Positions 1-64,000 of a stretch of 64,000 nt of DNA are shown in pieces. This DNA is from Candidatus Palauibacter sp. Lineage in GTDB: Bacteria; Gemmatimonadota; Gemmatimonadetes; Palauibacterales; Palauibacteraceae. Under the pieces are notes generated by a model. The model was not told where the DNA came from. It made no database searches and saw only the letters and a list, made by a program, of their open reading frames with translations. How positions within the stretch are numbered: position 1 is the stretch's first letter; each line of letters starts with the position of its first letter. Both the position numbers and the translations under genes were made by a program. Location of the stretch: assembly GCF_965222475.1 (NCBI RefSeq), contig NZ_CBDCUB010000001.1, positions 810,982 through 874,981 of the forward strand, written 5' to 3'.

Positions 1-326
1 GCGTTCTTCTCGAAGAGATCCGGCGACTGGCCGGGGCCCGGGTGCGCCTCACGGGTCGGCTTGTGCGGGCCGAACTTCCGGGCACGGCTCTCGAGGCCTC
101 GTCCTGGGAAATCCTCTCGGTAGACGGCGAGCGACCCCTGATCGGTCGACTGGAACGCGACGCGGACGGCTTTCGTCTCGTTCGGCCCCGCGGAGAAGTG
201 CATCGGCTCGGTTTCGTTTCGGGCGCGCTCGCCGACCGTTTGGGCGCGTTCATCTGGGTCGTAGTCGATGAGAGAGGAGGCGTCGTCCACTACGGAGTCG
301 TGCGGGATTCCGAGGTCGGGCCCTGA
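1..326 (+). CDS. 3' end of a gene that starts upstream of the window; product unknown
   Basis: The reading frame is open from nt 3 to the stop at 324-326. The table ORF at 42..326 is the same frame. No recognisable motifs. Confidence 0.3.
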   Translation, partial: VLLEEIRRLAGARVRLTGRLVRAELPGTALEASSWEILSVDGERPLIGRLERDADGFRLVRPRGEVHRLGFVSGALADRLGAFIWVVVDERGGVVHYGVVRDSEVGP

Positions 327-409
327 CCCGGACTTGGTGATCCCCTGACCCGACCCTAGCTTCCGCGTCCACCGACATCCGACAGCATCGTCCATCGACG
401 GGTAGGCCG

Positions 410-2353
410 ATGAACGACCCCCACATCTCCATCTCGCTCCCCGACGGCTCGCCGAAGGAACTGGCGTCCGGCGCCACCGCGGCGGACCTCGCCGCCGCCA
501 TCGGGCCCGGGTTGGCCCGCGCCGCCGTGGCCGCGCGCATCGATGGGCAGCTCTCGGATCTGTCGGCGCCGCTCCCCGACGGGGCGGAGGTGGCGATCGT
601 CACCCGTGACGACGGCGACCCCGACGCGCTCTACGTGCTCCGGCACTCCGCGGCGCACGCGTTGGCGACGGCCGTCCGCGAACTCTATCCGGGGGCGGGG
701 ATCGGCTTCGGCCCGCCCATCGACGACGGTTTCTACTATGACTTCGACGTCCCCGCGCCCTTCATGCCCAAGGATCTGGACAGGATAGAGCGTGCGATGG
801 CAGAAGTCGTCACGGCGGACGACCGGTTCGAGCGCCGCGAAGTAGGACGCGACGAAGCGCGGGAACTGTTCGCCGACGATCCCCTCAAGCTGGAGCGATT
901 GGCCGAGATCCCGGAGGATGAGGCGATCTCCGTCTATCGCAACGGCCCGTTCCTCGACCTCTGCCGGGGGCCGCACGCGCCGCGGACCGGCGAGATCCGG
1001 TACTTCAAGCTTCTCAGTGCGGCCGGAGCCTACTGGCGCGGCGACGAACGGCGGCGGATGCTGCAGCGCATCTACGGCACCGCCTTCTATTCGGGCAGCG
1101 CGCTCGATGCATTCATCACCCGCCGCGAAGAGGCGCGGAAGCGCGACCACCGGAAGCTGGGCCGCGAACTCGACCTGTTCTCGATTCAGGAGGATATCGG
1201 TCCGGGGCTCGTGTGCTGGCACCCGAAGGGCGCGCGCATACAGCAGGAACTGCGGCGCTGGATCGAGGACCTGCAGCAGTCGCGCGGCTACGATGTCGTG
1301 TACACGCCCCACCTCTCGAGCGAAGCGCTCTTCCGGCGCTCCGGACACCTGCCGAACTACGCGGAGAACATGTATCCCCGCATGGAGGGCGCCGAAGGCG
1401 AGGCGTTCCGCGTGAAGCCCATGAACTGTCCGGGGCACATCACGATCTACGCGGCGCGCCCGCGCAGCTACCGGGACCTCCCGGTCCGGCTGTCGGAGGT
1501 CGCGAACGTGTACCGATACGAGCGGTCGGGGACGCTGCACGGGCTGCTGCGCGTGCGCATGCTCACCATGGATGACGGGCACGTCTTCTGTACCCCGGAC
1601 CAGATCGAGGACGAGATCTTCATCTGTCTCGAACTGGTGGACACTGTGATGACGACCCTGGGCCTCGACTATCGGTTCGATCTTGCAACGCGTCCCCACG
1701 GGGAGAAGCGGATCGGCGGCGACGAGGTCTGGGATATGGCGGAGGCCGCGCTGCGCGAGGCGCTGGACAGGGCCGAACTGGAATATGAAGTGGACGAAGG
1801 CGGGGGCGCCTTCTATGGCCCGAAAATCGACATCAAATACCAGGATGCCATCGGGCGGGAATGGCAGGGAGCCACGATCCAGCTCGACTTCAACCTGCCC
1901 GACCGTTTCGACCTCGAGTACATGGGCCCGGACAACAAGCCGCACCGGCCCGTCATGATCCACCGCGCGATCTTCGGCACGCTGGAGCGCTTCACCGGCG
2001 TCCTCATCGAGCACTTCGCCGGCGCGTTTCCCCCCTGGCTCGCGCCGGTGCAGGTCCGCGTGATCCCGATCACGGACGTGCACGCACCCGCCGCGGCCGG
2101 GATCCGCGACCGGCTCGCCGCGCGGGGCCTGCGCGTCGAACTCGACGACCGCTCGGACACGCTCGGCTACCGCATCCGCGACGGAGAACTGCAGAAGATC
2201 CCCTACCTGCTCGTCGTCGGAGACCGCGAGATCGAGGCCGGCACGGTCGCCGTGCGCGCCCGCCGCGCGAGCCGGAAACAGGAGATCGTCTCCCTCGACG
2301 ACTTCATCCGCCGTATCTTCGACCGCGTCGCAACCCGCTCCCTCGAGGCGTGA
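410..2353 (+). CDS. thrS: Threonyl-tRNA synthetase
   Basis: 647 aa. N-terminal TGS-like region, then a class II aaRS core (HxxxH/CxxxH-like editing region, motif 2/3 context) and a C-terminal anticodon-binding domain. Typical ThrRS length. Position upstream of infC-rpmI-rplT is as in many bacteria. Confidence 0.93.
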   Translation: MNDPHISISLPDGSPKELASGATAADLAAAIGPGLARAAVAARIDGQLSDLSAPLPDGAEVAIVTRDDGDPDALYVLRHSAAHALATAVRELYPGAGIGFGPPIDDGFYYDFDVPAPFMPKDLDRIERAMAEVVTADDRFERREVGRDEARELFADDPLKLERLAEIPEDEAISVYRNGPFLDLCRGPHAPRTGEIRYFKLLSAAGAYWRGDERRRMLQRIYGTAFYSGSALDAFITRREEARKRDHRKLGRELDLFSIQEDIGPGLVCWHPKGARIQQELRRWIEDLQQSRGYDVVYTPHLSSEALFRRSGHLPNYAENMYPRMEGAEGEAFRVKPMNCPGHITIYAARPRSYRDLPVRLSEVANVYRYERSGTLHGLLRVRMLTMDDGHVFCTPDQIEDEIFICLELVDTVMTTLGLDYRFDLATRPHGEKRIGGDEVWDMAEAALREALDRAELEYEVDEGGGAFYGPKIDIKYQDAIGREWQGATIQLDFNLPDRFDLEYMGPDNKPHRPVMIHRAIFGTLERFTGVLIEHFAGAFPPWLAPVQVRVIPITDVHAPAAAGIRDRLAARGLRVELDDRSDTLGYRIRDGELQKIPYLLVVGDREIEAGTVAVRARRASRKQEIVSLDDFIRRIFDRVATRSLEA

Positions 2354-2521
2354 TCCGTCTCGGGCGGCGAGGGTTTCATTGACACCGGGGTGCCGGTGAG
2401 GCAGGTTGACGGGGTCGAAAAAAAACGGAAGCGGGGCCGCGATGCCCCCACCCTATCGGCGCACGGGATCGTGTTGCTGCCGGGTCAACGGCATACCCCC
2501 GCTGAGGGGCGTATCGTCGTG

Positions 2522-2554
2522 CCCGGTCGGCCGGCGCCGAACCGGGCTTTTTTT
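2522..2554 (+). terminator. Rho-independent terminator/attenuator hairpin in the thrS-infC leader
   Basis: CCCGGT-CGGC(cggc)GCCG-a-ACCGGG GC-rich stem followed by C plus 7 T. It ends only 10 nt before the infC GTG start (2565), so infC expression requires read-through. Confidence 0.5.
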
Positions 2555-2564
2555 ATGAGGTGAA

Positions 2565-3077
2565 GTGAACGGAGACCCACGAGTCAACGACAAAATCCGG
2601 ATCAGCCCGATCCGGCTCATCGACGAGAAGGGTGACCAGCTCGGAATCGTCGCCACGGACGAAGCCCGCGCGCTGGCGGCCGAGCGCGGACTGGACCTGG
2701 TGGAAGTAGCGCCCGCGGCGCGGCCGCCCGTCTGCCGGCTGATGGATTTCGGGAAGTACAAGTACGCGCAGGCGCGGAAGGCCCGGGAGGCGAAGAAGAA
2801 ACAGCACATCATCACCGTCAAGGAGGTGAAGCTGCGGCCGAAGATCGAGACGCACGACATCGACTTCAAGATGCGCCACGCGCGCAGGTTCCTGGGTGAT
2901 GGTGACAAGGTGAAGTTCACGCTCATGTTCCGCGGACGCGAGATCACGCACCCCGAGCGAGGGAGACGGATTCTCGACCGCGTGAAGCAGGAACTGCAGG
3001 ATATCGCGGTGGTGGAGTCGGACATCGCGCACGAAGGCCGTACGATGACCATGCTGATGGGGCCGCACCGGACCTAG
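2565..3077 (+). CDS. infC: Translation initiation factor IF-3
   Basis: 170 aa. Begins with GTG preceded by GAGG. Highly conserved IF-3 N- and C-domain sequence (…[14 protein letters not shown]…, …[17 protein letters not shown]…). Confidence 0.9.
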
Positions 3078-3144
3078 GCCGGCTCGCGGGAATCGGAGAT
3101 CGATCCTCCGTCGCCGGACGGAGGCCAGACGGAGTGGACGCCAT

Positions 3145-3339
3145 ATGCCGAAGATGAAGACGAACCGGTCCGCCGCGAAGCGGTTCCGAAAGACGGGGAG
3201 CGGCAAGTTCCGGCGCCAGCGTGCCTACCACAGCCACATCCTCACGAAGAAGAGCCCGAAGCGTAAGCGTCGGCTCCGCCAGGGGACGCTTGTGGCGAAG
3301 GCGGATGAGAAGCGGGTGAAGCGACTTCTGGGGACATAG
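3145..3339 (+). CDS. rpmI: 50S ribosomal protein L35
   Basis: 64 aa. [21 protein letters not shown]… is canonical L35. Confidence 0.9.
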
Positions 3340-3442
3340 CAGTCCGTGGCGAAATCCCGCGTCGCTCGAATGCAGTCGGGGTTTCGCCACGGGCTGCTTT
3401 AGCCCGCCCCGACTTTCCAGCACAGTAGCAGGAGGTGCGGTC

Positions 3443-3799
3443 ATGCCACGCGTGACGAGCAGCGTTGCACGTAACCGTCGCAAGAAGAAGATACTCAAGG
3501 AAGCCCGCGGCCAGTTCGGGGCGCGGTCGAAGCTCTATCGTACGGCCAAGAATTCGGTCGAGCGCGGCTGGGCCTACGCCTACGTGGGCAGGCGCCGAAA
3601 GAAGCGCGATTTCCGACGCCTGTGGATCGCCCGCATCAATGCCGCGGCCCGGCAGCACGGCATCTCCTACTCGCGTTTCGTCAGCGGGCTCAGGACGGCC
3701 GGCGTGGATCTCAACCGCAAAGTGCTCGCGGACCTGGCCATTCGGGACCCGGTCGCCTTTACCAAGCTTGTCGAGGTGGCCAAAGCCAACGCCCCATGA
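3443..3799 (+). CDS. rplT: 50S ribosomal protein L20
   Basis: 118 aa. [23 protein letters not shown]… is canonical L20. Its stop overlaps the pheS start (ATGA). Confidence 0.9.
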
Positions 3800-4830
3800 C
3801 CCCGGCCGGAGCGTCTCTCCTCGATCGGCTCGCCGGGATCGGGGCGGAGGGGCACGCCGCGATCGGGGAGGCGAGTGACGCTGCCGCTCTCGAGTCGGCC
3901 CGGGTGGAATACCTCGGTCGGAACGGGCAGTTGGCCCGGGTGATGTCCTCCATCGGGACGGTCGAGCCGGCGGCCCGGCGGGAGGTCGGGCAACGCGCCA
4001 ATGCCGTGAAGACGTCGCTGAGCGAGGCGCTCGAGCGGCAGGACCGGCATTTGGCCGCAGCGGCTCGCGCTCCGAGCGGCGGCGTCGACCTCACGCTGCC
4101 CGCGCGCGGGCGTTGGGTCGGCGGCGTCCATCCCGTGACCCGCGTGATCGACGAGATCTGCGACATCTTCGCGGAACTCGGCTTCACGCGCGTGCTCGGA
4201 CCGGAGGTCGAGTCGACGTGGTACAACTTCACCGCGCTCAACATCCCGCTCGATCACCCCGCCGCGGACATGATGGACACGTTCTACCTGGACGACGACA
4301 CCGTGCTGCGTACCCATACGTCGCCCGTCCAGGCGCGCGTCATGGAAGCGTTCGCGCCGCCCGTGCGCGTCGTCGTCCCGGGACTCGCGTACCGGCGGGA
4401 TTCGTTCGACCCTTCGCACGCCCCGGCGTTCGAACAGATCGAGGGTCTCGCGGTCGATGAGGGCGTGGACTTCGTCGAGTTCCGCGCCGCGATCCAGCAC
4501 TTCGTGCGTCACTTCTTCGGCGCCGGGACGAAGAGCCGGTTTCGGCCTTCGTTCTATCCGTTCACGGAACCCTCCGCCGAGGTGGACGTGTCGTGCGCGG
4601 TGTGCCGGGGGAGCGGCTGCCCGACCTGCAAGCGCACCGGCTGGATCACGATCATGGGCAGCGGGATGGTGGATCCCGCCGTGTTCGAGGCCGTCGGCTA
4701 CGATCCGGAGCGCTACACCGGCTACGCCTTCGGCATGGGGCCGGCGCGGATCGCCATGGTCCGGCACGGCATTCCCGACATGCGGCTTCTCTACGAGGGG
4801 GAGATGAGTTTCCTGAGGCAGTTCGTATGA
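3796..4830 (+). CDS. pheS: Phenylalanyl-tRNA synthetase alpha subunit
   Basis: The table ORF starts at 3622, inside rplT. The plausible start is ATG 3796 ([12 protein letters not shown]…), a 4-nt overlap with the rplT stop. Class II core motifs and the C-terminal Zn/ATP region (…[17 protein letters not shown]…) are present. Confidence 0.88.
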
Positions 4831-7307
4831 ACATCTCCTTCAACTGGATCCATGAGTTGGCGGGGTTGCGCGGCGAGCTGCGGGATCCGCGGGTCCTCGC
4901 CGAGCACCTGACCATGACCGCGGCCGCCGTGGGGAAGATCGAAACCGTTGGACAGCGGCTCGACGGCATCGTGGCGGCGCGCGTGCTGGAGCTGGCGGCG
5001 CATCCGAACGCGGACCGGCTCACGCTGTGCAGGGTGGACCGGGGCGGCGGCGAGGTGCTCGATGTCGTTTGCGGAGCACCCGTCATCGAGCGGGGCGGGC
5101 TCTACGCCCACGTGGCGCCCGGAGGCCGGCTCCCCGGCGGATTCCGGATCGAGAGTCTGAAAATCCGCGGCGAGTTGAGCCACGGGATGCTCTGCTCCGA
5201 GGCCGAACTCGAACTCGGCCGCGACAAGGGGGGAATCATGCGGCTCGGCGACGACCTCGAGCCGGGGGTCTCTCTCGCCGGAGCCCTCGGCCTCCCGGAC
5301 ACCCGCCTGACGCTCGACCTGAATCCGAACCGCGTGGATCTCGCCTGCCACATGGGCGTCGCGCGGGAATTGTCCGGAGCGCTGGCGCCGCGCGACTTCG
5401 GCGGAACGCGCTGGACCCCCGAATGGCGCGACGGAGACGCGGAGGCGGAGGGCGCCGGGGTGAGGGTCCGCATCGAGGCACCGGAGCGCTGCTCGCGCTA
5501 CATGGCCGCCGTCGTGCGCGGCGTGAGGGTGGGTCCCTCGCCCGCGTGGCTCGCGGGCCGTCTCCTGGCGGCGGGCGCACGCCCGATCAGCAACGTCGTC
5601 GATGCCACGAACTACGTCCTCCTCGAACGCAACCAGCCGCTGCACGCCTTCGACCTCGCGCGGCTGGCGGGGGCCGAGATCCGCGTCCGCGCGGCCGTGG
5701 CGGGCGAGCCGCTGACGACGCTCGACGGCGAGGAGCACGAACTGGCGCCGGACCAGACGGTCATCGCCGACCGGGATCGCGCGGTCGCTTTCGCCGGCGT
5801 GATGGGCGGGCTCGACACCGAGGTCACCGCGGACACGGTGGACCTGCTGATCGAGTGCGCCGCCTTCGATCCCGCGGGGGTACGGAAGACCCGCTCGGGC
5901 GCCGGGCTGTCCACCGACGCGTCCTACCGCTTCGAGCGGGGGATCGACGTCCACGCGCAGGAGCAGGCGCTCATTCGCTGCGTCGAGTTGATCCTCGCCG
6001 CGGCCGGCGGCGAGGCGGACGCGATCGGGCTCCGGGTGGGGCCCCGCCCGTCGTCCGCGGCACCCATCGAGTTGCGGGTCGGGCGTGTGGACCAGGTGCT
6101 GGGGTTCCGGCTCACCGGCGCTGACATTCTCGACGCGCTGCGGCCGATCGGCTTCGAACCCCTCCCGCCGGCCGAGTCCGGCGGCGACGGAGACCGCGTA
6201 CAGGATCGTGTGCGGGTCTCCGTGCCCGGCTGGCGTACGGATGTGGAACGGGAGATCGATCTCGTGGAGGAAGTGGCGCGCCGGGTCGGGTACGATGCCG
6301 CCTCCGGGCAGGATCGCAGATTCAGGCCCAGCGCGGTGCCCGAAGACCCCCGGGTCGCGAAGGAGGCCCGGGCGCGGAGGATGCTCACCCGGCGCGGACT
6401 GCTCGAAGCCCGCAGCCTGAGCTTCATGCCGCAGGATTTCCGCGGCAACCGGGCGATCGTCGCGGTGCCGAACCCTCTATCCGCCGAGGAGAGCTGTCTG
6501 CGTTCCGCCCTCGTGCCGGTGCTCCTGCGGCGCCTGGAGCACAACTACGCGCGCGGCAATCGAGACGTGCGCCTGTTCGAACTGGGTACCGTATTCGGTT
6601 ACGCCGGGGGGAACGGGCCGTCCGGCGAGACGGGCCGAACCTTCGGGGAGGCGGGGCGCGTGGGCGCGCTGATCACGGGTGCGCGGCGGCCGGATCACTG
6701 GTCCGGAGCGAGTCTCGACTTCGATCTCTGGGATCTCAAGGAGATCGCGGACGTGCTCGCCCACCGGTGCGGGGCCGAACTGGAACCTTCGCCGGGCGTT
6801 GCGGAGGGGGCCGCCGCCGTCCCGGGACCGCCGCTGGCCGGGCCCTGGCTCGCGGACGGCGGGTTCCGGGCCGTCAGGGACGGTCGCGTGATCGGGGTGG
6901 CGGGAGCCGTGCACGCCGCGTGCATCGACGCGCCGCCGTGGGCGGCCCCCGCCTTCGCGCTCGAGTTCGATCTGGACGCCGTGGAGGGACGCGCCGTTCC
7001 CCGGTACCGCCGGACATCATCCTTCCCCGCAGTGCGCCGGGACCTCTCGATGACGGTGCCTCGGGGCGTGGCCGCGGCCGCCATCGAACGAACGGTACGC
7101 GAACACACATCGGATCTGTTGCGCGAGGTCCGCCTCTTCGACGTCTATTCCGGTGACGAGATCGAGGGCGGTCGTCTCGGGCTGGCCTGGACGTTCCGCT
7201 TCCGTGCCCCAGATCGCACGCTGACCGATCAGGACGTAGAGTCGGAGATGTCCGCGCTCTCAGCTGCCCTGGAGGAACGAGTCGATGCCAGAATCCGCCG
7301 GTCCTGA
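4827..7307 (+). CDS. pheT: Phenylalanyl-tRNA synthetase beta subunit
   Basis: The real start is ATG 4827 ([13 protein letters not shown]…), an ATGA overlap with the pheS stop. It contains tRNA-binding, B3/B4, B5 and FDX-ACB-like regions. The table ORF is extended upstream to 4593. Confidence 0.9.
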   Translation: MNISFNWIHELAGLRGELRDPRVLAEHLTMTAAAVGKIETVGQRLDGIVAARVLELAAHPNADRLTLCRVDRGGGEVLDVVCGAPVIERGGLYAHVAPGGRLPGGFRIESLKIRGELSHGMLCSEAELELGRDKGGIMRLGDDLEPGVSLAGALGLPDTRLTLDLNPNRVDLACHMGVARELSGALAPRDFGGTRWTPEWRDGDAEAEGAGVRVRIEAPERCSRYMAAVVRGVRVGPSPAWLAGRLLAAGARPISNVVDATNYVLLERNQPLHAFDLARLAGAEIRVRAAVAGEPLTTLDGEEHELAPDQTVIADRDRAVAFAGVMGGLDTEVTADTVDLLIECAAFDPAGVRKTRSGAGLSTDASYRFERGIDVHAQEQALIRCVELILAAAGGEADAIGLRVGPRPSSAAPIELRVGRVDQVLGFRLTGADILDALRPIGFEPLPPAESGGDGDRVQDRVRVSVPGWRTDVEREIDLVEEVARRVGYDAASGQDRRFRPSAVPEDPRVAKEARARRMLTRRGLLEARSLSFMPQDFRGNRAIVAVPNPLSAEESCLRSALVPVLLRRLEHNYARGNRDVRLFELGTVFGYAGGNGPSGETGRTFGEAGRVGALITGARRPDHWSGASLDFDLWDLKEIADVLAHRCGAELEPSPGVAEGAAAVPGPPLAGPWLADGGFRAVRDGRVIGVAGAVHAACIDAPPWAAPAFALEFDLDAVEGRAVPRYRRTSSFPAVRRDLSMTVPRGVAAAAIERTVREHTSDLLREVRLFDVYSGDEIEGGRLGLAWTFRFRAPDRTLTDQDVESEMSALSAALEERVDARIRRS

Positions 7308-7548
7308 ACGTCGCCGGGAGGTCGAGAGGGTGCTCGAGCGCCTGTCCCGAGCCGTGGACGCGGTCGGAGAGCACGTCGAGGGCCTCCTGCGGGGCGCGCC
7401 CCGGAGCGCGGAACCGGACGGCGGGTTCGAGGAGCGTCTCGGCGCGCTCGAAGACGAGAACCGGCAGCTTCACGAGACGCTGGTGCGCGCGAAACGGAAA
7501 GCCGAGCGCCTGCGCACCCGGCTCGCGCTCGTGGAGGATGAGGTATGA
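7285..7548 (+). CDS. Small coiled-coil protein, possibly a ZapB-like cell-division partner of ZapA
   Basis: 87 aa with heptad-rich composition (…LEDENRQLHETLVRAKRKAERLRTRLALVEDEV). Its stop overlaps the zapA start (ATGA). The assignment rests on context only. Confidence 0.35.
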   Translation: MPESAGPERRREVERVLERLSRAVDAVGEHVEGLLRGAPRSAEPDGGFEERLGALEDENRQLHETLVRAKRKAERLRTRLALVEDEV

Positions 7549-7901
7549 GTGCCGCACGAGGAGCGTCGCCGGTGCGCGTGATGATCTTCGGCGAAGAATA
7601 CCAGATCCGCACCAACCGCCCGGAGTCGCATACCCGGGCCTGCGCGAGATACGTGGACGACGCAATCCAGCGGGCTCACGTCCGGGGGGTCGCGGAGCCG
7701 CACCGCGCCGCCATTCTCGCGGCGCTCCAGATCACCGATGAGCTGCTCGAGGAGCGCCGTGATGCGGAAGCGCTGGCGCAGGCGGTCGAGGTTCGGCTCG
7801 TCGAACTGGCCGAACGCCTCGAGGCGCTGGTCGGGGCGGGCGCCGCGGCTGAGGCCACGCCCCGCGAGGCCCCCGAGGTCCCGGAGGCCGACCCGGCCTG
7901 A
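7545..7901 (+). CDS. zapA: Cell division protein ZapA
   Basis: 118 aa. VRVMIFGEEYQIRTN…AAILAALQITDELLEE matches the ZapA V-x-I-x-G-x-x-Y and LAAL…DEL pattern. The pheT-…-zapA neighbourhood is as in Bacillus. Confidence 0.7.
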   Translation: MSAARGASPVRVMIFGEEYQIRTNRPESHTRACARYVDDAIQRAHVRGVAEPHRAAILAALQITDELLEERRDAEALAQAVEVRLVELAERLEALVGAGAAAEATPREAPEVPEADPA

Positions 7902-8096
7902 AGGCCGCCCGCGCGCCTTGCGGCGTCCAGATTCGAACGCGACGTTTCGTTACGGAAGCAAGTCGGTGTCGTGCTGTCCGTAAAGGCGGCGTCGCGTGAG
8001 CGTCGCGGCATCTCGAGATAGATGGTCGAACGGAACGAAGGCATCCGTTCGACCTGAGCGGCATGCACCGGTGGACATGTTCCGCCGGTTTTTTTT
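7902..8096 (+). ncRNA. Structured intergenic RNA candidate, possibly 6S RNA (ssrS-like), ending in an intrinsic terminator
   Basis: ~195-nt non-coding gap directly downstream of zapA, which is where ssrS sits in E. coli and relatives. The 5' TCGAACG (7933-7939) can pair with the 3' CGTTCGA (8048-8054), forming a closing stem around a central region. It ends in a terminator hairpin. Confidence 0.3.
8068..8096 (+). terminator. Rho-independent terminator
   Basis: CCGGTGG-acatgtt-CCGCCGG, a 7-bp stem with one G·U pair, followed by 8 T (8089-8096). Confidence 0.6.
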
Positions 8097-8129
8097 GTTC
8101 ATAGATCGATCGAGGATTGGAGTCTGGCT

Positions 8130-9701
8130 GTGCTGGAATCCATGAACGTGCCGGCCATCCTGCTGGCGATCGCGGGTCTCCTGGCGGGGGGCATCGCGGG
8201 GATTCTGATAGAGCGCCGGGGTCTGCGCCGGACACGCAGCCGGATGGAGACGGAGGGGCGCGGCATCATCGAGTCCGCTCGCCTCGAAGCGCAGAGCGTG
8301 CGCAAGGCCGCGGAACTGGAGGGAAGGGAGGAGGCGCAGCAGCTGCGCGAAGCGTGGGCGAGCGAGGCCGAGCGGCGCCGGTCCGAGCTCGAGCGGCTGG
8401 AGAAACGGACGGTTGAGCGCAGCGAGACCCTCGAGCGCAAGCTGGAGATTCTCGACCAGCGCCAGGAACGCCTCGATCAGCGTCGTGACGCGGTGGACCG
8501 GGAGCGGTCGGAACTCGAGGCCACGGCGGATCGGCTCGACGAGCGCGAGCGCATCGTCGGCCGCCGGCTGGAGGAGATCGCGGGGCTCGATCGGGAATCG
8601 GCTCGCCGCGAACTCATGGGCCAGATTCGGGACGAGGCGCGTGCGGACGCCGCGCAGCACGTGCGCGAGGTGCGCGAGCGCGCCCGAAGCGAAGCCGAAC
8701 GCGAGGCCCGCAAGATCATCTCCCAGGCCATCGAGAAACTCTCGGTGGATCACTCCTCCGAAGCCGCCGTGTCCGTCGTCACGCTGCCCAGCGATGACAT
8801 GAAGGGCAGGATCATCGGGCGCGAAGGTCGCAATATTCGATCGTTCGAGGCCGCGACCGGGGTCGACGTGGTCGTGGACGACACCCCCGAGGCGGTCATC
8901 CTCTCCTGTTTCGATCCGGTTCGACGCGAGGTGGCCCGCCTCGCCATGGACCGGCTGATCGGCGACGGACGGATCCACCCGGGGCGGATCGAGGAGGTGG
9001 TCGAGAAGGCGAAGGACGACGTCCGGAAGACGATGCGCCAGGCCGCGGACGAAACGCTCTACGAGCTGGGGATCCACGATCTGCACCCTAAGCTCCACGA
9101 GGTGCTCGGAGTGCTGCGCTTCCGGACGAGCTATGGGCAGAACCAACTCGCGCACGCGCGCGAGGTCGCGCTGATCGGCGCCACCATGGCGGCGGAGCTG
9201 TCGCTCGATGCCCGGATCGTGAAGCGGATGGGGCTGCTGCACGACATCGGGAAGGGCCTCACGCACGAGAAGGAGGGAAGTCACGTCGAGATCGGTTACG
9301 ATCTCTGCAAGAAGTGCGGAGAGAAGGATCCGGTCCTGAACGCGATCCGCGCCCACCACGGCGAGGAGCCCGCCCGCTATCCGGAAACGTTCCTCGTGAC
9401 CGCGGCGGATGCGATCTCGGGCGCGCGCCCCGGCGCCCGGCGCGAGTCGTTCGAGCACTATGTGAAGCGTCTCGAGAAGTTGGAGGCGATCGCGAGTTCG
9501 TGGGACGGTGTGGAGAAGGTGTACGCGATCCAGGCGGGACGGGAGATCCGCATCATGGTGACGCCGGACAAGATCTCCGACGAGGAGATGGCGGTCCTGT
9601 CGGAACAGACGGCACGCCGGATCGAGAACGAACTGCAGTATCCGGGGCAGATCAAGGTGGTCGTCGTGCGCGAGTCGCGTACGGTGGACTTCGCACGCTG
9701 A
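8130..9701 (+). CDS. rny: Ribonuclease Y
   Basis: 523 aa with an N-terminal TM helix, a long coiled coil, a KH domain (…GRIIGREGRNIRSFEAATGVDV…) and an HD domain (…LLHDIGK…H…). GTG start at 8130 with GGAG 7 nt upstream. Confidence 0.92.
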   Translation: MLESMNVPAILLAIAGLLAGGIAGILIERRGLRRTRSRMETEGRGIIESARLEAQSVRKAAELEGREEAQQLREAWASEAERRRSELERLEKRTVERSETLERKLEILDQRQERLDQRRDAVDRERSELEATADRLDERERIVGRRLEEIAGLDRESARRELMGQIRDEARADAAQHVREVRERARSEAEREARKIISQAIEKLSVDHSSEAAVSVVTLPSDDMKGRIIGREGRNIRSFEAATGVDVVVDDTPEAVILSCFDPVRREVARLAMDRLIGDGRIHPGRIEEVVEKAKDDVRKTMRQAADETLYELGIHDLHPKLHEVLGVLRFRTSYGQNQLAHAREVALIGATMAAELSLDARIVKRMGLLHDIGKGLTHEKEGSHVEIGYDLCKKCGEKDPVLNAIRAHHGEEPARYPETFLVTAADAISGARPGARRESFEHYVKRLEKLEAIASSWDGVEKVYAIQAGREIRIMVTPDKISDEEMAVLSEQTARRIENELQYPGQIKVVVVRESRTVDFAR

Positions 9702-9788
9702 ATCCTCACGCTCAGGCACAGGAGGCCGGCTCCCGAAAAGCGGAGCCAGGCCCGCGGCAACGCTCAAAGAGGGAGAAACGGGGAATAG

Positions 9789-10706
9789 ATGGCGGCGCAG
9801 ATCCTGGATGGACGGCGAATCGCGGCCGAGATTCGTTCGGAGGTGGCGTCCCGGGTGCGGGTCCTTTCCCGGACCGGCGTGCGGCCCGGTCTCGGCGTGG
9901 TGCTCGTCGGGGACGACCCGGCGTCCCACGTCTACGTCCGGATGAAGACCCGCGCATGCGAGGAAGCGGGGCTCCACGCGCGCGATATCACACCGCCCGC
10001 CGATATCGGACAGGCGGACCTCCTCTCGATCGTCGATGAACTGAACGCGGACCCGGAAATCCACGGGATCCTGGTGCAGCTTCCCCTGCCGCGGCACCTG
10101 GACGAGCGGGAAGTGACCGAGAGGATCGATCCGGCCAGGGACGTCGACGGATTTCATCCCGTGAACCAGGGGCGCATGGCACAGGGAGACCCGCACGCGT
10201 TCCGGCCCGCGACGCCCGCCGGCGTGCAGGAATTGATCCGGCGGACGGGCGTCGACACCTCGGGGGCCCACGTCGTGATCGTCGGCCGCTCGAACATCGT
10301 CGGGATGCCGATGTCCCAGATCATGTTGCAGAAGGAGCCGGGCGCGAACGCCACGGTCACGGTCGCCCACAGCCGGACCCGGGACCTCGGGGCGGTGACC
10401 CGCCAGGGCGAGATCCTGATCGTCGCGGTGGGGCGGCCGGAGATCGTTCGCGGCGACATGGTGCGGGAGGGCGCCGTCGTCATCGATGTGGGCGTGAACC
10501 GGGTCGAGGATCCTTCGCTCGAGCGGGGATACCGGCTGGTCGGCGACGTCGCGTTCGACGAGGCCGCGGAGCGCGCGAGCTGGATCACGCCGGTCCCGGG
10601 GGGTGTGGGGCCGATGACGATCGCCATGCTGCTTCGGAACACCGTGACGTCGGCGGAGCGGATCGGGTGCGTGGCACCGGCGGAGGCCGCGCGGGCGGCG
10701 GGATGA
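9789..10706 (+). CDS. folD: Bifunctional methylenetetrahydrofolate dehydrogenase/cyclohydrolase
   Basis: 305 aa. Canonical FolD (…ILDGRRIAAEIR…GLGVVLVGDDPASHVYVRMK…VGRSNIVGMPM…). Confidence 0.92.
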   Translation: MAAQILDGRRIAAEIRSEVASRVRVLSRTGVRPGLGVVLVGDDPASHVYVRMKTRACEEAGLHARDITPPADIGQADLLSIVDELNADPEIHGILVQLPLPRHLDEREVTERIDPARDVDGFHPVNQGRMAQGDPHAFRPATPAGVQELIRRTGVDTSGAHVVIVGRSNIVGMPMSQIMLQKEPGANATVTVAHSRTRDLGAVTRQGEILIVAVGRPEIVRGDMVREGAVVIDVGVNRVEDPSLERGYRLVGDVAFDEAAERASWITPVPGGVGPMTIAMLLRNTVTSAERIGCVAPAEAARAAG

Positions 10707-12031
10707 GCACGCGCGGCCAGGCCTCGCTGTTCGGGGAGGGGGAAGGGGAGAGGGACATCCGGGCGGAGCCCGCGGCCGCCGCCCCGCCGCCGGTCCGCGA
10801 CGGCCGGTCGCCGGAGTCTGCGGTCACGGTCTCGGAACTCAATGAGGCCGCCCGGGGGACGCTGGAATCCCGCTTCGGGAACCTCTGGGTGCGCGGCGAG
10901 GTCGCGAACTGGAGGGTCTCCCCCGCGGGTCACCGCTACTTCTCGCTCCGGGATCAGGATCGCGACGCGAGTGTGTCGTGCGTCCTCTTCCGCGGTGACG
11001 CCTGGCGGCTGCCGGCGGATCCGGACGCGGGGATGGAGGTCTTCGTGCAGGGGCGCCCCACGCTCTATCCCGCGCAGGGTCGATTCCAGCTGCGGGTCCG
11101 CTCGATCGAGATGGCGGGGGAAGGGCTGTGGAGGATCGCGTTCGAGCGGCTGCGCCGGCGTCTGGACGCGGAGGGACTGCTGGCGGCCGATCGAAAGCGG
11201 CCGCTGCCGCCGTTCCCGCGCCGCATCGGCGTCGTGACCGCGCGAAAGGGCGCGGCGCTCCAGGACGTGCTCATCGTGCTCCGGCGGCGGGCCCCGTGGG
11301 TCGATGTCGTGGTGCGCAACTGCCGGGTCCAGGGCGAGGGGGCGGCGCTCGAGGTTCGGGATGCGCTGCGGCGTGTCGCCGAATGGAGCGCGCTCGGCCC
11401 CGGCTCGACCCTCGACGCGATCATCCTGAGTCGGGGCGGTGGGTCCACGGAGGACCTCTGGTGCTTCAACGAGGAGACCGCGGTGAGGGCGGTCGCCGAG
11501 AGTCCGGTCCCCGTGATCTGCGCCATCGGGCACGAGGTCGACGTGACGCTCTGCGAGTTGGTGGCCGACCTGCGGGCGCCGACCCCCTCGGCGGCGGCGG
11601 AACTCGCGGTGCCGGACATCCGGCGCGTGCGGGACTCGCTCGACACGACCGGAAGAGGGCTGGCACTAGGGCTGCGCCGCTTCGTCACGCGCGGACGGGA
11701 TCGGGTAGATGCGATCGGGCGACGCCTCCCGGCGGCCGCCGGCCATGTGCGGGACGTCGCGAAGCTGCGGCTGGAGGGCGTCGAGAAGCGACTCCCGCCG
11801 GGGATCGATCGAGCCCTCGCCCGGTCGCGTGCGCGCCTGGCCGGTCTCGCCGCCACTCTCGCCGCCCTCAGCCCCCTCGAGACCGTGGCCCGCGGATACG
11901 CCGTCGCCACAGACCTCGAGGGCCGGCGCCTCACGCGTGTCGAGGACTTCGAGCCCCGAACCCGCTTCCGGCTCCGCGTCCGCGGAGGCCGGGTCGACGC
12001 GACCGCCGATGCGGTGGAGTCGGAGACATGA
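10703..12031 (+). CDS. xseA: Exodeoxyribonuclease VII large subunit
   Basis: Start ATG 10703 (MSTRGQ…) overlaps the folD stop (ATGA). It has an OB-fold N-terminus (…VRGEVANWRVSPAGHRYFSLRD…) and the ExoVII catalytic core. Confidence 0.85.
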   Translation: MSTRGQASLFGEGEGERDIRAEPAAAAPPPVRDGRSPESAVTVSELNEAARGTLESRFGNLWVRGEVANWRVSPAGHRYFSLRDQDRDASVSCVLFRGDAWRLPADPDAGMEVFVQGRPTLYPAQGRFQLRVRSIEMAGEGLWRIAFERLRRRLDAEGLLAADRKRPLPPFPRRIGVVTARKGAALQDVLIVLRRRAPWVDVVVRNCRVQGEGAALEVRDALRRVAEWSALGPGSTLDAIILSRGGGSTEDLWCFNEETAVRAVAESPVPVICAIGHEVDVTLCELVADLRAPTPSAAAELAVPDIRRVRDSLDTTGRGLALGLRRFVTRGRDRVDAIGRRLPAAAGHVRDVAKLRLEGVEKRLPPGIDRALARSRARLAGLAATLAALSPLETVARGYAVATDLEGRRLTRVEDFEPRTRFRLRVRGGRVDATADAVESET

Positions 12032-12321
12032 CGGCGTCGTCCGAACGCGAGTTCGAGTTCGAGCGGACGGTCCGCGAACTGGAGGAGATCGTCGAGCGTC
12101 TCGACCGGGAGGACATCGGCCTCGACGAGGCGATCCGGCTCTTCGAGCGGGGCATCGAACGCCTCGGGGAGGCGCGCCGCTGGCTCGAGGCGGCGAGCGG
12201 CAAGGTCGAGGAGCTGATCGGCACCTCGACGGGGAGGCTGGACACGAAGCCTCTGGAGGCGGACGGACCGGCGGTCCACGGGGCCGGCCCGGGGTCGGAG
12301 GCGCCGGAGGCCCCGGCGTGA
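12028..12321 (+). CDS. xseB: Exodeoxyribonuclease VII small subunit
   Basis: The table ORF starts at 11128, overlapping xseA. The real start is ATG 12028 (MTASSEREFEFERTVRELEEIVERL…), which overlaps the xseA stop (ATGA). Confidence 0.8.
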   Translation: MTASSEREFEFERTVRELEEIVERLDREDIGLDEAIRLFERGIERLGEARRWLEAASGKVEELIGTSTGRLDTKPLEADGPAVHGAGPGSEAPEAPA

Positions 12322-13223
12322 GGCCGAGTCTCGAGGCCGCGCGCGCCTCCGTGGACGAGGAACTGGCGACGTGGCTGGGGGATGCCCTTCGGGAGGCCGG
12401 ACCGATCGCCGAGCCCATCCGCCACGCCATCCTCGCGCCGGGGAAGCGGATTCGGCCCCTTCTCCTCATCGGCGCGTGGGAGGCGGCCGGGGGCTCGCCG
12501 CGGGGAGGCGCGGCGGATCGTCCGAGTGGGCTCTACCGCCTGGCGCTGGCCCCCGAGCTGGTCCACGCCTACTCCCTGATTCACGACGACCTCCCCTGCA
12601 TGGATGACGACGACCTGCGCCGGGGGCGGCCGACCCTGCACGTGCGGTACGATGAGCGCGTCGCGATCCTCGCGGGCGCGGCGATACAGCCGCTCGCGAT
12701 CCTCGCCGTCGGCGACGGAGCCGCCGGACTCGAGCTGAGCGACGAGATCACCGCCCGGCTCATCAGGGTCCTGGCCCGGGCTTCCGGCGGGGTCGGCATG
12801 GTGGGAGGGCAGCTTCTCGACCTGCGGGCCGAACGGGAGGACGTGAGCTTCGAGACGCTCGAACGCATTCATCTCGGCAAGACCGCGAGCCTGATCAGCG
12901 CGTGCTGCACCATGGGCGGGATTGCGGCCGGGGCGCCGGAAGAGGCCGTCGACCGGCTGACCCGCTTCGGGGTCGCGATCGGCCTCGCGTTCCAGACCGT
13001 GGATGATATTCTCGATGTCACGGGATCGTCCCACCGGATGGGGAAGGCCGGGGGCCGCGACGCGGCGCTGGGAAAGGCCACGACGCCGTCGGTGCTGGGC
13101 CTCGGGGGAGCGAGGGAGAGGGCGGAACAACTGGGCCGCGGCGCGTTCCGGGAGCTGGCGTCGTTCCAGGCCGCCGACCGGCTTGGAGAGATCGGACGCC
13201 TCATCCTCGAGCGCGACCGTTGA
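12318..13223 (+). CDS. ispA: Polyprenyl (farnesyl/geranylgeranyl) diphosphate synthase
   Basis: The table ORF starts at 11709, overlapping xseA/xseB. GTG 12318 overlaps the xseB stop (GTGA). First DDxxD (LIHDDLPCMDDDDLRRG) and second DDxxD (FQTVDDILD) are present. The xseB-ispA adjacency is as in E. coli. Confidence 0.82.
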   Translation: MRPSLEAARASVDEELATWLGDALREAGPIAEPIRHAILAPGKRIRPLLLIGAWEAAGGSPRGGAADRPSGLYRLALAPELVHAYSLIHDDLPCMDDDDLRRGRPTLHVRYDERVAILAGAAIQPLAILAVGDGAAGLELSDEITARLIRVLARASGGVGMVGGQLLDLRAEREDVSFETLERIHLGKTASLISACCTMGGIAAGAPEEAVDRLTRFGVAIGLAFQTVDDILDVTGSSHRMGKAGGRDAALGKATTPSVLGLGGARERAEQLGRGAFRELASFQAADRLGEIGRLILERDR

Positions 13224-13258
13224 TACGGGGCTGAGAGCTTCGAGGAAGCAGGTTTACC

Positions 13259-14158
13259 ATGCGCTTCGCCATCATCGGTAATCCCGAATCTCCGCACCTG
13301 GAGCCGTTGCTCGCGCGCGTCGAGCGGAAGGCGGCCGAGTTGGGCATCTCGCTCGTCTTCGAGCCGTCGCTCGCGACGGACGGCCGCCGCGAGTGTGCGC
13401 CGCTGGAGGAGATCGGAGAAGATGTCGCCCTCGTGCTCACGCTCGGAGGCGACGGGACGCTGCTGCGCGCCGCGCGGTTCGCGGCACCGCTCGGGATTCC
13501 GGTGCTGGGGTGCAACCTGGGCCGACTCGGGTTCCTCACCCTGGTTCCGACCGACGAACTCGAAGCGGCCATGTCGAGCGTGGCGAGCGGAGAATACGAC
13601 CTGGAGGAGCGGCTTACCCTGCGCATCGAGGTGCGCGTGAACGGGTCCGGCGCCCCGGAGTCGAAGAGCTTCCACGCGATCAACGACGCGGTCATCCACA
13701 AGAGCGGCTTCGCCCGCCTCATCAGCTACCGGGTGCTGGCGGACGACGACCTGGTCGGCCAGTACAGCGCGGACGGGATCATCCTCGCCACCGCGACGGG
13801 TTCCACGGCCTACAGCCTCTCGGCCGGCGGGCCGATCGTCTCGCCCACCATGGAAGGGATCGTGGCCACCCCGATCTCCCCGCACACCCTGGCCGTGCGG
13901 CCGGTCGTCTTTGCGGGCGACACGCGAATCTCCGTGGAACTGCTTTCGGGCGATCGCGACCTGCAGCTCACCGTCGACGGACAGCGCGGGTGTCCGCTAT
14001 CGGTCGGCGACCGCGTGCAGGTCGTCCGCTCACGGCATCCCGTGCGCCTCGTGCGCCTGCCCGACTACTCGTTCTTCACGGTGCTGCGACGAAAGCTGCA
14101 CTGGGGAGACGTGCGCGCACACCCGTATCCCGAATCCGGCGGCGGCGCCCATGGGTGA
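13259..14158 (+). CDS. nadK: NAD+ kinase
   Basis: 299 aa with GGDGT (…LVLTLGGDGTLLRAAR…) and the NE/DG-x-TAYS motif (…ATATGSTAYSLSAGGP…). Confidence 0.88.
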   Translation: MRFAIIGNPESPHLEPLLARVERKAAELGISLVFEPSLATDGRRECAPLEEIGEDVALVLTLGGDGTLLRAARFAAPLGIPVLGCNLGRLGFLTLVPTDELEAAMSSVASGEYDLEERLTLRIEVRVNGSGAPESKSFHAINDAVIHKSGFARLISYRVLADDDLVGQYSADGIILATATGSTAYSLSAGGPIVSPTMEGIVATPISPHTLAVRPVVFAGDTRISVELLSGDRDLQLTVDGQRGCPLSVGDRVQVVRSRHPVRLVRLPDYSFFTVLRRKLHWGDVRAHPYPESGGGAHG

Positions 14159-14161
14159 GAG

Positions 14162-15826
14162 ATGCTGACCGAGCTTCGCGTTCGGAACTTCGCCGTCGTC
14201 GAGGAGGCCGTCCTCGAGTTCGGGCCGGGACTCAGCGTCCTCAGCGGCGAGACCGGGGCCGGGAAGTCGATCCTCGTCGAGGCGCTCGCGCTGCTGGTCG
14301 GCGGGCGCCCCTCCCCGGACATGATCCGGGCCGGGGCGGGCCGGGCGCGGATCGAGGCCCGCTTCGAGGTCGAGGGCGTCGAGGGCATCGCGTCGCTGTG
14401 CGAGCAGGCGGGCGTGGATCACGACGACGGCTGGCTGATCCTCCGTCGCGAGCTGCGCCGCGAGGGGCGCCACCGGGCCTGGGTCAACGGTTCTCCGGCC
14501 ACCACGAGGCTGCTGCGCGAACTCGGGGAGCGGCTCGTCGAACTGCATGGGCAGCACGAGCACCAGCGTTTGCTCGACCGAGGCCACCAGCGGCGGATCC
14601 TCGACGCGTTCGGGCGCCATGAAGCGCTGGTCGCGAAGACGGCGGCGGCCTTCGACACGTTGCGCGACCTGGACGCCCGGCTCGCGCGAGTCCGCCAGAC
14701 GGTTCGCGAAGGGCGGGAACGCGCCGACTACCTGCGCTTCAAGTGCGATGAGATCGCGGCGGCCTCGCTCTCGCCCGACGAGGATGAGGTACTGGAGACG
14801 GAGGCGCGCCGGCTCACGCATTCCGAGGAACTCATCGAGCTTTCCGGTCTCCTCCACCACCGCCTGTACGAGGCGGAAGGCTCCGTCGTGGACCAGCTCG
14901 GGGAACTCGGCAACCGACTCGACGCCCTCGTCACGATCGACCCCGCCGCGAGCCTGTTCCGTGACCTGCACGAAGCGGCGCTCCGCAGCGTCGAGGAACT
15001 CGGACTGGGTCTCGCCCCCTATCGCGACGCCATCGAGCACGACCCGCGCCGTCTCGACGAGATCCGCCTCCGCCAGGATCTCCTCTACCGGCTGAAGCGG
15101 AAGTATGGAGACTCGCTCGCCGAGGTCATCCGGACGGGAGAGGAAGCCCGGCGCGAGCTGGAGCGGATCGACGGAGCCGACGACGAAATCGCCCGCCTCG
15201 AGGCGGGCCGGGAGGAGGCGGCCGCGGAGCTGGCCGAGCGGGCGTCCAGGCTCTCCGAGCGGCGGCGGCGCACCGCCGAGGCGCTCTCCGAAGCGGTCAA
15301 CGCCGCGCTCCCCGACCTCGGGCTGCGGGGCGGCCGCCTCGCGGTACAACTCGTCGGAGACGGGGAAATCCGGCGGCTGGGAACGGAGCGGGTGGAGTTT
15401 CTCGTCTCGCTGAATCCCGGCTTTCAGCCGGCCCCGCTCCGCCGGGTCGCGTCGGGAGGTGAGATGAGCCGGCTCATGCTGGCGCTCGAGGCGGCGCTGA
15501 TCGAAGTCGATGAACTCCCGATCCTCGTGTTCGACGAAATCGACGCCGGCATCGGGGGCGAGGTGGCGCACCGCATCGCCGACCGGCTCATCCGCCTCTC
15601 CGCCGCGCATCAGGTGCTCGTGGTGACGCACCTGGCGCAGATCGCGGCCCGGGCCAATGCGCACTACTCCATCGGCAAGACCACGGAGGGCGAGGCGACC
15701 CGGACGTCGGTGCGCGCGCTCACCGGGGGCGAACGCGTGCTCGAGGTGGCGCGCATGCTCGGAGGCGACCCGGACAGCCGCGCCTCGCGCGCCCATGCGG
15801 AGGAGCTGCTCGCCGGCCAGATCTGA
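14162..15826 (+). CDS. recN: DNA repair protein RecN
   Basis: 554 aa. SMC-like Walker A (GETGAGKSIL), a long coiled coil and a C-terminal signature/Walker B (…FDEIDAGIGGE…). Confidence 0.92.
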   Translation: MLTELRVRNFAVVEEAVLEFGPGLSVLSGETGAGKSILVEALALLVGGRPSPDMIRAGAGRARIEARFEVEGVEGIASLCEQAGVDHDDGWLILRRELRREGRHRAWVNGSPATTRLLRELGERLVELHGQHEHQRLLDRGHQRRILDAFGRHEALVAKTAAAFDTLRDLDARLARVRQTVREGRERADYLRFKCDEIAAASLSPDEDEVLETEARRLTHSEELIELSGLLHHRLYEAEGSVVDQLGELGNRLDALVTIDPAASLFRDLHEAALRSVEELGLGLAPYRDAIEHDPRRLDEIRLRQDLLYRLKRKYGDSLAEVIRTGEEARRELERIDGADDEIARLEAGREEAAAELAERASRLSERRRRTAEALSEAVNAALPDLGLRGGRLAVQLVGDGEIRRLGTERVEFLVSLNPGFQPAPLRRVASGGEMSRLMLALEAALIEVDELPILVFDEIDAGIGGEVAHRIADRLIRLSAAHQVLVVTHLAQIAARANAHYSIGKTTEGEATRTSVRALTGGERVLEVARMLGGDPDSRASRAHAEELLAGQI

Positions 15827-15850
15827 CCGGACGGCCCGGGGAACGGCTCG

Positions 15851-17497
15851 CTAGAAGATGTTGATCGGGATGCGGAAGTCGGCGCCGAATCTGAACGAGG
15901 CGGGCGTCTGTCCCCCGGAGCCGGCGATGGCCCGTCGCAGCGAGATCCCGAACCGCCAGGGGTTCCGCACCGGGCGCGCGCCCGACCGCAATTCCTCCCG
16001 ACCGCCCGCCTCGGACAGGTCGACGATGAACCCCAACCCGACGCGGTGGCGCGTCTGCGATCCCTCGGCCGCAACGAGGCTCGGGTCCTCGATCTCCGAC
16101 TCCGGGTCGGTGAGGGCGTAGTAGGGATCCCCCAACTTGAAGTAGTCGTACTCGAAGCCGATCCGCATCGCCGAGTTCAGACGCAGCGTGGGCCGGACGA
16201 GAACCCGGACGTACTCTCCGAGATCCCGGAACAGGAGCGTCTGGCGCGATCCGCTCACGTACGGCTGATCCGGGGGGGTGACGTGGAGCACGTACGCGTC
16301 CGACTGCTGGATCCCGTAGTGGCCGGCCGCCTGGATCATGAACACGCGCCCGAACGCGATATCCTGATAGAGCGCCAGTTCGATATCGGTCTGTCCGTCC
16401 CCGAGAGGTATGTCGGCGGAGTTGGAGGGATCCCGGAACGGCGGGGCGTTCTGCGACTGGATCGGGACGCGCAGGAGTCCGCCGACGGTGGTTCGGAACC
16501 GGATGCCTCGCTCCGGATCGTCGGGCCCCGTCGCGCCGGGAATCGGACGACGGCGGGTGATCTGGTCGATGAGGTTGACCCGCGCGAAGACCTCGATCTC
16601 CCCGAGGGCGAGACCGTTCCTCGAATTCGCCGGGAGGCGGTCGGCGAGTCCCGCCCCGAGGAAGAGAGCCTCGAAGTCGGCTTCACTGGAGAACTCGGGA
16701 AGGGCGAGTTCCGGCAGCGAGAGCCCGAGAGCCTCGAACGCGGCCGCGAAGCCCCCGAACCGCCCCAGCATCTGCGATCCCGCCGTGCTCGGAGCGGTGG
16801 GAATCAGGCCCCCCCCGCCGGCGCGCCGCTCCAGCGCATTCAGGAAGGCCGAGGTGTTGTCCCGTAACGCGATGGCGTCGGAGAGCGCCGGGCCGGTGAG
16901 CGCACCGCTGTCGATCAGCTGCCGGAGTGATCCGAGAGCGGCCCGCGCGTCCGTGCTGAACGCGTCGCCGGGCCCCAGCCCGGACGCCGCGCCGGTGACG
17001 GTCGCGGCGGTCGAGTCGAAGGCGAATCCGGTCGTCATGTCCGTCAGAGTGAAAGGCGCCCGGAAGCCTACACTGACCCAGTCGAGGACGCCCACCTCGG
17101 CCCCGAGCGCGAGCCGCCGGATCTGGGCCCGCATCACCGAGAAATCGAGGTCGCCGAACGAGAAGTCTTCGAGCGTCACCGGATCGAAGCCGAGTGCGAC
17201 GGCATCCGCGTTGAGCCCGTCGACGAGGGCGTCGGGGGCCGGGAACATCCGCCCGGCGAGCGGGCCGTCGAAGTGGCCCGCCAGCGGCTCCCGGTCGCCG
17301 TCGGCGATCGAGTCGGTCGAAGAGTCGAGGGCGAACTGCTCGGACCAGTTGAGCAGGGTCGGCGCCACCTGGAGCCACAACTGCCCGGACCGCGGCAGGC
17401 GGGCGTCGCGAAACTGCGCCTCGCAGGGTACCGAGAGCGCGATGAGGGCGAGGATGGCGAGGGGGAGGGCGCGTGGGCACCGGATCTCCGGAAGCAT
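15851..17497 (-). CDS. Putative outer-membrane beta-barrel protein (function unknown)
   Basis: Sec signal (…ALPLAILALIALSVPCEAQ), alternating amphipathic strands, and a C-terminal …FRIPINIF with terminal Phe, typical of OM beta-barrels. The start is taken at the internal Met (17497); the table ORF starts at 17518. Confidence 0.5.
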   Translation of the reverse strand: MLPEIRCPRALPLAILALIALSVPCEAQFRDARLPRSGQLWLQVAPTLLNWSEQFALDSSTDSIADGDREPLAGHFDGPLAGRMFPAPDALVDGLNADAVALGFDPVTLEDFSFGDLDFSVMRAQIRRLALGAEVGVLDWVSVGFRAPFTLTDMTTGFAFDSTAATVTGAASGLGPGDAFSTDARAALGSLRQLIDSGALTGPALSDAIALRDNTSAFLNALERRAGGGGLIPTAPSTAGSQMLGRFGGFAAAFEALGLSLPELALPEFSSEADFEALFLGAGLADRLPANSRNGLALGEIEVFARVNLIDQITRRRPIPGATGPDDPERGIRFRTTVGGLLRVPIQSQNAPPFRDPSNSADIPLGDGQTDIELALYQDIAFGRVFMIQAAGHYGIQQSDAYVLHVTPPDQPYVSGSRQTLLFRDLGEYVRVLVRPTLRLNSAMRIGFEYDYFKLGDPYYALTDPESEIEDPSLVAAEGSQTRHRVGLGFIVDLSEAGGREELRSGARPVRNPWRFGISLRRAIAGSGGQTPASFRFGADFRIPINIF

Positions 17498-17628
17498 TGC
17501 GCGAGTATAGCAGTCCATGGCCGAACCCCGCTACGAGCGGGGTCCTCCCCCGAGGAGGGCACGCCGCCGCGCCCCGGCGTCCGGAGACTTTCCGGGGGAT
17601 GGTCGGCTCATTAGGCTGTGCGATCTCC

Positions 17629-17699
17629 GGCGCCGTGGCCGAGTGGTTAGGCAGGGGCCTGCAAAGCCCCCTACTCCGGTTCGAATCCGGACGGCGCCT
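17629..17699 (+). tRNA. tRNA-Cys (anticodon GCA)
   Basis: Hand-folded cloverleaf: acceptor GGCGCCG/CGGCGCC, 3-bp D stem, anticodon stem GGGGC/GCCCC with loop CUGCAAA, T arm TCCGG-TTCGAAT-CCGGA. CCA is not encoded. Confidence 0.8.
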
Positions 17700-17735
17700 C
17701 TCTTTCTCCGCTCAGGACCGGCGACCGAAGGGGAG

Positions 17736-18872
17736 GTGGGGTTGGCCTTCAGACTGAAAGCGGACAACGCCCTCTACCTGTTCCTCGTCTTCATTCCCAT
17801 CACCCTCGTGCTCGAGTACGTGGTCCATGCGTCTCCGACCACGCTCTTTCTTACCTCGGCGGTGGCGATCGTTCCCCTCGCCGGACTCATGGGGAAGTCG
17901 ACGGAGATGCTGGCCGAGCATGTGGGGGCCGGACTCGGGGGGCTGCTGAACGCGACGTTCGGGAACGCCGCGGAACTCATCATCGCCATCTTCGCCCTCA
18001 AGGCGGGCCTCCACGAACTCGTGAAGGCGTCGCTCACGGGGTCGATCATCGGGAACATCCTCCTCGTGTTCGGGCTCGGCGCGCTGCTCGGCGGTCTGAA
18101 GTTCCGCCGACAGGTGTTCAACCGCACCGCCGCGAGGCTCGGCGCCACCCTCCTCCTGCTGAGCGCGGTGGGCCTCATCATCCCCTCGCTCCTGCACTTC
18201 ACGCGCGGCGGGCCGGGTGCGGCGGCGGCAGGGGATGCAGCGACGGTCTCGGGCTCACTCAGCCTCGAGATCGCCGTCGTCCTCATCGTGTGCTACGTGC
18301 TCTCGCTCGTGTTCGCGTTCACGACGCATGCGGACCTCTACCGCGGCGCGTCTCACCACGGGGACCACGGGGAGGGCGGGGAGGGCGGGCACGCGGCGGG
18401 GGCCGCCTGGTCGAAGGGGAGGTCGTTCGCGGTCCTCCTGACGGCGGCGGCCTTCGTCGGCTGGATGAGCGAGATCCTCGTGGGCGGGGCGGAGGAGGCG
18501 GCGCACGCCCTCGGGATGAACGAGGTCTTCGTCGGCGTCATCGTCGTCGCCCTCGTCGGGAACGCGGCCGAGCACTCGACGGCGGTCCTCGTCGCGCTCC
18601 GCAACAAGATGGACCTGTCGCTCCAGATCGCGGTGGGCTCCTCGCTCCAGATCGCGCTCTTCATCGCGCCGCTGCTCGTCTTCCTCTCCTACGCGATCGG
18701 TCCGGCTCCGATGGACCTCGTGTTCACCCCGCTCGAGGTTGCGGCGGTCGCGATTTCGGTCATCGTCGTCGGACAGATCTCCGGCGACGGGGAGACGCAC
18801 TGGATGGAGGGGGTTCTTCTCCTCGGCGTGTACGTGCTCCTGGGCCTGGCCTTCTTCAACCTTCCGGGGTAG
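17736..18872 (+). CDS. chaA: Ca2+/H+ (cation/proton) exchanger, CAX family
   Basis: The table ORF runs upstream through the tRNA. The plausible start is GTG 17736, just after GAAGGGGAGG. About 11 TM segments with duplicated GNAAE motifs ([13 protein letters not shown]; [14 protein letters not shown]), typical of CaCA/CAX. Confidence 0.85.
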
Positions 18873-18930
18873 CCCCGCGCGGCCGGTCGCCAAAGCAACG
18901 CTTCACGGGTTCGTGGCGTCTCAGTGTCGC

Positions 18931-18963
18931 GACCCCGAGGAACACTCGATGCACTGCGGGGTC
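18931..18963. terminator. Inverted repeat between convergent genes (possible bidirectional terminator)
   Basis: GACCCCG…(19-nt loop)…CGGGGTC; the stem extends to ~9 bp. No T-run. Confidence 0.2.
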
Positions 18964-19070
18964 GGGTCTGTGGGTGGTGAACGACGCCGGGGCGCCGGGT
19001 CACCCTCCTGTGGCAGGGAAGAAGTGGGGATGAAGTCCATTCTACCGAAGTGATCGCGCGCGCCCCGGCG

Positions 19071-19526
19071 TCACCCTTCCTCTCGCCCCGCCCGATCGGG
19101 GCCTTCGATTCGAACCAGTTCGACGCGATCTGCAAAGCGGCGAAAATCCTTAGGGTTCAGCGTGAGGAGCCGGTGCTCCCCGTAGGCGAGCATGGTAGCG
19201 GCAATATTGGCGTCATGGACCCGCTTTCCGGCTAGAGGTACGTCCCGACACAGCTCCGCAAGCGTGCTCATGACCCGCGGCCCGTCCTCGAGGATCTCGA
19301 AGACTCCGCACATCCGCTCCACGTCACCCAGGGCCTTCGCCATGTCGAGCGGGGTCGACCAGGCCTGGGGCCGTGTAACCGTAGCCAGGTATTCCCGGAT
19401 GATCTGTCGGCTGATCCGGAGCCGTTCAGGACCCTGCAAGGCTCTCGAGATCGCGCGCCGGGCGATCCGGGACTGAGGAGCTTCCGGAACCCGGGCCGCT
19501 ACGATGACGTTGGTGTCAATGAACAG
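19071..19526 (-). CDS. PIN-domain (VapC-like) ribonuclease toxin; no ATG/GTG/TTG start is available
   Basis: The minus-strand frame reads …ALFIDTNVIV…RVHDANIAATMLAYGEHRLLTLNPKDFRRF…, i.e. PIN acidic-residue motifs. Immediately after the upstream gene's TAG there is AGGAG-cccgcc-CTG-TTC-ATT-GAC, so the only candidate starts are CTG (19526) or ATT (19520). The table ORF (19439) starts too late. Confidence 0.6.
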   Translation of the reverse strand: MFIDTNVIVAARVPEAPQSRIARRAISRALQGPERLRISRQIIREYLATVTRPQAWSTPLDMAKALGDVERMCGVFEILEDGPRVMSTLAELCRDVPLAGKRVHDANIAATMLAYGEHRLLTLNPKDFRRFADRVELVRIEGPDRAGREEG

Positions 19527-19535
19527 GGCGGGCTC

Positions 19536-19982
19536 CTATCGGCCTTCGTCGCGGTAGATCTCCTCGCGGCTGCAGCGGAATCCCTCCGGCCAGGGCCCGA
19601 AGTCGTGGGGCGTGAAAATGTCGTCGACCGAGAACCGCCGACCACGGTCGGAATCGGTCGACGCATGCGTCGCGTCTCGTGCCGTCGCACCCTCACTCCG
19701 CACAAAGATCAACGTCTCCGCTTCCATGTCCACGGATTTCGTCCTCCATCCTGCGGCCACCCACGAGAAGGCGTGGCTGTGACCGCCGCTCCGACCGGGA
19801 TTCGACCACCACGGCCGGTGAATGCGCGCGGAACCCGGAAGGCCGAAGCCGAGGATTCTCTCGAGTTTCGAGAACGTCGTGCGCCATTCGTGCCCGCCAC
19901 GGGCGCACAAGTGCGCGTAGAGCGGTGCGTACTTGCCGCGCGACGCCGCCTCACGAATGAGCATCGTACGAGGTTCGGTCAT
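19536..19982 (-). CDS. 148-aa protein upstream of, and abutting, the PIN toxin; putative cognate antitoxin or partner, fold unknown
   Basis: Ends …DIFTPHDFGPWPEGFRCSREEIYRDEGR* one codon before the PIN gene. N-terminal ~100 aa (…YAPLYAHLCARGGHEWRTTFSKLERILGFGLPGSARIHRPWWSN…HSHAFSW…) matches no family I can name. Confidence 0.5.
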   Translation of the reverse strand: MTEPRTMLIREAASRGKYAPLYAHLCARGGHEWRTTFSKLERILGFGLPGSARIHRPWWSNPGRSGGHSHAFSWVAAGWRTKSVDMEAETLIFVRSEGATARDATHASTDSDRGRRFSVDDIFTPHDFGPWPEGFRCSREEIYRDEGR

Positions 19983-20018
19983 CGTATCATCACCGGGCCG
20001 AAAAAAAACAAGTACTTA

Positions 20019-20024
20019 TATAAT
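20019..20024 (+). promoter_or_regulatory. Candidate -10 element (TATAAT) in an AT-rich patch upstream of the amidase gene
   Basis: AAAAAAAACAAGTACTTATATAAT is the only AT-rich segment in a 205-nt intergenic region. It lies ~165 nt upstream of the GTG start. Confidence 0.2.
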
Positions 20025-20187
20025 CCCGGGGGACAGCGTGGCAGTCAACCACGGGCTGGCGACCTCCCCTTCGATTTCGACTCTCCCCTACGGTGGGTTG
20101 TCGGTTGGGGCGTTTCTCCGCAGTCTGAGCCCTCGGGGCAGCCCGGGCCGAGCCGGGATCGGCCCATCTCAGCCACAGGAGGCGCGA

Positions 20188-21864
20188 GTGTCCGAGAAGC
20201 ACGACGGAGCGGGCGACGGAGCGGAGGCGGAGGCCGCGGACCGCTGTATTCGGCGGCGGGGCTTTCTGAAGGTCGTTGCGGCGGCCACGGCGGCCGGGGC
20301 GCTGGATCCGAGGACGCTGGTGGCCGCTGGAACCGCTGACGTCGGCGCTTCCCGCGCGCCCGCGTGGCTGCGGGCGCAGGAAGCTGCGCAGGAGGAGACG
20401 ATCCCCCTCCGCAACGGCGAGCCGCCGGCCCTCCAGTTCCAGGCGTATCCGGGCGGGACCGGCGCGCTGCTCGAGAAGTACTGGCGCGCCGGGCTGAACC
20501 CGTTCGAGCGCACGCCGATCGAGCTCGATCCGTGGCAGGGGGCGGTGCCGTCGAGCGAGGAGGAGGTCGCCTTCCTCCCGGTGCACCGCCTCGCGGCCCT
20601 CGTCCGCGAGCGCCACGTGTCCCCGACGGAGCTGTTCGAGATCTACATGGAGCGCATGAAGCGCTACGACCCGGTCCTCCTGTGCGCGGTCACGATCATC
20701 GAGGGCAGGGGGAGGGAAGAGGCCGAGCAGGCGGAGGCGGAGATCCGGGCGGGAGAGTGGCGGGGGCCCCTGCACGGCATCCCCTGGGGTGTGAAGGATC
20801 TCTTCTCCACCGAGGGGGCGCGGACGACGTGGGGCTCGGCGGCATTCCAGACCCGGATGATCGAGGAGGATGCCGAGGTCGTGCGCCGGCTGCGCACCGC
20901 CGGCGCCGTGCTCATCGCCAAGCTCGCCACGGGAGAGTTCGCCCGCGGCGACCGCTGGTACCGGGGCCGGACGCTCAATCCGTGGAACCTCGCCTGGGGG
21001 TCGAGCGGATCATCGGCCGGCCCCGGATCGGCGACTGCGGCGGGCTGCGTCGCCTTCTCCATCGGGACGGAGACGCGGGGTTCCATCGTCTCGCCCAGCC
21101 GGCGCTGCGGGCTGAGCGCCCTCCGCCCCACCTTCGGGCGCGTGAGCCGTTACGGCGGGATGGTGCTCTCCTGGAGCATGGACAAGACGGGACCCATGTG
21201 CCGCACGATCGAGGACTGCGCGCTCGTGTTCAACGAGATCCATGGGGCCGACGAGAAGGACCCCGCCTCGGTCACGCTGCCCTTCCGCTTCGAGCGGTCG
21301 CCGGATCTCGGCTCGCTCTCGATCGGCTACACGGAGAACGCGCCCAGCTCCTTCGTCGAGAAGCTGGAGGAACTGGGGGCGCGGCCGCGGCTCATGCGCG
21401 AGCTGCCCGCCCAGTCGGCCAGTTCGCTGGGGGCCGAGTCGTCGTCGGCCTTCGACTTCCACGTCGCCCCGAACGGAGAGCTGCCGCCGGTGCCGGAGGG
21501 GCTCAGCGAGCAGGAGCAGCGTGATTTTACGCGCTTCCGACGCGGCCGGGACGGGCTCGCGATGGACTACGTCCATGCCCAGCGGCGTCGACACATCGTG
21601 ATGAAGCGCATGGCCGAGGCGATGGACGGCTTCGACATGTTCGCCACCGGTTCGGGCGAGGTGGGGCTCACGAACGAGACCGGGCACCCGGCCGCCGTCG
21701 TGCAGTACGGTTTCGGCCCGGCCGGGCCCGAGGATGAAGAGGCGGACCAGCCGCTGACCACGACCCTGATCGGAGATCTGTTCGCGGACGACAAGATCCT
21801 GAGCGTGGCGCACGCCTTCCAGACGGCGACGGACTGGCACACGCGCCACCCGGCGCTCGATTGA
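20188..21864 (+). CDS. Tat-exported amidase (amidase-signature family)
   Basis: GTG 20188 lies 6 nt after AGGAGG. A twin-arginine signal (…RCIRRRGFLKVVAAATAAGAL…) is present. The amidase signature (GSSGSSAGPGSATAAG…GTETRGSIVSPSRRCG) and catalytic Lys context (GIPWGVKDLF) are present. The table ORF starts further upstream at 19933. Confidence 0.85.
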   Translation: MSEKHDGAGDGAEAEAADRCIRRRGFLKVVAAATAAGALDPRTLVAAGTADVGASRAPAWLRAQEAAQEETIPLRNGEPPALQFQAYPGGTGALLEKYWRAGLNPFERTPIELDPWQGAVPSSEEEVAFLPVHRLAALVRERHVSPTELFEIYMERMKRYDPVLLCAVTIIEGRGREEAEQAEAEIRAGEWRGPLHGIPWGVKDLFSTEGARTTWGSAAFQTRMIEEDAEVVRRLRTAGAVLIAKLATGEFARGDRWYRGRTLNPWNLAWGSSGSSAGPGSATAAGCVAFSIGTETRGSIVSPSRRCGLSALRPTFGRVSRYGGMVLSWSMDKTGPMCRTIEDCALVFNEIHGADEKDPASVTLPFRFERSPDLGSLSIGYTENAPSSFVEKLEELGARPRLMRELPAQSASSLGAESSSAFDFHVAPNGELPPVPEGLSEQEQRDFTRFRRGRDGLAMDYVHAQRRRHIVMKRMAEAMDGFDMFATGSGEVGLTNETGHPAAVVQYGFGPAGPEDEEADQPLTTTLIGDLFADDKILSVAHAFQTATDWHTRHPALD

Positions 21865-21891
21865 TGGGGCTCGACTGAGGGAGGACGAAGG

Positions 21892-23166
21892 ATGAACAGG
21901 ATGCCCAAACGCCTGCTCTGGGGCGTGCTGCCCGTGCTCGTGATCGGTGTCGCGCTCGTCGTGCGCGGGGCCCCCGCTTCGACTGCGGTCGAGAACGGAG
22001 GGGGTCGACTCGAGCGCTTGAGCGAGTCGCTGGAGACGTACGTGGAGGAGGGGCGGCTGGCGGGCGCCGTGGCCCTCGTCGCGCACGGCGGCGAGACCTC
22101 GTACCTGCAGGCCGTCGGCCAGCGCGACATCGCGGCGGGCGACCCGATGGAGACCGACGACATCTTCCGCATCGCCTCGCAGAGCAAGGCGATCGTGAGC
22201 GTCGCGGTCATGATGCTGCAGGAAGCCGGGGATCTCCTGATCTCCGACCCGCTGGGCCGCTATCTGCCCGAGTATCTGGAGACGACGGTGGCTGTCGCCG
22301 ATGGCGCGGGCGGCTACGAGATCGTCCCGGCCAGCCGCCCCATCACGATCCGCGATCTCCTCACGCACACGGCCGGGATCGGCTATGGCGGCGGTCCCGG
22401 GGCGGAGCTGTGGGCCGACGCGGGCATCCAGGGCTGGTACTTCGCGCACCGCGACGAGCCGATCCGCGAGACGGTGCGCCGCATGGCGGCCCTCCCCATG
22501 GACGCGCAGCCGGGCGAGCGCTTCGTGTACGGCTATTCGACCGACATCCTCGGCGCCCTGGTGGAGGATGTGTCCGGTGAGCCGCTCGACGCGTTTCTGC
22601 GCACCCGCATCTTCGAGCCGCTGGGCATGGTGGACACGCACTTCTACCTGCCCGAGGAGAAGCGGGACCGCCTGAGCGTGGTCTACTCGGCCTCGGCCGA
22701 CGGTCTCGCGCCCGCGCCCGACCCGGGCGGCATGGTCGGGCAGGGGGCCTACGTGGATGGCCCCCGCACCAGCTTCTCGGGAGGCGCCGGCCTCCTCTCC
22801 ACCGCGCGCGACTACGCCCGCTTCCTGCAGATGATGCTGAACGGCGGCGAACTCGACGGGGCCCGCATCCTGTCCTCCAAGAGCGTGGAGCTCATGACGG
22901 TCAACCATGTGGGGGACAGGTTCGGCTGGGAATCGGGGGGTGGCTTCGGCCTCGGGTTCAGTGTGCTCCGCGATCTCGGCGCGCGCGGAACGCCGGGCTC
23001 GGTCGGCGAGTACGGGTGGGGAGGGGCGTACCATTCCACCTACTGGGTGGACCCGGACGAGGATCTCGTCGTCGTCTACTTCACGCAGCTCATCCCGACG
23101 GGCGATGTCGACGATCACGCGAAGCTGCGCACCCTCGTGTACCAGGCGATCGACGAATTGCAATAG
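21892..23166 (+). CDS. Secreted beta-lactamase-fold serine hydrolase (class C beta-lactamase/D-aminopeptidase/PBP-like)
   Basis: 424 aa with a signal peptide. SxxK (ASQSK), YxN-like and HTAG-like (THTAGIGYG) elements are present. Confidence 0.85.
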
Positions 23167-23210
23167 CGAGCCTCGGCCCCGCGTGGTAGATCTCGGGGCC
23201 CCGTTCGGGA

Positions 23211-23294
23211 GCCGGAGTGGCGGAACTGGCAGACGCGCCGGACTCAAAATCCGGTGGGAGCAATCCCTTGAGGGTTCGAGTCCCTCCTCCGGCA
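23211..23294 (+). tRNA. tRNA-Leu (anticodon CAA)
   Basis: Hand-folded: acceptor GCCGGAG/CTCCGGC, anticodon stem CCGGA/TCCGG with loop CUCAAAA, a long variable arm (GGGA-gcaa-TCCC), and T arm GAGGG-TTCGAGT-CCCTC. Confidence 0.85.
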
Positions 23295-23326
23295 TCGACC
23301 TGGACTCCCGATGGAGGAAACGGGTG

Positions 23327-24568
23327 ATGATTCCCGGGAACTCATCCTCGGCCGCGGCACCGCCGCGCCGCCTCGTCCCGTTCACCGTGGCACTCGCGCT
23401 CGTTGCAGCCGCGTCTTCCGCGGATGCGCAGGAGCGCAGGAGCGCGCGCGATCTGGGCATCGTGGTGGGCGTCCTGCCCACGGGGCCTCTCAACCAGATC
23501 ACGGATGTGGCGGGGGTGCGGGTGGGGCACGTCACCGTGACGAGCGGAGACACGATCAACACCGGGGTCACGGCCATCCTCCCGCACGGCGGCAACATCT
23601 TCCGGGAGAAGGTCCCCGCCGCCTTCGTGGCGGGGAACGCGTTCGGAAAGTTCGCGGGCACGACCCAGGTGCAGGAACTGGGCGAACTCGAGTCCCCGGT
23701 GGTCCTGACGTGCACGCTCTGCGTGCCGCGGGCCGCCGACGCGGTGATGACGTATCTCCTCGGGCTTCCCGGCAACGAGGAGGTCCGGTCCGTGAACCCG
23801 GTCGTGGGCGAGACGAACGACGGCTTCCTGAACCGGATCCGGCTGCGCCCGATCAGCGAGTCGGACGTGCTCACGGCGATCACGGAGGCGGAGGCGGGGC
23901 CGTTCGAACAGGGGAGCGTGGGCGCGGGTCGCGGCACGATCGCCTTTGGCTGGAAGGGCGGCATCGGCTCGGCGAGCCGCCGGCTGCCGGAGAACCTCGG
24001 CGGCTGGACCGTCGGCGTGCTCGTCCAGTCCAATCACGGCGGGGTCCTCACGATTGACGGGGCCCCGGTGGCGGAGGCGCTGGGCGGCGCGCCCTACGGC
24101 GGGGCGGGACCGGATGCCCCGTATCCGCGGGCGGGGATGCGTCCGCGGGCGGGCGGCACCGGTGACGGAGGGGCGTCGGAGGCGCCGCGGGCCCCCGCGT
24201 CCCTCGAGGATGGCTCCATCATTATGGTCGTCGCCACGGACGCGCCGCTGGAGCACCGCAACCTGGAACGCCTCGCGCGCCGCGCGCTCCTGGGGCTGGG
24301 GCGGGGCGGCGGCAGCATGAGCAACGGGTCGGGCGACTACGTGCTCGCCTTCAGTTCGGTCCCCCTGTCCCGGCTCTGGGACGAGGAGCGGGTGTCCAAC
24401 GCGGCGATGAGCCCGCTCTTCCAGGCCGCCGCGGAGGCGACCGAGGAGGCGATCCTAAACTCCATCTTCCTCGCGACCACGGTCGAGGGAGACCGCGGCA
24501 CCGTCGAGGCGATCCCGCTCGAACCGACGCTGGAGATCCTGCGCCGACACGGCGTCGTCCCCCGCTGA
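23327..24568 (+). CDS. Secreted DmpA/S58-family aminopeptidase (Ntn-hydrolase)
   Basis: The table ORF 22907.. runs through the tRNA. The start is ATG 23327 after GGAGG. A signal peptide and S58/DmpA-like sequence (…ITDVAGVRVGHVTV…TGVTAILPHGG…GETNDGFLN…) are present. Confidence 0.8.
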   Translation: MIPGNSSSAAAPPRRLVPFTVALALVAAASSADAQERRSARDLGIVVGVLPTGPLNQITDVAGVRVGHVTVTSGDTINTGVTAILPHGGNIFREKVPAAFVAGNAFGKFAGTTQVQELGELESPVVLTCTLCVPRAADAVMTYLLGLPGNEEVRSVNPVVGETNDGFLNRIRLRPISESDVLTAITEAEAGPFEQGSVGAGRGTIAFGWKGGIGSASRRLPENLGGWTVGVLVQSNHGGVLTIDGAPVAEALGGAPYGGAGPDAPYPRAGMRPRAGGTGDGGASEAPRAPASLEDGSIIMVVATDAPLEHRNLERLARRALLGLGRGGGSMSNGSGDYVLAFSSVPLSRLWDEERVSNAAMSPLFQAAAEATEEAILNSIFLATTVEGDRGTVEAIPLEPTLEILRRHGVVPR

Positions 24569-24725
24569 CTGACCGCTGGTGGCAGGGCTCCCCTCCCGGC
24601 GCTGTCGGACATTGGATCGCCGATCCTGTTGAGATTATGTTGAGATCTACGGGGAGGTCGAGTGGCGTAACCCGGTGGGCATGCCCCGCCGCCGCACTCG
24701 GACTTCCAGCATGAGGCTCGACGGC

Positions 24726-25238
24726 ATGGAAACGGATACGATGGGAATCCTCGGCGTGTTGTTGGCGGTCATCGCTTCGGCGATCAGCCTTGCCGTGTTC
24801 ACCCGAGGGGCCGCGAACAAACTTGACGACAGGATCACGGAGTTGAGGGGCGAGGTTGGCAAGGTGCGCACGGAGTTGGGCGGCGAGATCGGCAAGGTAC
24901 GCACGGAGTTGAGGGGCGAGATCGGCAAGGTACGCACGGAGTTGAGGGGCGAGATCGGCAAGGTACGCACGGAGTTGAGGGGCGAGATCGGCAAGGTACG
25001 CACGGAGTTGAGGGGCGAGATCGGCAAGGTACGCACGGAGATGGGCGGCGAGATCGGCAAGGTGCGCACGGAGTTGAGCCGCGAGATCGGCAAGCTACGC
25101 ACGGAGTTGAGCCGCGAGATCGGCAAGGTGCGCGCCGAAGTGATCGAGACGCGGGTGGCCATGACGGACCGCGTCGCGCGGCTGGAGGGCCACGTATTCG
25201 GCACCCCGCCTCCAGAGGCCGCTGCCGAGACCGCCTGA
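24726..25238 (+). CDS. Membrane-anchored 11-residue-repeat protein
   Basis: One N-terminal TM helix (MGILGVLLAVIASAISLAVF), then nine tandem 11-aa repeats (GEIGKVRTELR) that predict an amphipathic helix or coiled coil. Alternative starts are 24675 and 24741. Confidence 0.6.
   Translation: METDTMGILGVLLAVIASAISLAVFTRGAANKLDDRITELRGEVGKVRTELGGEIGKVRTELRGEIGKVRTELRGEIGKVRTELRGEIGKVRTELRGEIGKVRTEMGGEIGKVRTELSREIGKLRTELSREIGKVRAEVIETRVAMTDRVARLEGHVFGTPPPEAAAETA
24849..25145 (+). repeat. Nine tandem 33-bp repeats; the four central units are identical
   Basis: Unit GGCGAGATCGGCAAGGTACGCACGGAGTTGAGG. Copies 2-5 (24882-25013) are perfect; flanking copies diverge by 1-6 nt. In-frame (33 = 3×11). Confidence 0.9.
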
Positions 25239-25453
25239 GCCGGCTCTGTCAGGCAAGGACGGAGGCCCGCGGAGCCTGACGCTCCGCCGGGGGTTTCCCC
25301 TTCGCCCCGGTTTCCCCGGCGTCCGCCCGCCTCGCCGTGCCCGGGCCCCTCAAACGCCGGGCGACGCGCGGGTGTCTTCCGTTGCGTCGGGGGAGTCCTC
25401 CACTTTGACTCCGTTGTGCCCTCAGGGATCACTACAGTCAGGAGCCGCGAACC

Positions 25454-28400
25454 ATGCTGAAGCGCGTCTTTCTTCCCGTCTTCCTCGCGACGACCGCCCT
25501 CCCGGGCCAGATGGCCGGCCAGCAGGCGGTGGCCGACGAGGACTTCATGTCCGAGATGGAGTGGCGCTCGATCGGTCCCGCGAACATGGCCGGGCGCGTC
25601 ACCGACATCGAGGGCGTCCCGGGCACCGGGACCTTCTTCATCGCCGGCGCCACGAGCGGCATCTGGAAGACCACGAACCACGGAACCACCTTCCGGCCGG
25701 TGTTCGACAACGAGCGGGTCATCTCGATGGGCGACCTCGCGATCGCGCCGAGCAACCCCGATATCGTGTGGGCCGGCAGCGGCGAGGAGGACTCCCGCAA
25801 CTCGATCTCGCCCGGAGGCGGGATCTACAAGTCCGTCGATGGCGGCCTTACCTGGGAGTTGAAGGGGCTCGAGGGGACGCAGGCGATCGGACGCATCGTC
25901 GTCCACCCGACGAAGGCGGACTGGGTCTACGTCGCCGCCCTCGGACATCCGTGGGGCGACAACGAGGAGCGCGGGCTGTACCGGACGAAGGACGGCGGCG
26001 ACACGTGGGAGCGCGTGAACTTCGTCTCGGACAAGGCGGGCTTCGTGGACATCGACATGCACCCCCGGAACCCGGATATCCTCTGGGCCACGAGCTGGGA
26101 AAGAGTCCGCGGCCCGTATTTCCTGCAGAGCGGCGGTCCGGGGAGCGCGATCTGGAAGTCGACCGACGCCGGCGACACGTGGGAGAAGGTCGAGGGTAAC
26201 GGCCTCCCCGAGACCATGCTCGGTCGGCTCGAGATCGCCATCGCGCCCAGCTATCCCCGGATCATGTACGCGGTGGTCGAGGCGGAGGCCCCCGACGAGG
26301 CGGATGAGAACGGCGACCGGAACGCGTCCGGGCTCTACCGTTCCGAAGACGGCGGCGAGACGTGGGAGTTCATGAACGCGAGCAACTCGCGGCCCTTCTA
26401 CTATTCGGGCGCGTGGGTGTCGCCGGACGACCCGGATTTCCTCTACTGGTCTTCTCTTTTCTTCTCGCGCGACGGCGGGCGCACGGTGGGGAATCCGGCC
26501 CAGGGCGTGCACGTCGACTATCACGCACTGTGGTGGGACTCTTCCAATCCTGACCATTTCATATTGGGCAACGACGGCGGGATCGCGATCACGTGGGACC
26601 GCGGCGGGAACTTCGAGTTCCCGAACCGTATTCCCATGGGACAGTTCTATGCGGTCAGCTACAATATGGATACACCCTATCGCGTCTGTGGCGGTCTTCA
26701 GGACAACTATACCTGGTGCGGTCCGAGCGAGCGCGCGGGCGGCGCCATAGACAATCACATGTGGTATTCGATCGGGGGCGGCGACGGCTTCTACGCGCCG
26801 CAGGACCCGACGAACCCGGACATCGTGTTCGGGGAATCGCAGCAGGGGCGCATCTACTGGCGCAACACGCGCACGGGCGAGCGGCATCAGCTGCGGCAGC
26901 CCGACTGGCGGGAGCGCACGCAGGCCCTGCGGGACTCGATCGCGGTCCTGTCGGGGGACGATCCCGACGACCCGCCGGCCGCGAACGTGGCGCAGATCGA
27001 GGAGCTCCAGGCTCTCGTCGCCCAGGATTCCGCGCTCTTCGACATGCGCTTCAACTGGAACACGCCGCTCGAGATGTCGCCGCACGATCCGCAGACGCTG
27101 TACATCGGGGCGAACCGCGTGCTGAAGTGGACGTACGACACGGATGAGATGACCCCGATCTCGGACGACCTCACCTACGCGGATCCGGAGAAGATCGAGG
27201 TCGCGTACGGTACCACGGGCGGGATCACCCCGGACGTCACCGGGGCGGAGAACTTCGCCACCCTCGTCTCGCTCGCCGAGTCGAAGATGAACGAGGGCGA
27301 ACTCTACGCGGGGACCGACGACGGTCGCGTGTGGCGCACCCCGGAGGGGGCGGAGTGGATCGAACTCACCGATCGCTTCGAGGGGGTCCCCGAGGGGACG
27401 TACGTGAGCCGCATCGAGCCCTCGAGCCACGATCCGAACCGCTTCTACGTGACCTTCGACAACCACCGGCGGGACGACTACATACCCTACGTGTACGCGA
27501 CGGACGACGGCGGGGAGACGTTCCGGTCCATCGCGTCGAACCTGCCCGCGGGAGCGCCGGACTTCGTGCACGTGATTCGCGAGGATCCGGTGAACCCGGA
27601 CCTGCTCTTCGTGGGGACGGACGTGGGCGCCTACATGTCGACCGACCGCGGCGGGTCGTGGTCGCGCTTCATGAACGGGCTCCCGACGGTGCCCGTGCAC
27701 GACCTCAGGATCCACCCGCGCGAGCGCGAGATCATCGCGGGCACGCACGGCCGCTCGATCTTCGTGGCCGACATCTCGCTCCTGCAGGAACTGGACGGCG
27801 GGCGCCTGCCGGAGGCGATCACGGTGTTCGACCCGAAGACGGCGATCCAGTACGGCGATCCGCCGGTGGGCGGCGAGTTCATCGCCCAGAGCGCCTTCCA
27901 GGGACGCGGGAGAGTACGGGGCCGAGGTCTCGTATTTCATCCCCGAGGATGTCGCCGATCAACTGGCGGAAGCGGCCCGTGAGGAGCGGGAGGCGCGGCG
28001 AGACGAGGCGGCGGAAGGGCGCGCTCCGGGGGACCGGGCCGGTCTTGCCGCTGTCCGACCTGGCGGTATGGGGCCCGCGGGAGCCGGCGGGCGGGGAGCC
28101 GGTCTCGGCGCCCAGGCCTCGGTCGCGATCCTCAACGCAACAGGCGACACCGTGCAGGTGCTCAACGGGTCGGCCTCGGCCGGCGTCAACCGGGTCCGGT
28201 GGACGTTCAACCGGCGAACCGCGCCGGCGGAGCCGTCGCCCGCGGACCGCGCCGACAGCATCCGCAACGCCCGCATGTACGCTGCGGTCGGCGATTCGCT
28301 GGTCGAGCACGAAGAGGTCGACCGCGAGGTCATGGACCAGGTGCTCGAGATGATGCAGGGCGGCAACCAGGCCGGCCTGCGGCGCATGTTCGGCGGCGGT

Positions 28401-28805
28401 GGCAGAGGCGGAGGCGGTTTCGGCGGCGGCGGCGCGGGCGGGTGGCAGGACCGGCCCGCCGAGCGCTATCCGCGGGCGGGACAGGCCGCGGGCGCCCGGG
28501 GCGGAGCGGCTGCGGCGGCGAGCGAGGCTCCCGCCGGCGGTGGGGCCGGCGAGGGCGGTCCCGATCCGGCGAGCATGCGGCAGGTGTTCCAGCAGCTGAC
28601 ACAGGCCATGCGTGAGCGCGGTGGCGGAGGCGGATTCCGGCGCTTCTTCGGCGGTGGCGGAGGTGGCGGCGGCGGCCTGGCCGACCCCGGCACCTACACG
28701 GTCGCGATCACGCTCGGCGAGGAGACCTTCACGACCACGCTCGAAGTCGTTCGCAAGGAGGGCTTCGGCTTCTGGGACGAGCCGGACACGGAAGACCGGC
28801 GATAG
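25454..28805 (+). CDS. Secreted BNR/Asp-box repeat protein (sortilin/VPS10- or GH74-like), with one apparent +1 frameshift near 27900
   Basis: Signal peptide and multiple S-x-D-G-G-x-T-W/F boxes (SVDGGLTW, TKDGGDTW, STDAGDTW, SEDGGETW, TDDGGETF, STDRGGSW). The frame switches at CGC-GGG-A|GAG, and a conserved-looking continuation (…EYGAEVSYFIPEDVADQ…VRWTFNRR…) follows in the +1 frame. The C-terminal tail is Gly-rich and low-complexity. Confidence 0.7.
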
Positions 28806-28902
28806 CGGAAGGGTACCGCGCGGGCGGCGAACCTCCGCGGCCCGCGCGGTGTCCCAAGACTCGACAGCCGATCGAAGGGCTCTGCGAACGGCCACCGGGC
28901 GC

Positions 28903-30237
28903 ATGGACAGCGGCAGCGGGCGGAAAATGAGCGAGACGGGCGGAGGAGAGGGGACGGACGCGTCGATCCCGGGGAAGATCCGGAAGCGACGCATGCTGCA
29001 GATCGCGCTCATCTACCTGGGCGCGGGGTGGCTGTGCGTCGAGATCACCGACTTCATCGTCGGGAACTACGGGTTCTCCAGGAAGATCCTCGACACCGTC
29101 GTCTTCCTTTCCATTCTCGGCTTCCCCGCCTTCCTCATCATCGGTTGGTTCCACGGCGAGAAGGGCCCGCAACGGATCCGCCGCGCCGAGAGGTGGCTGC
29201 TGGTCACGCTGGCTTCGCTGGGGGCGATCGGCACGTACCGAATCGCCACGGCCGAACCCACCGCGGGTGACGGCGTTGAGGCCCCTGCGGTCCGGGCTGC
29301 CGCGGATGGGACGGGAGATGCGATCACCGCCGCCGGGGAGATGCCCGACCTGGGCCCGAGTTCGCTGGCGGTCCTCCCCTTCCGGAACAACGTGCCCGAT
29401 CCGGAGCTGCAGTGGCTGGGCGCGGGCCTCGCGGACCTGCTGACGACCAACCTGGCGCAACGGCCCGACGTGGTGGTGGTCGGGCGGCAGAGTCTGTACG
29501 ACATCCTGACCGAAGGCGGACTCTCCGAAGAGGAGGAGATCCCGGAAGCGCTGGCGATGACGGTCGCGCGGAGAGCCGGGGCCCGGCTGCTCCTGTGGGG
29601 AAGCGTGACCGGGGCCCCCGACGACATGCGCATCGACGCCCACGTGATCGAACTCGAGGGCGGCACGATCTGGTGGGCCGATTTCGCGCGCGGCGGCGAC
29701 GTGTTCGAACTCGTGGATTCGCTGACGGTGGGCCTCGCGACCCAGCTGACCGGCGTGCGGCCGCCGCTGGAGGCTGCCCGCATCAGCCACCTCGGCACAC
29801 AGGACCTGGAGGCGCTGGGCGCGTTCCACCGCGCAAACGCCCTCGCCCGGGCCGGCCGACTCGAGGAGGCCGAGGCGCACTTCGAGCGAGCCGCTACGAT
29901 CGACAGCGCTTTCGCCCTCCCCCTGCTCGCATCGCGCGGCGAGTTCGCGAGCGACGAAGCCGAGCCGTCCGAGGAGGACCGGACGGAATCCGAGCGCCGT
30001 CGAGCCTCATGGCGGGAGCGCCGCGAGGCTCAGCTCTTCCGGCGGCTGCCGGATGAAGTGAAGAGCCGACTCGCGGGTCTGAGCGGCGAGGCACTGCGCG
30101 CCGCCGTGGACTCGCTGTGGGCCCGCTCCCGCTCCGCTCTGGACCTGCTTTCCGGCCAACGTCCGCCCGGCGGGACGCGACCGACCGGCCCGCCCCCGAA
30201 CCGGCCGCCACCGCGCGACCCCACACAATCCCGATAG
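28903..30237 (+). CDS. Membrane protein with a TolB-N-like/TPR periplasmic domain
   Basis: Two TM helices, then …SLAVLPFRNNVPDPELQWLGAGLADLLTTNLAQRPDVVVVGRQS…, which is the TolB-amino-terminal-like fold common in TPR regulators, followed by helical repeats. Start choice between 28903 and 28927 is uncertain. Confidence 0.55.
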   Translation: MDSGSGRKMSETGGGEGTDASIPGKIRKRRMLQIALIYLGAGWLCVEITDFIVGNYGFSRKILDTVVFLSILGFPAFLIIGWFHGEKGPQRIRRAERWLLVTLASLGAIGTYRIATAEPTAGDGVEAPAVRAAADGTGDAITAAGEMPDLGPSSLAVLPFRNNVPDPELQWLGAGLADLLTTNLAQRPDVVVVGRQSLYDILTEGGLSEEEEIPEALAMTVARRAGARLLLWGSVTGAPDDMRIDAHVIELEGGTIWWADFARGGDVFELVDSLTVGLATQLTGVRPPLEAARISHLGTQDLEALGAFHRANALARAGRLEEAEAHFERAATIDSAFALPLLASRGEFASDEAEPSEEDRTESERRRASWRERREAQLFRRLPDEVKSRLAGLSGEALRAAVDSLWARSRSALDLLSGQRPPGGTRPTGPPPNRPPPRDPTQSR

Positions 30238-30313
30238 GCCGTCGGCACGATTCCGGCGCTCGGTGGGCTCTTCGAGCTTGCCTGCCGCGCCACGCCGTGC
30301 CACTACGTACGCC

Positions 30314-33300
30314 ATGAGCGGAACCAACAAGAAGCTCACAAATGCGGTGGAGCAGTACTTCACCGACCTGCGGCGGATTCGCGCCTCCGGCGGCGCCACC
30401 GGAGAGAGGTCGAGCTATCCGGCGCTGTCGAAGCTCCTCGACGCCGTCGGCGCGACGCTCAGGCCCAAGGTGTTCTGCGTGGCGGACATGGCCGACCAGG
30501 GCGCCGGCCACCCCGACTTCGGACTCTACAGCCAGCGACAGTTACAGCGGGGCGTTCCGCGAAAAGGACAGGCTCCCGAGCGCGGCGTCGTCGAGGTGAA
30601 GTCGCCCGGCGACGACATGCAGGAGACATTCCGAGAGCAGGTGGCGCGCTACGGCGAACGCTACCGGCTGGTCCTGGCGACGAACCAGAGAGAGTTCCGG
30701 CTCACCGCCGTCGAGGCGGGCGGAGTCACTTCGACGCTCGAGTCCTTCAGTCTCGCAGGCACCGAGGCAGCCTTCGCGCACAAGCTGGAGCATCCGCGCG
30801 CCTTCGCCCGCGAGAGCGGAGCCGGGCTTGGGGAGTACCTGTCTCGCGCGCTGTCCCATCGGGCTACGCTCGTCGACCCAAAGGATGTCGCTTGGCTCCT
30901 CGCCTCCTACGCGCGCGACGGGCTCGCGCGGGTCGAAGCGGCGGGCGACCCGCCTTCGCTGAGAGGGCTGCGCTCGGCGCTCGAAGAGGCCCTGGGCGTC
31001 CGGTTCGAAGGCGCGCGGGGCACGCGCTTCTTTCACTCCACGCTGGTACAGACGCTTTTCTACGGCATTTTCTCCGCGTGGGTGCTTTGGTCTCGCCACG
31101 ACGGATCGGATGATGCCCAGTCCGTGACCGAAGGCGGCCCGGCGCGGTTCAGTTGGAGGGAAGCCGTGTGGCACCTGCGCGCTCCGGTTCTCCGCGCCCT
31201 GTTCCAGCAGGTCGCCGATCCCGGGCGCCTGCAACGGCTGGGCCTCGTCGAAGTTCTGGATTGGACGGCGGCGGCGCTCGACCGGGTGGACCGGACGGCC
31301 TTCTTCTCCCGGTTCAATGAAGGCGAGGCCGTGCCGTATTTCTACGAACCGTTTCTGCAGGCGTTCGATCCCGAACTGCGAAAGCAACTCGGCGTGTGGT
31401 ACACACCCATCGAGGTCGTTCGCTACATGGTCGCGCGCGTGGACAAGGCGCTGAAGGACGATCTCGGTATCGCCGACGGGCTCGCGGCGGAGAACGTCTA
31501 CGTACTCGATCCCTGCTGCGGCACCGGGGCCTACCTGGCGGAGGTGCTCCGGCGGATCGGCGCCAATCTGGAGGGACAGGGCTTCGGCGCGCTTACCGGC
31601 GCGAGGGTGAAGCAAGCCGCGACCGAAAGGGTGTTCGGTTTCGAGATCATGCCTGCGCCCTTCGTCGTCGCGCACTTGCAGGTCGGCTTGACCATGCAGG
31701 ATCTGGATGCCGCGCTCTCAGACGACGGCGCGGAACGGGCCGGAATCTTCCTGACCAACGCTCTGACCGGCTGGGAGCCTCACACGAGCAAGCCGCTGCC
31801 GTTCCCGGAACTGGAGGAGGAACGCGACCGGGCCGAAAACGTGAAGCAGGAGACGCCGATCCTCGTGATCCTCGGCAACCCGCCCTACAACGGCTTCGCG
31901 GGCATGGCGGTGGACGAGGAAAGGGAACTGTCGCTCGCGTACCGCAAGACGAAACGCGTCCGCAGGCCCGAAGGGCAGGGGTTGAACGACCTCTACGTCC
32001 GCTTCTTCCGCATGGCGGAGAGGCGCATTGCCGAGAAGACGGGGCAGGGAGTGGTCTGCTTCATCTCCAACTATTCCTGGCTCGACGGACTCTCCTTCAC
32101 CGGGATGCGCGAGCGCTGCCTGGAGGCCTTCGACGAGATCCGCATCGATTGCCTGAACGGCGACAAATACCGAACCGGCAAGGTCGCCCCTGACGGCTCG
32201 CCCGACCCGAGTATCTTCTCGACGGAGGGCGATCCCGTCGGCATCCAGGTCGGAACCGCCATCGCGACTCTCGTGCGCAAGCCTGAGCACGCGCCCGCCA
32301 CCGACGTTGCTTTCCGGCATCTGTGGGGACGAGCTAAGCGGACGGAATTGACCGCCACGGCGGAAACGGAACCCTCCGCACTCTATGAAGGGGTCGGACC
32401 TATCTTGCCGCTTGGCCTCCCCTTTTCCCCGGTGGCGGTGAGTAGCGATTGGTTCAACTGGCCGAGGTTGCCCGACTTGCTGCCGACGGCATTTCCGGGC
32501 GTGCAAACCGGCCGCGACGCGTTTCTCGTTGACATCGATCTGGACCGACTGAAGTCGCGCGTTGCGGACTACTTCGATGCGGGGATCGGCCACGAAGAAA
32601 TCGCAAGGCGCTATCCGAGAGTGATGAAGACGACGGCGCGTTTCGATGCCCGCGGCGTTCGCAATGCGCTGGTTGAACGTGGCGGGCCCGATACCGCCGG
32701 GTTCATCCGCGTCGCCTACCGACCCTTCGACAACCGTTGGCTCTACTGGGAGAAAGACACTGAGCTGCTGGACAGGAAGCGCGCAGAGTACCGCCCCCAC
32801 GTGTTCGAAGGAAATCCGTGGTTGTCCGTGGCGCAGCACCTGCGGAAGGGAGCGGTAGAACCGCAAACGGTGTTCACTGAAGAAATGGGTTCGCGCCACC
32901 TAATAGAACGGGGCACGCTAATGTTCCCCGCTTGGTTGCGCGATGACGGGCTGGGGTTGGACCTGAGCGGATCGCGACGAGCAAACCTTTCCGCAAAGGC
33001 GCAGGGCTATCTGGACCAGGTCGGTGCCGGCGTTGACGACCTCTTCCACCATGTCCTGGCAGTGCTCCACGATCCCGGATACCGCGAGGCAAACGCTGGG
33101 GCGCTGCGCATGGAATGGCCGCGCATACCGCTTCCCGGCTGGCCCGATGGCGAAGCCGAGTGCGCTGCGCAGGCCTTCGCTGAATCGGCGGAGCGGGGCC
33201 GCAGACTCGCCGCACTGCTCGACTCGGAAGTGCCCGTCCCAGGCGTTACGCAGGGCAGCTTGTCTCCAGCCATGGCCGCCATTGCCGTCCCCGCCACGAC

Positions 33301-33718
33301 GGACGGTCGAAACATGGCGAGCGAAGACTTCGCGGTCACGGTCGGGTGGGGGCACTTCGGAGCCGGCAAGGCCGTGATGCCCGGCCAGGGTCGTGTCGTT
33401 GAGCGTCCCTTCTCCCCGGCGGAGGGCGAGGCAATGGGCGACAGCCTGCCTGCGCTCGGAGAGAGCACCTTCGATGTCTATCTCAACGCACGCGCCCTCT
33501 GGCGCAACGTTCCTGCTACGGTCTGGAACTACAAGTTGGGGGGTTATCAGGTCCTCAAGAAGTGGCTCTCCTACCGCGAGAGCGGCGTCCTCGGCAGGTC
33601 CCTGCAAATCGAGGAGATCCAGCACTTCACAGCCACGGCCCGGCGCATAGCCGCGATCGTTCACGCGGTTTCTGACCCGGAGAGCCCGCTACGCTCGTAC
33701 TGGCAGCGGAACCAGTGA
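30314..33718 (+). CDS. Type IIG/IIL restriction-modification fusion enzyme (MmeI-like)
   Basis: 1134 aa. N-terminus carries GHPDFGLY…GVVEVKSPG (a PD-ExK core matching MmeI's …D…EMKSRG). The centre has methyltransferase motif I (VLDPCCGTGAYL) and motif IV (ILGNPPYNG), i.e. gamma class. The long C-terminal region has a conserved W-x-Y-K-L-G-G-Y-Q-V-L-K-K-W-L block. GC is lower than the flanks. An alternative start is at 30263. Confidence 0.8.
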   Translation: MSGTNKKLTNAVEQYFTDLRRIRASGGATGERSSYPALSKLLDAVGATLRPKVFCVADMADQGAGHPDFGLYSQRQLQRGVPRKGQAPERGVVEVKSPGDDMQETFREQVARYGERYRLVLATNQREFRLTAVEAGGVTSTLESFSLAGTEAAFAHKLEHPRAFARESGAGLGEYLSRALSHRATLVDPKDVAWLLASYARDGLARVEAAGDPPSLRGLRSALEEALGVRFEGARGTRFFHSTLVQTLFYGIFSAWVLWSRHDGSDDAQSVTEGGPARFSWREAVWHLRAPVLRALFQQVADPGRLQRLGLVEVLDWTAAALDRVDRTAFFSRFNEGEAVPYFYEPFLQAFDPELRKQLGVWYTPIEVVRYMVARVDKALKDDLGIADGLAAENVYVLDPCCGTGAYLAEVLRRIGANLEGQGFGALTGARVKQAATERVFGFEIMPAPFVVAHLQVGLTMQDLDAALSDDGAERAGIFLTNALTGWEPHTSKPLPFPELEEERDRAENVKQETPILVILGNPPYNGFAGMAVDEERELSLAYRKTKRVRRPEGQGLNDLYVRFFRMAERRIAEKTGQGVVCFISNYSWLDGLSFTGMRERCLEAFDEIRIDCLNGDKYRTGKVAPDGSPDPSIFSTEGDPVGIQVGTAIATLVRKPEHAPATDVAFRHLWGRAKRTELTATAETEPSALYEGVGPILPLGLPFSPVAVSSDWFNWPRLPDLLPTAFPGVQTGRDAFLVDIDLDRLKSRVADYFDAGIGHEEIARRYPRVMKTTARFDARGVRNALVERGGPDTAGFIRVAYRPFDNRWLYWEKDTELLDRKRAEYRPHVFEGNPWLSVAQHLRKGAVEPQTVFTEEMGSRHLIERGTLMFPAWLRDDGLGLDLSGSRRANLSAKAQGYLDQVGAGVDDLFHHVLAVLHDPGYREANAGALRMEWPRIPLPGWPDGEAECAAQAFAESAERGRRLAALLDSEVPVPGVTQGSLSPAMAAIAVPATTDGRNMASEDFAVTVGWGHFGAGKAVMPGQGRVVERPFSPAEGEAMGDSLPALGESTFDVYLNARALWRNVPATVWNYKLGGYQVLKKWLSYRESGVLGRSLQIEEIQHFTATARRIAAIVHAVSDPESPLRSYWQRNQ

Positions 33719-34446
33719 GCGTGATCTTCTTCTTCGCGAAGTTCCTTGCCAAGGAAGCGTACGTCCATGACGTCATGGCTGGCAGGCTCCACGTGAATCG
33801 TCTGGCATGTTTCAAGGACTTCGAGGAAGAAGCGACCTGCAACCGCGGCGACAGGCATGAAGGTGTTGTACACTGGCTTCAGCCTGATGGGATACGCCTT
33901 GTTCTCAACGGACGCGACCTGACCCCCGATCTTGCGGGACCAGTCGAAATTGGAATGAGCTGGCTCAATCACATTCATGTATTCTGTCTCCATGCGGCTC
34001 ACAGCGGCAGCTTAGACCTAACCGACTTGACTTCTGGTACGATTGATGGCCTGAGGGAAAAGCTGGAGATACCCAGTGAATGTCGACAACTCGGCGAACA
34101 TGCAATTATAATCAGAAACGTTCGACAGTTTATTGATCGGATTGAGACTGCCGCCAAGCTCAAGGACCACCGAGTCCATCGGGGATTGGTCCGATACTAC
34201 AACCCAGACACGTTCCATGGACGCTTCGATGGCATCGAAGCGGCATTCAGAAAACGTGATGAATATAGACACCAACGAGAATACCGATTTGCCATCGATA
34301 CTCGGACTACTGGCGTTGATCCTCTGATTCTCAATATCGGAGATATCAGCGACATCGCAATCCCCTGCAAAACAGCCACTATCAATGATATGTTTTTGCG
34401 TGGCAGCATTGAGATCAAACGCCCAAGTCGAGGGGGGGCGATCTGA
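33715..34446 (+). CDS. Orphan 243-aa protein, low GC (~50%); function unknown
   Basis: The GTG start overlaps the RM gene stop (GTGA). Composition is non-shadow-like (F/K/I/N/H-rich), in sharp contrast to the ~70% GC background. No motif I can assign. Confidence 0.5.
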   Translation: MSVIFFFAKFLAKEAYVHDVMAGRLHVNRLACFKDFEEEATCNRGDRHEGVVHWLQPDGIRLVLNGRDLTPDLAGPVEIGMSWLNHIHVFCLHAAHSGSLDLTDLTSGTIDGLREKLEIPSECRQLGEHAIIIRNVRQFIDRIETAAKLKDHRVHRGLVRYYNPDTFHGRFDGIEAAFRKRDEYRHQREYRFAIDTRTTGVDPLILNIGDISDIAIPCKTATINDMFLRGSIEIKRPSRGGAI

Positions 34447-34497
34447 AGGGCGATACTTGTGGACTCCTGCGACAAGGAGGATCGACACCTGAACTGG

Positions 34498-36240
34498 CTA
34501 CGCGTCAGGCGTAGGTCGGTACTCGACGAGCGCGGACTGGCCGACAATGCTGACGGTCCGGACGAGCCGTTCGGCGCCGTCGGGGTCGGTGACCCGCAGT
34601 TCCTCACCCGGGAAGAAGTCGACGGGCTCACGTCGTCCCTCGTCGATGGCGAGGTTGCTCGCGTAGAGGTAGGTGCGGTCGAGCTTGTCCCGGATCGGGT
34701 TGAGGCTGCCCCTCAAGCCGGGGATCTCGCCTGTGCGTTCGCGAAAGATCGCCGACCTGCCAGCCGGCAGGGCGGAAAGCTCGATATCGAGCGGACCGTG
34801 GCTTGGAATCCATTCGGTCTCGACATGCGCCGCGTACCCCGCGGCGGCGGCGAAGACCGTCAGCGGAAGCTCGGTCGCATAGAGGTCGACGGTGACTTCA
34901 CCGCTTTCGCCGGTAGTTGCCGCCCTCCAGGTCTCGTTGGGGAACAGGACGAGCAGGTCGATGCCGGGCAACGGAGCACCGGCCTCGTGCGCGCGGATCA
35001 GGGCGGTCGCCGGGGTCGGCGTGGTGGGCGCGGCGGGAATCGTGAGGAACAGATCCGCGTCATCGACGACTCGATACAGGGGCTCCTCGCCACTCAGACG
35101 GCGGGTCTCTCTCATGATCGTCGGGACGCCGTCACCCCTTCGTTCCATGAAGAACTGCCGTCCGCCAGAACCGAGGATCTTCCCCGCCGGTATGCGGCCC
35201 AGCATCGAGGCGAGCGTCTGGTTACGGGTCGCCTGCCGGGAGGCCATGCTCTCGACCGTCAGGTTGTTCGGAAGAGCGCCGGGCGAGTTGATCTCGATGC
35301 GGTCGGCAAACATGGAGAGCCGTATCCGGCTACCGCGAATCGAGTAGTCTCGGTGCGCCACCGCGTTGACGACCGCTTCGAACAGCGCCCTCTCGCTGTA
35401 CTGCGGCAGATCGACACGGGCGGGCTGTTTGTGCGCGCCCACTCGCATATTGCGGACGGCGAACCTGACGGCCTCGGCGATCTGGCGGTGTAGCGGTCCG
35501 GTAATCGTGTGGGCATCCAGCTGGCCGGACGCCTGGTCCACGCCCCGGTATTGCGTGGCGCTGATGCACGCGTTGGGCAGCCATTCCTCGGGGGCGGCGG
35601 CGCACAGCAGCACGCCGGCGACCGTGGCGCGGAGGATCCCGCCCTCGTCCCGCGCCAGAAGCCCCATCTTCTCGAGGGCAAGTTTGGGATCGGCGGCGCC
35701 CTCCGAACTCAGCAGCGGCCCCCACAATGTCTTGTCCAGCGTGCGGAAACCGGTTCCCGGAACGGGCTGCTCGTCGAACCACAGAAAGCGCGCCTGAGAC
35801 CACCTCTGGGCGAGACGCAGACTCTCGTCGCTCGTCATCCTCCGCTTGGAACTGCCAAGACGGCGAAATGCGCCCCCCGGACTCTCGTGCAGAGCATAGC
35901 CGGGAGGGACCTCCACGATGAGAAGCGGCTTGCCGTCGATCTCTCCCCGGGAGGTGTCGATCTCGATTGGTGGCTTGACCGAATCGGTGCAGAGATTGAC
36001 CACGAGCTGTTCCAGCGCGTCCAGTTGGCGGCGGGTCATCCCCTGCACTTCGCCAGCATCGGTGACCCCGCAAAGCATGGCTCCGCCCCTGGCGTTCGCG
36101 AAGGCCGCCAGCTCGTCCGCGATGCTCTGCCCGTCCGGCCGGGCCGGGCGGTCGCCCCTGAACTCGAACTCCTCGAACTCCCAGTGGCTGTCTTGGCCCA
36201 GGCGGAGCCGTCGCCGGATCTCGTTTTCGTCGAATGTCAT
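34498..36240 (-). CDS. Schlafen-like AlbA_2 (putative DNA-binding) + HATPase_c_4 protein with an extra ~130-aa C-terminal domain
   Basis: Internal ATG at 36240 with GGAG 11 nt upstream (MTFDENEIRR…). N-terminus has …SWEFEEFEF…, the AlbA_2/'divergent AAA' fold. HATPase_c_4 motif …AVVNAVAHRDYS… is present. This family is often annotated 'RecG-like C-terminal/transcriptional regulator' and is frequent in defence islands. Confidence 0.75.
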   Translation of the reverse strand: MTFDENEIRRRLRLGQDSHWEFEEFEFRGDRPARPDGQSIADELAAFANARGGAMLCGVTDAGEVQGMTRRQLDALEQLVVNLCTDSVKPPIEIDTSRGEIDGKPLLIVEVPPGYALHESPGGAFRRLGSSKRRMTSDESLRLAQRWSQARFLWFDEQPVPGTGFRTLDKTLWGPLLSSEGAADPKLALEKMGLLARDEGGILRATVAGVLLCAAAPEEWLPNACISATQYRGVDQASGQLDAHTITGPLHRQIAEAVRFAVRNMRVGAHKQPARVDLPQYSERALFEAVVNAVAHRDYSIRGSRIRLSMFADRIEINSPGALPNNLTVESMASRQATRNQTLASMLGRIPAGKILGSGGRQFFMERRGDGVPTIMRETRRLSGEEPLYRVVDDADLFLTIPAAPTTPTPATALIRAHEAGAPLPGIDLLVLFPNETWRAATTGESGEVTVDLYATELPLTVFAAAAGYAAHVETEWIPSHGPLDIELSALPAGRSAIFRERTGEIPGLRGSLNPIRDKLDRTYLYASNLAIDEGRREPVDFFPGEELRVTDPDGAERLVRTVSIVGQSALVEYRPTPDA

Positions 36241-36495
36241 GGGTCTGCTCCGATGCCGGTCCCGCGCGCCATGCACGGGTACGAGCTTTCGGCGAAGGGT
36301 AACGGCCCGAGCGCGCCGGGTGGTAGCATCCCCCAGGCACGCGGTGGCCCGTTGATTGGACCTTTGACGCGGCGCGACCGGGCCCTTGGCGGGTGGACGA
36401 AGGCTGTGACAGCAGCCATGTTTCGAGAGACATGAGAGGATGGACGCGCGCCGCCTGTCCCGGGGGCGGCGTCCTCAGGGAACCAGGGAGGCCAC

Positions 36496-37662
36496 ATGAA
36501 GCGAAGGGCGTTTCTCCGAACCGGACTCACGGGCGCCGGCGTTGCCGGCATCGCCGCCGCACCCCTTGCCGCACCCCTCGCGGGGGCGACGGCGGCGCGC
36601 AGCCTCGACACCATCTTCAACCCCCGCCGTCCGGGACGTGACTACAACGGACCCGTCCGGCTGAGTTCGAACGAGAACCCGCTCGGCATCGCCCCGTCGG
36701 CGCGGCAGGCGATCGTCGACGGACTCGACGAGGCGAACCGCTATCCCGGCGCGACCGGCGAACTCGTGCGCGAGGCGCTCGTCGCGCGCCTCGGCGTCAA
36801 GCCGGGCCAGCTCTTCTTCGGCTCCGGCTCGACCGAGATCCTGCGCATCGCCGCGGCGGCGTGGGCGGCGCCAGGTGGCCGCCTCATCTACGCCGAGCCG
36901 ACGTACGAAGACGTCCCGAGGTACTCGCAGCCGTTCGCCTACGATCACGTCACGGTTCCGCTCACCAGCGACTACGCGCACGACGTCGACCGCATGCGCG
37001 AAGAGGCCGCCAAGTCGTCCGCGCCGAGCGTGATCTACTTCTGCAACCCGAACAACCCCACCGGTACGCTCACCTCGTCCAAGCCGATTGCGGACTGGAT
37101 CCGCGACGAGAGCGAGCAGCACCTCTTCCTCGTCGACGAGGCGTACTTCGAACTCGCGGACGATCCCGGCTACGAGACGTTCATCCCGCTCATCGAGCGC
37201 CATCCGAACCTGATCGTCGCCCGCACCTTCTCCAAGGTGTACGCGATGGCCGGGATTCGTCTCGGCTACGGGATCGCGCACGAGGCCACCGTCCAGCGGG
37301 TCCTCCCGTTCGCGACGCGGAATGCGCCCAACCACGTCGCGGGCGTCGCCGCCATCGCCTCGCTCGCCGACGCGGACTTCTTCGCCAAGAGCGTCGAGAC
37401 GAACAACGAGGCGAAGGCGGTCATGCACGACGCCCTCGGCCAGCTCGACATCGAGGTCCTGCCGAGCCACACGAACTTCATCATGCACCGCATCAAGGGC
37501 GAACTCGCGACCTACAACGAGCGCATGTACGAAGCCGGGTTCAACGTGGGCCGGCCCTTCCCGCCGATGACGGACTGGAGCCGGCTCTCGATGGGGCTCC
37601 CCTCGGACATGGAGAACCTTGCCGAGGTGATGATGGACTTCCGCAGGAAAGACTGGATCTGA
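36496..37662 (+). CDS. Tat-signal PLP-dependent aminotransferase (class I/II, HisC-like)
   Basis: MKRRAFLRTGLTGAGVAGIAAAPLAAPLAGA is a twin-arginine signal. LSSNENPLG, NPNNPTG and RTFSKVYAMAGIRLGY (PLP-Lys) are present. Confidence 0.85.
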   Translation: MKRRAFLRTGLTGAGVAGIAAAPLAAPLAGATAARSLDTIFNPRRPGRDYNGPVRLSSNENPLGIAPSARQAIVDGLDEANRYPGATGELVREALVARLGVKPGQLFFGSGSTEILRIAAAAWAAPGGRLIYAEPTYEDVPRYSQPFAYDHVTVPLTSDYAHDVDRMREEAAKSSAPSVIYFCNPNNPTGTLTSSKPIADWIRDESEQHLFLVDEAYFELADDPGYETFIPLIERHPNLIVARTFSKVYAMAGIRLGYGIAHEATVQRVLPFATRNAPNHVAGVAAIASLADADFFAKSVETNNEAKAVMHDALGQLDIEVLPSHTNFIMHRIKGELATYNERMYEAGFNVGRPFPPMTDWSRLSMGLPSDMENLAEVMMDFRRKDWI

Positions 37663-37746
37663 GACGAGGGCGGCGTCGCGAAGGCTGCGGCGCTGCCCTT
37701 TCTTTACGGGGTCCCGGGGCTCTCTTTCGGGCCGGGAATCGACCCG

Positions 37747-38502
37747 TCAGCGCGCGGTGGAGCGGCCGAGCGTCCTTTCCAGGTAGTCCCGGATGTGGCT
37801 CGCGGTCTCGGCGGAGATCCAGATCGAGCGGAGTTCGTCGTCGAGTTCGGCCGCGCGGCCCGGGGCCCGTGAGAGCTGTCTCTTCGTCAGGTCGTAGGTG
37901 GCCGCCGGGATCGAGGCCAGCTCCGCAGCCACCTTCCGCGCCCGCTGGATGAGCCGCTCCGCCGGTACGATCTCGTCCACGAAGCCGCGTTCCGCCGCGG
38001 TCTCCGGGCCGTAGGAGCGGCCGAGGAGCAGCACCTCGCGGTGATATCGCTGCGGAACCGCGGCGCGCACGATGTCGAGCGCCACCGCGGGGAAGGGGAC
38101 CCCGACCCGGAGTTCGGGCAGTCCGATGCGGCCGTTCCCCCGGGACATGACGCGGTAGTCGCACGCGCAGGCGATGACTCCGCCGCCGGCGATCGCGTGC
38201 CCGTTCACCGCCGCCACGACCGGTTTCGGAAAGGCGCGCAGCTTCGAGAACAGCACCCCGAGGCTCGCGAGCAGCGACTCGACGTACGCCGCGCCGCCGT
38301 TGACGACGCGGAACAGCTCGACCCCCGCCGAGAAGGCCGACCCCGTGCCCGTGAGGATGATCGCCTCGACCCCGCCGTCGTTCCGCACGCGATCGAACTC
38401 GGCGTTGAGCGCGTCCGAGAATTCCGCCGTGAGGACGTTCGCCGGCTCGCGCTCCATCCGGATGAGAGCCACGCCGCCGTCATCATTCCGCTGGATCATC
38501 AC
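37747..38502 (-). CDS. Enoyl-CoA hydratase/isomerase (crotonase) family protein
   Basis: 251 aa. The crotonase fold signature (…AIILTGTGSAFSAGVEL…PVVAAVNGHAIAGGGVIACACDYRVM…) is present. Confidence 0.85.
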   Translation of the reverse strand: MMIQRNDDGGVALIRMEREPANVLTAEFSDALNAEFDRVRNDGGVEAIILTGTGSAFSAGVELFRVVNGGAAYVESLLASLGVLFSKLRAFPKPVVAAVNGHAIAGGGVIACACDYRVMSRGNGRIGLPELRVGVPFPAVALDIVRAAVPQRYHREVLLLGRSYGPETAAERGFVDEIVPAERLIQRARKVAAELASIPAATYDLTKRQLSRAPGRAAELDDELRSIWISAETASHIRDYLERTLGRSTAR

Positions 38503-38576
38503 GCCTCCCGATCGTAGACCGTCGCGAGCCGGGCGTGGGTGGCCCTGTCACCCCTGACGATCTACTAAGAGATTAG

Positions 38577-38605
38577 TTGACAACACCCTCCGCCACATCT
38601 ACGCT
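38577..38605 (+). promoter_or_regulatory. Sigma70-like promoter candidate for the RND efflux operon
   Basis: TTGACA (38577-38582), a 17-nt spacer, then TACGCT (38600-38605), in an AT-richer patch. An AT-rich segment with TGATAG/CGATAGAT direct repeats further downstream (38730-38775) may be an operator. Confidence 0.3.
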
Positions 38606-38895
38606 AGGGCCCAAGCGAGGCGGCGTCACGGCGGCGCGGAGGGGACGGAAGCGGGGCCGCCGTCCCGTGGATCTTTCTCTCCCCCGGGTCCGTACAACGC
38701 TTCGTGTCGATGGCGGTGTCGAAGCCATGATCAGGTGATTTGATAGTTCGTTGAGAGTCTTGCGATAGATACAACGCGCCGCGGCGGGGCGGGATGCAAG
38801 GTCTGCACCCGTCCCGCCGCCGCGATATCGTTGGGGCGCCGTCGAGGGAGGATCGGAGGGCCGGCGGCAGGGAAGAAACATTCGGTGCGAGGCTT

Positions 38896-40128
38896 ATGAA
38901 GGCACGTCACTGGGTCACGTTGATCGTCCTGCTCATCGCCGGCGCCGCCGTGGTCGGCATATTCATGCGGCTGAACGAGAGCGAGGAGGATGGGCCGCTC
39001 ACGTTCGGGGACGCCGCCGCCGATTCCGTCGCCGAGGAGGTGCGGGGGACGGCTTCGGCGGCCGCCTTTGCGACGGATATCTGGCTCCCGGTCGAAGGGG
39101 CCGTGATCCAGCGCGACACCTTCGTCCTCTGGGTCACGGCGAGCGGGCGGGCGGCTTCTCTCCGCTCGGCGCCGCTCCACTCCGAGGTCCAGGGTTCGGT
39201 GGCCACGGTCCCGGTCCAGGAAGGCGAGCAGGTGCGGACGGGACAGCTCCTGGCGCGGATAGACCCGACCCTCTACGAGATCCGCGTTCAGGGGGCCCAG
39301 GCCGCAGTCGACCGTGCGCGGGCTGATTTCGAGGACCGCGTCCTGTTCGACGAGCACCTGGCCGATTCGGCTCGGATGGCGAGGGCCGAGCAGGCGCGCA
39401 TCCGGGCCGGTCTTCCGGCGCAGGAGGCGTCGCTCGCCGAAGCTCGCTATGAACTCGACAAGACCCGGATCGTCGCGCCCTTCGCCGGCCGCGTGGCGAA
39501 CCTCGGTGTCGCGCAGGGCAGCCGGGTCGGCGCGGGCGACTCGATCGCGACGATCGTAGACCTGTCGCAGATCGACATCGACGCCGGAGTGCTGCACTCC
39601 GAACTCCCGCTCATCGAGGTGGGCCGGGAGGCGACCGCCACCTTCCCCGCGCTGCGGGGCGAGGTGTTCCAAGGGGAGGTCGTGAGCGTGAACCCGCTCA
39701 TCGACCCGGAGACGCAGACGGCGCGGGTCACGGTGCGGCTCTCGAACCCCGAAGCCCGAATCGTCCCCGGGATGCCCGGAAGCGTGCGGATCGCGGGCCG
39801 TCAACTCCCCGACCGCACGTTCGTGTCGAAGGACGCCGTCGTCGAACGGAATCGGCGACAGGTCGTGTTCGTGTTCGAACCGAGCGGGCCGGGGGCGGAG
39901 ACCGGGCGCGCACAGTGGGAATACGTGACGCTCGGGCTGGAGAACGACACGGAAGTCGAGATCATCCCCAACCCGGACGGCGAGGACACGTTCGTGCCCG
40001 AGGGCCGAGAAATCGTGCTCGTGGACGGACACGCCACCCTTACCCACGACGCCCAGGTCCGGATCGAGAACCACAGCGACTTGATGGCTGAGGCTGAGCC
40101 GGTCCCGGCTCCGAAGGGTTCCCGATGA
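38896..40128 (+). CDS. RND efflux periplasmic adaptor (membrane fusion protein, HlyD family)
   Basis: Start ATG 38896 (MKARHWVTLIVLLIAGAAVV…). Single TM, coiled-coil hairpin, lipoyl and beta-barrel regions. Its stop overlaps the next gene. Confidence 0.85.
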   Translation: MKARHWVTLIVLLIAGAAVVGIFMRLNESEEDGPLTFGDAAADSVAEEVRGTASAAAFATDIWLPVEGAVIQRDTFVLWVTASGRAASLRSAPLHSEVQGSVATVPVQEGEQVRTGQLLARIDPTLYEIRVQGAQAAVDRARADFEDRVLFDEHLADSARMARAEQARIRAGLPAQEASLAEARYELDKTRIVAPFAGRVANLGVAQGSRVGAGDSIATIVDLSQIDIDAGVLHSELPLIEVGREATATFPALRGEVFQGEVVSVNPLIDPETQTARVTVRLSNPEARIVPGMPGSVRIAGRQLPDRTFVSKDAVVERNRRQVVFVFEPSGPGAETGRAQWEYVTLGLENDTEVEIIPNPDGEDTFVPEGREIVLVDGHATLTHDAQVRIENHSDLMAEAEPVPAPKGSR

Positions 40129-41501
40129 GTCTCGGGTCTCGGCGACGTGGGCGTCGGCTCCTCGCGGGACTCGCGCTGGGGGCCGGATGGCTCGCCGTCG
40201 CGGCGCCCGCGTCGGCCCAGGCGCGCCTCCTCCCGGACACGCTCGACATCACGCGGGCCCTCCGGATCGCTCTCGCCGAGAGTCCGGTCCTGCGCGTGTC
40301 GCAAACACAGGCGGATCAGGCGGGCGCCGACCGGCTCGCGGCGTGGGGGGCTTTCCTTCCGACCGCGACCGTCAACGCCGGACTTAGGCGATCCAGCTTC
40401 TCCCGTACGACCTTCGTCGGCGAGGAAGGCTTGTCGGAGAGCCTCCCTGAAATCCTCACCTCTTCGAGCCAGGGTGCGAGCCAGGGGCTGGACCTGAGTT
40501 GGACGGTGCTGGACGGCGGGAGGCGCTTCGCCGCCCTCTCGCAGTCGCAGGCTAGCCTCCGGGCTGCACATCGACGCTACGACGACCAGCAGCGCGCCGT
40601 GGTCACGGGCGTCCGGCTCGATTTCCTCAATGCCCTGAGGCGCCAGGAGCTTCTCGAACTTACCCGGGCGCAGATTGCCGACCGCGAACTCGAACTCGAT
40701 ATCGCCCGGCGACGATACGCGATCGCGGCCGTGGAGCGGACGGACGTGCTGGGCGCCGAATCGGCCCTTCTGGACGCCCAGATCACGCTTCTGAACGAGC
40801 AGAATCTGCTGCGGATCGGGCTTGAGCAGCTCGTCGTCTCGATGGGTCTCCCTCCCGAGGCGGGCGAGGGCATGGTGCTGGCAGGCGACGAGGGCATGCC
40901 CGAGGGCATGGCGGACATCGAGAGCATCGTGCGTGCGGCCGTCACCTCCGATCCCGAACTCCTTGCACTCGACGCCGACCGGTCCGCGGCGTCGGCGTCA
41001 ATGTGGTCGGCTCGCACCCTCTACCTGCCGAGTATCACCGTCGGTTTCGGCTGGGGGCGGAGCGAGAACTTCGGCCCCGGGGATTCGTTCTGGCAATTCA
41101 GGCCCGGCGACACGGACCATGGTTTCCGTGTGTCGGCCTCCTGGAGCCTGTTCGACCGTTTCAACCGGGAACAGCAGAACGCCCGAGCCTCCGCGGCCAG
41201 GCGGCGGGCGGAGGAGGACTTGCGCCGCCGCCGAATCGAGATCGAGCGCGACGTGAGGCGCTTCGCGGCGGAGATTGAACAGTTGGCGCAGACGCTGGAC
41301 CTGCTGGAACAGAGGTTAGCCCTCTCGCGCGAGCGGCTGGAGATGGAGCAGGAACGGTACAGGAACGGGACCGGGAGCTTCATCGCTCTTCAACAGGCGG
41401 CCGGCGCGGCGAAGGGCGCGGAGACCCAGTTGATCCTGCAGCAGTACGACTACCTGATCTCCTGGTCGAATCTCTCCGAATACCTTGAGGGCGGGCCCTA
41501 A
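40125..41501 (+). CDS. Outer membrane efflux protein (TolC/OprM family)
   Basis: 458 aa with a signal peptide and two repeated OEP halves. It sits between the adaptor and RND genes. Confidence 0.85.
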   Translation: MSLGSRRRGRRLLAGLALGAGWLAVAAPASAQARLLPDTLDITRALRIALAESPVLRVSQTQADQAGADRLAAWGAFLPTATVNAGLRRSSFSRTTFVGEEGLSESLPEILTSSSQGASQGLDLSWTVLDGGRRFAALSQSQASLRAAHRRYDDQQRAVVTGVRLDFLNALRRQELLELTRAQIADRELELDIARRRYAIAAVERTDVLGAESALLDAQITLLNEQNLLRIGLEQLVVSMGLPPEAGEGMVLAGDEGMPEGMADIESIVRAAVTSDPELLALDADRSAASASMWSARTLYLPSITVGFGWGRSENFGPGDSFWQFRPGDTDHGFRVSASWSLFDRFNREQQNARASAARRRAEEDLRRRRIEIERDVRRFAAEIEQLAQTLDLLEQRLALSRERLEMEQERYRNGTGSFIALQQAAGAAKGAETQLILQQYDYLISWSNLSEYLEGGP

Positions 41502-41502
41502 C

Positions 41503-44500
41503 TTGGCGCTCCCCGACCTGTCGCTCCGACGGCCCGTGGCCACGGCGATGCTCTACGTGGGCATCGCGGTGGTCGGCGTGGTGTCGTTCCTCCGGCTCCC
41601 GATCGACCTCCTCCCCGATGTCGCCTTCCCGACGCTGTCGGTGTGGACGACGTATTCGGACGCGGGGCCCGCCGAGGTCGAGCGCTGGGTCACGGAACCC
41701 ATCGAGCAGTCGCTGTATTCGGTCCCGGGGGCGCGGGGCATCTCCTCGCGCTCGCGGGAGGGGCAGTCGCTCGTCCAGCTCGAGTTCGGCTGGGGCACGG
41801 ACATGGAGTTCGCGACCCTTCACACCCGCGAGAACCTGGACAACCTGTCGGAGAACCTTCCCGATGGGGCGGATCGCCCCACGATCCTGAGATCGGACCC
41901 GACCAGCGATCCGATCATGACGCTCGCGGTGAGCGGGGCAGATCTGCGCAGCCTGCGCGACCTCTCGGAGGTCGTGTTCAAGCGTCGGCTCGAGCAGCTC
42001 GACGGGGTGTCGCTGGCGGGGCTGACGGGCGGGCCCGAGCGCGAGCTGCGGGTCATCGTGGATCCCGAGTACCTCGACGTGCACGAGGTCTCGCTCGCGC
42101 AGATATCGGCCGCGCTCGACCAGGCGAACTACAACGCCCCCGGAGGCACGATCCGACGCGGGCGCTTCGAGTACAGCCTGCGCACGCTGGGCCAGTTCCG
42201 GGAGGTGGACGAACTCCTCGAAGTGGTGATCCAGCGGCCGGAACGCGCGACCGGACGTCCGGTGGTCCTCGCGGACGTCGCCACGGTGGTCGATACGATC
42301 GCCGATCTGGAGACGATCGCGCGCTTCAACGGAGCGTCGGCGATCGGACTCCAGGTGTTCAAGGAGGCGGGGACGAACACGGTCCGCGTGGCCGACGCGG
42401 TGCGCGAGACGCTGGACCAGCTGCGCGAGGAGTTCCCGGAGATCTCGATCGAGATCGCCTCCAGCCAGGCGGCCTTCATTCGGGATGCGATCTCGAACGT
42501 CGTCACCGCCCTCCTGTTCGGCGGCGCCCTCGCCTTCCTCGTGCTCTTCCTGTTCCTGCGCGACCCCAGATACCCGCTCGCCATCGGCCTCGCGATCCCG
42601 ATCTCGGTGATGGCGGCGTTCGCCCTCTGCTACGCGTTCGACGTGAGCCTCAACATCATGTCGCTCGGCGGCCTCGCGCTGGGCGTCGGGCTCCTGGTCG
42701 ACAACTCGATCGTCGTGCTGGAGAACATCTTCCGGCACCGCGAGGAGTCCGGGGAGGGAGCGCGGAAATCCGCCGCGCGCGGAGCCCGGGAGGTCGCGGC
42801 GGCGATCACGGCGTCGACGCTGACCACGATCGCCGTGTTCGGGCCGGTGCTCTACGTGGAAGGGGTGGCGGGCGCCCTGTTCGGCGATCTTTCGCTCGCG
42901 GTGACGTTCTCGCTCCTCGCCTCGCTGCTCGTCGCCCTGACGCTCCTGCCCGTGCTGGCCGCGCAGGTGGCGCGACGGCGAGCGGGAGCGGGCGAGGCGC
43001 GCTACTGGGGCGAAATGTCGGCCCCGGAGCGGCGGCCCGAGGCGCCGGAGAGCGCGCGGGCGGGCTTCGTGCGCCGGTGCGCCCGCGCGGTCCGGAACGG
43101 CATGGCCGCGAGCGGGCGCGGGGTGGGGCGCGGGATCGTGTACGTCGTGCGTTCGGTCCGGCTCACCATCGTCGACCTCGCGACGGCGGCCGGGAGGCTC
43201 CTGGCGTGGCTGTTCGGCCCCTTCCTGCGCGCTTTCGAGCGGGGTTTCCTCCGCTTCGCCGCGCGCTACGAGCGGACGCTCGAGTGGGCCCTGGGGCACC
43301 GCCTGGCGATCCTCGCCATCGCCGCGGCCGCCCTCGCCGGCGCGTACGCGATCGCCGGCACATTGCCGCGCGAACTCATGCCGCGCGTGGACGAGCGGCA
43401 GTTCTGGGTCGAGATAAACCTTCCCCAGGGGACTCCGATCCGCACGACGGACGAGGCGGCCGGGGACATGGAGCGCATCCTCCTCGACATGGATGTCGTG
43501 TCGGGCGTCTTCACCCGGGTAGGCCGGAGCCGTGGAAGCGAGCTTGCGGCGCGGGACCTGACGGGACTGAACAACGCGGCCCTCGATGTCCAGTTGGCCG
43601 GATCCGAGCGACCCACGCCGGAGGTGATCGCCGAGTTGCGGCGGCGGCTGGCGGAGAGCGGCTTCGATCCGGCCTTCGTGTCGATCGAGACGGGGCGGGC
43701 GACCTCGCTCGGCCGGGCGCTGGCGATCGGCGAGGCGGACCTCGCGGTCAAGGTGCAGGGTGGGGAGCTGGAGGATCTCGTCCCGGTGGCCGCGGCGATC
43801 GAGACGAGGCTGGAGGGCGTAGGGGTGCTCGCCGACGTGCGCCTGGATTTCCTGCGTACCCAGCCGGAACTGGTGATCGAGGTCAACCGCGAGGTCGCGT
43901 CGCGGCACCAGATCACGGTGACGTCCGTGGCGCAGGCGATCGAGGACTACCTGCGGGGCTCGGAGACGGCCAACGCCTACTCCGTGTTCGCCGACAAGGT
44001 CGATATCCGGGTCACCATCCCGGAGACGGCGCGGCGGGAACTCGCGAACGTCCTCGCGCTACGGTTGGAGGGCGTCCCGATCGGTGAGCTCGTCACGGTC
44101 CGGCAGGGGTTCGGGCCCGTCGAGATCCGCCGGGAGGACCAGAACCGCACGATCCAGGTGCTGGCCGATGTCGCCGTAGGCGGGCTGCGCGCGGCCGTGC
44201 AGGAGGTCGAGGCCGAGATCGCCGACATCCCGCGACCCGCGCTCACGACGGTACGGGTGGGCGGGGAGAACGAGGAGATGCAGAACAGCTTCCGGTCGCT
44301 CACCTTCGCGTTCGGGCTCGCCCTCGCCCTCGTGTTCCTCATCATGGCGGCGCAGTTCGAGTCGCTCGTCCAGCCGCTCGTCGTCCTCACGGCGGTGCCT
44401 CTGGCCGGCATCGGGGCCGTGACCGCATTGTGGCTCGCGGGCGGCGGGCTCAACGCCATGAGCGGAATCGGACTCGTGATCCTCATCGGCATCGTGGTGA

Positions 44501-44916
44501 ACGACGCGATCATCAAGGTCGACTTCATCAACCAGCGGCGACGGGCGGGCCTGCCCAAGCGGGAGGCCATCCTCGAAGCGGGCCGGCTCCGGCTGCGCCC
44601 GATCGTGATGACGACGATCACCACGGTCGTCGGCCTTCTGCCGCTCGCGGCCGGTCTCGGGGCCGGCGCCGACCTGCGCGCCCCGCTGGCCGTGGCGGTC
44701 ATCGGCGGGCTCATCTCGGCGACCTTCCTCACGCTGATCGTCGTGCCGGTCGTGTACTCGCTCATGGTCGAGCCTTCGGTGTCCGTCGATCCGGAACCCG
44801 GGCCGCGGCCCACCGGCCGGGCTCCGGCCGCGACCGAACCGAGATCGGGATACCCGTTGGGCGGGCGTCCCGGACCCGCCGCGCCGGGCATGGCCCGGGG
44901 GAGCGTCGAGCCATGA
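41503..44916 (+). CDS. RND efflux permease (AcrB/MdtB/CzcA superfamily), first of two
   Basis: ~1137 aa with 12 TM segments and two large periplasmic loops. The start is taken at TTG 41503 (ALPDLSLRRPVAT…, the conserved RND N-terminus) with GAGGG upstream. The table ORF start at 41485 overlaps the OEP gene. Confidence 0.82.
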   Translation: MALPDLSLRRPVATAMLYVGIAVVGVVSFLRLPIDLLPDVAFPTLSVWTTYSDAGPAEVERWVTEPIEQSLYSVPGARGISSRSREGQSLVQLEFGWGTDMEFATLHTRENLDNLSENLPDGADRPTILRSDPTSDPIMTLAVSGADLRSLRDLSEVVFKRRLEQLDGVSLAGLTGGPERELRVIVDPEYLDVHEVSLAQISAALDQANYNAPGGTIRRGRFEYSLRTLGQFREVDELLEVVIQRPERATGRPVVLADVATVVDTIADLETIARFNGASAIGLQVFKEAGTNTVRVADAVRETLDQLREEFPEISIEIASSQAAFIRDAISNVVTALLFGGALAFLVLFLFLRDPRYPLAIGLAIPISVMAAFALCYAFDVSLNIMSLGGLALGVGLLVDNSIVVLENIFRHREESGEGARKSAARGAREVAAAITASTLTTIAVFGPVLYVEGVAGALFGDLSLAVTFSLLASLLVALTLLPVLAAQVARRRAGAGEARYWGEMSAPERRPEAPESARAGFVRRCARAVRNGMAASGRGVGRGIVYVVRSVRLTIVDLATAAGRLLAWLFGPFLRAFERGFLRFAARYERTLEWALGHRLAILAIAAAALAGAYAIAGTLPRELMPRVDERQFWVEINLPQGTPIRTTDEAAGDMERILLDMDVVSGVFTRVGRSRGSELAARDLTGLNNAALDVQLAGSERPTPEVIAELRRRLAESGFDPAFVSIETGRATSLGRALAIGEADLAVKVQGGELEDLVPVAAAIETRLEGVGVLADVRLDFLRTQPELVIEVNREVASRHQITVTSVAQAIEDYLRGSETANAYSVFADKVDIRVTIPETARRELANVLALRLEGVPIGELVTVRQGFGPVEIRREDQNRTIQVLADVAVGGLRAAVQEVEAEIADIPRPALTTVRVGGENEEMQNSFRSLTFAFGLALALVFLIMAAQFESLVQPLVVLTAVPLAGIGAVTALWLAGGGLNAMSGIGLVILIGIVVNDAIIKVDFINQRRRAGLPKREAILEAGRLRLRPIVMTTITTVVGLLPLAAGLGAGADLRAPLAVAVIGGLISATFLTLIVVPVVYSLMVEPSVSVDPEPGPRPTGRAPAATEPRSGYPLGGRPGPAAPGMARGSVEP

Positions 44917-47900
44917 TCGATCTTGCGATCCGCCGGCCCGTGGCCACGGCCGCGATCTACGTCGCCCTCTTCGCGCTCGGCGTGTGGAGCTTCCGCCTCA
45001 TCCCGGTGGAGGACGTCCCGGACGTCGAGTTCCCGCGCCTCACGATCACCGCCACATGGTCCGGGGCCTCGCCCGAAGCCCTCGAGGCGTTCGTCACCGC
45101 GCCGCTCGAGACGGTCATCCAGCAGGTCGGGGGGGTGGAACGCGTCGTATCGGAGTCCTCCGCCGATCGGCGCGGGACCGGCTCCAGTGCGCGTATCGAC
45201 GTCGAGTTCGAGCGCGAGACGCGCATGGAGTTCGCCCGGCTCGCCCTCGGCGAGCGGATCAACTCGATCCGGGACGAACTCCCGGAAGGCGTGGTTCCGG
45301 ACATATCGCCGTACGTGCCGCAGGAGTTCGCCGAGGAGTCGGAGGAACTCCTCAGCTTCTCGCTGACCGGGCCGTATACCTTCTCGCGACTCGGGGAGAT
45401 CGCCGACGAGGAGATCGCGGCCGCGCTCCGGGGGCTGCCCGGCGTGTCGGCGGTACAGGTGCGGGGTGCCGAGCGCCGGGAGATCGCGATCGAACTCGAC
45501 CGCGGCCGGCTGGAGGCGCTCGGCCTGCGGCCCGAGCTGGTCCGGGGACGGATCCAGGAGCTGTCTACGCCGAGAGCCCCCGGATCCGTGGAACTCGACG
45601 GGCGTCAGCTCGCGATCTCGGTGCGCACGCGGGCGATCGAGGTGTCCGACATCGAGGACATGATCGTCCTCTCGCGCCCCGATGGCCCGGTCCGCGTCGG
45701 CGACCTGGGCCAGGTCCGCGACCAGACGGAAGACCCGTATTCCTTCTGGCGCATCAACGGCCAGCCAACGATTACGCTGGGGGTCTATCGGCAGTCGGGG
45801 ACGAACGTGATTCGCGTGGCCGAGCGCGTGAAGGCCGAGATGGCCGAAATCGCGGAGACTCTGCCCGCCGGCACGCATATCGAACTCCGGCGAGACCAGA
45901 GCGACAACATCCGCGAGCAGATCACGGACCTCCGGCTCCGCGCCATCGCGGCCGCCCTCGTGATCTTCCTCGTGCTCATGCTCTTCCTGCGCTCGCTCGG
46001 GGCCGTGCTCGTCGTGTTCGCCACGATCGGGTTCAGCGTGCTCATCGCGGTGAATTTCCTCTATCTGGGGGGCTTCTCGCTCAACCTGCTCACGCTGGCG
46101 GGACTCGCGTGGGGCTTCGGCCTCGTCGTCGACAACGGCATCGTCGTGCTCGAGAACGTCGAACGACACCGGCGCGGCGGGGCGTCCCCGCCGAAGGCCG
46201 CGAGCCGGGGGGCGCGTCAGGTCGTGCTCCCCGTCATCGCGGCGACGATGACGACCGCGATCGTGCTCGTCCCGTTCCTGTTCCTCCAGGGGGAACTGCG
46301 GGTCTACTACCTGCCGCTCTCCTACGCGGTCGGCTTCTCGATCATCGCCAGCCTGTTCGTCGCGTTCACCTTCGTGCCGGCGCTCGCGGCGAGGGTGACC
46401 CGAATGGGGGGTGCCCGACGCACCCCGGTGGCCCCCCGGACGGCCGCTCCGGGTGCCGAGCCCTTCTATATCCGGGGATATCGGGCCCTGCTCGGCTTCG
46501 GGCTCCGGCACCCCGCCATCGTCGCGCTGGTGTGCCTCGGGAGCCTCGGAGGGAGCTGGTATCTGTTCGACACCCACGTCAGCAAGGGCACGAGGTGGAG
46601 CGGCTTCGGCGGACGGGACACCTACATCCGGATCATCATCGAGTTCCCGCGCGGAGCCGGATTGGACCGCACGGACGAACTCGCGCGCTCGTTCGAGGCG
46701 AAGCTGGCCACGCTGGACGAAGTCGAGCGCTACGACGCGCAGGTCCAGGCGAACTTTGCCCTCATCAATGCGTGGTTCCCGGACGAACTGGAGCTGACCT
46801 CCGTGCCGGTGGCCATCAAGGACCAGATGGTGGCCTACAGTTACGGCTTCTCGGGCGTGGACGTGCGCGTGTACGGGTTCGGCCCCAGCTTCTACGGTGG
46901 CGGGTCCAGTCCGCCCAACTACAGCATCCAGGTCCTCGGCTACAGCTACCTGACGGTCCAGGAGATCGCGGAGGAGCTGGCCTCGCGACTGACCCGCTTC
47001 TCGCGGATCCGCGATGTGGATCCGAACGCGAGCGGCAGTTGGTTCACTCGGGACAAGGAGTTCGAGTACTTCGTCGAGCCGAACCGGGATGAACTGGCGG
47101 CGTACAACATCTCGGTATCGGAGTTGCTCGACTATGTGGCGGCCAATATTCAGGGCCAGCCGCAGAGAAGTCGAATCCGCGTGGGCGGCGAGGAGGTGCA
47201 GTTCGCCGTCAAGCTGGATGGCTATCGGGACTTCGACTTCTTCGACCTCAGCGACCTGCGCGTGCCCGTGGAGGCCGAAGAAGAGGTGCGCCTCGCCGGC
47301 GTAGCGAACGTCGGGCGCAGGGATGTAATGGCGAGCATCCTGCGCGAGGACCAGCAGTACCAGCGCACCGTCGCGTGGGAGTTCCGGGGCCCGCCCAAAC
47401 TCGGGGACCTGGTCCGGGACGAGGTCATCAACGCGATGGAACTCCCGCCCGGGTACCGGATCGAGAAGTCCCGCTACGGTGGCTGGACGACGGAGGAGAC
47501 GACCCAGATGTGGCTCGTCCTCGCGTTCTCGATCCTGCTCATCTACATGGTGACGGCGGGGCTGTTCGAGTCGCTCGCGGCCCCCTTCGTCGTGCTCTTC
47601 TCGCTCCCGTTCGCCCTCATCGGCGTGTTCCTGATCTTCTTCTACACCGACGCGACGTTCACGGACACCGCGTTCATCGGCACGATCATGATGGGCGGGA
47701 TCGTCGTGAACAACGCCATCCTCGTGGTCTATCACATCGGGGCCCTCAGGGAACGTCTGCCCACGATGGACGCGATCGTCCAGGGGACGCTGGAGCGGGT
47801 CCGCCCCATCCTCATGACGACGCTGACGACGGTGTTCGGTCTCCTCCCCCTCGTCCTCTTCGCGTCCTCGCAGGACCAGAACATCTGGAACGCCCTCGCG

Positions 47901-47993
47901 CTCGCCACCATCGGGGGGCTGATCTCGAGTACGTTGTTCGTGCTCGTGGCCATTCCGGTCGCGTATCGTTACATCGTGGCACGCCGGATCTGA
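44913..47993 (+). CDS. RND efflux permease (AcrB/MdtC-like), second of two
   Basis: ATG 44913 (MIDLAIRRPVATAAIYVALF…) overlaps the preceding stop (ATGA). 1026 aa with the same architecture. Confidence 0.88.
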   Translation: MIDLAIRRPVATAAIYVALFALGVWSFRLIPVEDVPDVEFPRLTITATWSGASPEALEAFVTAPLETVIQQVGGVERVVSESSADRRGTGSSARIDVEFERETRMEFARLALGERINSIRDELPEGVVPDISPYVPQEFAEESEELLSFSLTGPYTFSRLGEIADEEIAAALRGLPGVSAVQVRGAERREIAIELDRGRLEALGLRPELVRGRIQELSTPRAPGSVELDGRQLAISVRTRAIEVSDIEDMIVLSRPDGPVRVGDLGQVRDQTEDPYSFWRINGQPTITLGVYRQSGTNVIRVAERVKAEMAEIAETLPAGTHIELRRDQSDNIREQITDLRLRAIAAALVIFLVLMLFLRSLGAVLVVFATIGFSVLIAVNFLYLGGFSLNLLTLAGLAWGFGLVVDNGIVVLENVERHRRGGASPPKAASRGARQVVLPVIAATMTTAIVLVPFLFLQGELRVYYLPLSYAVGFSIIASLFVAFTFVPALAARVTRMGGARRTPVAPRTAAPGAEPFYIRGYRALLGFGLRHPAIVALVCLGSLGGSWYLFDTHVSKGTRWSGFGGRDTYIRIIIEFPRGAGLDRTDELARSFEAKLATLDEVERYDAQVQANFALINAWFPDELELTSVPVAIKDQMVAYSYGFSGVDVRVYGFGPSFYGGGSSPPNYSIQVLGYSYLTVQEIAEELASRLTRFSRIRDVDPNASGSWFTRDKEFEYFVEPNRDELAAYNISVSELLDYVAANIQGQPQRSRIRVGGEEVQFAVKLDGYRDFDFFDLSDLRVPVEAEEEVRLAGVANVGRRDVMASILREDQQYQRTVAWEFRGPPKLGDLVRDEVINAMELPPGYRIEKSRYGGWTTEETTQMWLVLAFSILLIYMVTAGLFESLAAPFVVLFSLPFALIGVFLIFFYTDATFTDTAFIGTIMMGGIVVNNAILVVYHIGALRERLPTMDAIVQGTLERVRPILMTTLTTVFGLLPLVLFASSQDQNIWNALALATIGGLISSTLFVLVAIPVAYRYIVARRI

Positions 47994-48077
47994 CGGCGGT
48001 CGGGCCCTTGCCCGGCCGGACGCATGCGGCTACGAAACACGCGAACACAATCCGATGGGGGTCTCATGGGGGTCGAG

Positions 48078-48751
48078 ATGACACGGTCGTGTCGGTCAAG
48101 GATAGCCTTGCGATTCCTCGGGTGTCTGGTGGCTCTGGGTGGTTGCGACAGGAGATGCGGAAGTGAGCGAATCGCTGGGGGAGCCGGCTTCGGCCGAGCT
48201 GAACATGACGGCGCCGGAGACGTTCCGGGCCCGATTCGAGACTTCGAAGGGGACGTTCGTCGTCGAGGCGCACCGCGCCTGGTCCCCGAACGGGGTGGAC
48301 CGCTTCTACAACCTCGTCCGGAACGGCTTCTTCCACGAGGTGCGTTTCTTCCGCGTCATCGACGGCTTCATGGCGCAGTTCGGGATCAACGGGAGACCCG
48401 GAGATCCAGGGCGCCTGGCGCTCGGCGAACATCCTCGACGATCCCGTCGTGATGGGGAACACGCGCGGGCGGGTGAGCTTCGCCATGGCCGGTCCGGACA
48501 CGCGCAGCACGCAACTCTTCATCAACTTCGGCGATAACTCGCGGCTCGACGAGATAAGTTTCTCGGCCATCGGCGAGGTCGTCGAGGGGATGGAGGTCGT
48601 CGACGCGCTCTACGCCGGCTACGGCGAGGGAGCGCCGAACGGCAACGGCCCGGGCCAGGGAAGGATCCAGGAGGAGGGCAACGCCTACCTGGAGGCGGAT
48701 TTCCCGCTCCTCGACCACATCGAGCGGGCGGTGATCGCCAGTGAGAACTAG
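48078..48751 (+). pseudogene. ppiB: Lipoprotein cyclophilin-type peptidyl-prolyl isomerase, interrupted by two apparent +1 frameshifts
   Basis: Frame 0 has a signal peptide with lipobox (…LVALGGC). Frame +1 has …FVVEAHRAWSPNGVDRFYNLVRNGFFHEVRFFRVIDGFMAQFGING. Frame +2 has DPEIQGAW…NTRGRVSFAMAGPDTRSTQLFINFGDNSRLDE…. The junctions are near 48147-48151 and at AAC-GGG-A|GAC (48391-48395). Confidence 0.55.
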
Positions 48752-48821
48752 CGGGCTGCGCCGAGCGGAACGCGCCGGAGACGACGCAGGACCGCTGAAC
48801 GGCTGAGCGGCGAGCGGACCC

Positions 48822-49052
48822 ATGCGCATCGTCATCGTCGGGGCAGGCCAAGTCGGATTCCACCTGGCTGCGAAGCTGTCGAAGCAGGGGCAGGACGTGA
48901 CCGTCGTCGACGCCGACCCCGAGTACCTCCGCGGCGAGCATCGCGAACATCGGCCCGGGGCGGGGCGGCTCGAGCTGTTCACCGTCCTGCTGCTCTTCCA
49001 CCCCGACTTGTGGCGGCCCCACGGGACGAGGGGCATCTTGCGGCGCGCCTGA
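48822..49052 (+). pseudogene. Remnant of a TrkA-N/Rossmann NAD-binding gene (only ~36 N-terminal residues recognisable)
   Basis: MRIVIVGAGQVGFHLAAKLSKQGQDVTVVDADPEYL is a TrkA-like N-terminus. It then turns into junk and stops 22 nt before the next gene. No continuation is found in any frame. Confidence 0.3.
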
Positions 49053-49073
49053 CCCGGAAGGAGAGGCCGGTCC

Positions 49074-50731
49074 GTGGAATCCCTGATCCCGTCGTCTGAG
49101 CAGCCGCCATTGCCGCACGACCGCTTCATCGTCGAGGGGGAGCCCGACGAGGAGGCCGTGCCGCTCGATGTCCTCTTCGTGGGCGGGGGGCCGGCGGGTC
49201 TGGCGGGGGCGATCCGGCTCGCCCGGCTGGCGGCGCGCGACCGGGCCGAGGGCGGGCCCCTGGCCGATGTCGAGATCGGGGTGCTCGAGAAGTCGGGCGA
49301 ACTCGGGGAACACTGCCTCTCCGGGGCGGTCGTGAATCCGGAAGGCTTCCGAACGCTGTTTCCGGACCTCGAGGAATCCGAATTTCCCTTTCGAGGGCCC
49401 GTACGCGGCGATCGGGTCCTGCTCCTGACCGAACGCGGGAAGGTCCGGCTGCCCACGCCGCCCACGATGCGGAACCACGGCCATCACGTGGCTTCGATCT
49501 GCGAGATCGTCCGCTGGCTGGGCGCGCGGGCGGAGGCGTTGGGGGTCAACGTGTTCACCGGTTTCCCGGCGGACGCGATGCTCATGCGCGGGGGGCAGGT
49601 CGTGGGGGTTCGGACGACCCCCGCGGGCCTCGACCGGGAAGGGAATCCGGGCGGCGGGTTCATGCCGGCCACGGACCTGTCGGCCCGCGTCACGGTCCTC
49701 GCGGAGGGGGACGCGCGGGCCGCTGAGCCAGGCGTGGCTGGAGCGGGAGGGGATCGGGTCCGCCAACCCGCAGATCTTCGCCCTCGGGGTCAAGGAACTG
49801 TGGGAGGTGCCGCGGCCGCCCGGCGCCGTGACGCACACCCTCGGCTGGCCGCTCCCGCGCGACGCCTTCGGGGGCAGCTTCATCTATCCCATGGGCGAGA
49901 ACCTCGTCTCCCTCGGGCTCGTCGTGGGGTTGGACGCGCCCTACGTCGACCTCGACGTGCACGCCCTCCTGCAGCGCTTCAAGCGCCATCCCCTGTTGCG
50001 GCAGATCCTCGCGGGCGGCGAGCTGGTGGAGTGGGGAGCGAAGACGATCCCGGAGGGCGGGTATTACGCGATCCCGGACCGGCTGAGCAGCGATGGGCTG
50101 CTCATCGCGGGAGACGCCGCGGGTCTGGTCGATGTCGCCTCGCTCAAGGGCATCCAATACGCGATGCGCTCGGGTATCCTCGCGGCGGAGGCGATCGGCC
50201 GCGCGCTGGCCGCCGACGATGTGTCGGGCGCCCGGCTGTCCTCGTACGACGCCGCCCTGAGAGAGAGCCTCGTGACGGACGCCGTCTACCGGAACCGGAA
50301 CCAGCGGCTCGCCTTCAAGTCGGGGTTCTTCGCGGGGGGGGTCCGGGCGGGACTCATGCAGGCGACGGGGGGGACGTTCCCGGGGCGGCGCATCGGGAGC
50401 CGCTCCGACGCGGACGAGCCGCGCGCGAAACGGCTGGGGCTCGCGGGGGCGTACGATGGGGCGCACTCGGTGGCGAAGGTCGACGCGGTCTTCCGCTCCG
50501 GCAACGCAACGCGCGACGATATCCCCTCACACCTCGTGGTCGGCACGCGCGTGTCCCCGGAGATGGCGGATCTCTATGAGAGCCTGTGTCCCGCCGAGGG
50601 TCTACGAGCGGGACGGCGACCGCCTGGTCGTGAACGCCCCGAACTGTATCGACTGCAAGGCGACGGACGTCCTCGGGCCGCGCTGGACGCCGCGCGAAGG
50701 CGGGAGCGGGCCCGCGTACAAGGCGGATGTG
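49074..50731 (+). pseudogene. Electron-transfer-flavoprotein:ubiquinone oxidoreductase (ETF-QO), spread over three frames by three apparent single-G indels
   Basis: Frame 0 has …DVLFVGGGPAGLAGAIRLARLA…VLAEG. The switch occurs at GAG-GGG-G|ACG (~49707-49711) into frame +1 (…TRGPLSQAWLEREGIGSANPQIFALGVKELW…GSFIYPMGENLVSLGLVVGLDAPYVDLDVH…). A second switch near 50590 leads into frame +2 (…VYERDGDRLVVNAPNCIDCKATDVLGPRWTPREGGSGPAYK). Removing one G at 50724-50725 restores the family's conserved ending AYKAM*. Confidence 0.6.
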
Positions 50732-50759
50732 AGTGCGGGGGCGGGCCGGGAACGGCGCG

Positions 50760-52006
50760 TCAGCCGCCGGAGGCCGAGCGGGCCGCGGGGCTCGCGCGCA
50801 GGTCCAGCAGGGAGAAGGCGTCCGCCACCTGTTCGTACCCGGTCCGCATGAGGAACGCGGAGTTCTTGCCGAAGCTCTTGGCGCCGAGGATGAAGAAGCC
50901 GGGTTCGGGGCTGAGCAGCGCTTCGGGTCCGAGCGCGTCCTCGGCGATCAGGCAGTCGGCCGGCCCGTCGCCCCGCGCCGCACGGAGGGCCGCCGAGACG
51001 CCCATCGGACCGAGGGAGGCGTAGCAGGTGTGGATCTGGAGTTGCCGGTACAGCCGGTCGTCGGGCTCATAGCCGACGCTGGCCACGATGCGGTCGAAGT
51101 GGTCGTGCCGCACGGTCCCGGCGACCTCCAGTTCGACGTCGAACTCCCTGCCCGGAGGTTCGCTTGGCGGCGAGGAGCCTGGCCGCGGGGAGCCACGCGC
51201 AGCCGGGGGGCGGCCCCGACGGCGACGGCGTTGGCCCGGCGCGTGAGTTCCGCGCGCTCCGGGAGCGGGTCCTCGTCGATCGGCCGCAACGGGACGTCCG
51301 AGACGCGACGGGAGGCCCAGGTGAACCGCGTGCCCGGGATCACGCGGGCGAGGGCGGCCAGCGCGACCGCCGTCGTGGCCGCGGAGTGGCCGGCGCCGAG
51401 GAGCAGCGTCCGCCGCCCCGCGTAGCGATCGCGCTGCGCCCCGAGCGGGTCCGGCAGGTGGTACTCGATCGCCCGTCGCGCGGCGCGCTCACCCCGTGCC
51501 GGCGCGCCGCCCGGGCCGGCCCAGCCGGGCTGGCCCCAGGTTCCGGAGCAATCGAAGACGGCCCGCGCGAACACCTCGGTCTCGGCGCCGTTCTCCTCCA
51601 CGAGCAGCCGGAAGGGCCGATCGGCCCGGGCGACGGATCCGAGCGCCTCGCCCTTCAGCCGGTCGGCCCGCGCGACATCCCGGACGCGCGCCCCCTCCCG
51701 GATCTCGATGCTCGATCGCACGGCCGCGGCCAGCGGCAGCAGATACCGCGTCCGGAGCTCCTCGCCCGTGAGAATCGCCTCCGGCGCCGGCAGCCGAACG
51801 CCCCGGCCGCGGAGCAGCCCCAGCCCCGCCGGGCCCGCGTTGAGTTCGAACGGCGAGAAGAGGCGCACCCACCGCCAGGTGTGCACGTGCTGCGCGACGG
51901 CCCCGGCCTCGAGCACCACCGCGGAGAGGCCGGCGCGCGCGGCCCCGGCCGCGGCCTCGAGGCCCGTCGGCCCCGCGCCGATGATGGCGAGATCCGCTAC
52001 GCGCAC
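50760..52006 (-). pseudogene. FAD/NAD(P)-dependent oxidoreductase (flavoprotein; pyridine-nucleotide-disulfide or monooxygenase-like), with ≥1 frameshift
   Basis: N-terminus MRVADLAIIGAGPTGLEAAAGAARAGL… (dinucleotide-binding) runs through …RTLLLGAGHSAATTAVALA… in one frame. The conserved C-terminus (…FDRIVASVGYEPDD…PEPGFFILGAKSFGKNSAFLMRTGYEQV…) is in another minus-strand frame (50760..51113). Confidence 0.5.
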
Positions 52007-52092
52007 GGGGTCCGACTCCGGTTCCCGGCGATCCGGAACGTTATCGACCGCTTGGCCTTCCGGTCTTCCATACGGAAACCTACTCTCCTTCG

Positions 52093-52854
52093 ATGAGCCA
52101 TCGCGAGGACCCGACCCGAAGGGGTGCGCCGCCAGGGGGATACACCCCGGGCCCGATCACCCGGTGGTCGACGCCGGTCACCCGGTGGATCATCACGAAT
52201 GTCGTCGCGCCCCCCTGCGTGTTCCTCCTCTTCGGTCTGCTCAACCGGACCCGGGTCTACGGGCGCCGACGCCTTCTCCACGCCCGCAATACCCTGCTTC
52301 TCGCGAACCATCAGTCGATGATCGACTCCTTTCCGATCGCCTACTTCCTCTTCTACCCGGAGAAGGCCTTCAGGCCCCATATCGCGCCGTGGAACGCCGC
52401 CGCGGCGGAGAATTTCTTCAAGAGCCCGCTCCTGGCGTGGATATTCCACCAGTTCAAGTGCATCCCCGTGCGGCAGGGACGGCACGATCCCAGGGTCCTG
52501 CTTCGGTCCGCGCGGGTGCTCCGCGAGGGTACGATGATGCTCTTTCCCGAAGGCACCCGGTCGCGCGATGGCCGGGTCGGTCGGGGGCGGCCGGGCGCCG
52601 GGATGGTCATCCTTCAAACGGGACCCGCCGTGATTCCCGTCACGATCGACGGCATGGATCGCATCCTGCCCATCGGCACGCGCCTCCCCCGGATCGGGCA
52701 GCGGCTGTCTATCTATATCGGGCGGCCGATCGCATACCGGGACCTCGCCGCGCAGGGCCACTCGCGCGCGATCGCGCAGAGGATCGTGGACCGGGTGATG
52801 GATCGCATCAGCTTCCAGCGCCGCGTACTCTCGCGGTTGCACCGAACCGGGTAG
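52093..52854 (+). CDS. plsC: 1-acyl-sn-glycerol-3-phosphate (lysophospholipid) acyltransferase
   Basis: Motifs H(x4)D (LANHQSMIDS), FPEGTRS, and a PxxG-like VIPVTIDG. The exact start is uncertain. Confidence 0.7.
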   Translation: MSHREDPTRRGAPPGGYTPGPITRWSTPVTRWIITNVVAPPCVFLLFGLLNRTRVYGRRRLLHARNTLLLANHQSMIDSFPIAYFLFYPEKAFRPHIAPWNAAAAENFFKSPLLAWIFHQFKCIPVRQGRHDPRVLLRSARVLREGTMMLFPEGTRSRDGRVGRGRPGAGMVILQTGPAVIPVTIDGMDRILPIGTRLPRIGQRLSIYIGRPIAYRDLAAQGHSRAIAQRIVDRVMDRISFQRRVLSRLHRTG

Positions 52855-52920
52855 CACCCGATCCGGGACCTCGTGCGGCCGGATCTGGACATCGGCGCTT
52901 GAATCCGGCATAGTGACGAC

Positions 52921-53058
52921 ATGAACATTACACTCTACTACGTTCTCGTGACTCTTCTGCTGGGATCGCTCGTGGGTCTCCTCATGGGCGGCGGTTTCGC
53001 GTTCGGATGCCGGCTCCGGGAGCTGGATCGACCGGGTGGAGACAAACCGCCGGGATGA
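52921..53058 (+). CDS. Possible 45-aa single-TM small protein (below the ORF-table cut-off)
   Basis: ATG…MNITLYYVLVTLLLGSLVGLLMGGGFAFGCRLRELDRPGGDKPPG*. Codon usage is AT-richer than the surroundings, and it sits in an otherwise empty 360-nt gap. Confidence 0.2.
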   Translation: MNITLYYVLVTLLLGSLVGLLMGGGFAFGCRLRELDRPGGDKPPG

Positions 53059-53217
53059 TCGGGCCGTGCAGCCCCTGCGGGCCGCTCCGAGCCTCGACCT
53101 TCTTCCCGATCTCGTGATCAAACACTATCTTCCTATGCTGCAACTTGAGCCAATCGAGGCCCGATACCCTCCGTTTCCCGCTCCGGTTCGGGGTATTCCG
53201 AGCCTCCCGAGGTAGAC

Positions 53218-53469
53218 ATGACGAAGACTTTCCAGGACGACGATGGGCGCCGGTGGAAAGCGTGGCTCGCTTCACGCGAGGTTTTCTGGCCGGACCCGGA
53301 CGAGCAGGCGCCGCCGGACAATCTGGAAGCGGTCGTCTTCGTCTGCTTCTCGGACCCGTTCCAGACCCAGAGGCGGCTCCGGCTCCCGCAGGGTTCGTTC
53401 GAACAGCTCAGCCTTGACGACCTCAAGGAACATTTCAAGAAGGCGAAACTCGATCCTGCCATCCGCTAG
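53218..53469 (+). CDS. Hypothetical 83-aa protein
   Basis: Non-shadow-like composition (MTKTFQDDDGRRWKAWLASREVFWPD…KEHFKKAKLDPAIR). No recognisable motif. Confidence 0.35.
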   Translation: MTKTFQDDDGRRWKAWLASREVFWPDPDEQAPPDNLEAVVFVCFSDPFQTQRRLRLPQGSFEQLSLDDLKEHFKKAKLDPAIR

Positions 53470-53594
53470 CGGCTCGCCACGATTCCCGTGTCAGCGATCC
53501 GCGACAGGACTCCTGCCACCGCCGGCCGGGCGAGTTCTCGCCGCCGACCGGAGCAAGATCGACCTCCTCCGATACCGAAAGGCCTCGTGACAGA

Positions 53595-54719
53595 ATGACC
53601 GCCGCCGCCGGGAAAGGGCTAGAAGGCGTCGTCGCCTCGCAAACTTCACTCAGCTTCATCGACGGCCTCGAGGGTGTGCTCGTCTATCGGGGCTACAACA
53701 TCCATGAACTCGCGCCGAACGCCTCGTTCATCGAGAGCGTGTTCCTGCTCTGGAACGGGCGGCTGCCCACCCGCCCGGAACTCGATGCGTTCGAGGCGAG
53801 GCTGGCCGGGCTGCGCGCATTGGACCCGAGGACCCTCGATGGGCTGAGGACGCTCCCCGGGGACGCGGTGCCGATGTCGGCGCTACGCACCGGGATCTCG
53901 CTCGAGGGGATGCACGATCCCGACGCCGAGGACAACTCCGCCGAGGCGAACCGCCGGAAAGCGGAGCGGCTCGTGGCCCGGACGCCCACCATGATCGCGG
54001 CGATCCACCGCATCCGGCAGGGCAAGGAGCCGCTGGCGCCGGACCCGGCGCTCTCGCTTTCCGCCGACTTCGTACGCATGGCGAACGGGGAACCGGGCAC
54101 GGAAGAGGCGGTCGAGGCCCTCGACCGCACGCTGCTCCTCTACCTGGACCACGGGTTCAACGCGTCGACGTTCGCCTGCCGCGTGATCGCCGCAACGCTG
54201 GGTGACATGCACTCGGCGGTAACGGGCGGGGTGGGTGCGCTCAAGGGCTCGCTGCACGGTGGCGCCAACGCGAGGGCGATGCACACGCTGCTCGAGATCG
54301 GCAGCCTGGAGAACGTGGGGCCGTGGCTCGGGAAGGCCTTCGCGGAGAAGCGGAAGATCATGGGCTTCGGGCACCGGGTCTACAGGACGGAGGATCCCCG
54401 CGCGACGCACCTGCGCGAGATGTCCCGCGTCCTCACGAACCAGGCGGGGCTCGGGGAGTTCTACGAGATGTCGCGCGAACTCGAGGATCAGATGATCGCG
54501 CAGAAGGGCATCAACCCGAACGTGGACTTCTACTGCGCCACGGTGTACTACGCCCTCGGGATTCCGATCGACCTCTACACGCCTCTGTTCGCGATGGGGC
54601 GCATGGGCGGCTGGACGGCCCACGTCATGGAGCAGCACGGCGACAACCGGCTCATCCGGCCCCGAGCGGAGTATGTGGGGGAGATGGACCTTACCTGGGT
54701 GCCGATAGAGGATCGCTGA
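53595..54719 (+). CDS. gltA: Citrate synthase (short, type I/archaeal-bacterial form)
   Basis: 374 aa. GFGHRVY, the catalytic His/Asp context and a C-terminal …LFAMGRMGGWTAHVMEQ… are present. Confidence 0.9.
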   Translation: MTAAAGKGLEGVVASQTSLSFIDGLEGVLVYRGYNIHELAPNASFIESVFLLWNGRLPTRPELDAFEARLAGLRALDPRTLDGLRTLPGDAVPMSALRTGISLEGMHDPDAEDNSAEANRRKAERLVARTPTMIAAIHRIRQGKEPLAPDPALSLSADFVRMANGEPGTEEAVEALDRTLLLYLDHGFNASTFACRVIAATLGDMHSAVTGGVGALKGSLHGGANARAMHTLLEIGSLENVGPWLGKAFAEKRKIMGFGHRVYRTEDPRATHLREMSRVLTNQAGLGEFYEMSRELEDQMIAQKGINPNVDFYCATVYYALGIPIDLYTPLFAMGRMGGWTAHVMEQHGDNRLIRPRAEYVGEMDLTWVPIEDR

Positions 54720-54890
54720 GCCGGCACCTCGTGGCTGGACGCTCGCCACGGGAGGCCGGTGTCGCCAGAGGGGCCCGGGCGCTACGGCGCCGGGCGTCGA
54801 CGGTCGCAAACGGAAGCGGGCCACGGGGCTTTGAGGGCTGCCGGGTCCGCTTCTTTCGTTGACACGCACACTGCCGAAACGAGGCTGAGG

Positions 54891-56339
54891 GTGGTGGAGA
54901 TCAGGTCCGGGATACCGGTCGAAAGAGAGGTCGAGGCGTTCGTCGTCCCGTGGTTCGACGACGCGGCCTCGACCGGAGAGTCGTGGGAGGAGGCGGCCGC
55001 GCGGTGGCTCGAGGGCCGCGGGCATTCCGGGGAGGCCTCGGCGTGGGTCCGGCTGGGCGCGCCGGATTCGCCGGATGTCTTCATCGCGCGGCTCTCCGCC
55101 GGAGAGCGGCCGGTCGCCGAATCCTGTCGAAGAGCGGCGGGCGCCGGGGTGCGCGCCGCGCGCGCGCGCGGCTTCGGTTCGGTCGGGTTCCGGGTGCCGG
55201 AAGGGGCGGATGCGGCCGTGTGGCAGGCCTCCGCGGAGGGCCTCTCCCTCGGGGACTGGCGCTACGACGGCTTGCGTGACGCGAAGGGCCGGACCGCGCC
55301 GCCCGAGACGCGCGTCCTCTTTGCGACAGCTTCGGTACCGGCCGAGGCGCCGGCGGCGGTGCGCCGCGGCTGTATCCTCGCCGAGGCGCAGAACGTGACG
55401 CGCGAACTCGTGACGCTGCCCGGAAACACGGTGACCCCGCGCTACCTCGCCGAGACGGCGGAACGGCTCGGCCGCGAGCACGGTTTTCGCACCGAGGTCC
55501 GCGGCAGGGACCGGCTGGAGGAGGAGGGGTTCGGCGCGCTGCTCGCGGTATCCCGCGGGTCGGTCGAGGAACCCTGCTTCATCGAGATGGAGCATGAGGG
55601 CAGCGGCGGAGCCCCCTTCGTGGTCGTCGGCAAGGGCGTGACCTTCGACGCGGGCGGGATCTCGCTGAAACCGGCCTCCGGCATGGAGGACATGAAGTAC
55701 GACATGGCGGGGGCGGCGGCGGTTCTCGGCATCCTGACGGCGGCGGCGCGCCTCGACATCCCGCAGCGCGTGATCGGCCTCGTGCCCGCGACGGAGAACC
55801 TCCCGTCGGGGAATGCCGTGAAGCCGGGCGATGTCGTGCGCGGACTGTCCGGGAAGTCGATCGAGATCATCAACACCGACGCCGAAGGCCGCCTCATCCT
55901 CTCCGATGCGCTGACCTACGCCCAGCGGCTCGACCCGGCGGCGATCATCGACATGGCTACGCTCACGGGCGCCTGCGTCATCGCGCTCGGGCATCACGCG
56001 GTGGCCGTGCTCACGGCGAGCGACGGTCTCGCGGACGAACTCGCCGCGGCGGGCGAACGGACGGGGGAGCGCACCTGGCCCCTGCCGCTGTGGAAGGAAT
56101 ATCGCGCCCAACTCGACTCCCACATCGCCGACATCAAGAACATCGGCGGGCGCGGGGGCGGCACGATCACCGCGGGGTGGTTCCTGCGCGAGTTCGTGGC
56201 GGACGACGTGCGCTGGGCGCACCTCGACATCGCCGGCACGGCTTGGGCGGAGGAGGCGCGCGGCTGGCAGCCGAAGGGCGCCACCGGGGTCGCCGTCCGG
56301 CTCGTGCACGAGTGGCTGCGCTCCCACGGACGAGGGTGA
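54891..56339 (+). CDS. pepA: Leucyl aminopeptidase (M17)
   Basis: GTG start 54891 after GAGGCTGAGGG. VVGKGVTFDAGGISLKP (metal-binding Lys/Asp) and NTDAEGRL are present. The table ORF start (54759) is probably too early. Confidence 0.85.
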   Translation: MVEIRSGIPVEREVEAFVVPWFDDAASTGESWEEAAARWLEGRGHSGEASAWVRLGAPDSPDVFIARLSAGERPVAESCRRAAGAGVRAARARGFGSVGFRVPEGADAAVWQASAEGLSLGDWRYDGLRDAKGRTAPPETRVLFATASVPAEAPAAVRRGCILAEAQNVTRELVTLPGNTVTPRYLAETAERLGREHGFRTEVRGRDRLEEEGFGALLAVSRGSVEEPCFIEMEHEGSGGAPFVVVGKGVTFDAGGISLKPASGMEDMKYDMAGAAAVLGILTAAARLDIPQRVIGLVPATENLPSGNAVKPGDVVRGLSGKSIEIINTDAEGRLILSDALTYAQRLDPAAIIDMATLTGACVIALGHHAVAVLTASDGLADELAAAGERTGERTWPLPLWKEYRAQLDSHIADIKNIGGRGGGTITAGWFLREFVADDVRWAHLDIAGTAWAEEARGWQPKGATGVAVRLVHEWLRSHGRG

Positions 56340-58177
56340 ACCGACCGCTCGCGGGCGGCTGTGCCGCTCTCCTGCTCGTGGTCGGAGGCGTGGCCCCGGC
56401 GCGCGGTCAGGATCCGCCGCCGCCGCCGCCGGACTCGCTGGAGGTCCCGCCCGACTCGGTTCTCGAAGCGTTTGCCGACACGACGCCGCCCCGGGCGCCG
56501 CAGTTCCCGGAGCGGCTGACGGCGCTTCGGGGTCCCGGCCACGAGGTCTTCGACTGCGACCGCGAGTGCGTCCACGCCTCGCCGGCGTTCTCCCTGCTCG
56601 AGCTTCTGCTCGAATACGTGCCGGGGATGACGGGCCTTCGCGGTGGTTACTTCGCGGGACCGCACCACGCCTTCGACGGCGCCTTCGGCCCCGGCTTCGT
56701 GACGCTCTACGTGGACGGCCGCGAAGTTCCCTCGCTCGAGCGCGGGCAGACCGACCTTCGGCGCGTCTCGCTGAACTACGTGGATCGGGTGCGGGTCTAT
56801 CGCGGCGCCGATGGTCTGGTGATCGATGTGGATCTCATCCGCCACGACGGGGTGCAGGCCTACTCGAGGATCGGGGGCGGGACCGGGGATCCCAGAACGG
56901 AGATCCTCGACGCCGTGTTCGCCAACCGGCTGGGCAGCGCCGTCAACGTCGAAGTGTCGTTCGCACGCCAGGACATCAACGAGCGCGACGCCGAGAGGGA
57001 CCGCTTCGGGGCGCAGGGACGCCTCTCCTGGATGCCGCGCTCGAACAACTTCGGGGTGCAGCTGGAGTACCGGACCGAGAGCGCGAACCGGTTCGCGCTC
57101 GACACGATGGAGATCAGGCGGAAGGAGGTCGTCCTCCGCACGCGCGCAAATTTGGGTGACCGCGCGCAACTCGAGGCCTACGGACACACGACCAGCTTCA
57201 ACGAGGTGATTCCGCGGCTGCCGGACAGCATCCCCGCGCCCCGGCAAGGCGCGGATGGCGTCGGGTTGCGGCTCTCCGCCCGGCCCGGCGCGGGGGCGGT
57301 TTCGCTCGGGCTGCGCTTCGCCGGCCGGGATGCCTACGCCTCGCGGGTCGCGGACCTGGCCGCCTGGCAGCCGATCGGACCGCTCGCCCTCGAGGCCGGG
57401 GCCGAACTCGCGAGCTGGAACGAGTTCGCGACCGAGTCGTGGCGCGGCGGGCTGGCCTTCCGGGACACGTTGTTGTTTCCCGTCGCGCTGCGGGCCTTCG
57501 CGGCGGGAGGCACCCGGGGCGTCGGGTTCCCCGGGCATCCCATGGTGGCGGACAGCCTCGAGGATCTCGAACTGGTCGCGGCGGACAGCGTCCGCTTCAA
57601 CGCCCGCGGGGCCTCGGCCGCGTTCACGATCGGGCCGTTCGACCTCTCGGGCCGCTACTCGCAGCAGCGGCTGGACCGGCAGTTCGGCTTCGGCGCGCCC
57701 TTCGACCGGCTCGTGGTCGCCGACTCGGGCGAGGTGGACGTCACCTCGCTCGAGGCCCGCTTCGAGGGCCCGGTCGTCCCTCTGGGCGTCCTGATCCGGG
57801 GCCTCGCACCCATCCGCCTTCGGGCATCGTGGCGGAAGTTCACCTCCGATGGCGCCGCGTCGCTCTTCCTGCCCGACCGGCTGTTCCGCACGGAGTTCTT
57901 TCTGCACGATTCCTTCTTCGAGGAGAACCTCACGATCTGGGTCTCCCTGTTCATCGACCGCCGGGGCGCGCGCCTCGTGCCCGGAACGGGGTTGGAGGAT
58001 CCGGTGATGCTGGAGTCGGACAGCTGGATGGGCGGGAAGTTGATGTTCAAGATCGGCGACTTTCGGTTCTTCTGGCACTTCGGCAATCTGGGCGCGGGAG
58101 ACGTGGGGGATTTCCCCGGTACTCTGTTCCCCGTGCAGGTCAACGTGTTCGGACTTCGGTGGGAGTTCTTCAATTGA
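56336..58177 (+). CDS. Outer-membrane beta-barrel protein with a TonB-receptor-plug-like N-terminal domain
   Basis: GTG 56336 overlaps the pepA stop (GTGA). Signal peptide present. …LLELLLEYVPGMTGLRGGYFAGPHHAFDGAFGPGFVTLYVDGREV…VDRVRVYRG… is plug-like. Amphipathic strands run to a C-terminal …GLRWEFFN. Confidence 0.55.
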   Translation: MNRPLAGGCAALLLVVGGVAPARGQDPPPPPPDSLEVPPDSVLEAFADTTPPRAPQFPERLTALRGPGHEVFDCDRECVHASPAFSLLELLLEYVPGMTGLRGGYFAGPHHAFDGAFGPGFVTLYVDGREVPSLERGQTDLRRVSLNYVDRVRVYRGADGLVIDVDLIRHDGVQAYSRIGGGTGDPRTEILDAVFANRLGSAVNVEVSFARQDINERDAERDRFGAQGRLSWMPRSNNFGVQLEYRTESANRFALDTMEIRRKEVVLRTRANLGDRAQLEAYGHTTSFNEVIPRLPDSIPAPRQGADGVGLRLSARPGAGAVSLGLRFAGRDAYASRVADLAAWQPIGPLALEAGAELASWNEFATESWRGGLAFRDTLLFPVALRAFAAGGTRGVGFPGHPMVADSLEDLELVAADSVRFNARGASAAFTIGPFDLSGRYSQQRLDRQFGFGAPFDRLVVADSGEVDVTSLEARFEGPVVPLGVLIRGLAPIRLRASWRKFTSDGAASLFLPDRLFRTEFFLHDSFFEENLTIWVSLFIDRRGARLVPGTGLEDPVMLESDSWMGGKLMFKIGDFRFFWHFGNLGAGDVGDFPGTLFPVQVNVFGLRWEFFN

Positions 58178-59055
58178 TCCGGAGCATGACGGGTTACGGG
58201 GCGTCCACGGTGACCGGGGCGGAGGGGACGGTCACGGTCGAGGCGCGGTCGGTGAATTCGCGCGGCCTCAAGGTGGTGGTGAAGGCCCCCCCGGGCGCCG
58301 AACGGTGTGAGGGCGAACTGCGGGAGCTGGCGCAATCCCGGGCCGGGCGCGGCCGGCTCGACCTCTTCGTGCGCGTGGAGACGGGGCCGGCGGAGGAGGG
58401 ACGGGCTCTGGACGCGACGCGCGTGCGGGAGGTGCTCGACGCCTGCGCGCGCCTCCGGGACGAGTTCGGGGTCGCCGGGGAGCCCGACGTGGCCTCGCTC
58501 CTCCACGTCGGGGGGCTGTTCGCGAGGGGAGGCGCCGAGGGGGTCGAGTTCGCGCCGGATCCCGACGGGCTGAAGCAGGCGGCGGCGGAGGCGCTGGATG
58601 ACCTCGTCGCCATGCGGGACCGCGAAGGTGCGCGGCTCGCGGTCGATCTCCGCGAGCGCCTGGCCGGGATCCGGCGCGCGGTCGACGGGGCCGCGGAACT
58701 CGCGCCGCAGCGGCTGGAGCGCGAACGGACACGCCTCCAGGCCGCCGTGACGGAGTTGGCGGGGAAGGGGCTCGACGAGGATCGCCTGACGCGGGAAATC
58801 GCGCTCATCGCGGACCGCTGGGACGTCGGCGAGGAACTCGTGCGCGCCCGATCCCACCTGGAGGCGTTCGAGGAATTCCTCGAGGCCCCTATCGATGAAC
58901 CGGTGGGGAAACGCCTCGGCTTCCTCGTTCAGGAGCTGCAGCGCGAGGTCAATACGTTGGGCGCCAAGGCGAACGATCCGGGCATCTCCCGGCTCGTCGT
59001 CGAAGCGAAGAACGAGATAGAGAAGCTCCGGGAGCAGGTGGAGAACGTCGAGTGA
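58174..59055 (+). CDS. yicC: YicC/YloC-family stress-induced protein
   Basis: TTG 58174 gives MIRSMTGYGAS…, matching the conserved YicC N-terminus (E. coli MIRSMTAY…). It overlaps the OMP stop (TTGA). The C-terminal DUF1732-like region (…LVQELQREVNTLGAKAND…) is present. Confidence 0.85.
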   Translation: MIRSMTGYGASTVTGAEGTVTVEARSVNSRGLKVVVKAPPGAERCEGELRELAQSRAGRGRLDLFVRVETGPAEEGRALDATRVREVLDACARLRDEFGVAGEPDVASLLHVGGLFARGGAEGVEFAPDPDGLKQAAAEALDDLVAMRDREGARLAVDLRERLAGIRRAVDGAAELAPQRLERERTRLQAAVTELAGKGLDEDRLTREIALIADRWDVGEELVRARSHLEAFEEFLEAPIDEPVGKRLGFLVQELQREVNTLGAKANDPGISRLVVEAKNEIEKLREQVENVE

Positions 59056-59720
59056 GCGGTCCTCCGCTCGCCGCGCCGCCCGCTCCATTCCCGGTCATCC
59101 TCGCGGGACCCTCCGGCGCGGGGAAGACGACGCTACGCGACCGCCTCCTCGACGAACCCGGATCCCCGTACCTGTTCTCGGTCTCGATGACGACACGGTC
59201 GCCGCGCCCGGGGGAGCGGGAAGGCGTCGACTACCGGTTCGTCTCGCACGCCGATTTCGAAGCCCTCGCGAAGGACGGGGCGCTGCTCGAGCACGCCGCC
59301 GTCCACGGCGAACGGTACGGGACCCCGCGGGACAACCTGGACCGGGCCCGGGAGGCCGGGGCGCGCCTCCTGCTCGACATCGACGTGCAGGGGGCACGGC
59401 AGGTCCGTCGGGCCGCGCCGGAGGCCGTCTCGATCTTCATCGTGCCGCCGACCGCCGACCGCATCGTCCGGCAGCTCCGGGGCCGGGGGAGCGAAACGCC
59501 GGCGCAACTGGAACGGCGGCTTGCGGGAGCCCGCGCCGAACTGGAGGCGGCGGCGGAGTTCGACTACCTCGTCGTCAACGACCGGATCGAGGACGCCGTG
59601 GCGGCGGTGTCGTCCGTCGTGGCCACGCACCGCGGCCCGGCGGGGCGCCTCGGGGCTGCGGACCGCGAGTACGTGGCGCGGATCGTTCGGGAGTTGGATC
59701 GGATTCGAGGCGAGTGGTAG
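59052..59720 (+). CDS. gmk: Guanylate kinase
   Basis: GTG start overlaps the yicC stop (GTGA). P-loop GPSGAGKTT and NMP-binding/LID elements are present. Confidence 0.9.
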   Translation: MSGPPLAAPPAPFPVILAGPSGAGKTTLRDRLLDEPGSPYLFSVSMTTRSPRPGEREGVDYRFVSHADFEALAKDGALLEHAAVHGERYGTPRDNLDRAREAGARLLLDIDVQGARQVRRAAPEAVSIFIVPPTADRIVRQLRGRGSETPAQLERRLAGARAELEAAAEFDYLVVNDRIEDAVAAVSSVVATHRGPAGRLGAADREYVARIVRELDRIRGEW

Positions 59721-59800
59721 GTTCAGGAGTCAGGAGTGCGCGCCGCCGGTTCGGGGGCGCGATCTCGATGGGACGATGGAGAGGATGACGGAGAGCTAGA

Positions 59801-60022
59801 ATGAAGGTGTTCACACCGGACGCCGTCGCGGAGGCGGCTTCGAACAAGTATCTGGGCGTGCTCGTGGCCGCGAAGTATGCGCGCGAGCTCAATGCGCTTC
59901 CGCTCGAGAGTTCGCCGTACGGGGCGAACAAGCTCACGACGGTCGCGGCCGAGGCGCTGACGTCGGGAGAGAAGAAGCTGCAGTACCGGCTGGTCCGAAC
60001 GCGCTCGTCCTTCACCCGCTAG
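59801..60022 (+). CDS. rpoZ: RNA polymerase omega subunit
   Basis: 73 aa. …NKYLGVLVAAKYARELNA… is the RpoZ signature. The yicC-gmk-rpoZ-coaBC order is conserved. Confidence 0.85.
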   Translation: MKVFTPDAVAEAASNKYLGVLVAAKYARELNALPLESSPYGANKLTTVAAEALTSGEKKLQYRLVRTRSSFTR

Positions 60023-60040
60023 CCGGCTGCGGGATCGACC

Positions 60041-61246
60041 GTGCGACCCTTTGACGGTCGTCGCGTCCTCCTTGTCGTCTCCGGCGGGATCGCCGCCTAC
60101 AAGAGCGCGGTTCTCGCGCGCCGGCTGATCGAAGGGGGCGCCGCCGTTGACGTCATCCTGACGGAATCGGCGGAGCGTTTCGTCGGTCGGGTGACGTTCG
60201 AAGGCATCACGGGCCGGCGCGCGAACACGTCACTGTGGGACCGGCCGATGGCGCACCTGGACCTCGGGCGCGAAGCGGACGTCGTCGTCATCGCGCCGGC
60301 CAGCGCCGACCTCATCTCCAGGCTCGCCGCCGGCGCCGCCGACGATCTGGCGACGGCGACCGTGCTGGCCGCGCGCGGCCCCGTGATCGTCTGTCCCGCG
60401 ATGAATACGCGCATGTGGGAGCACCCGGCGACCCGCGCGAACGTGGGGCGGCTGGTCGAGTTCGGCTGCACGATCGCGGGTCCGGCCGACGGGCCGCTCG
60501 CCGAAAGAGAGAGCGGGCCGGGGCGCCTCCTCGAACCCGAACGGATCGTGCCGGCGATCGCGCGGGAGCTGGAGTCCGCGAAGGGGCTCCGGGGGCGCAA
60601 GGTGGTGGCGACGGCGGGTCCGACGCGGGCCGCGCTCGATCCGGTGCGTTTCATCTCGAACCGTTCCTCCGGCCGCATGGGGTTCGCGCTCGCCGAGGCG
60701 GCGTGGCGGCGAGGGGGCGATGTGACGCTGATCAGCGGGCCCGGCGCCGCGCCGCGTCCCCCCGGCCCGCGGCTGGTGGAGGTCGAGACGACCCGGGAGA
60801 TGCTGGCCGCGCTGGAGACCGCGTTGACGGACGCCGAGATTCTTCTCATGGCTGCGGCCGTGGGTGATTTCGAGCCGGCCGCGGAAGCCGCCTCCAAGAT
60901 CAGGAAGACGGATGGGGGGCTCGATCTCACCCTGCGTGAGGGACCGGACCTGTTGATGGAGACCCGCGCACTCCGCGCCGAGAAGCGTATCTTCACGCTC
61001 GGCTTCGCGCTCGAGACGGACGACCTTCCTGCCCGCGGCCGGGAGAAGCTGGAGCGCAAGGGGATGCAGCTCGTGGCGGTCAATTCGGCCCTCGAGCCGG
61101 ATGCGGGCTTCGAGTCCGCGACGAACCGCATCACGCTCATCGATCGGGCGGGGGTGTCGGAGGAATTGCCGCTGGCGAACAAGACCGAATTGGCGGACCA
61201 GCTCCTGGACCGGATCGAGGCTTCGATCGCGGCGGCGGAGGCGTGA
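60041..61246 (+). CDS. coaBC: Bifunctional phosphopantothenoylcysteine decarboxylase/synthetase
   Basis: 401 aa. N-terminal flavoprotein (…VLLVVSGGIAAYKSAVLARRL…PAMNTRMWEHP…) and C-terminal CoaB (…ATAGPTRAALDPVRFISNRSSGRMG…) domains are present. Confidence 0.9.
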   Translation: MRPFDGRRVLLVVSGGIAAYKSAVLARRLIEGGAAVDVILTESAERFVGRVTFEGITGRRANTSLWDRPMAHLDLGREADVVVIAPASADLISRLAAGAADDLATATVLAARGPVIVCPAMNTRMWEHPATRANVGRLVEFGCTIAGPADGPLAERESGPGRLLEPERIVPAIARELESAKGLRGRKVVATAGPTRAALDPVRFISNRSSGRMGFALAEAAWRRGGDVTLISGPGAAPRPPGPRLVEVETTREMLAALETALTDAEILLMAAAVGDFEPAAEAASKIRKTDGGLDLTLREGPDLLMETRALRAEKRIFTLGFALETDDLPARGREKLERKGMQLVAVNSALEPDAGFESATNRITLIDRAGVSEELPLANKTELADQLLDRIEASIAAAEA

Positions 61247-62031
61247 GCCGGCCGGCAGCGGAGGCCCGGGCGCGCGCCCGGACGTTCCTGGCGCAGACGC
61301 TGTCCGCCGAGGGGAACGTGCTCATGCTCGAACACGCCACGCGAGATGAGGTCGTGCGGCGGCTGGCGTCCGCGGGACGGACCGCTCCGACGCGAGGCTC
61401 CGTTGCCCCCGGCGGCGGCGCCGCGGTGGAGGTCACGAACGCACGGATCGCGGAGGCGCCGGACCTGGAGGGGCTGGCGCGGCTCGTGGCGAGCTGTTCC
61501 CGGTGCCCGCTGCACGCGACCCGCAAGAACGCCGTGTTCGGCGAGGGGGCGGCGGAGGCCCGCGTCGTGTGCGTGGGGGAGGCCCCCGGCGCCCGCGAGG
61601 ACGAGACGGGACGTCCCTTCGTGGGTCGGGCCGGCAGCCTGCTCGACCGGCTCCTGATGTCGATCGGTCTCCCCCGAACGTCGGTCTACATCTGCAACGT
61701 CCTGAAGTCCCGTCCGCCGCGGAACCGCGACCCGCTCCCCGAGGAAGTCGCCGCCTGCGCGCCGTATCTCGTGCGGCAGCTCGCGCTCATCCAACCCGAC
61801 GTGATCGTCGCGTTCGGTGCCTTCGCGGCGCGCACCCTGCTCGAGACGAAGTCGGCGCTGGGCCGGCTGAGGGGGCGCGCACACCGGTATGCGGGATATC
61901 CCGTCATCGTCACGTATCACCCGGCGGCGCTCCTCAGGAACCCGGGCTGGATCCGGCCGACCTGGGAGGACCTGCAGAAGGTGCGCCGCATGCTCGACGG
62001 CGCCGACGAGAGTGAGGTACGCCTTGGCTGA
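61243..62031 (+). CDS. Uracil-DNA glycosylase, family 4
   Basis: GTG overlaps the coaBC stop (GTGA). The Fe-S Cys motif and GEAPG (…CSRCPLHATRKNAVFGEGAAEARVVCVGEAPGAREDETGRPFVGRAG…), plus HPAALLR, are present. Confidence 0.8.
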   Translation: MSRPAAEARARARTFLAQTLSAEGNVLMLEHATRDEVVRRLASAGRTAPTRGSVAPGGGAAVEVTNARIAEAPDLEGLARLVASCSRCPLHATRKNAVFGEGAAEARVVCVGEAPGAREDETGRPFVGRAGSLLDRLLMSIGLPRTSVYICNVLKSRPPRNRDPLPEEVAACAPYLVRQLALIQPDVIVAFGAFAARTLLETKSALGRLRGRAHRYAGYPVIVTYHPAALLRNPGWIRPTWEDLQKVRRMLDGADESEVRLG

Positions 62032-63409
62032 TACCGCACTCAGCCTCCCGAGCGAGTCCATCGGCGGACGTCGGGCCCCCTGGTCCGAAGAGGCCGAGCT
62101 TTCGGTCCTCGGAGCCATGCTGATCGACGCCGACGCCGTCGCCGTGGCGCTCGAACTCGTCAACGACGCCGGGTTCCACCGCGAAGGGAATCGACGGATC
62201 TTCCGCGCCATGGTGCGGCTCTACGGCCGCGGCGACGTGATCGACGCAGTCACACTCTCGGACGAACTGAAGACGGCGGGGGAACTCGAGGCCGTCGGCG
62301 GCATGGCCTACCTGGCGAGGCTCGTGGATGCGGTGCCCACCGCCGCCAACGTCGCCTATCACTGCCGCATTCTGCGCGACAAGTCCGTTCTCCGGCGCCT
62401 CATCTCCAGCGCCACCGAGATCATCCAGGAGGCGTACGAGGCGCCCTCGGGCGAGGTCGACGAGACGCTCGACCGGGCCGAGCAGAAGGTCTTCGAGATC
62501 GCGCAGGCCGAGGAACGCGGCGGCTTCGCCCGCATCAAGGAAATCCTTCGCTCGACGATGGACCGGATCGATGAATTGACGCGGAATCCGGGCTCGATCA
62601 CGGGTGTTCCGACCGGGTTCCCGGAGCTGGACCGGATGACGGCGGGCTTCCAGCCGGCCGACCTCATCGTCCTCGCGGGCCGTCCCTCGATGGGGAAGAC
62701 GGCGCTCGCCCTGAACATCGCCCAGCACACCGCGATCGACGAAGATGTGCCGGTCGCGATCTTCTCGCTCGAGATGTCGCGCGAGTCGCTCGTCCAGCGG
62801 ATGCTGTGCGCCGAGTCGAAGGTGGATTCGAGCCGCGTGAGGACCGGGCGCCTGTCGACGGACGATTTCACGCGGCTGGCGCGCGGGGCGGGACACCTGA
62901 ATACGGCCCCGATCTGGATCGACGACACCCCGGGGATCTCGCCCATCGAGCTTCGGGCGAAGATTCGGCGGCTGCACGCCGAGGCCGGCGTGGGACTCGT
63001 CGTGCTCGACTACATGCAGCTCATGTCGGGAGGAGACAGGGCCGAGAATCGACAGCAGGAGATCAGCGCCATCTCCCGTTCCCTCAAGGGGATCGCTAAG
63101 GAGGTCGGCGTGCCCCTGCTCGCGCTCTCGCAGCTGTCGCGGGCGCCGGAACAGCGCGAGGGGAACCGCCCGCGGCTCTCGGACCTGCGCGAATCGGGAG
63201 CCATCGAGCAGGACGCCGACGTGGTCCTCTTCATCTTCCGGGAGGAGATGCATCGCAAGCCCGAGGAGATCGAGGAGAAGGGGCTGGCGGGGAAGGCCGA
63301 ACTCATCGTCGGGAAGCAGCGCAACGGGCCGACCGGGAGCGTGGATCTCTACTTCCACAAGGCCTTCACGGCGTTCGAATCCGTGTCCAGGCGCGCGGAA
63401 CCCGACTAG
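62024..63409 (+). CDS. dnaB: Replicative DNA helicase DnaB
   Basis: TTG 62024 overlaps the udg stop. Walker A GRPSMGKTALALN, Walker B …LVVLDYMQLM…, the arginine finger and the N-terminal helical domain are present. The table ORF is extended upstream to 61889. Confidence 0.9.
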   Translation: MADTALSLPSESIGGRRAPWSEEAELSVLGAMLIDADAVAVALELVNDAGFHREGNRRIFRAMVRLYGRGDVIDAVTLSDELKTAGELEAVGGMAYLARLVDAVPTAANVAYHCRILRDKSVLRRLISSATEIIQEAYEAPSGEVDETLDRAEQKVFEIAQAEERGGFARIKEILRSTMDRIDELTRNPGSITGVPTGFPELDRMTAGFQPADLIVLAGRPSMGKTALALNIAQHTAIDEDVPVAIFSLEMSRESLVQRMLCAESKVDSSRVRTGRLSTDDFTRLARGAGHLNTAPIWIDDTPGISPIELRAKIRRLHAEAGVGLVVLDYMQLMSGGDRAENRQQEISAISRSLKGIAKEVGVPLLALSQLSRAPEQREGNRPRLSDLRESGAIEQDADVVLFIFREEMHRKPEEIEEKGLAGKAELIVGKQRNGPTGSVDLYFHKAFTAFESVSRRAEPD

Positions 63410-64000
63410 TGCGGGTCGGGGCGGTCATCGTCGCGGCGGGACGGGGCCGGCGGTTCGGGGACGGGCGACCCAAACAGTTCGTGGAGCTGGGCGGCGCGCC
63501 CGTGCTCGCGTGGTCGGTGCGGGCGTTCGCGGCGCACCCGGAGGTGGAGCGGGTCGTCGTCGTGCTGTCGCCGGCGCGGGCGGCGGCACCGCCCGCGTGG
63601 CTTCCGGAAGGGGTGACGGTCGTGCCGGGCGGCGTGGCCCGGGCCGATTCGGTTCGGGCCGGCGTCGGCGCCCTGGCGGAGGAGATCGATGTCGTCCTCG
63701 TGCACGACGGAGCCCGGCCCTTCCCCTCGGCCGCTCTCATCTCCCGCGTCATCGGATCGGCGGGGCGCGGTCCGGTCATTCCCGTGATCGGGATCGAGGA
63801 CACGGTGAAGCGGGTCGATGGCCGGGGACGGGTCGCGGAGACGGTCCCGCGCGAAGACCTCCGGCGGGTGCAGACGCCGCAGGGGTTCCCCCGTGAGGTG
63901 CTGGCGCGGACCCACGCGCTCGGGGACGGGGCCGCGTGGGCGGAGCACGACGCGGCCAGCCTCACGGACGACGCGATGCTGTGCGAACTTCTCGGGATCG
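63409..64000 (+). CDS. ispD: 2-C-methyl-D-erythritol 4-phosphate cytidylyltransferase (5' part; runs off the window)
   Basis: GTG 63409 overlaps the dnaB TAG. VIVAAGRGRRFG (nucleotide-binding) and VHDGARP are present. It is not in the ORF table because no stop falls in the window. Confidence 0.8.
   Translation, partial: MRVGAVIVAAGRGRRFGDGRPKQFVELGGAPVLAWSVRAFAAHPEVERVVVVLSPARAAAPPAWLPEGVTVVPGGVARADSVRAGVGALAEEIDVVLVHDGARPFPSAALISRVIGSAGRGPVIPVIGIEDTVKRVDGRGRVAETVPREDLRRVQTPQGFPREVLARTHALGDGAAWAEHDAASLTDDAMLCELLGI

Follow-up and report, generated by a model that had tools for sequence, protein, structure and literature searches.

Do three adjacent genes of lower GC content on the chromosome of the sponge symbiont Candidatus Palauibacter (Gemmatimonadota) make up a new anti-phage system, or do they merely share a site? 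An initial annotation of a 64,000-nucleotide stretch of that chromosome (hereafter the window) described a restriction-modification fusion (ORF1), an orphan gene (ORF2) and a convergent Schlafen-like protein (ORF3) as one island that could act as a composite locus. Its ORFs, motifs, domains and GC dip were confirmed, but the terms "orphan" and "MmeI-like" and the one-unit island were not. We consider that the locus is probably a chromosomal defence hotspot in which three modules evolve independently, rather than one new three-gene system.

The locus is flanked by a TPR/CsgG-like gene and an aminotransferase gene. Its 6-kb block has a GC content of 0.643 against a mean of 0.693, the lowest of all 6-kb stretches in the window, and ORF2 is the minimum of the whole window (GC 51.5%, z-score -5.3 versus all 732-bp windows), with a GC3 of 0.55 compared to ~0.9 in flanking genes. 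These values support the proposed horizontal acquisition of a defence-type block. As had also been stated, neither an integrase nor meaningful flanking repeats were found at the locus; the closest tRNA is 7 kb away. The features are as follows:

28612..30237, + strand: TPR/CsgG-like gene
29938..30237, + strand: 3' end of the TPR/CsgG-like gene, co-varying with the ORF1 cassette (blastn breakpoints)
30314..33718, + strand: ORF1, single-chain Type IIG/IIL restriction-modification enzyme (Pfam, PADLOC and PDB matches)
30506..30601, + strand: ORF1 PD-(D/E)xK nuclease motif GHPDFG ... VVEVK (D85, E111, K113 in 1151-aa numbering)
31508..31888, + strand: ORF1 gamma-class N6-adenine methyltransferase core (motif I DPCCGTG, 31508-31528; motif IV NPPY, 31877-31888)
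32474..33610, + strand: ORF1 target-recognition/C-terminal region (Type_ISP_C, residues 738-1116; PF18135, 2.5e-41)
33655..34514, no strand: nested swapped cassette reaching from the final ~20 codons of ORF1 through the whole of ORF2 and a 51-nt spacer into the final ~5 codons of ORF3 (L097/L098 homology breaks)
33715..34446, + strand: ORF2, 243 aa, large unnamed family (motifs GDRHEG 33847-33864, RYYNP 34192-34206, HQREYRF 34270-34290, IGDISDI 34336-34356)
34498..36240, - strand: ORF3, AlbA_2 (Schlafen-like) + HATPase_c_4 + beta-sandwich, 580 aa (Pfam, PHROG, homologues)
34501..35004, - strand: ORF3 C-terminal all-beta region, residues 425-592, previously unassigned
35068..35334, - strand: ORF3 HATPase_c_4 domain, residues 315-403 (PF13749, 6.2e-19; PDB 3lmm, 3.1e-5)
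35833..36174, - strand: ORF3 AlbA_2 domain, residues 35-148 (PF04326, 6.5e-17)

The restriction-modification enzyme

The ORF1 frame (30263..33718, +) gives 1151 aa from the GTG at 30263, or 1134 aa from the likely start, the ATG at 30314. The nuclease and methyltransferase motifs reported earlier are all present, and the reading of ORF1 as nuclease and methyltransferase in a single chain, independent of a separate methylase, holds. Besides Type_ISP_C, Pfam gave N6_Mtase (1.2e-8) and, slightly below its cutoff of 25.3 bits, Eco57I (3.2e-5, 24.5 bits), while PADLOC gave REase_MTase_IIG (PDLC03610, 2.6e-81, residues 31-546). The best PDB match is DrdV (7lo5, 1.6e-32, ORF1 residues 358-957), followed by the methyltransferase regions of LlaGI and LlaBIII, and both methyltransferase motifs fall inside the alignment to DrdV and LlaGI. 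The nuclease residues D85, E111 and K113, together with E48, are invariant in 26 homologues (45-97% identity), and a weak but collinear alignment pairs the nuclease motif with the N-terminus of DrdV, including the DrdV "PD". Homologues number more than 8000, under the NCBI name "type ISP restriction/modification enzyme".

The label "MmeI-like" had to be dropped in favor of these Type_ISP_C and DrdV matches, since MmeI_Mtase, with 21.9 bits, stayed below its cutoff of 27 and the models MmeI_N, MmeI_hel, MmeI_TRD and MmeI_C gave no match. A genuine MmeI enzyme at another locus (L012) matches all five models, and that of L015 matches MmeI itself at 1e-270. By analogy, ORF1 would nevertheless share the logic of the MmeI family (Type IIL, PDB 5hr4), in which one protein cuts and methylates, modification affects one strand and no partner methylase is involved. 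The Type ISP enzymes LlaGI and LlaBIII (PDB 5ffj, 4xqk) are homologous to ORF1 in their methyltransferase and Type_ISP_C regions (1.7e-25 and 8.1e-23), but they are longer (1406-1578 aa) and carry an SF2 helicase/translocase. We found no Walker A or DExH motif in ORF1 and no match to ResIII or helicase Pfam families; therefore, ATP-driven translocation and collision would be impossible for this protein. The architecture resembles that of DrdV (Type IIL, PDB 7lo5/7lvv), in which one chain runs from an N-terminal PD..ExK nuclease through a helical connector and a gamma-class N6-adenine methyltransferase to a target-recognition/C-terminal domain, although ORF1 is distant from it, is ~100 aa longer and has a nuclease head that is not significantly alignable. 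Judged by sequence, ORF1 belongs to a helicase-less, Type-ISP-like/DrdV-like family, with DrdV as its nearest counterpart. If it works as DrdV and MmeI do, its target-recognition region would bind an asymmetric site, its methyltransferase would place 6mA on a single strand at host sites, and its nuclease would cleave incoming DNA that lacks the modification, some distance away from the site.

A variable segment beside a resident gene

Among related genomes, only ~29938-34514 (ORF1 and ORF2) is variable, with breakpoints at 29938, 33651-33657 and 34515. Homology (blastn) to L089 and L095, both devoid of ORF1, ends at 29936-29938, whereas that to the ORF1 carriers L097, L098 and L093 runs on through 29938..30237. 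The nested cassette is delimited by the homology to L097 (92-93%) and L098 (87-90%), which ends at 33651-33657 and restarts at 34515, the site being occupied by unrelated sequence of 1.19 kb in L097 and 0.99 kb in L098. Within ORF1, the Type_ISP_C region diverges more (72.5% nucleotide identity to L093 versus 92% for the N-terminal part), and the tails past ...ARRIAAI are variable between orthologues. L095 and L096 carry ORF3 alone, without ORF1 or ORF2, and L089 has HEC-07 (PDLC04161, 2.7e-103) and ORF3 without ORF1. In L097 and L098, an ORF1 orthologue (95% and 85% identity, respectively) precedes an unrelated gene (364 and 300 aa), with ORF3 next, and in L093 ORF1 is split by IS3, the middle gene is frameshifted and ORF3 is present. 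ORF3 thus occupies the same site in L089, L093, L095, L097 and L098, with a nucleotide identity (83-92%) like that of the backbone. ORF1 and ORF2 are an insertion, and ORF3 belongs to the conserved backbone.

These comparisons bear directly on the proposal that the three genes form one composite anti-phage system. The genes are adjacent, and four Palauibacter genomes have the order "Type IIG enzyme - small gene - convergent AlbA_2 protein". However, the arrangement is kept within the genus while the middle gene is not, being drawn from three unrelated families, and ORF3 persists where ORF1 and ORF2 are missing. The neighbourhood is not conserved outside the genus: none of 80 more distant (metagenomic) loci had an ORF2- or ORF3 (AlbA_2)-type gene within 3.5 kb downstream of the ORF1 homologue, and the trio occurred in no ORF2 locus outside the genus (gene calls in the compared loci were simple longest-ORF calls). 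We regard a three-gene system as extremely unlikely, and the comparative data have already largely refuted it.

The frame of ORF3 (34498..36276, -) has its likely start at the ATG at 36240. The description of a convergent AlbA_2 + HATPase_c_4 protein with an extra C-terminal domain is upheld; no Pfam match was found past residue ~425. ORF3 matches PHROG 12156 (3.9e-45), and its homologues are full-length (66-90% identity), one of them (67%) being embedded in an operon hsdM-[ORF3 homologue]-hsdS-TIR-AAA-hsdR. The gene is resident at its site whatever its neighbour, and members of its family are often found inside Type I restriction operons. ORF3 shares a significant AlbA_2 domain with eukaryotic SLFN/SAMD9 and with bacterial Schlafen-like defence proteins such as Avs9, whose AlbA_2 kills cells via an acidic active site; AlbA_2 domains of bacteria are significantly associated with defence systems (PMC12680541). 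Unlike Avs9, ORF3 is not a STAND NTPase, its AlbA_2 being joined to HATPase_c_4 and a beta-sandwich tail. In the window copy, Gln also replaces the first conserved acidic residue (LGQDSHWEFEE versus LGEDSxxEFKE in homologues). Glu stands there in 110 of 111 readable clusters (of 120), and Gln in the window protein alone. Because a nearly invariant, presumably catalytic Glu is replaced, this copy of ORF3 may be impaired.

ORF2 and its family

The GTG start of ORF2 and the stop codon of ORF1 overlap in the sequence GTGA. ORF2 is no orphan: its homologues form 72 clusters at 90% identity, and a threshold of E<=1e-3 gives 4,423 representative clusters. The family was located in 119 genome loci from many phyla, on 11 plasmids and in one PHROG family. 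Among its 146 immediate neighbours, 140 Pfam families are represented, the commonest including AlbA_2, ResIII, MmeI, AAA_21, PLD nuclease, integrase and DUF2971, each with 2-4 neighbours only. Members adjoin CBASS, GmrSD, Type I restriction-modification with SIR2, OLD-like ATPases and a HamB-like (Hachiman) helicase. At least 20 of 87 loci have a DNA methyltransferase no more than 5 kb away. The family seems to be mostly stand-alone, in variable and defence regions.

Across 46 sequences (36-54% identity to the window protein), 14 residues are invariant. The His of GDRHEG is variable, Y-Y is invariant, and so is Q-x-E, which begins a strand. The structural matches of ORF2 are toxin-like, and its fold is probably that of a very divergent ADP-ribosyltransferase (ART). 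In DUF2971, the motif-I His is poorly conserved, the Tyr is strict and there is an ExE motif (PMC12522546), and the DUF2971 protein Aristaios has been validated as an abortive-infection defence that consists of a single gene (PMC11381338). Like Aristaios/DUF2971 (PF11185) and DarT, ORF2 is small and stand-alone, is found in defence regions and plasmids and has a predicted ART fold. Its likeliest role would be that of a single-gene toxic or abortive-infection-type effector of this kind, encoded by a recently swapped cassette and putatively translationally coupled to ORF1.

Alternatively, ORF2 could be a passenger or remnant of mobile elements, or an unrelated enzyme lying by chance in variable regions. 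Defence models give no match to ORF2, many loci have no recognisable defence gene adjoining, integrases or transposases are nearby in some, and the plasmid and PHROG homologues fit as well. However, the strong residue conservation, the wide yet patchy distribution, the recurrence beside restriction systems, CBASS, GmrSD and a HamB-like helicase and the toxin-like matches make a non-defence gene distinctly unlikely.

A pairing of the ART-like protein with ORF3, as regulator, sensor or antitoxin, is suggested by AlbA_2 being the top Pfam family among the immediate neighbours. An AlbA_2+HATPase_c_4 gene, the commonest recurrent neighbour, is the next gene downstream, in the same orientation, in six loci (L061, L067, L070, L071, L083 and L088). 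These six, however, hold distant ORF2 relatives (25-31% identity), and the partners searched with Pfam lack the beta-sandwich tail of ORF3 (L070 ends in a MarR-like wHTH and L061 has no extra Pfam domain). Moreover, the two genes are convergent in the window, ORF3 of sister genomes adjoins unrelated genes or nothing, and the Type I restriction operons that contain close ORF3 homologues have no ORF2. We therefore see a two-gene unit as highly unlikely.

The slot behind the enzyme

In 28 of 52 intact ORF1 homologue loci, an ORF on the same strand, at least 150 aa long, begins -60 to +200 nt after the stop, and these ORFs fall into 23 unrelated clusters, on average 8 GC points below the enzyme. 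Genes found behind ORF1 homologues include HEC-01A/AAA_21, HNH, DUF4062, AlbA_2 and pentapeptide-repeat proteins. The next gene overlaps the ORF1 stop by 1 nt in L097 and follows it after 5 nt in L098. In L012 and L015, a genuine MmeI enzyme likewise has an ORF2-family gene immediately on its 3' side (gap of 8 nt in L015; MmeI 5hr4, 1.2e-270).

All of this, with the joint decay of ORF1 and the middle gene in L093, would fit a functional pair, in which the enzyme is a sensor or guard and the swappable coupled gene (here ORF2) a back-up toxic effector freed when a phage disables the enzyme, as in PrrC-EcoprrI. Yet such a gene is missing from about half of the ORF1 homologue loci, more than 75% of ORF2-family loci lack a methyltransferase within 5 kb, and some slot genes come from systems shown or proposed to act alone (HEC-01). 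Insertion beside or inside defence genes is known generally ("genomic sink", embedding; bioRxiv 10.1101/2024.01.29.577857), which makes a functional link unnecessary. We consider such a pair possible but unlikely.

The locus resembles the "guilt by embedding" of Payne et al. (2024) as well as PrrC-EcoprrI, where variable, mostly same-strand, unannotated or defence-type genes lie inside or beside restriction-type systems; HEC-07 in the same slot in L089 and the HEC-01A-like genes behind ORF1 homologues add to the likeness. However, the hosts described for embedding are multi-gene systems (Hma, BREX, DISARM, Type I), whereas in this case a Type IIG enzyme encoded by a single gene is the host, with the slot at its 3' end and often with a start/stop overlap.

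Organization of the island and its turnover within Palauibacter

This locus is a genuine, horizontally shaped defence island made of separable modules, namely, a Type IIG/IIL enzyme of known kind, a cassette gene belonging to a large family for which Pfam, NCBIfam, and PADLOC have no model and whose fold, judging from the predicted structure, is probably ADP-ribosyltransferase (ART)-like, and a resident Schlafen-like protein of known architecture and putative function. The three open reading frames described in the initial annotation are all present:

ORF1, 30263..33718, + strand: single-chain restriction-modification enzyme; likely start ATG 30314, giving 1134 aa (from homologue lengths and N-termini)
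ORF2, 33715..34446, + strand: low-GC middle gene; its GTG start overlaps the ORF1 stop as GTGA
ORF3, 34498..36276, - strand: convergent AlbA_2 + HATPase_c_4 protein; most likely start ATG 36240, giving 580 aa

The N terminus of ORF2 read from the GTG (MSVIFFF...) agrees with those of its homologues (MSVIFFL...). The lower GC content claimed for the block was confirmed, since it is the lowest-GC 6-kb stretch in the window. Among all 732-bp stretches of the window, ORF2 (GC 51.5%, GC3 0.55) has the lowest GC (z = -5.3); GC3 is 0.80-0.82 in ORF1 and ORF3 and ~0.9 in the neighbouring genes. Exact matches to ORF2 and ORF3 are listed by NCBI under Candidatus Palauibacter sp., a genus of the Gemmatimonadota. 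The island is flanked by housekeeping genes (for a TPR/CsgG-like protein, an aminotransferase, an enoyl-CoA hydratase, and an RND efflux system), and, in agreement with the earlier description of the island ends, an integrase is absent and the only repeats found there are short and at chance level. Neither attachment sites nor tRNAs were found at the ends (the closest tRNA is 7 kb off), and a promoter and terminator scan gave background levels. A sigma-70-like near-consensus promoter match (TCGACA-18-TATAAT, 11/12) lies inside ORF2 (34083-34112, + strand) and is probably a by-product of the local low GC.

The site between the TPR/CsgG-like gene and the aminotransferase gene could be read in six related genomes.

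Contents of the site in the window and in related Palauibacter genomes (L-numbers), with identity to the window copy in parentheses
Window: ORF1, ORF2, and ORF3
L095/L096: ORF3 alone (86%), directly beside the TPR gene
L089: a 548-aa HEC-07 gene (L089:12100-13746; PADLOC PDLC04161, 2.7e-103) and ORF3 (84%), replacing ORF1 and ORF2
L097: ORF1 orthologue (95%), an unrelated 364-aa gene (11384-12478, GC 0.61; 1-nt overlap with the ORF1 stop; no significant Pfam or PADLOC match), and ORF3
L098: ORF1 orthologue (85%), a different unrelated 300-aa gene (11381-12283, GC 0.57; no significant Pfam or PADLOC match), and ORF3
L093/L094: IS3-split ORF1, a frameshifted L098-type gene, and ORF3 (90%)

Across the genus, this site has no fewer than four different contents, among them the PADLOC-modelled defence gene HEC-07 in L089, and is therefore a defence hotspot. 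The 548-aa gene of L089 was compared with the gene of the same length found beside an ORF2 homologue in L002, and the two are unrelated. Three unrelated genes lie between an enzyme that is 85-95% identical and a Schlafen-like gene that is 84-90% identical, and these six genomes provide an unusually clean natural experiment in cassette swapping. The blastn breakpoints for the presence or absence of ORF1 fall at 29936-29938 and 34515 of the window, and those of the middle gene at 33651-33657 and 34515. Since the latter begin inside the 3' end of ORF1, the swapped cassette includes the last ~20 ORF1 codons, and the tail after ...ARRIAAI is variable across the family. The nucleotide identity of ORF3 (83-92%) is backbone-like and independent of ORF1 and ORF2. 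In L093, an IS3-family element (L093:12346-17219, HTH_Tnp_1 + rve) splits the ORF1 orthologue into pieces of 791 and 354 aa and the middle gene (L093:11617-12472) is frameshifted; enzyme and companion decayed together, while ORF3, the closest orthologue found, stayed open.

The three genes had been proposed to act as one composite anti-phage locus. Beyond the genus, the trio occurs in 0/80 ORF1 loci and 0/87 ORF2 loci, and neither an ORF2-family nor an AlbA_2 gene was found within 3.5 kb downstream of the ORF1 homologue in any of 80 metagenomic loci (50-75% identity). In Palauibacter itself, other genes take the place of the middle gene, and ORF3 is found alone. The composite reading is therefore unsupported.

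The restriction-modification enzyme and the variable slot behind it

Pfam detects in ORF1 a Type_ISP_C domain (2.5e-41, residues 738-1116), i.e., the target-recognition/C-terminal domain on the same chain, together with N6_Mtase above the cutoff and Eco57I slightly under it (24.5 versus 25.3 bits). The PADLOC Type IIG model PDLC03610 matches residues 31-546 from model position 4 (2.6e-81), so that the nuclease head is covered. Among solved structures, ORF1 is closest to the Type IIL enzyme DrdV (7lo5, 1.6e-32, residues 358-957); LlaGI and LlaBIII, both Type ISP enzymes, come next with their methyltransferase regions, and all PDB matches are confined to the methyltransferase and C-terminal regions. 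The N-terminal profile gave a weak but collinear alignment with the N terminus of DrdV that includes the PD of the latter, and residues D85, E111, and K113 (GHPDFG...VVEVK) plus E48 are invariant in 26 homologues with 45-97% identity; ORF1 thus has the N-terminal PD-(D/E)xK nuclease (D...ExK) of Type IIG/IIL enzymes. The motifs of a gamma-class N6-adenine methyltransferase are intact (DPCCGTG at aa 416, NPPY at aa 539), and this region could be aligned to DrdV and LlaGI. That no separate methyltransferase is needed agrees with the adjoining genes, which are ORF2, ORF3, and housekeeping genes, with no methylase or specificity gene among them.

The description of the enzyme as MmeI-like did not hold. 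Only MmeI_Mtase was matched, below its cutoff (21.9 versus 27 bits), and MmeI_N, MmeI_hel, MmeI_TRD, and MmeI_C gave zero Pfam matches, while an enzyme used as positive control (locus L012) matches all five models (1e-25 to 1e-82). The domain models hence rule out the MmeI family as defined by Pfam. Many homologues (~75% identical, 1,110-1,150 aa) carry the NCBI label "type ISP restriction/modification enzyme," but a true Type ISP enzyme was also rejected because ORF1 lacks the translocase: no helicase Pfam domain, Walker A, or DExH motif of an SF2 helicase/translocase was found. From these domain, motif, and helicase results, ORF1 is a helicase-less, Type-ISP-like single-chain enzyme, which by analogy should work like DrdV or MmeI, with predicted site-specific cleavage and 6mA methylation. 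Its family is very large (at least 8,000 scored candidates, every one <1e-20). In a Dehalococcoidia MAG, 6.4 kb separate an ORF2-family gene from an ORF1 homologue with 70% protein identity (L033:17000-20389, - strand) that is apparently broken into three ORFs; so high an identity between phyla suggests that the gene was transferred recently, perhaps between sponge symbionts.

The families of ORF1 and ORF3 are large and already annotated, and both proteins are ordinary representatives of them; worth following are the ORF2 family and the variable slot directly behind the enzyme. We surveyed this 3' slot in 52 loci in which the ORF1 homologue has intact length and is followed by 900 nt or more of sequence. 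In 28 of them, an ORF of 150 aa or more on the same strand starts -60 to +200 nt from the stop, several with start/stop overlap. These 28 ORFs form 23 unrelated clusters, and their GC content is on average 8 points under that of the enzyme gene, often much lower among L099-L178 (0.38-0.47). Examples of slot genes are as follows:

L104:7726-8349
L112:11063-11794
L128:2826-3455
L151:3576-4664
L161:4076-4660

Among the 22 slot genes scanned, three code for pentapeptide-repeat proteins, and one each for DUF4062, AAA_21/AAA_15 (HEC-01A-like), AAA_5, HNH, AlbA_2, and GemA proteins; a UbiD gene in the set is unrelated, and Pfam finds no domain in at least half of the 22. The slot fits the "embedding" pattern, which was published for systems of the Hma, BREX, DISARM, and Type I kinds (bioRxiv 10.1101/2024.01.29.577857), with the difference that the genes here follow the 3' end of an enzyme encoded by one gene. 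"Guilt by embedding" is thereby extended beyond multi-gene systems to a Type IIG enzyme that consists of one gene, and the survey supplies a list of candidate genes. Start/stop overlap and adjacency would be consistent with a slot gene functionally coupled to the enzyme as a PrrC-like back-up effector, a reading of the gene arrangement that we regard as doubtful; alternatively, the slot may simply be a tolerated insertion point.

The ORF2 family

ORF2 has no Pfam, NCBIfam, or PADLOC match, and 46 members of its family gave not one Pfam match at E<=10. It had been called an orphan, which it is not: there are 72 homologue clusters in a 90%-identity collection, and its relatives, spread over many phyla, amount to 4,423 representative clusters at E<=1e-3 (429 at E<=1e-30). 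The family was found in 119 loci of species-representative genomes, including Gammaproteobacteria, Dehalococcoidia, Acidimicrobiia, Acidobacteriota, Spirochaetia, Fibrobacter, and Blautia, and on 11 plasmids. Although ORF2 matches PHROG 26561 (1.9e-30), a search of the phage database yielded nothing.

Members of the family are ~235 aa long; 14 of their residues are invariant, and they share the motifs GRxDRHEG, YY, and YQREFRF, all kept by the window protein. The invariant Y159/Y160 and Q185-x-E187 (A1 numbering), which we assigned to ART motifs by inspection, fall at strand positions in the predicted model. The resulting pattern, in which the His varies while the Y-Y and a Q-x-E at a strand start are invariant, parallels that of DUF2971, a predicted ART in which the motif-I His is weak, the Tyr is strict, and an ExE motif is present (PMC12522546), and to which the validated single-gene abortive-infection defence Aristaios belongs (PMC11381338). 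Membership of ORF2 in the DUF2971/Aristaios family was rejected, since PF11185 was unmatched by the 46 members and no significant sequence link was found. An hhalign comparison with three DUF2971 proteins (A2) gave a probability of 0.2% and aligned only the K..Y.YQREFRF / K..W.YE.EVR segment; one of the three, L060:6333-7235, is probably not the DUF2971 gene of its locus. A local jackhmmer search for further DUF2971 sequences found only 3. Against the PDB, the ORF2 profile had 0 matches at E<=10, and the best Foldseek E value was 1.8. Given the lack of a significant link to DUF2971, the ART-like fold, which the confident model resembles in a very divergent form, is graded as probable rather than established.

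Its large size, the lack of a covering model, its defence neighbours, and the ART-like model make the family a concrete candidate for a new single-gene defence or toxin family. The widest reading would be that helicase-less Type-ISP-like enzymes (in some lineages, MmeI) have a dedicated 3' slot, coupled to them in translation, that exchanges unrelated low-GC effectors, with ORF2 as the founder of a very divergent ART-like second-line effector family (>4,000 clusters, no existing model) checked by or co-regulated with the enzyme; we consider this improbable.

The neighbourhoods of the family are highly variable, with no obligatory partner:

L001: adjoins an OLD-like ATPase + DUF4276 and a small methylase
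L002: between a BREX-like methylase/PLD block and CBASS + GmrSD
L003, L005 (Photobacterium contigs): adjoins a Type I RM + SIR2 operon
L006: near an IS21 element and a ThiF/ubiquitin-like set

The 146 immediate neighbours from 78 genomes represent 140 Pfam families, the commonest being AlbA_2 (4), HATPase_c_4 (3), ResIII (3), and MmeI (2), with AAA_21, PLD nuclease, integrase, and DUF2971 also among the most frequent. At least 20/87 loci have a DNA methyltransferase no more than 5 kb away, a lower bound, as the local jackhmmer search overlooked at least the N6_N4_Mtase in L001. In L012 and L015, the gene immediately upstream, in the same orientation, encodes a genuine MmeI enzyme (in L015, 5hr4, 1.2e-270, with an 8-nt gap), and the large gene directly upstream in L038 codes, by a PDB check, for a HamB-like (Hachiman) helicase. 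The upstream gene in L017 was discarded as defence, being a histidine kinase/response regulator, and that in L059 had no PDB match.

In six loci (L061, L067, L070, L071, L083, and L088), an AlbA_2+HATPase_c_4 gene follows on the same strand, 37-900 nt away. The ORF2-family members there are distant (25-31% identity; Fibrobacter, Blautia, and Latescibacterota), and the pair may form a two-gene unit. In L070 (9971-10660 and 10806-12176), where Pfam resolved its domains in detail, the AlbA_2+HATPase_c_4 copy ends in a MarR-like wHTH domain. DUF2971 genes are close to ORF2-family genes at L009:10786-11625, L020:10785-12410, and L060:1955-2818, directly downstream in L009 and L020; this proximity could reflect tandem distant paralogues or simply shared island residence.

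The Schlafen-like protein

The AlbA_2 and HATPase_c_4 domains assigned to ORF3 were recovered in the expected order (PF04326, 62.6 bits, cutoff 25.3; PF13749, 68.2 bits, cutoff 26). Full-length homologues of ~584 aa are plentiful at 66-68% identity, including in Poribacteria, and the C-terminal part is therefore a conserved family feature. Bacterial AlbA_2 domains are significantly associated with defence systems; an active Schlafen-like AlbA_2 nuclease has three to four conserved acidic active-site residues, and the toxicity of Avs9 requires its acidic active site (PMC12680541). The corresponding motif of ORF3 is LGQDSHWEFEE (nt ~36140-36175, - strand), with Gln as residue 28 of 580 (codon 36159-36161). 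Glu occupies this position (GEDSxxEFKE) in 110/111 homologue clusters with a readable motif, other Palauibacter orthologues included. Seven residues past the Gln, a Glu replaces the Lys of GEDSxxEFKE, and the other acidic residues (E33 and the D in GVTD) are retained. Mapped onto the SLFN/Avs9 active site by spacing, not by structure, the Gln may stand at the first acidic residue of a Schlafen/Avs9-type active site, in which case the window copy may be catalytically altered.

A 67% identical ORF3 homologue is embedded in a Type I operon in L091/L092 (hsdM-[ORF3h]-hsdS-TIR/SEFIR-AAA_15/21-hsdR), its start overlapping the hsdM stop. Of the four embedded or fused extras in this operon (L091:8394-19169, and L092), one is the ORF3-type gene; the others are a SEFIR/TIR protein, an AAA_15/AAA_21 ATPase ahead of hsdR, and an HsdS fused to a nucleotidyltransferase (NTP_transf_2/Polbeta) domain.

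Follow-up and report, generated by a model that had tools for sequence, protein, structure and literature searches.

Directly after the gene for a Type IIG restriction-modification (RM) enzyme, in the 64,000-nucleotide stretch of Candidatus Palauibacter sp. DNA that we analyzed (hereafter the window), lies an ORF of foreign composition that encodes 243 aa. The question raised by this locus is whether the ORF belongs to the RM system or is an independent gene with a role of its own. The first-pass annotation had offered three guesses: a specificity or anti-restriction control element, an abortive-infection effector or a hitch-hiking toxin. The features of the locus are the following.

30263 to 33718, plus strand: Type IIG RM enzyme of 1151 aa, with an N6 MTase and a Type ISP C-terminal domain (Pfam and PADLOC)
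33715 to 33718, plus strand: GTGA overlap of the GTG start of the ORF (33715 to 33717) and the TGA stop of the RM gene (33716 to 33718)
33715 to 34446, plus strand: 243-aa ORF with a GTG start, member of a large unnamed family that appears distantly related to DUF2971 (PF11185)
34447 to 34497, no strand: 51-nt spacer separating the stop codon of the ORF from that of the convergent AlbA_2 gene (sequence scan)
34498 to 36276, minus strand: SLFN AlbA_2 and HATPase_c_4 protein of 592 aa, convergent with the ORF (GC 67.1%, GC3 0.82)

The ORF and its immediate surroundings

The ORF and the peptides quoted in the first-pass annotation were found as described, and the gene is indeed flush against the RM gene. 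The overlap of the start and stop codons depends on the start chosen: NCBI annotates a second GTG, at 33721, which gives a 241-aa protein and replaces the overlap by a 2-nt gap. We favour the start at 33715 because the homologues begin with MSVIFF. An antisense ORF (34018 to 34488) was rejected as the true gene, since it has no family matches whereas the plus frame has homologues.

The drop in GC content is real, although smaller than the 20 points or so first estimated: 51.5% in the ORF against 69.3% in the window, that is 17.8 points. The ORF is the GC minimum among the 732-nt stretches of the window, some 5 SD under the average for stretches of that size, and the low-GC patch, from about 33700 to 34450, coincides with it. 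Its GC3 of 0.55, compared with 0.80–0.91 in the neighbouring genes, bears out the foreign composition. An assembly chimera was ruled out, as the contig of a second assembler is identical over both junctions of the ORF (33551 to 34589 of the window). All 14 of 14 residues that are invariant across 48 aligned close homologues are kept, and the AF2 model of the protein is confident (pLDDT 88.9, pTM 0.86). The ORF is a real and intact gene, and the best explanation, taken as a whole and held with slightly better than even confidence, makes its product a compact, single-domain, enzyme-like protein.

The RM gene has a GC content of 65.8%, a GC3 of 0.80 and a normal C-terminus; beyond the RM gene, the ORF and the AlbA_2 gene lie housekeeping genes. 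Because both flanking genes are host-like in GC3 and the ORF is not, the ORF probably arrived later than the RM gene. The spacer between the two convergent genes was searched for a terminator-like hairpin, an attC site and flanking repeats, and none was found; neither was a promoter-like site upstream of the ORF. An insertion marked at the locus by repeats, whether direct or inverted, or by a terminator was thus discarded, as was an integron cassette for this copy, pattern scans showing no attC-like signature in the window. No non-coding DNA of its own precedes the ORF. Read-through from the RM gene is therefore the most likely source of its transcript, and termination-reinitiation at the GTGA overlap would serve its translation. 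Such translational coupling, plausible from the sequence, would be peculiar to this locus; at other loci the gene order is not kept.

A large unnamed family and its distant kinship

The ORF had been called an orphan. The term holds if it means that no curated family contains it, and fails if it means that homologues are lacking: 72 were found at E <= 0.001, sharing 34–53% identity (the identical source protein excepted), and a profile search collected 4,427 cluster representatives at E <= 1e-3, of which 2,366 also passed E <= 1e-10. The representatives listed are almost all 200–290 aa long. The family spans many phyla, above all in marine and sponge-associated bacteria. The first reading could not place the protein in any family, and this holds for the curated ones: searches of Pfam, NCBIfam and PADLOC with the ORF gave no match, and neither did sequence searches of the PDB with three profiles. 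The family-level match was to phrog_26561 of PHROGs (E 1.6e-30, ORF residues 5–220), a direct match to a group of unknown function that carries no functional information. In PADLOC, the PDC-S31 models were matched by 2 of 61 relatives at E of about 1e-3, the ORF itself remaining unmatched. PDC-S31 is an uncharacterized single-gene phage-defence candidate for which we found no paper; these matches suggest that related proteins had already been marked by the PADLOC authors as genes of defence islands.

A more distant relation was found with DUF2971. With the ORF as query PF11185 gave no match at E <= 1, and among 61 diverse family members five had matches below the Pfam gathering threshold of 22 bits (best E 0.017); a remote relative from Acinetobacter baumannii reached 11.9 bits, and a search seeded with it led to close Acinetobacter proteins alone, without a bridge annotated by Pfam. 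For profile comparisons, bona fide DUF2971 and DarT sequences were fished by tblastn with consensus sequences as bait, and were kept only if labelled DUF2971, DUF4433 or DarT in their records or in the precomputed Pfam column, with the exception of one unlabelled DarT hit from Aulosira. Aligning 208 family sequences with 120 PF11185 proteins in hhalign gave P = 5.8e-4 over the segment K..Y[QE]xExR, with a probability of only 29%. The extended alignment is colinear over the whole length, the link resting mainly on one segment of about 45 residues. Conversely, the family HMM recovered 21 of the 120 DUF2971 proteins at 12–19.8 bits. Shuffled sequences (2,400) scored no higher than 7.1 bits, and unrelated neighbour proteins (about 1,400) no higher than 3.7 bits. 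In the AF2 models of the ORF and of DUF2971 the order of the secondary-structure elements is shared, and the conserved residues fall on corresponding elements. The first-pass annotation had recommended a remote-homology search: with Foldseek the ORF model found nothing significant in the PDB or BFVD (best E 0.8 and 0.23), and it is the profiles that weakly tie the family to DUF2971. Altogether, these data point weakly but reproducibly to a distant relative of DUF2971. The residues on which the comparison turns are listed below.

33739 to 33741, plus strand: K9, nearly invariant, on the first beta-strand (homologue alignment and AF2 model)
33850 to 33861, plus strand: D46-x-x-E49 of the GRxDxxEG motif, both residues invariant (homologue alignment)
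33985 to 33987, plus strand: C91 in NVFCxYA, nearly invariant, aligned to the DUF2971 GIxC/SxS strand
34195 to 34200, plus strand: Y161-Y162 (V.YYDP), aligned to the invariant Tyr of DUF2971 V.Y
34252 to 34287, plus strand: K180...Q187-x-E189-x-R191 (FxK...YxYQREFRF), aligned significantly to DUF2971 TK..W.YE.E.R

The C-terminal DUF2971 motif is thus present in the ORF as the variant K180...Y-x-Q187-x-E189-x-R191, with QxE where DUF2971 has ExE; the K, Y, both E and R of the motif are invariant in bona fide DUF2971 members. In the low-confidence extended alignment K9 faces the K of the LYKY strand of DUF2971. Both tyrosines of the Y161-Y162 pair are invariant in the close homologues, and Y161 alone in the wider set. 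The N-terminal FNDPF[DE] and central LMWSHYA signatures of DUF2971, with their invariant N, D, P, W, H and Y, are absent from the family, which has GRxDxxEG and NVFCxYAxHSG instead; given the same D+3 spacing, D46-x-x-E49 may be the counterpart of NDPF[DE]. GRxDxxEG and IGDISDI are the ORF's own motifs.

DUF2971 is the domain of Aristaios, an Abi-like system that consists of one gene and is found on Lactococcus plasmids (PMC11381338); it acts by blocking transcription of the phage (PMC13064643). The likeness, drawn through PF11185 proteins, extends to a single domain of about 230–320 aa, the lack of a partner gene, an occurrence in both mobile DNA and defence contexts, the C-terminal K..Y[QE]xExR, and conserved K, C/S and Y residues that follow one another alike on matching secondary-structure elements. 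The ORF nevertheless stays below the Pfam threshold.

The chemistry was approached through the ADP-ribosyltransferases (ARTs), whose active site consists of three motifs: strand 1 carries [H/R], strand 2 Y or S-x-S, and strand 5 [Q/E]-x-E. From the alignment and the AF2 model, a candidate triad can be drawn in the ORF with K9, C91 or Y161, and Q187-x-E189, in the correct order and on beta-strands, Q187-x-E189 being the candidate catalytic [QE]-x-E. DarT (DUF4433), the DNA ADP-ribosyltransferase of the DarTG toxin-antitoxin defence system, is tied to the family only via DUF2971, which the literature puts near DarT and AbiGi, and it has H on the first strand where the ORF has K. The AF2 model of DUF2971 had E. 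coli DarT1 with NAD+ (8baq) as its top PDB match, a weak one (E 0.19, TM 0.37–0.41). In hhalign, a small profile of eight DarT/DUF4433 sequences gave no significant alignment with the family (P = 0.24) or with DUF2971 (P = 0.17), and therefore we do not claim ART membership from these tests. In six of seven fetched DarT loci with downstream annotation a macro-domain gene was found; none was seen adjacent to family genes, the macrodomain (DarG) antitoxin being absent from the 25 most frequent neighbour Pfam families listed.

A different enzyme on the same scaffold, such as a nuclease or other hydrolase depending on a metal or phosphate and not on NAD+ chemistry, would account for the lack of detectable ART similarity in the ORF model and profile, and the invariant D46, E49, K180, E189 and R191 might equally fit a nuclease-type site. 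We nevertheless consider it very unlikely: no nuclease family was matched either, the [QE]-x-E motif is on a beta-strand as in ARTs, DarT1 with NAD+ heads the PDB matches of the DUF2971 model, and two independent papers place DUF2971 in the ART superfamily (PMC12522546, PMC11381338), the former predicting it to be ART-like and DarT-like.

Neighbourhoods of the family and the tie to restriction-modification

If the ORF were an accessory of this Type IIG enzyme, whether for control, specificity or anti-restriction, it should accompany the enzyme elsewhere. We compared 80 loci with homologues of the enzyme (50–75% identical), 50 of them full-length with at least 800 nt downstream: the gene was beside none of the 80, including none of the 50. 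The GTGA overlap and the shared orientation do imply co-expression; against this, the ORF has no HTH or TRD domain, its composition is foreign to the RM gene, the C-terminus of the enzyme is normal, and the family is mostly found without RM genes. The control-element guess is thus not upheld, and an accessory role of any of these kinds appears extremely improbable.

RM genes do recur around the family. Components were found within 6 kb in at least 18 of 80 de-duplicated loci, a raw count, and in about three quarters of the loci our local method recognized no RM gene over that distance. Among the nearest upstream genes, 7 of 64 encode a restriction or RM-specificity Pfam domain and one more a Vsr repair endonuclease. 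Directly upstream of family genes we found a PLD-type REase (L002/L024, 79 nt), a PstI-type REase (L010, annotated gap of 61 nt), MmeI-type IIG enzymes (L014 and L016, 177 and 7 nt) and an N6_N4 MTase with a 165-aa gene (L001/L194). The commonest immediate downstream neighbour is an AlbA_2+HATPase_c_4 gene (4 of 67), and AlbA_2 relatives lie downstream in L066, L072, L075, L076 and L088. L072, L075 and L076 are pairs of a family gene and an AlbA_2 gene in Fibrobacter. The suggested check for recurrence beside AlbA_2 genes was therefore positive in a minority of loci; the RM neighbours are of varied types, and most often there is none.

These adjacencies, together with the co-directional and flush arrangement seen here, would fit a guard effector resembling PrrC with EcoprrI, latent until a phage anti-restriction factor disables restriction and then killing the cell, either because the neighbouring RM enzyme holds it in check or because it senses RM inactivation. 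The resemblance lies in an apparent effector gene that sits within an RM operon or is attached to it, with a possible two-layer defence of restriction and then suicide; there is no relation in sequence or fold. PrrC keeps a specific and stable association with a single RM family, and the ORF is not conserved with the homologues of its RM enzyme. The RM types around the family differ (I, II, IIG/MmeI, IIG/ISP-like, GmrSD), and therefore a specific protein contact is not plausible; moreover, most members have no recognized RM neighbour, the GC content indicates that the ORF came after the RM gene, and adjacency at this frequency is that of any defence-island gene. We regard both forms of the guard as quite improbable.

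The neighbours also include PARIS-like, CBASS, GmrSD, Type I/II/IIG RM, SIR2 and KAP NTPase genes, and several neighbourhoods are plain housekeeping. Family genes also occur on plasmids, including conjugative ones, and beside transposases and integrases; in three relatives (L012, L013 and L055) VCR-like attC sites follow the stop codon, making them integron cassettes. On average the gene is 10 GC points below its flanks (76 loci), and because this deficit is systematic, continual horizontal transfer of the family is indicated. No partner recurs: no large neighbour family exceeds 11 of 90 loci (N6 MTases being the top one), and no small ORF is present in more than 3 of 80, so that a toxin with a conserved antitoxin was rejected. 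In the loci examined, the family is located in defence islands and mobile elements and has no conserved partner gene, and it would act as a stand-alone gene. The ORF is not an orphan but a member of a large, unnamed, horizontally mobile family.

The plasmids, the nearby transposases and integrases, the integron cassettes and the systematic GC deficit would also suit selfish cargo, be it a toxin or addiction module, an anti-defence gene or another mobile-element passenger, of no anti-phage benefit to the host, and so would the few copies on prophage-like contigs and the PHROG match. We hold this to be unlikely. Apart from the missing antitoxin-like neighbour, large or small, viral collections seldom contain the family (13 loci among the 2.9 million contigs of IMG/VR, and no match in a tblastn of 50,697 phage records), the neighbours of the family are mostly defence genes and not plasmid leading-region or phage early genes, and the closest characterized relative is a defence protein.

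A putative stand-alone defence effector

The reading that we prefer, with a little more confidence than doubt, is that the ORF was acquired recently and encodes a defence effector that stands alone and is expressed from the RM transcript, and not an RM control element. Among the three original guesses, the abortive-infection effector or hitch-hiking toxin fits best, given the DUF2971 kinship and the defence islands. A self-contained, horizontally mobile gene, of a kind that would insert into defence islands, plasmids and integron arrays, would have come to lie, fairly recently, between the stop codon of the resident Type IIG RM gene and that of the convergent AlbA_2 gene. Its product would be a second-line anti-phage effector, inactive until infection and then damaging a nucleic-acid or protein target, with K9, D46/E49, C91, Y161 and Q187-x-E189-x-R191 as the candidate active site and NAD+-dependent ADP-ribosylation as the chemistry suggested by the DUF2971 literature. 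We infer the defence function, the chemistry, the co-transcription and the coupling from the comparisons above.

A bolder version would see in the whole family a widespread, unrecognized single-gene anti-phage system with its own chemistry and a K / D-x-x-E / C / Y / Q-x-E-x-R site on a scaffold derived from DUF2971 and the ARTs, spreading as a promoterless cassette through integrons and at the 3' ends of RM operons, and serving in some lineages as a guard or back-up for RM or AlbA_2. As a whole, this seems decidedly unlikely.

For the window, the gene is neither an orphan nor, in all probability, a subunit of the RM enzyme. The locus would show how a defence cassette without a promoter can be joined to the end of an RM gene already in place, and the constant deficit of about 10 GC points across hosts may serve as a simple flag for such cargo. 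The family comprises thousands of clusters, with no Pfam entry and no solved structure. If its members do protect against phages, several thousand unannotated clusters would join the catalogues of defence systems, and the DUF2971/Aristaios group, whose chemistry is unproven, would gain a distinct active-site signature (QxE, GRxDxxEG) and thus one useful for work on its mechanism.

Composition and boundaries of the ORF

The ORF has 243 codons (33715-34446, + strand) and a GTG start, and the TGA at 33716-33718 ends the preceding ORF (30263-33718), so that GTGA is common to both; the window ORF listing and translation confirmed the coordinates, length and overlap with the RM gene stop reported in the first-pass annotation. 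Starting instead from a second GTG, at 33721, yields the 241-aa product annotated by NCBI (P0001, 100% identical). We favour 33715 as the probable start, on the strength of homologues that begin M-S-V-I-F-F. The gene sits in the following trio.

30263-33718, + strand: Type IIG restriction-modification enzyme (PADLOC REase_MTase_IIG, 2.6e-81; Pfam Type_ISP_C, 2.5e-41, and N6_Mtase)
33715-34446, + strand: the ORF
34498-36276, - strand: gene with SLFN AlbA_2 and HATPase_c_4 (Pfam domains), convergent with the ORF

Outside the trio the window genes are housekeeping, with a sortilin/BNR protein and a CsgG/TPR protein on one side and an aminotransferase, an enoyl-CoA hydratase and an RND efflux system on the other, and the "island" is therefore three genes. 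Only the ORF is foreign by composition. Its GC content is 51.5% (compare with 69.3% for the window), which bears out the drop noticed at first pass, and it is the lowest-GC of all 732-nt stretches in the window, about 5 SD under the mean. The ORF has a GC3 of 0.55, the upstream, downstream and next genes 0.80, 0.82 and 0.91, and the boundaries of the low-GC patch coincide with the start and end of the ORF. Another assembler produced a 1,039-nt contig (L208, Logan ERR13605531_1442902) that is identical to window 33551-34589 and extends about 165 nt before the ORF and 143 nt past it, meaning that both junctions are real. The same sequencing run holds a second family member (protein P0041, locus L007); several family copies are therefore present in the sampled community.

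Sequence and pattern scans of the window revealed for this copy neither an attC nor a flanking repeat, and neither a terminator nor a promoter-like site upstream. SD-like motifs are rare in the Candidatus Palauibacter genome (3/15 genes), so the absence of one at the ORF is uninformative. A near-consensus sigma-70-like site (TCGACA-18-TATAAT, 11/12; 34083-34112, + strand) lies inside the ORF's most AT-rich part; the next 2 kb contain no + strand gene, and the site probably arose by chance, the foreign DNA being AT-rich. The ORF begins right at the RM stop codon, which leaves no room for signals of its own; it would be transcribed together with the RM gene and translated via reinitiation at the GTGA.

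The family and its relation to DUF2971

A word-indexed search returned 72 proteins at E <= 0.001 (34-53% identical, source protein excepted; mostly 228-263 aa) from Gammaproteobacteria, Chloroflexota, Acidimicrobiia, Acidobacteriota and other hosts, Candidatus Palauibacter itself belonging to Gemmatimonadota. A 49-sequence profile run against 1.84 billion cluster representatives matched 4,427 at E <= 1e-3, 2,366 at <= 1e-10 and 433 at <= 1e-30; with these numbers the gene can no longer be called an orphan. Of the 150 profile matches listed, nearly all have a single domain and a length of 200-290 aa. The ORF had no match in Pfam, NCBIfam or PADLOC, and to that extent the earlier failure to place it in any family stands; in PHROGs it matched phrog_26561 (1.6e-30), annotated as function unknown.

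Invariant residues of the close set are G23, D46, E49, G127, A130, F139, R142, Y161, Y162, K180, Q187, E189, R191 and G209, every one of which is retained by the window protein. In the wider set (n=61) G23, D46, E49, Y161 and R191 are still invariant, and K9, C91, G127, F139, K180, Q187, E189 and G209 are at least 90% conserved. The AlphaFold model of the ORF is confident (pLDDT 88.9, pTM 0.86). Foldseek with this model, the remote-homology check proposed at first pass, gave no match in the PDB (best E 0.8) or BFVD (best E 0.23), and three profile searches of PDB sequences found no solved structure for the family or for DUF2971.

The motif layout of the family, which we take to resemble that of DUF2971 (PF11185, the domain of the lactococcal single-gene abortive-infection system Aristaios), prompted a comparison of the two. 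Weak PF11185 matches occurred in 5 of 61 diverse family members (best E 0.017). We built a DUF2971 reference set by baiting with a DUF2971 consensus and retaining only matches annotated DUF2971; once expanded it held 120 proteins, 118 of them with a precomputed PF11185. Alignment of 208 family sequences with these 120 proteins by hhalign gave P = 5.8e-4 (probability 29%), over a segment pairing F-x-K-(6)-Q-R-E-[FY]-R-F of the family with T-K-(3)-W-x-Y-E-x-E-x-R of DUF2971. At relaxed threshold, a low-confidence alignment was colinear from the first strand to the C-terminus and paired K9 with the LYKY lysine, C91 with the GIxC/SxS strand and Y161 with the V-x-Y tyrosine. The family HMM scored 21/120 DUF2971 proteins at 12-19.8 bits, compared with 7.1 bits for the best of 2,400 shuffles and 3.7 bits for the top scorer among about 1,400 unrelated neighbour proteins. 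In the AF2 model of a genuine DUF2971 protein (P0241, m2386173b3540; pLDDT 92.2), strands and helices follow the same order as in the ORF model, with conserved residues on matching elements. The family scores under the Pfam cut-off, however, and has neither the FNDPF[DE] nor the MWSHYA signature, and for these reasons it is not a member of DUF2971; we conclude from sequences and predicted models that it is a distant sister. The ORF is an intact, foreign gene, and the large family to which it belongs is a distant relation of DUF2971.

Mobility, neighbourhoods and the RM enzyme

Across 76 de-duplicated loci (among L001-L094) the family gene is on average 10 GC points lower than its flanks, whatever the host; the deficit exceeds 5 points in 59/76 and an excess above 2 points occurs in 0/76. 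The GC anomaly of the ORF is therefore a family trait, not a peculiarity of the window. In three loci of marine Gammaproteobacteria (L012, L013, L055) a VCR-like attC (TAACAAACGC...GGCGTTAT) begins in the stop codon of the family gene, and these copies are promoterless integron cassettes. In L013 the repeat lies on both sides, so the family gene is an integron cassette in these hosts.

L013:7900-7933: attC repeat on one side of the family gene
L013:8684-8717: attC repeat on the other side

Plasmid copies occur in Photobacterium, Pseudomonas, Methylobacterium, Acinetobacter and Bacillus. The family is rare in viral collections (13 loci in 2.9 million IMG/VR contigs), with no match in 50,697 phage records. 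Selfish or anti-defence cargo is a rather unlikely reading of the gene.

The context set comprised 90 loci with the family gene called, 80 after de-duplication. Pfam-annotated neighbours included a PARIS-like AAA_15/DUF4276 pair, CBASS (SMODS, TIR-SAVED), GmrSD, Type I RM with SIR2, a NACHT-like ATPase with S8 peptidase, KAP NTPases, transposases and ubiquitin-like/E1 genes. When the genes around the family gene at the 90 loci were clustered all against all, no obligatory partner emerged; the most recurrent family, N6 methyltransferases, was present at 11/90, and no small ORF within 700 nt recurred in more than 3/80. The family stands alone, among neighbours rich in defence and mobile-element genes.

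A recognised RM component lies within 6 kb in at least 18/80 loci. Among the nearest upstream genes of at least 150 aa, 7/64 carry a restriction or RM-specificity domain (MmeI twice, Methylase_S twice, PstI-type REase, GmrSD_N and LlaJI) and 1 more a Vsr repair endonuclease; in Pseudomonas cerasi the family gene is 61 nt behind a PstI-type RM pair. The commonest nearest downstream gene is AlbA_2+HATPase_c_4 (4/67 loci), followed by HsdR, AAA_21 and group II intron reverse transcriptases (two each). The AlbA_2 adjacencies come from Fibrobacter, a Latescibacterota MAG and one uncultured bacterium, the genes being on the same strand there and convergent in the window. Recurrence beside Type IIG and AlbA_2 genes, the check suggested at first pass, was seen in a minority of loci (two MmeI and four AlbA_2 neighbours). 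A PrrC-like guard of RM enzymes, which would concern a subset of loci, is quite unlikely. Small RM-plus-family cassettes recur (L001/L194, L014, L016). HTH with M78 peptidase and ubiquitin-like with ThiF (E1-like) genes are also found near a ~406-488-aa protein whose neighbourhoods suggest a shared defence island.

Recurrent neighbours of the family gene
L001:6548-8705 and L194:5585-7711: N6_N4 MTase, 165-aa gene, family gene; same syntenic site in two related genomes
L014:5004-8759 (gap 177 nt) and L016:4946-8711 (gap 7 nt): MmeI-type Type IIG enzyme directly upstream
L066:9588-11078, L072:9101-10495, L075:8806-10176, L076:2732-4027 and L088:8679-10223: AlbA_2+HATPase_c_4 just downstream, same strand as the family gene
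L006:8834-10300, L013:6644-7915, L029:8831-10057 and L192:3501-4721: ~406-488-aa protein without Pfam match beside the family gene, several MAGs

We then looked at relatives of the window's RM enzyme. Its Type IIG/ISP-like group is very abundant in metagenomes (at least 540 confirmed relatives, best 70-75% identity), and the scan gave 80 loci with homologues at 50-75% identity among the matches listed. All of L103-L182 share a C-terminal ...LGGYQVLKKWLSYRE... block followed by variable tails. Also among the matches listed, 50 full-length homologues with at least 800 nt downstream had neither family gene nor AlbA_2 gene in their flanks. The window enzyme has a C-terminus of normal length that stops past the conserved ...ARRIAAI... 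segment, as in its relatives; the RM gene was therefore resident and intact when the ORF was added. With 0/50, an RM control or specificity subunit, one of the options raised at first pass for this GTGA-overlapping gene, was rejected and is essentially refuted. In a Dehalococcoidia MAG (L035), a close homologue of the enzyme (15009-16623, - strand; 620 bits over 444 aa) runs into the end of the locus. It is 6.3 kb away from a family gene (8205-8699, + strand) that a crude ORF caller gave as only 164 aa and that is possibly truncated.

Proposed function and the ADP-ribosyltransferase question

DUF2971 interferes with phage transcription (PMC13064643), and a survey of Legionella ARTs classes it as an ART-superfamily member close to DarT and AbiGi that has a conserved Tyr and an ExE motif (PMC12522546). 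Against 350,542 PDB chains, the top match of the DUF2971 model (P0241) was E. coli C7 DarT1 with NAD+ (8baq; non-significant E 0.19, TM 0.37-0.41), the ART toxins TreTu/TreX and cholera toxin being further down the list. Comparison by hhalign with eight DarT proteins was non-significant for both DUF2971 and the family, and Foldseek of the ORF model against the PDB showed no ART among its structural matches. Our own tests of the ART link are weak, so that ADP-ribosylation by the ORF protein is drawn from the literature at two removes. Q187-x-E189, on a predicted strand, fits the [QE]-x-E of ARTs, a fit that is not proof. ART chemistry is possible but doubtful; a non-ART hydrolase that shares the scaffold is very unlikely.

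On balance, we lean towards a defence effector. By analogy with Aristaios, the protein would be latent and set off by infection, with a candidate catalytic pocket of K9, D46/E49, C91, Y161 and Q187-x-E189-x-R191, possibly acting by ADP-ribosylation. Altogether, the ORF is not an orphan, nor is it an RM subunit; it is divergent from, but related to, a known single-gene defence family. The size of its family, the lack of annotation and the distinctive candidate active-site signature are leads to follow, as is the recurrent position behind RM genes and ahead of AlbA_2 genes.
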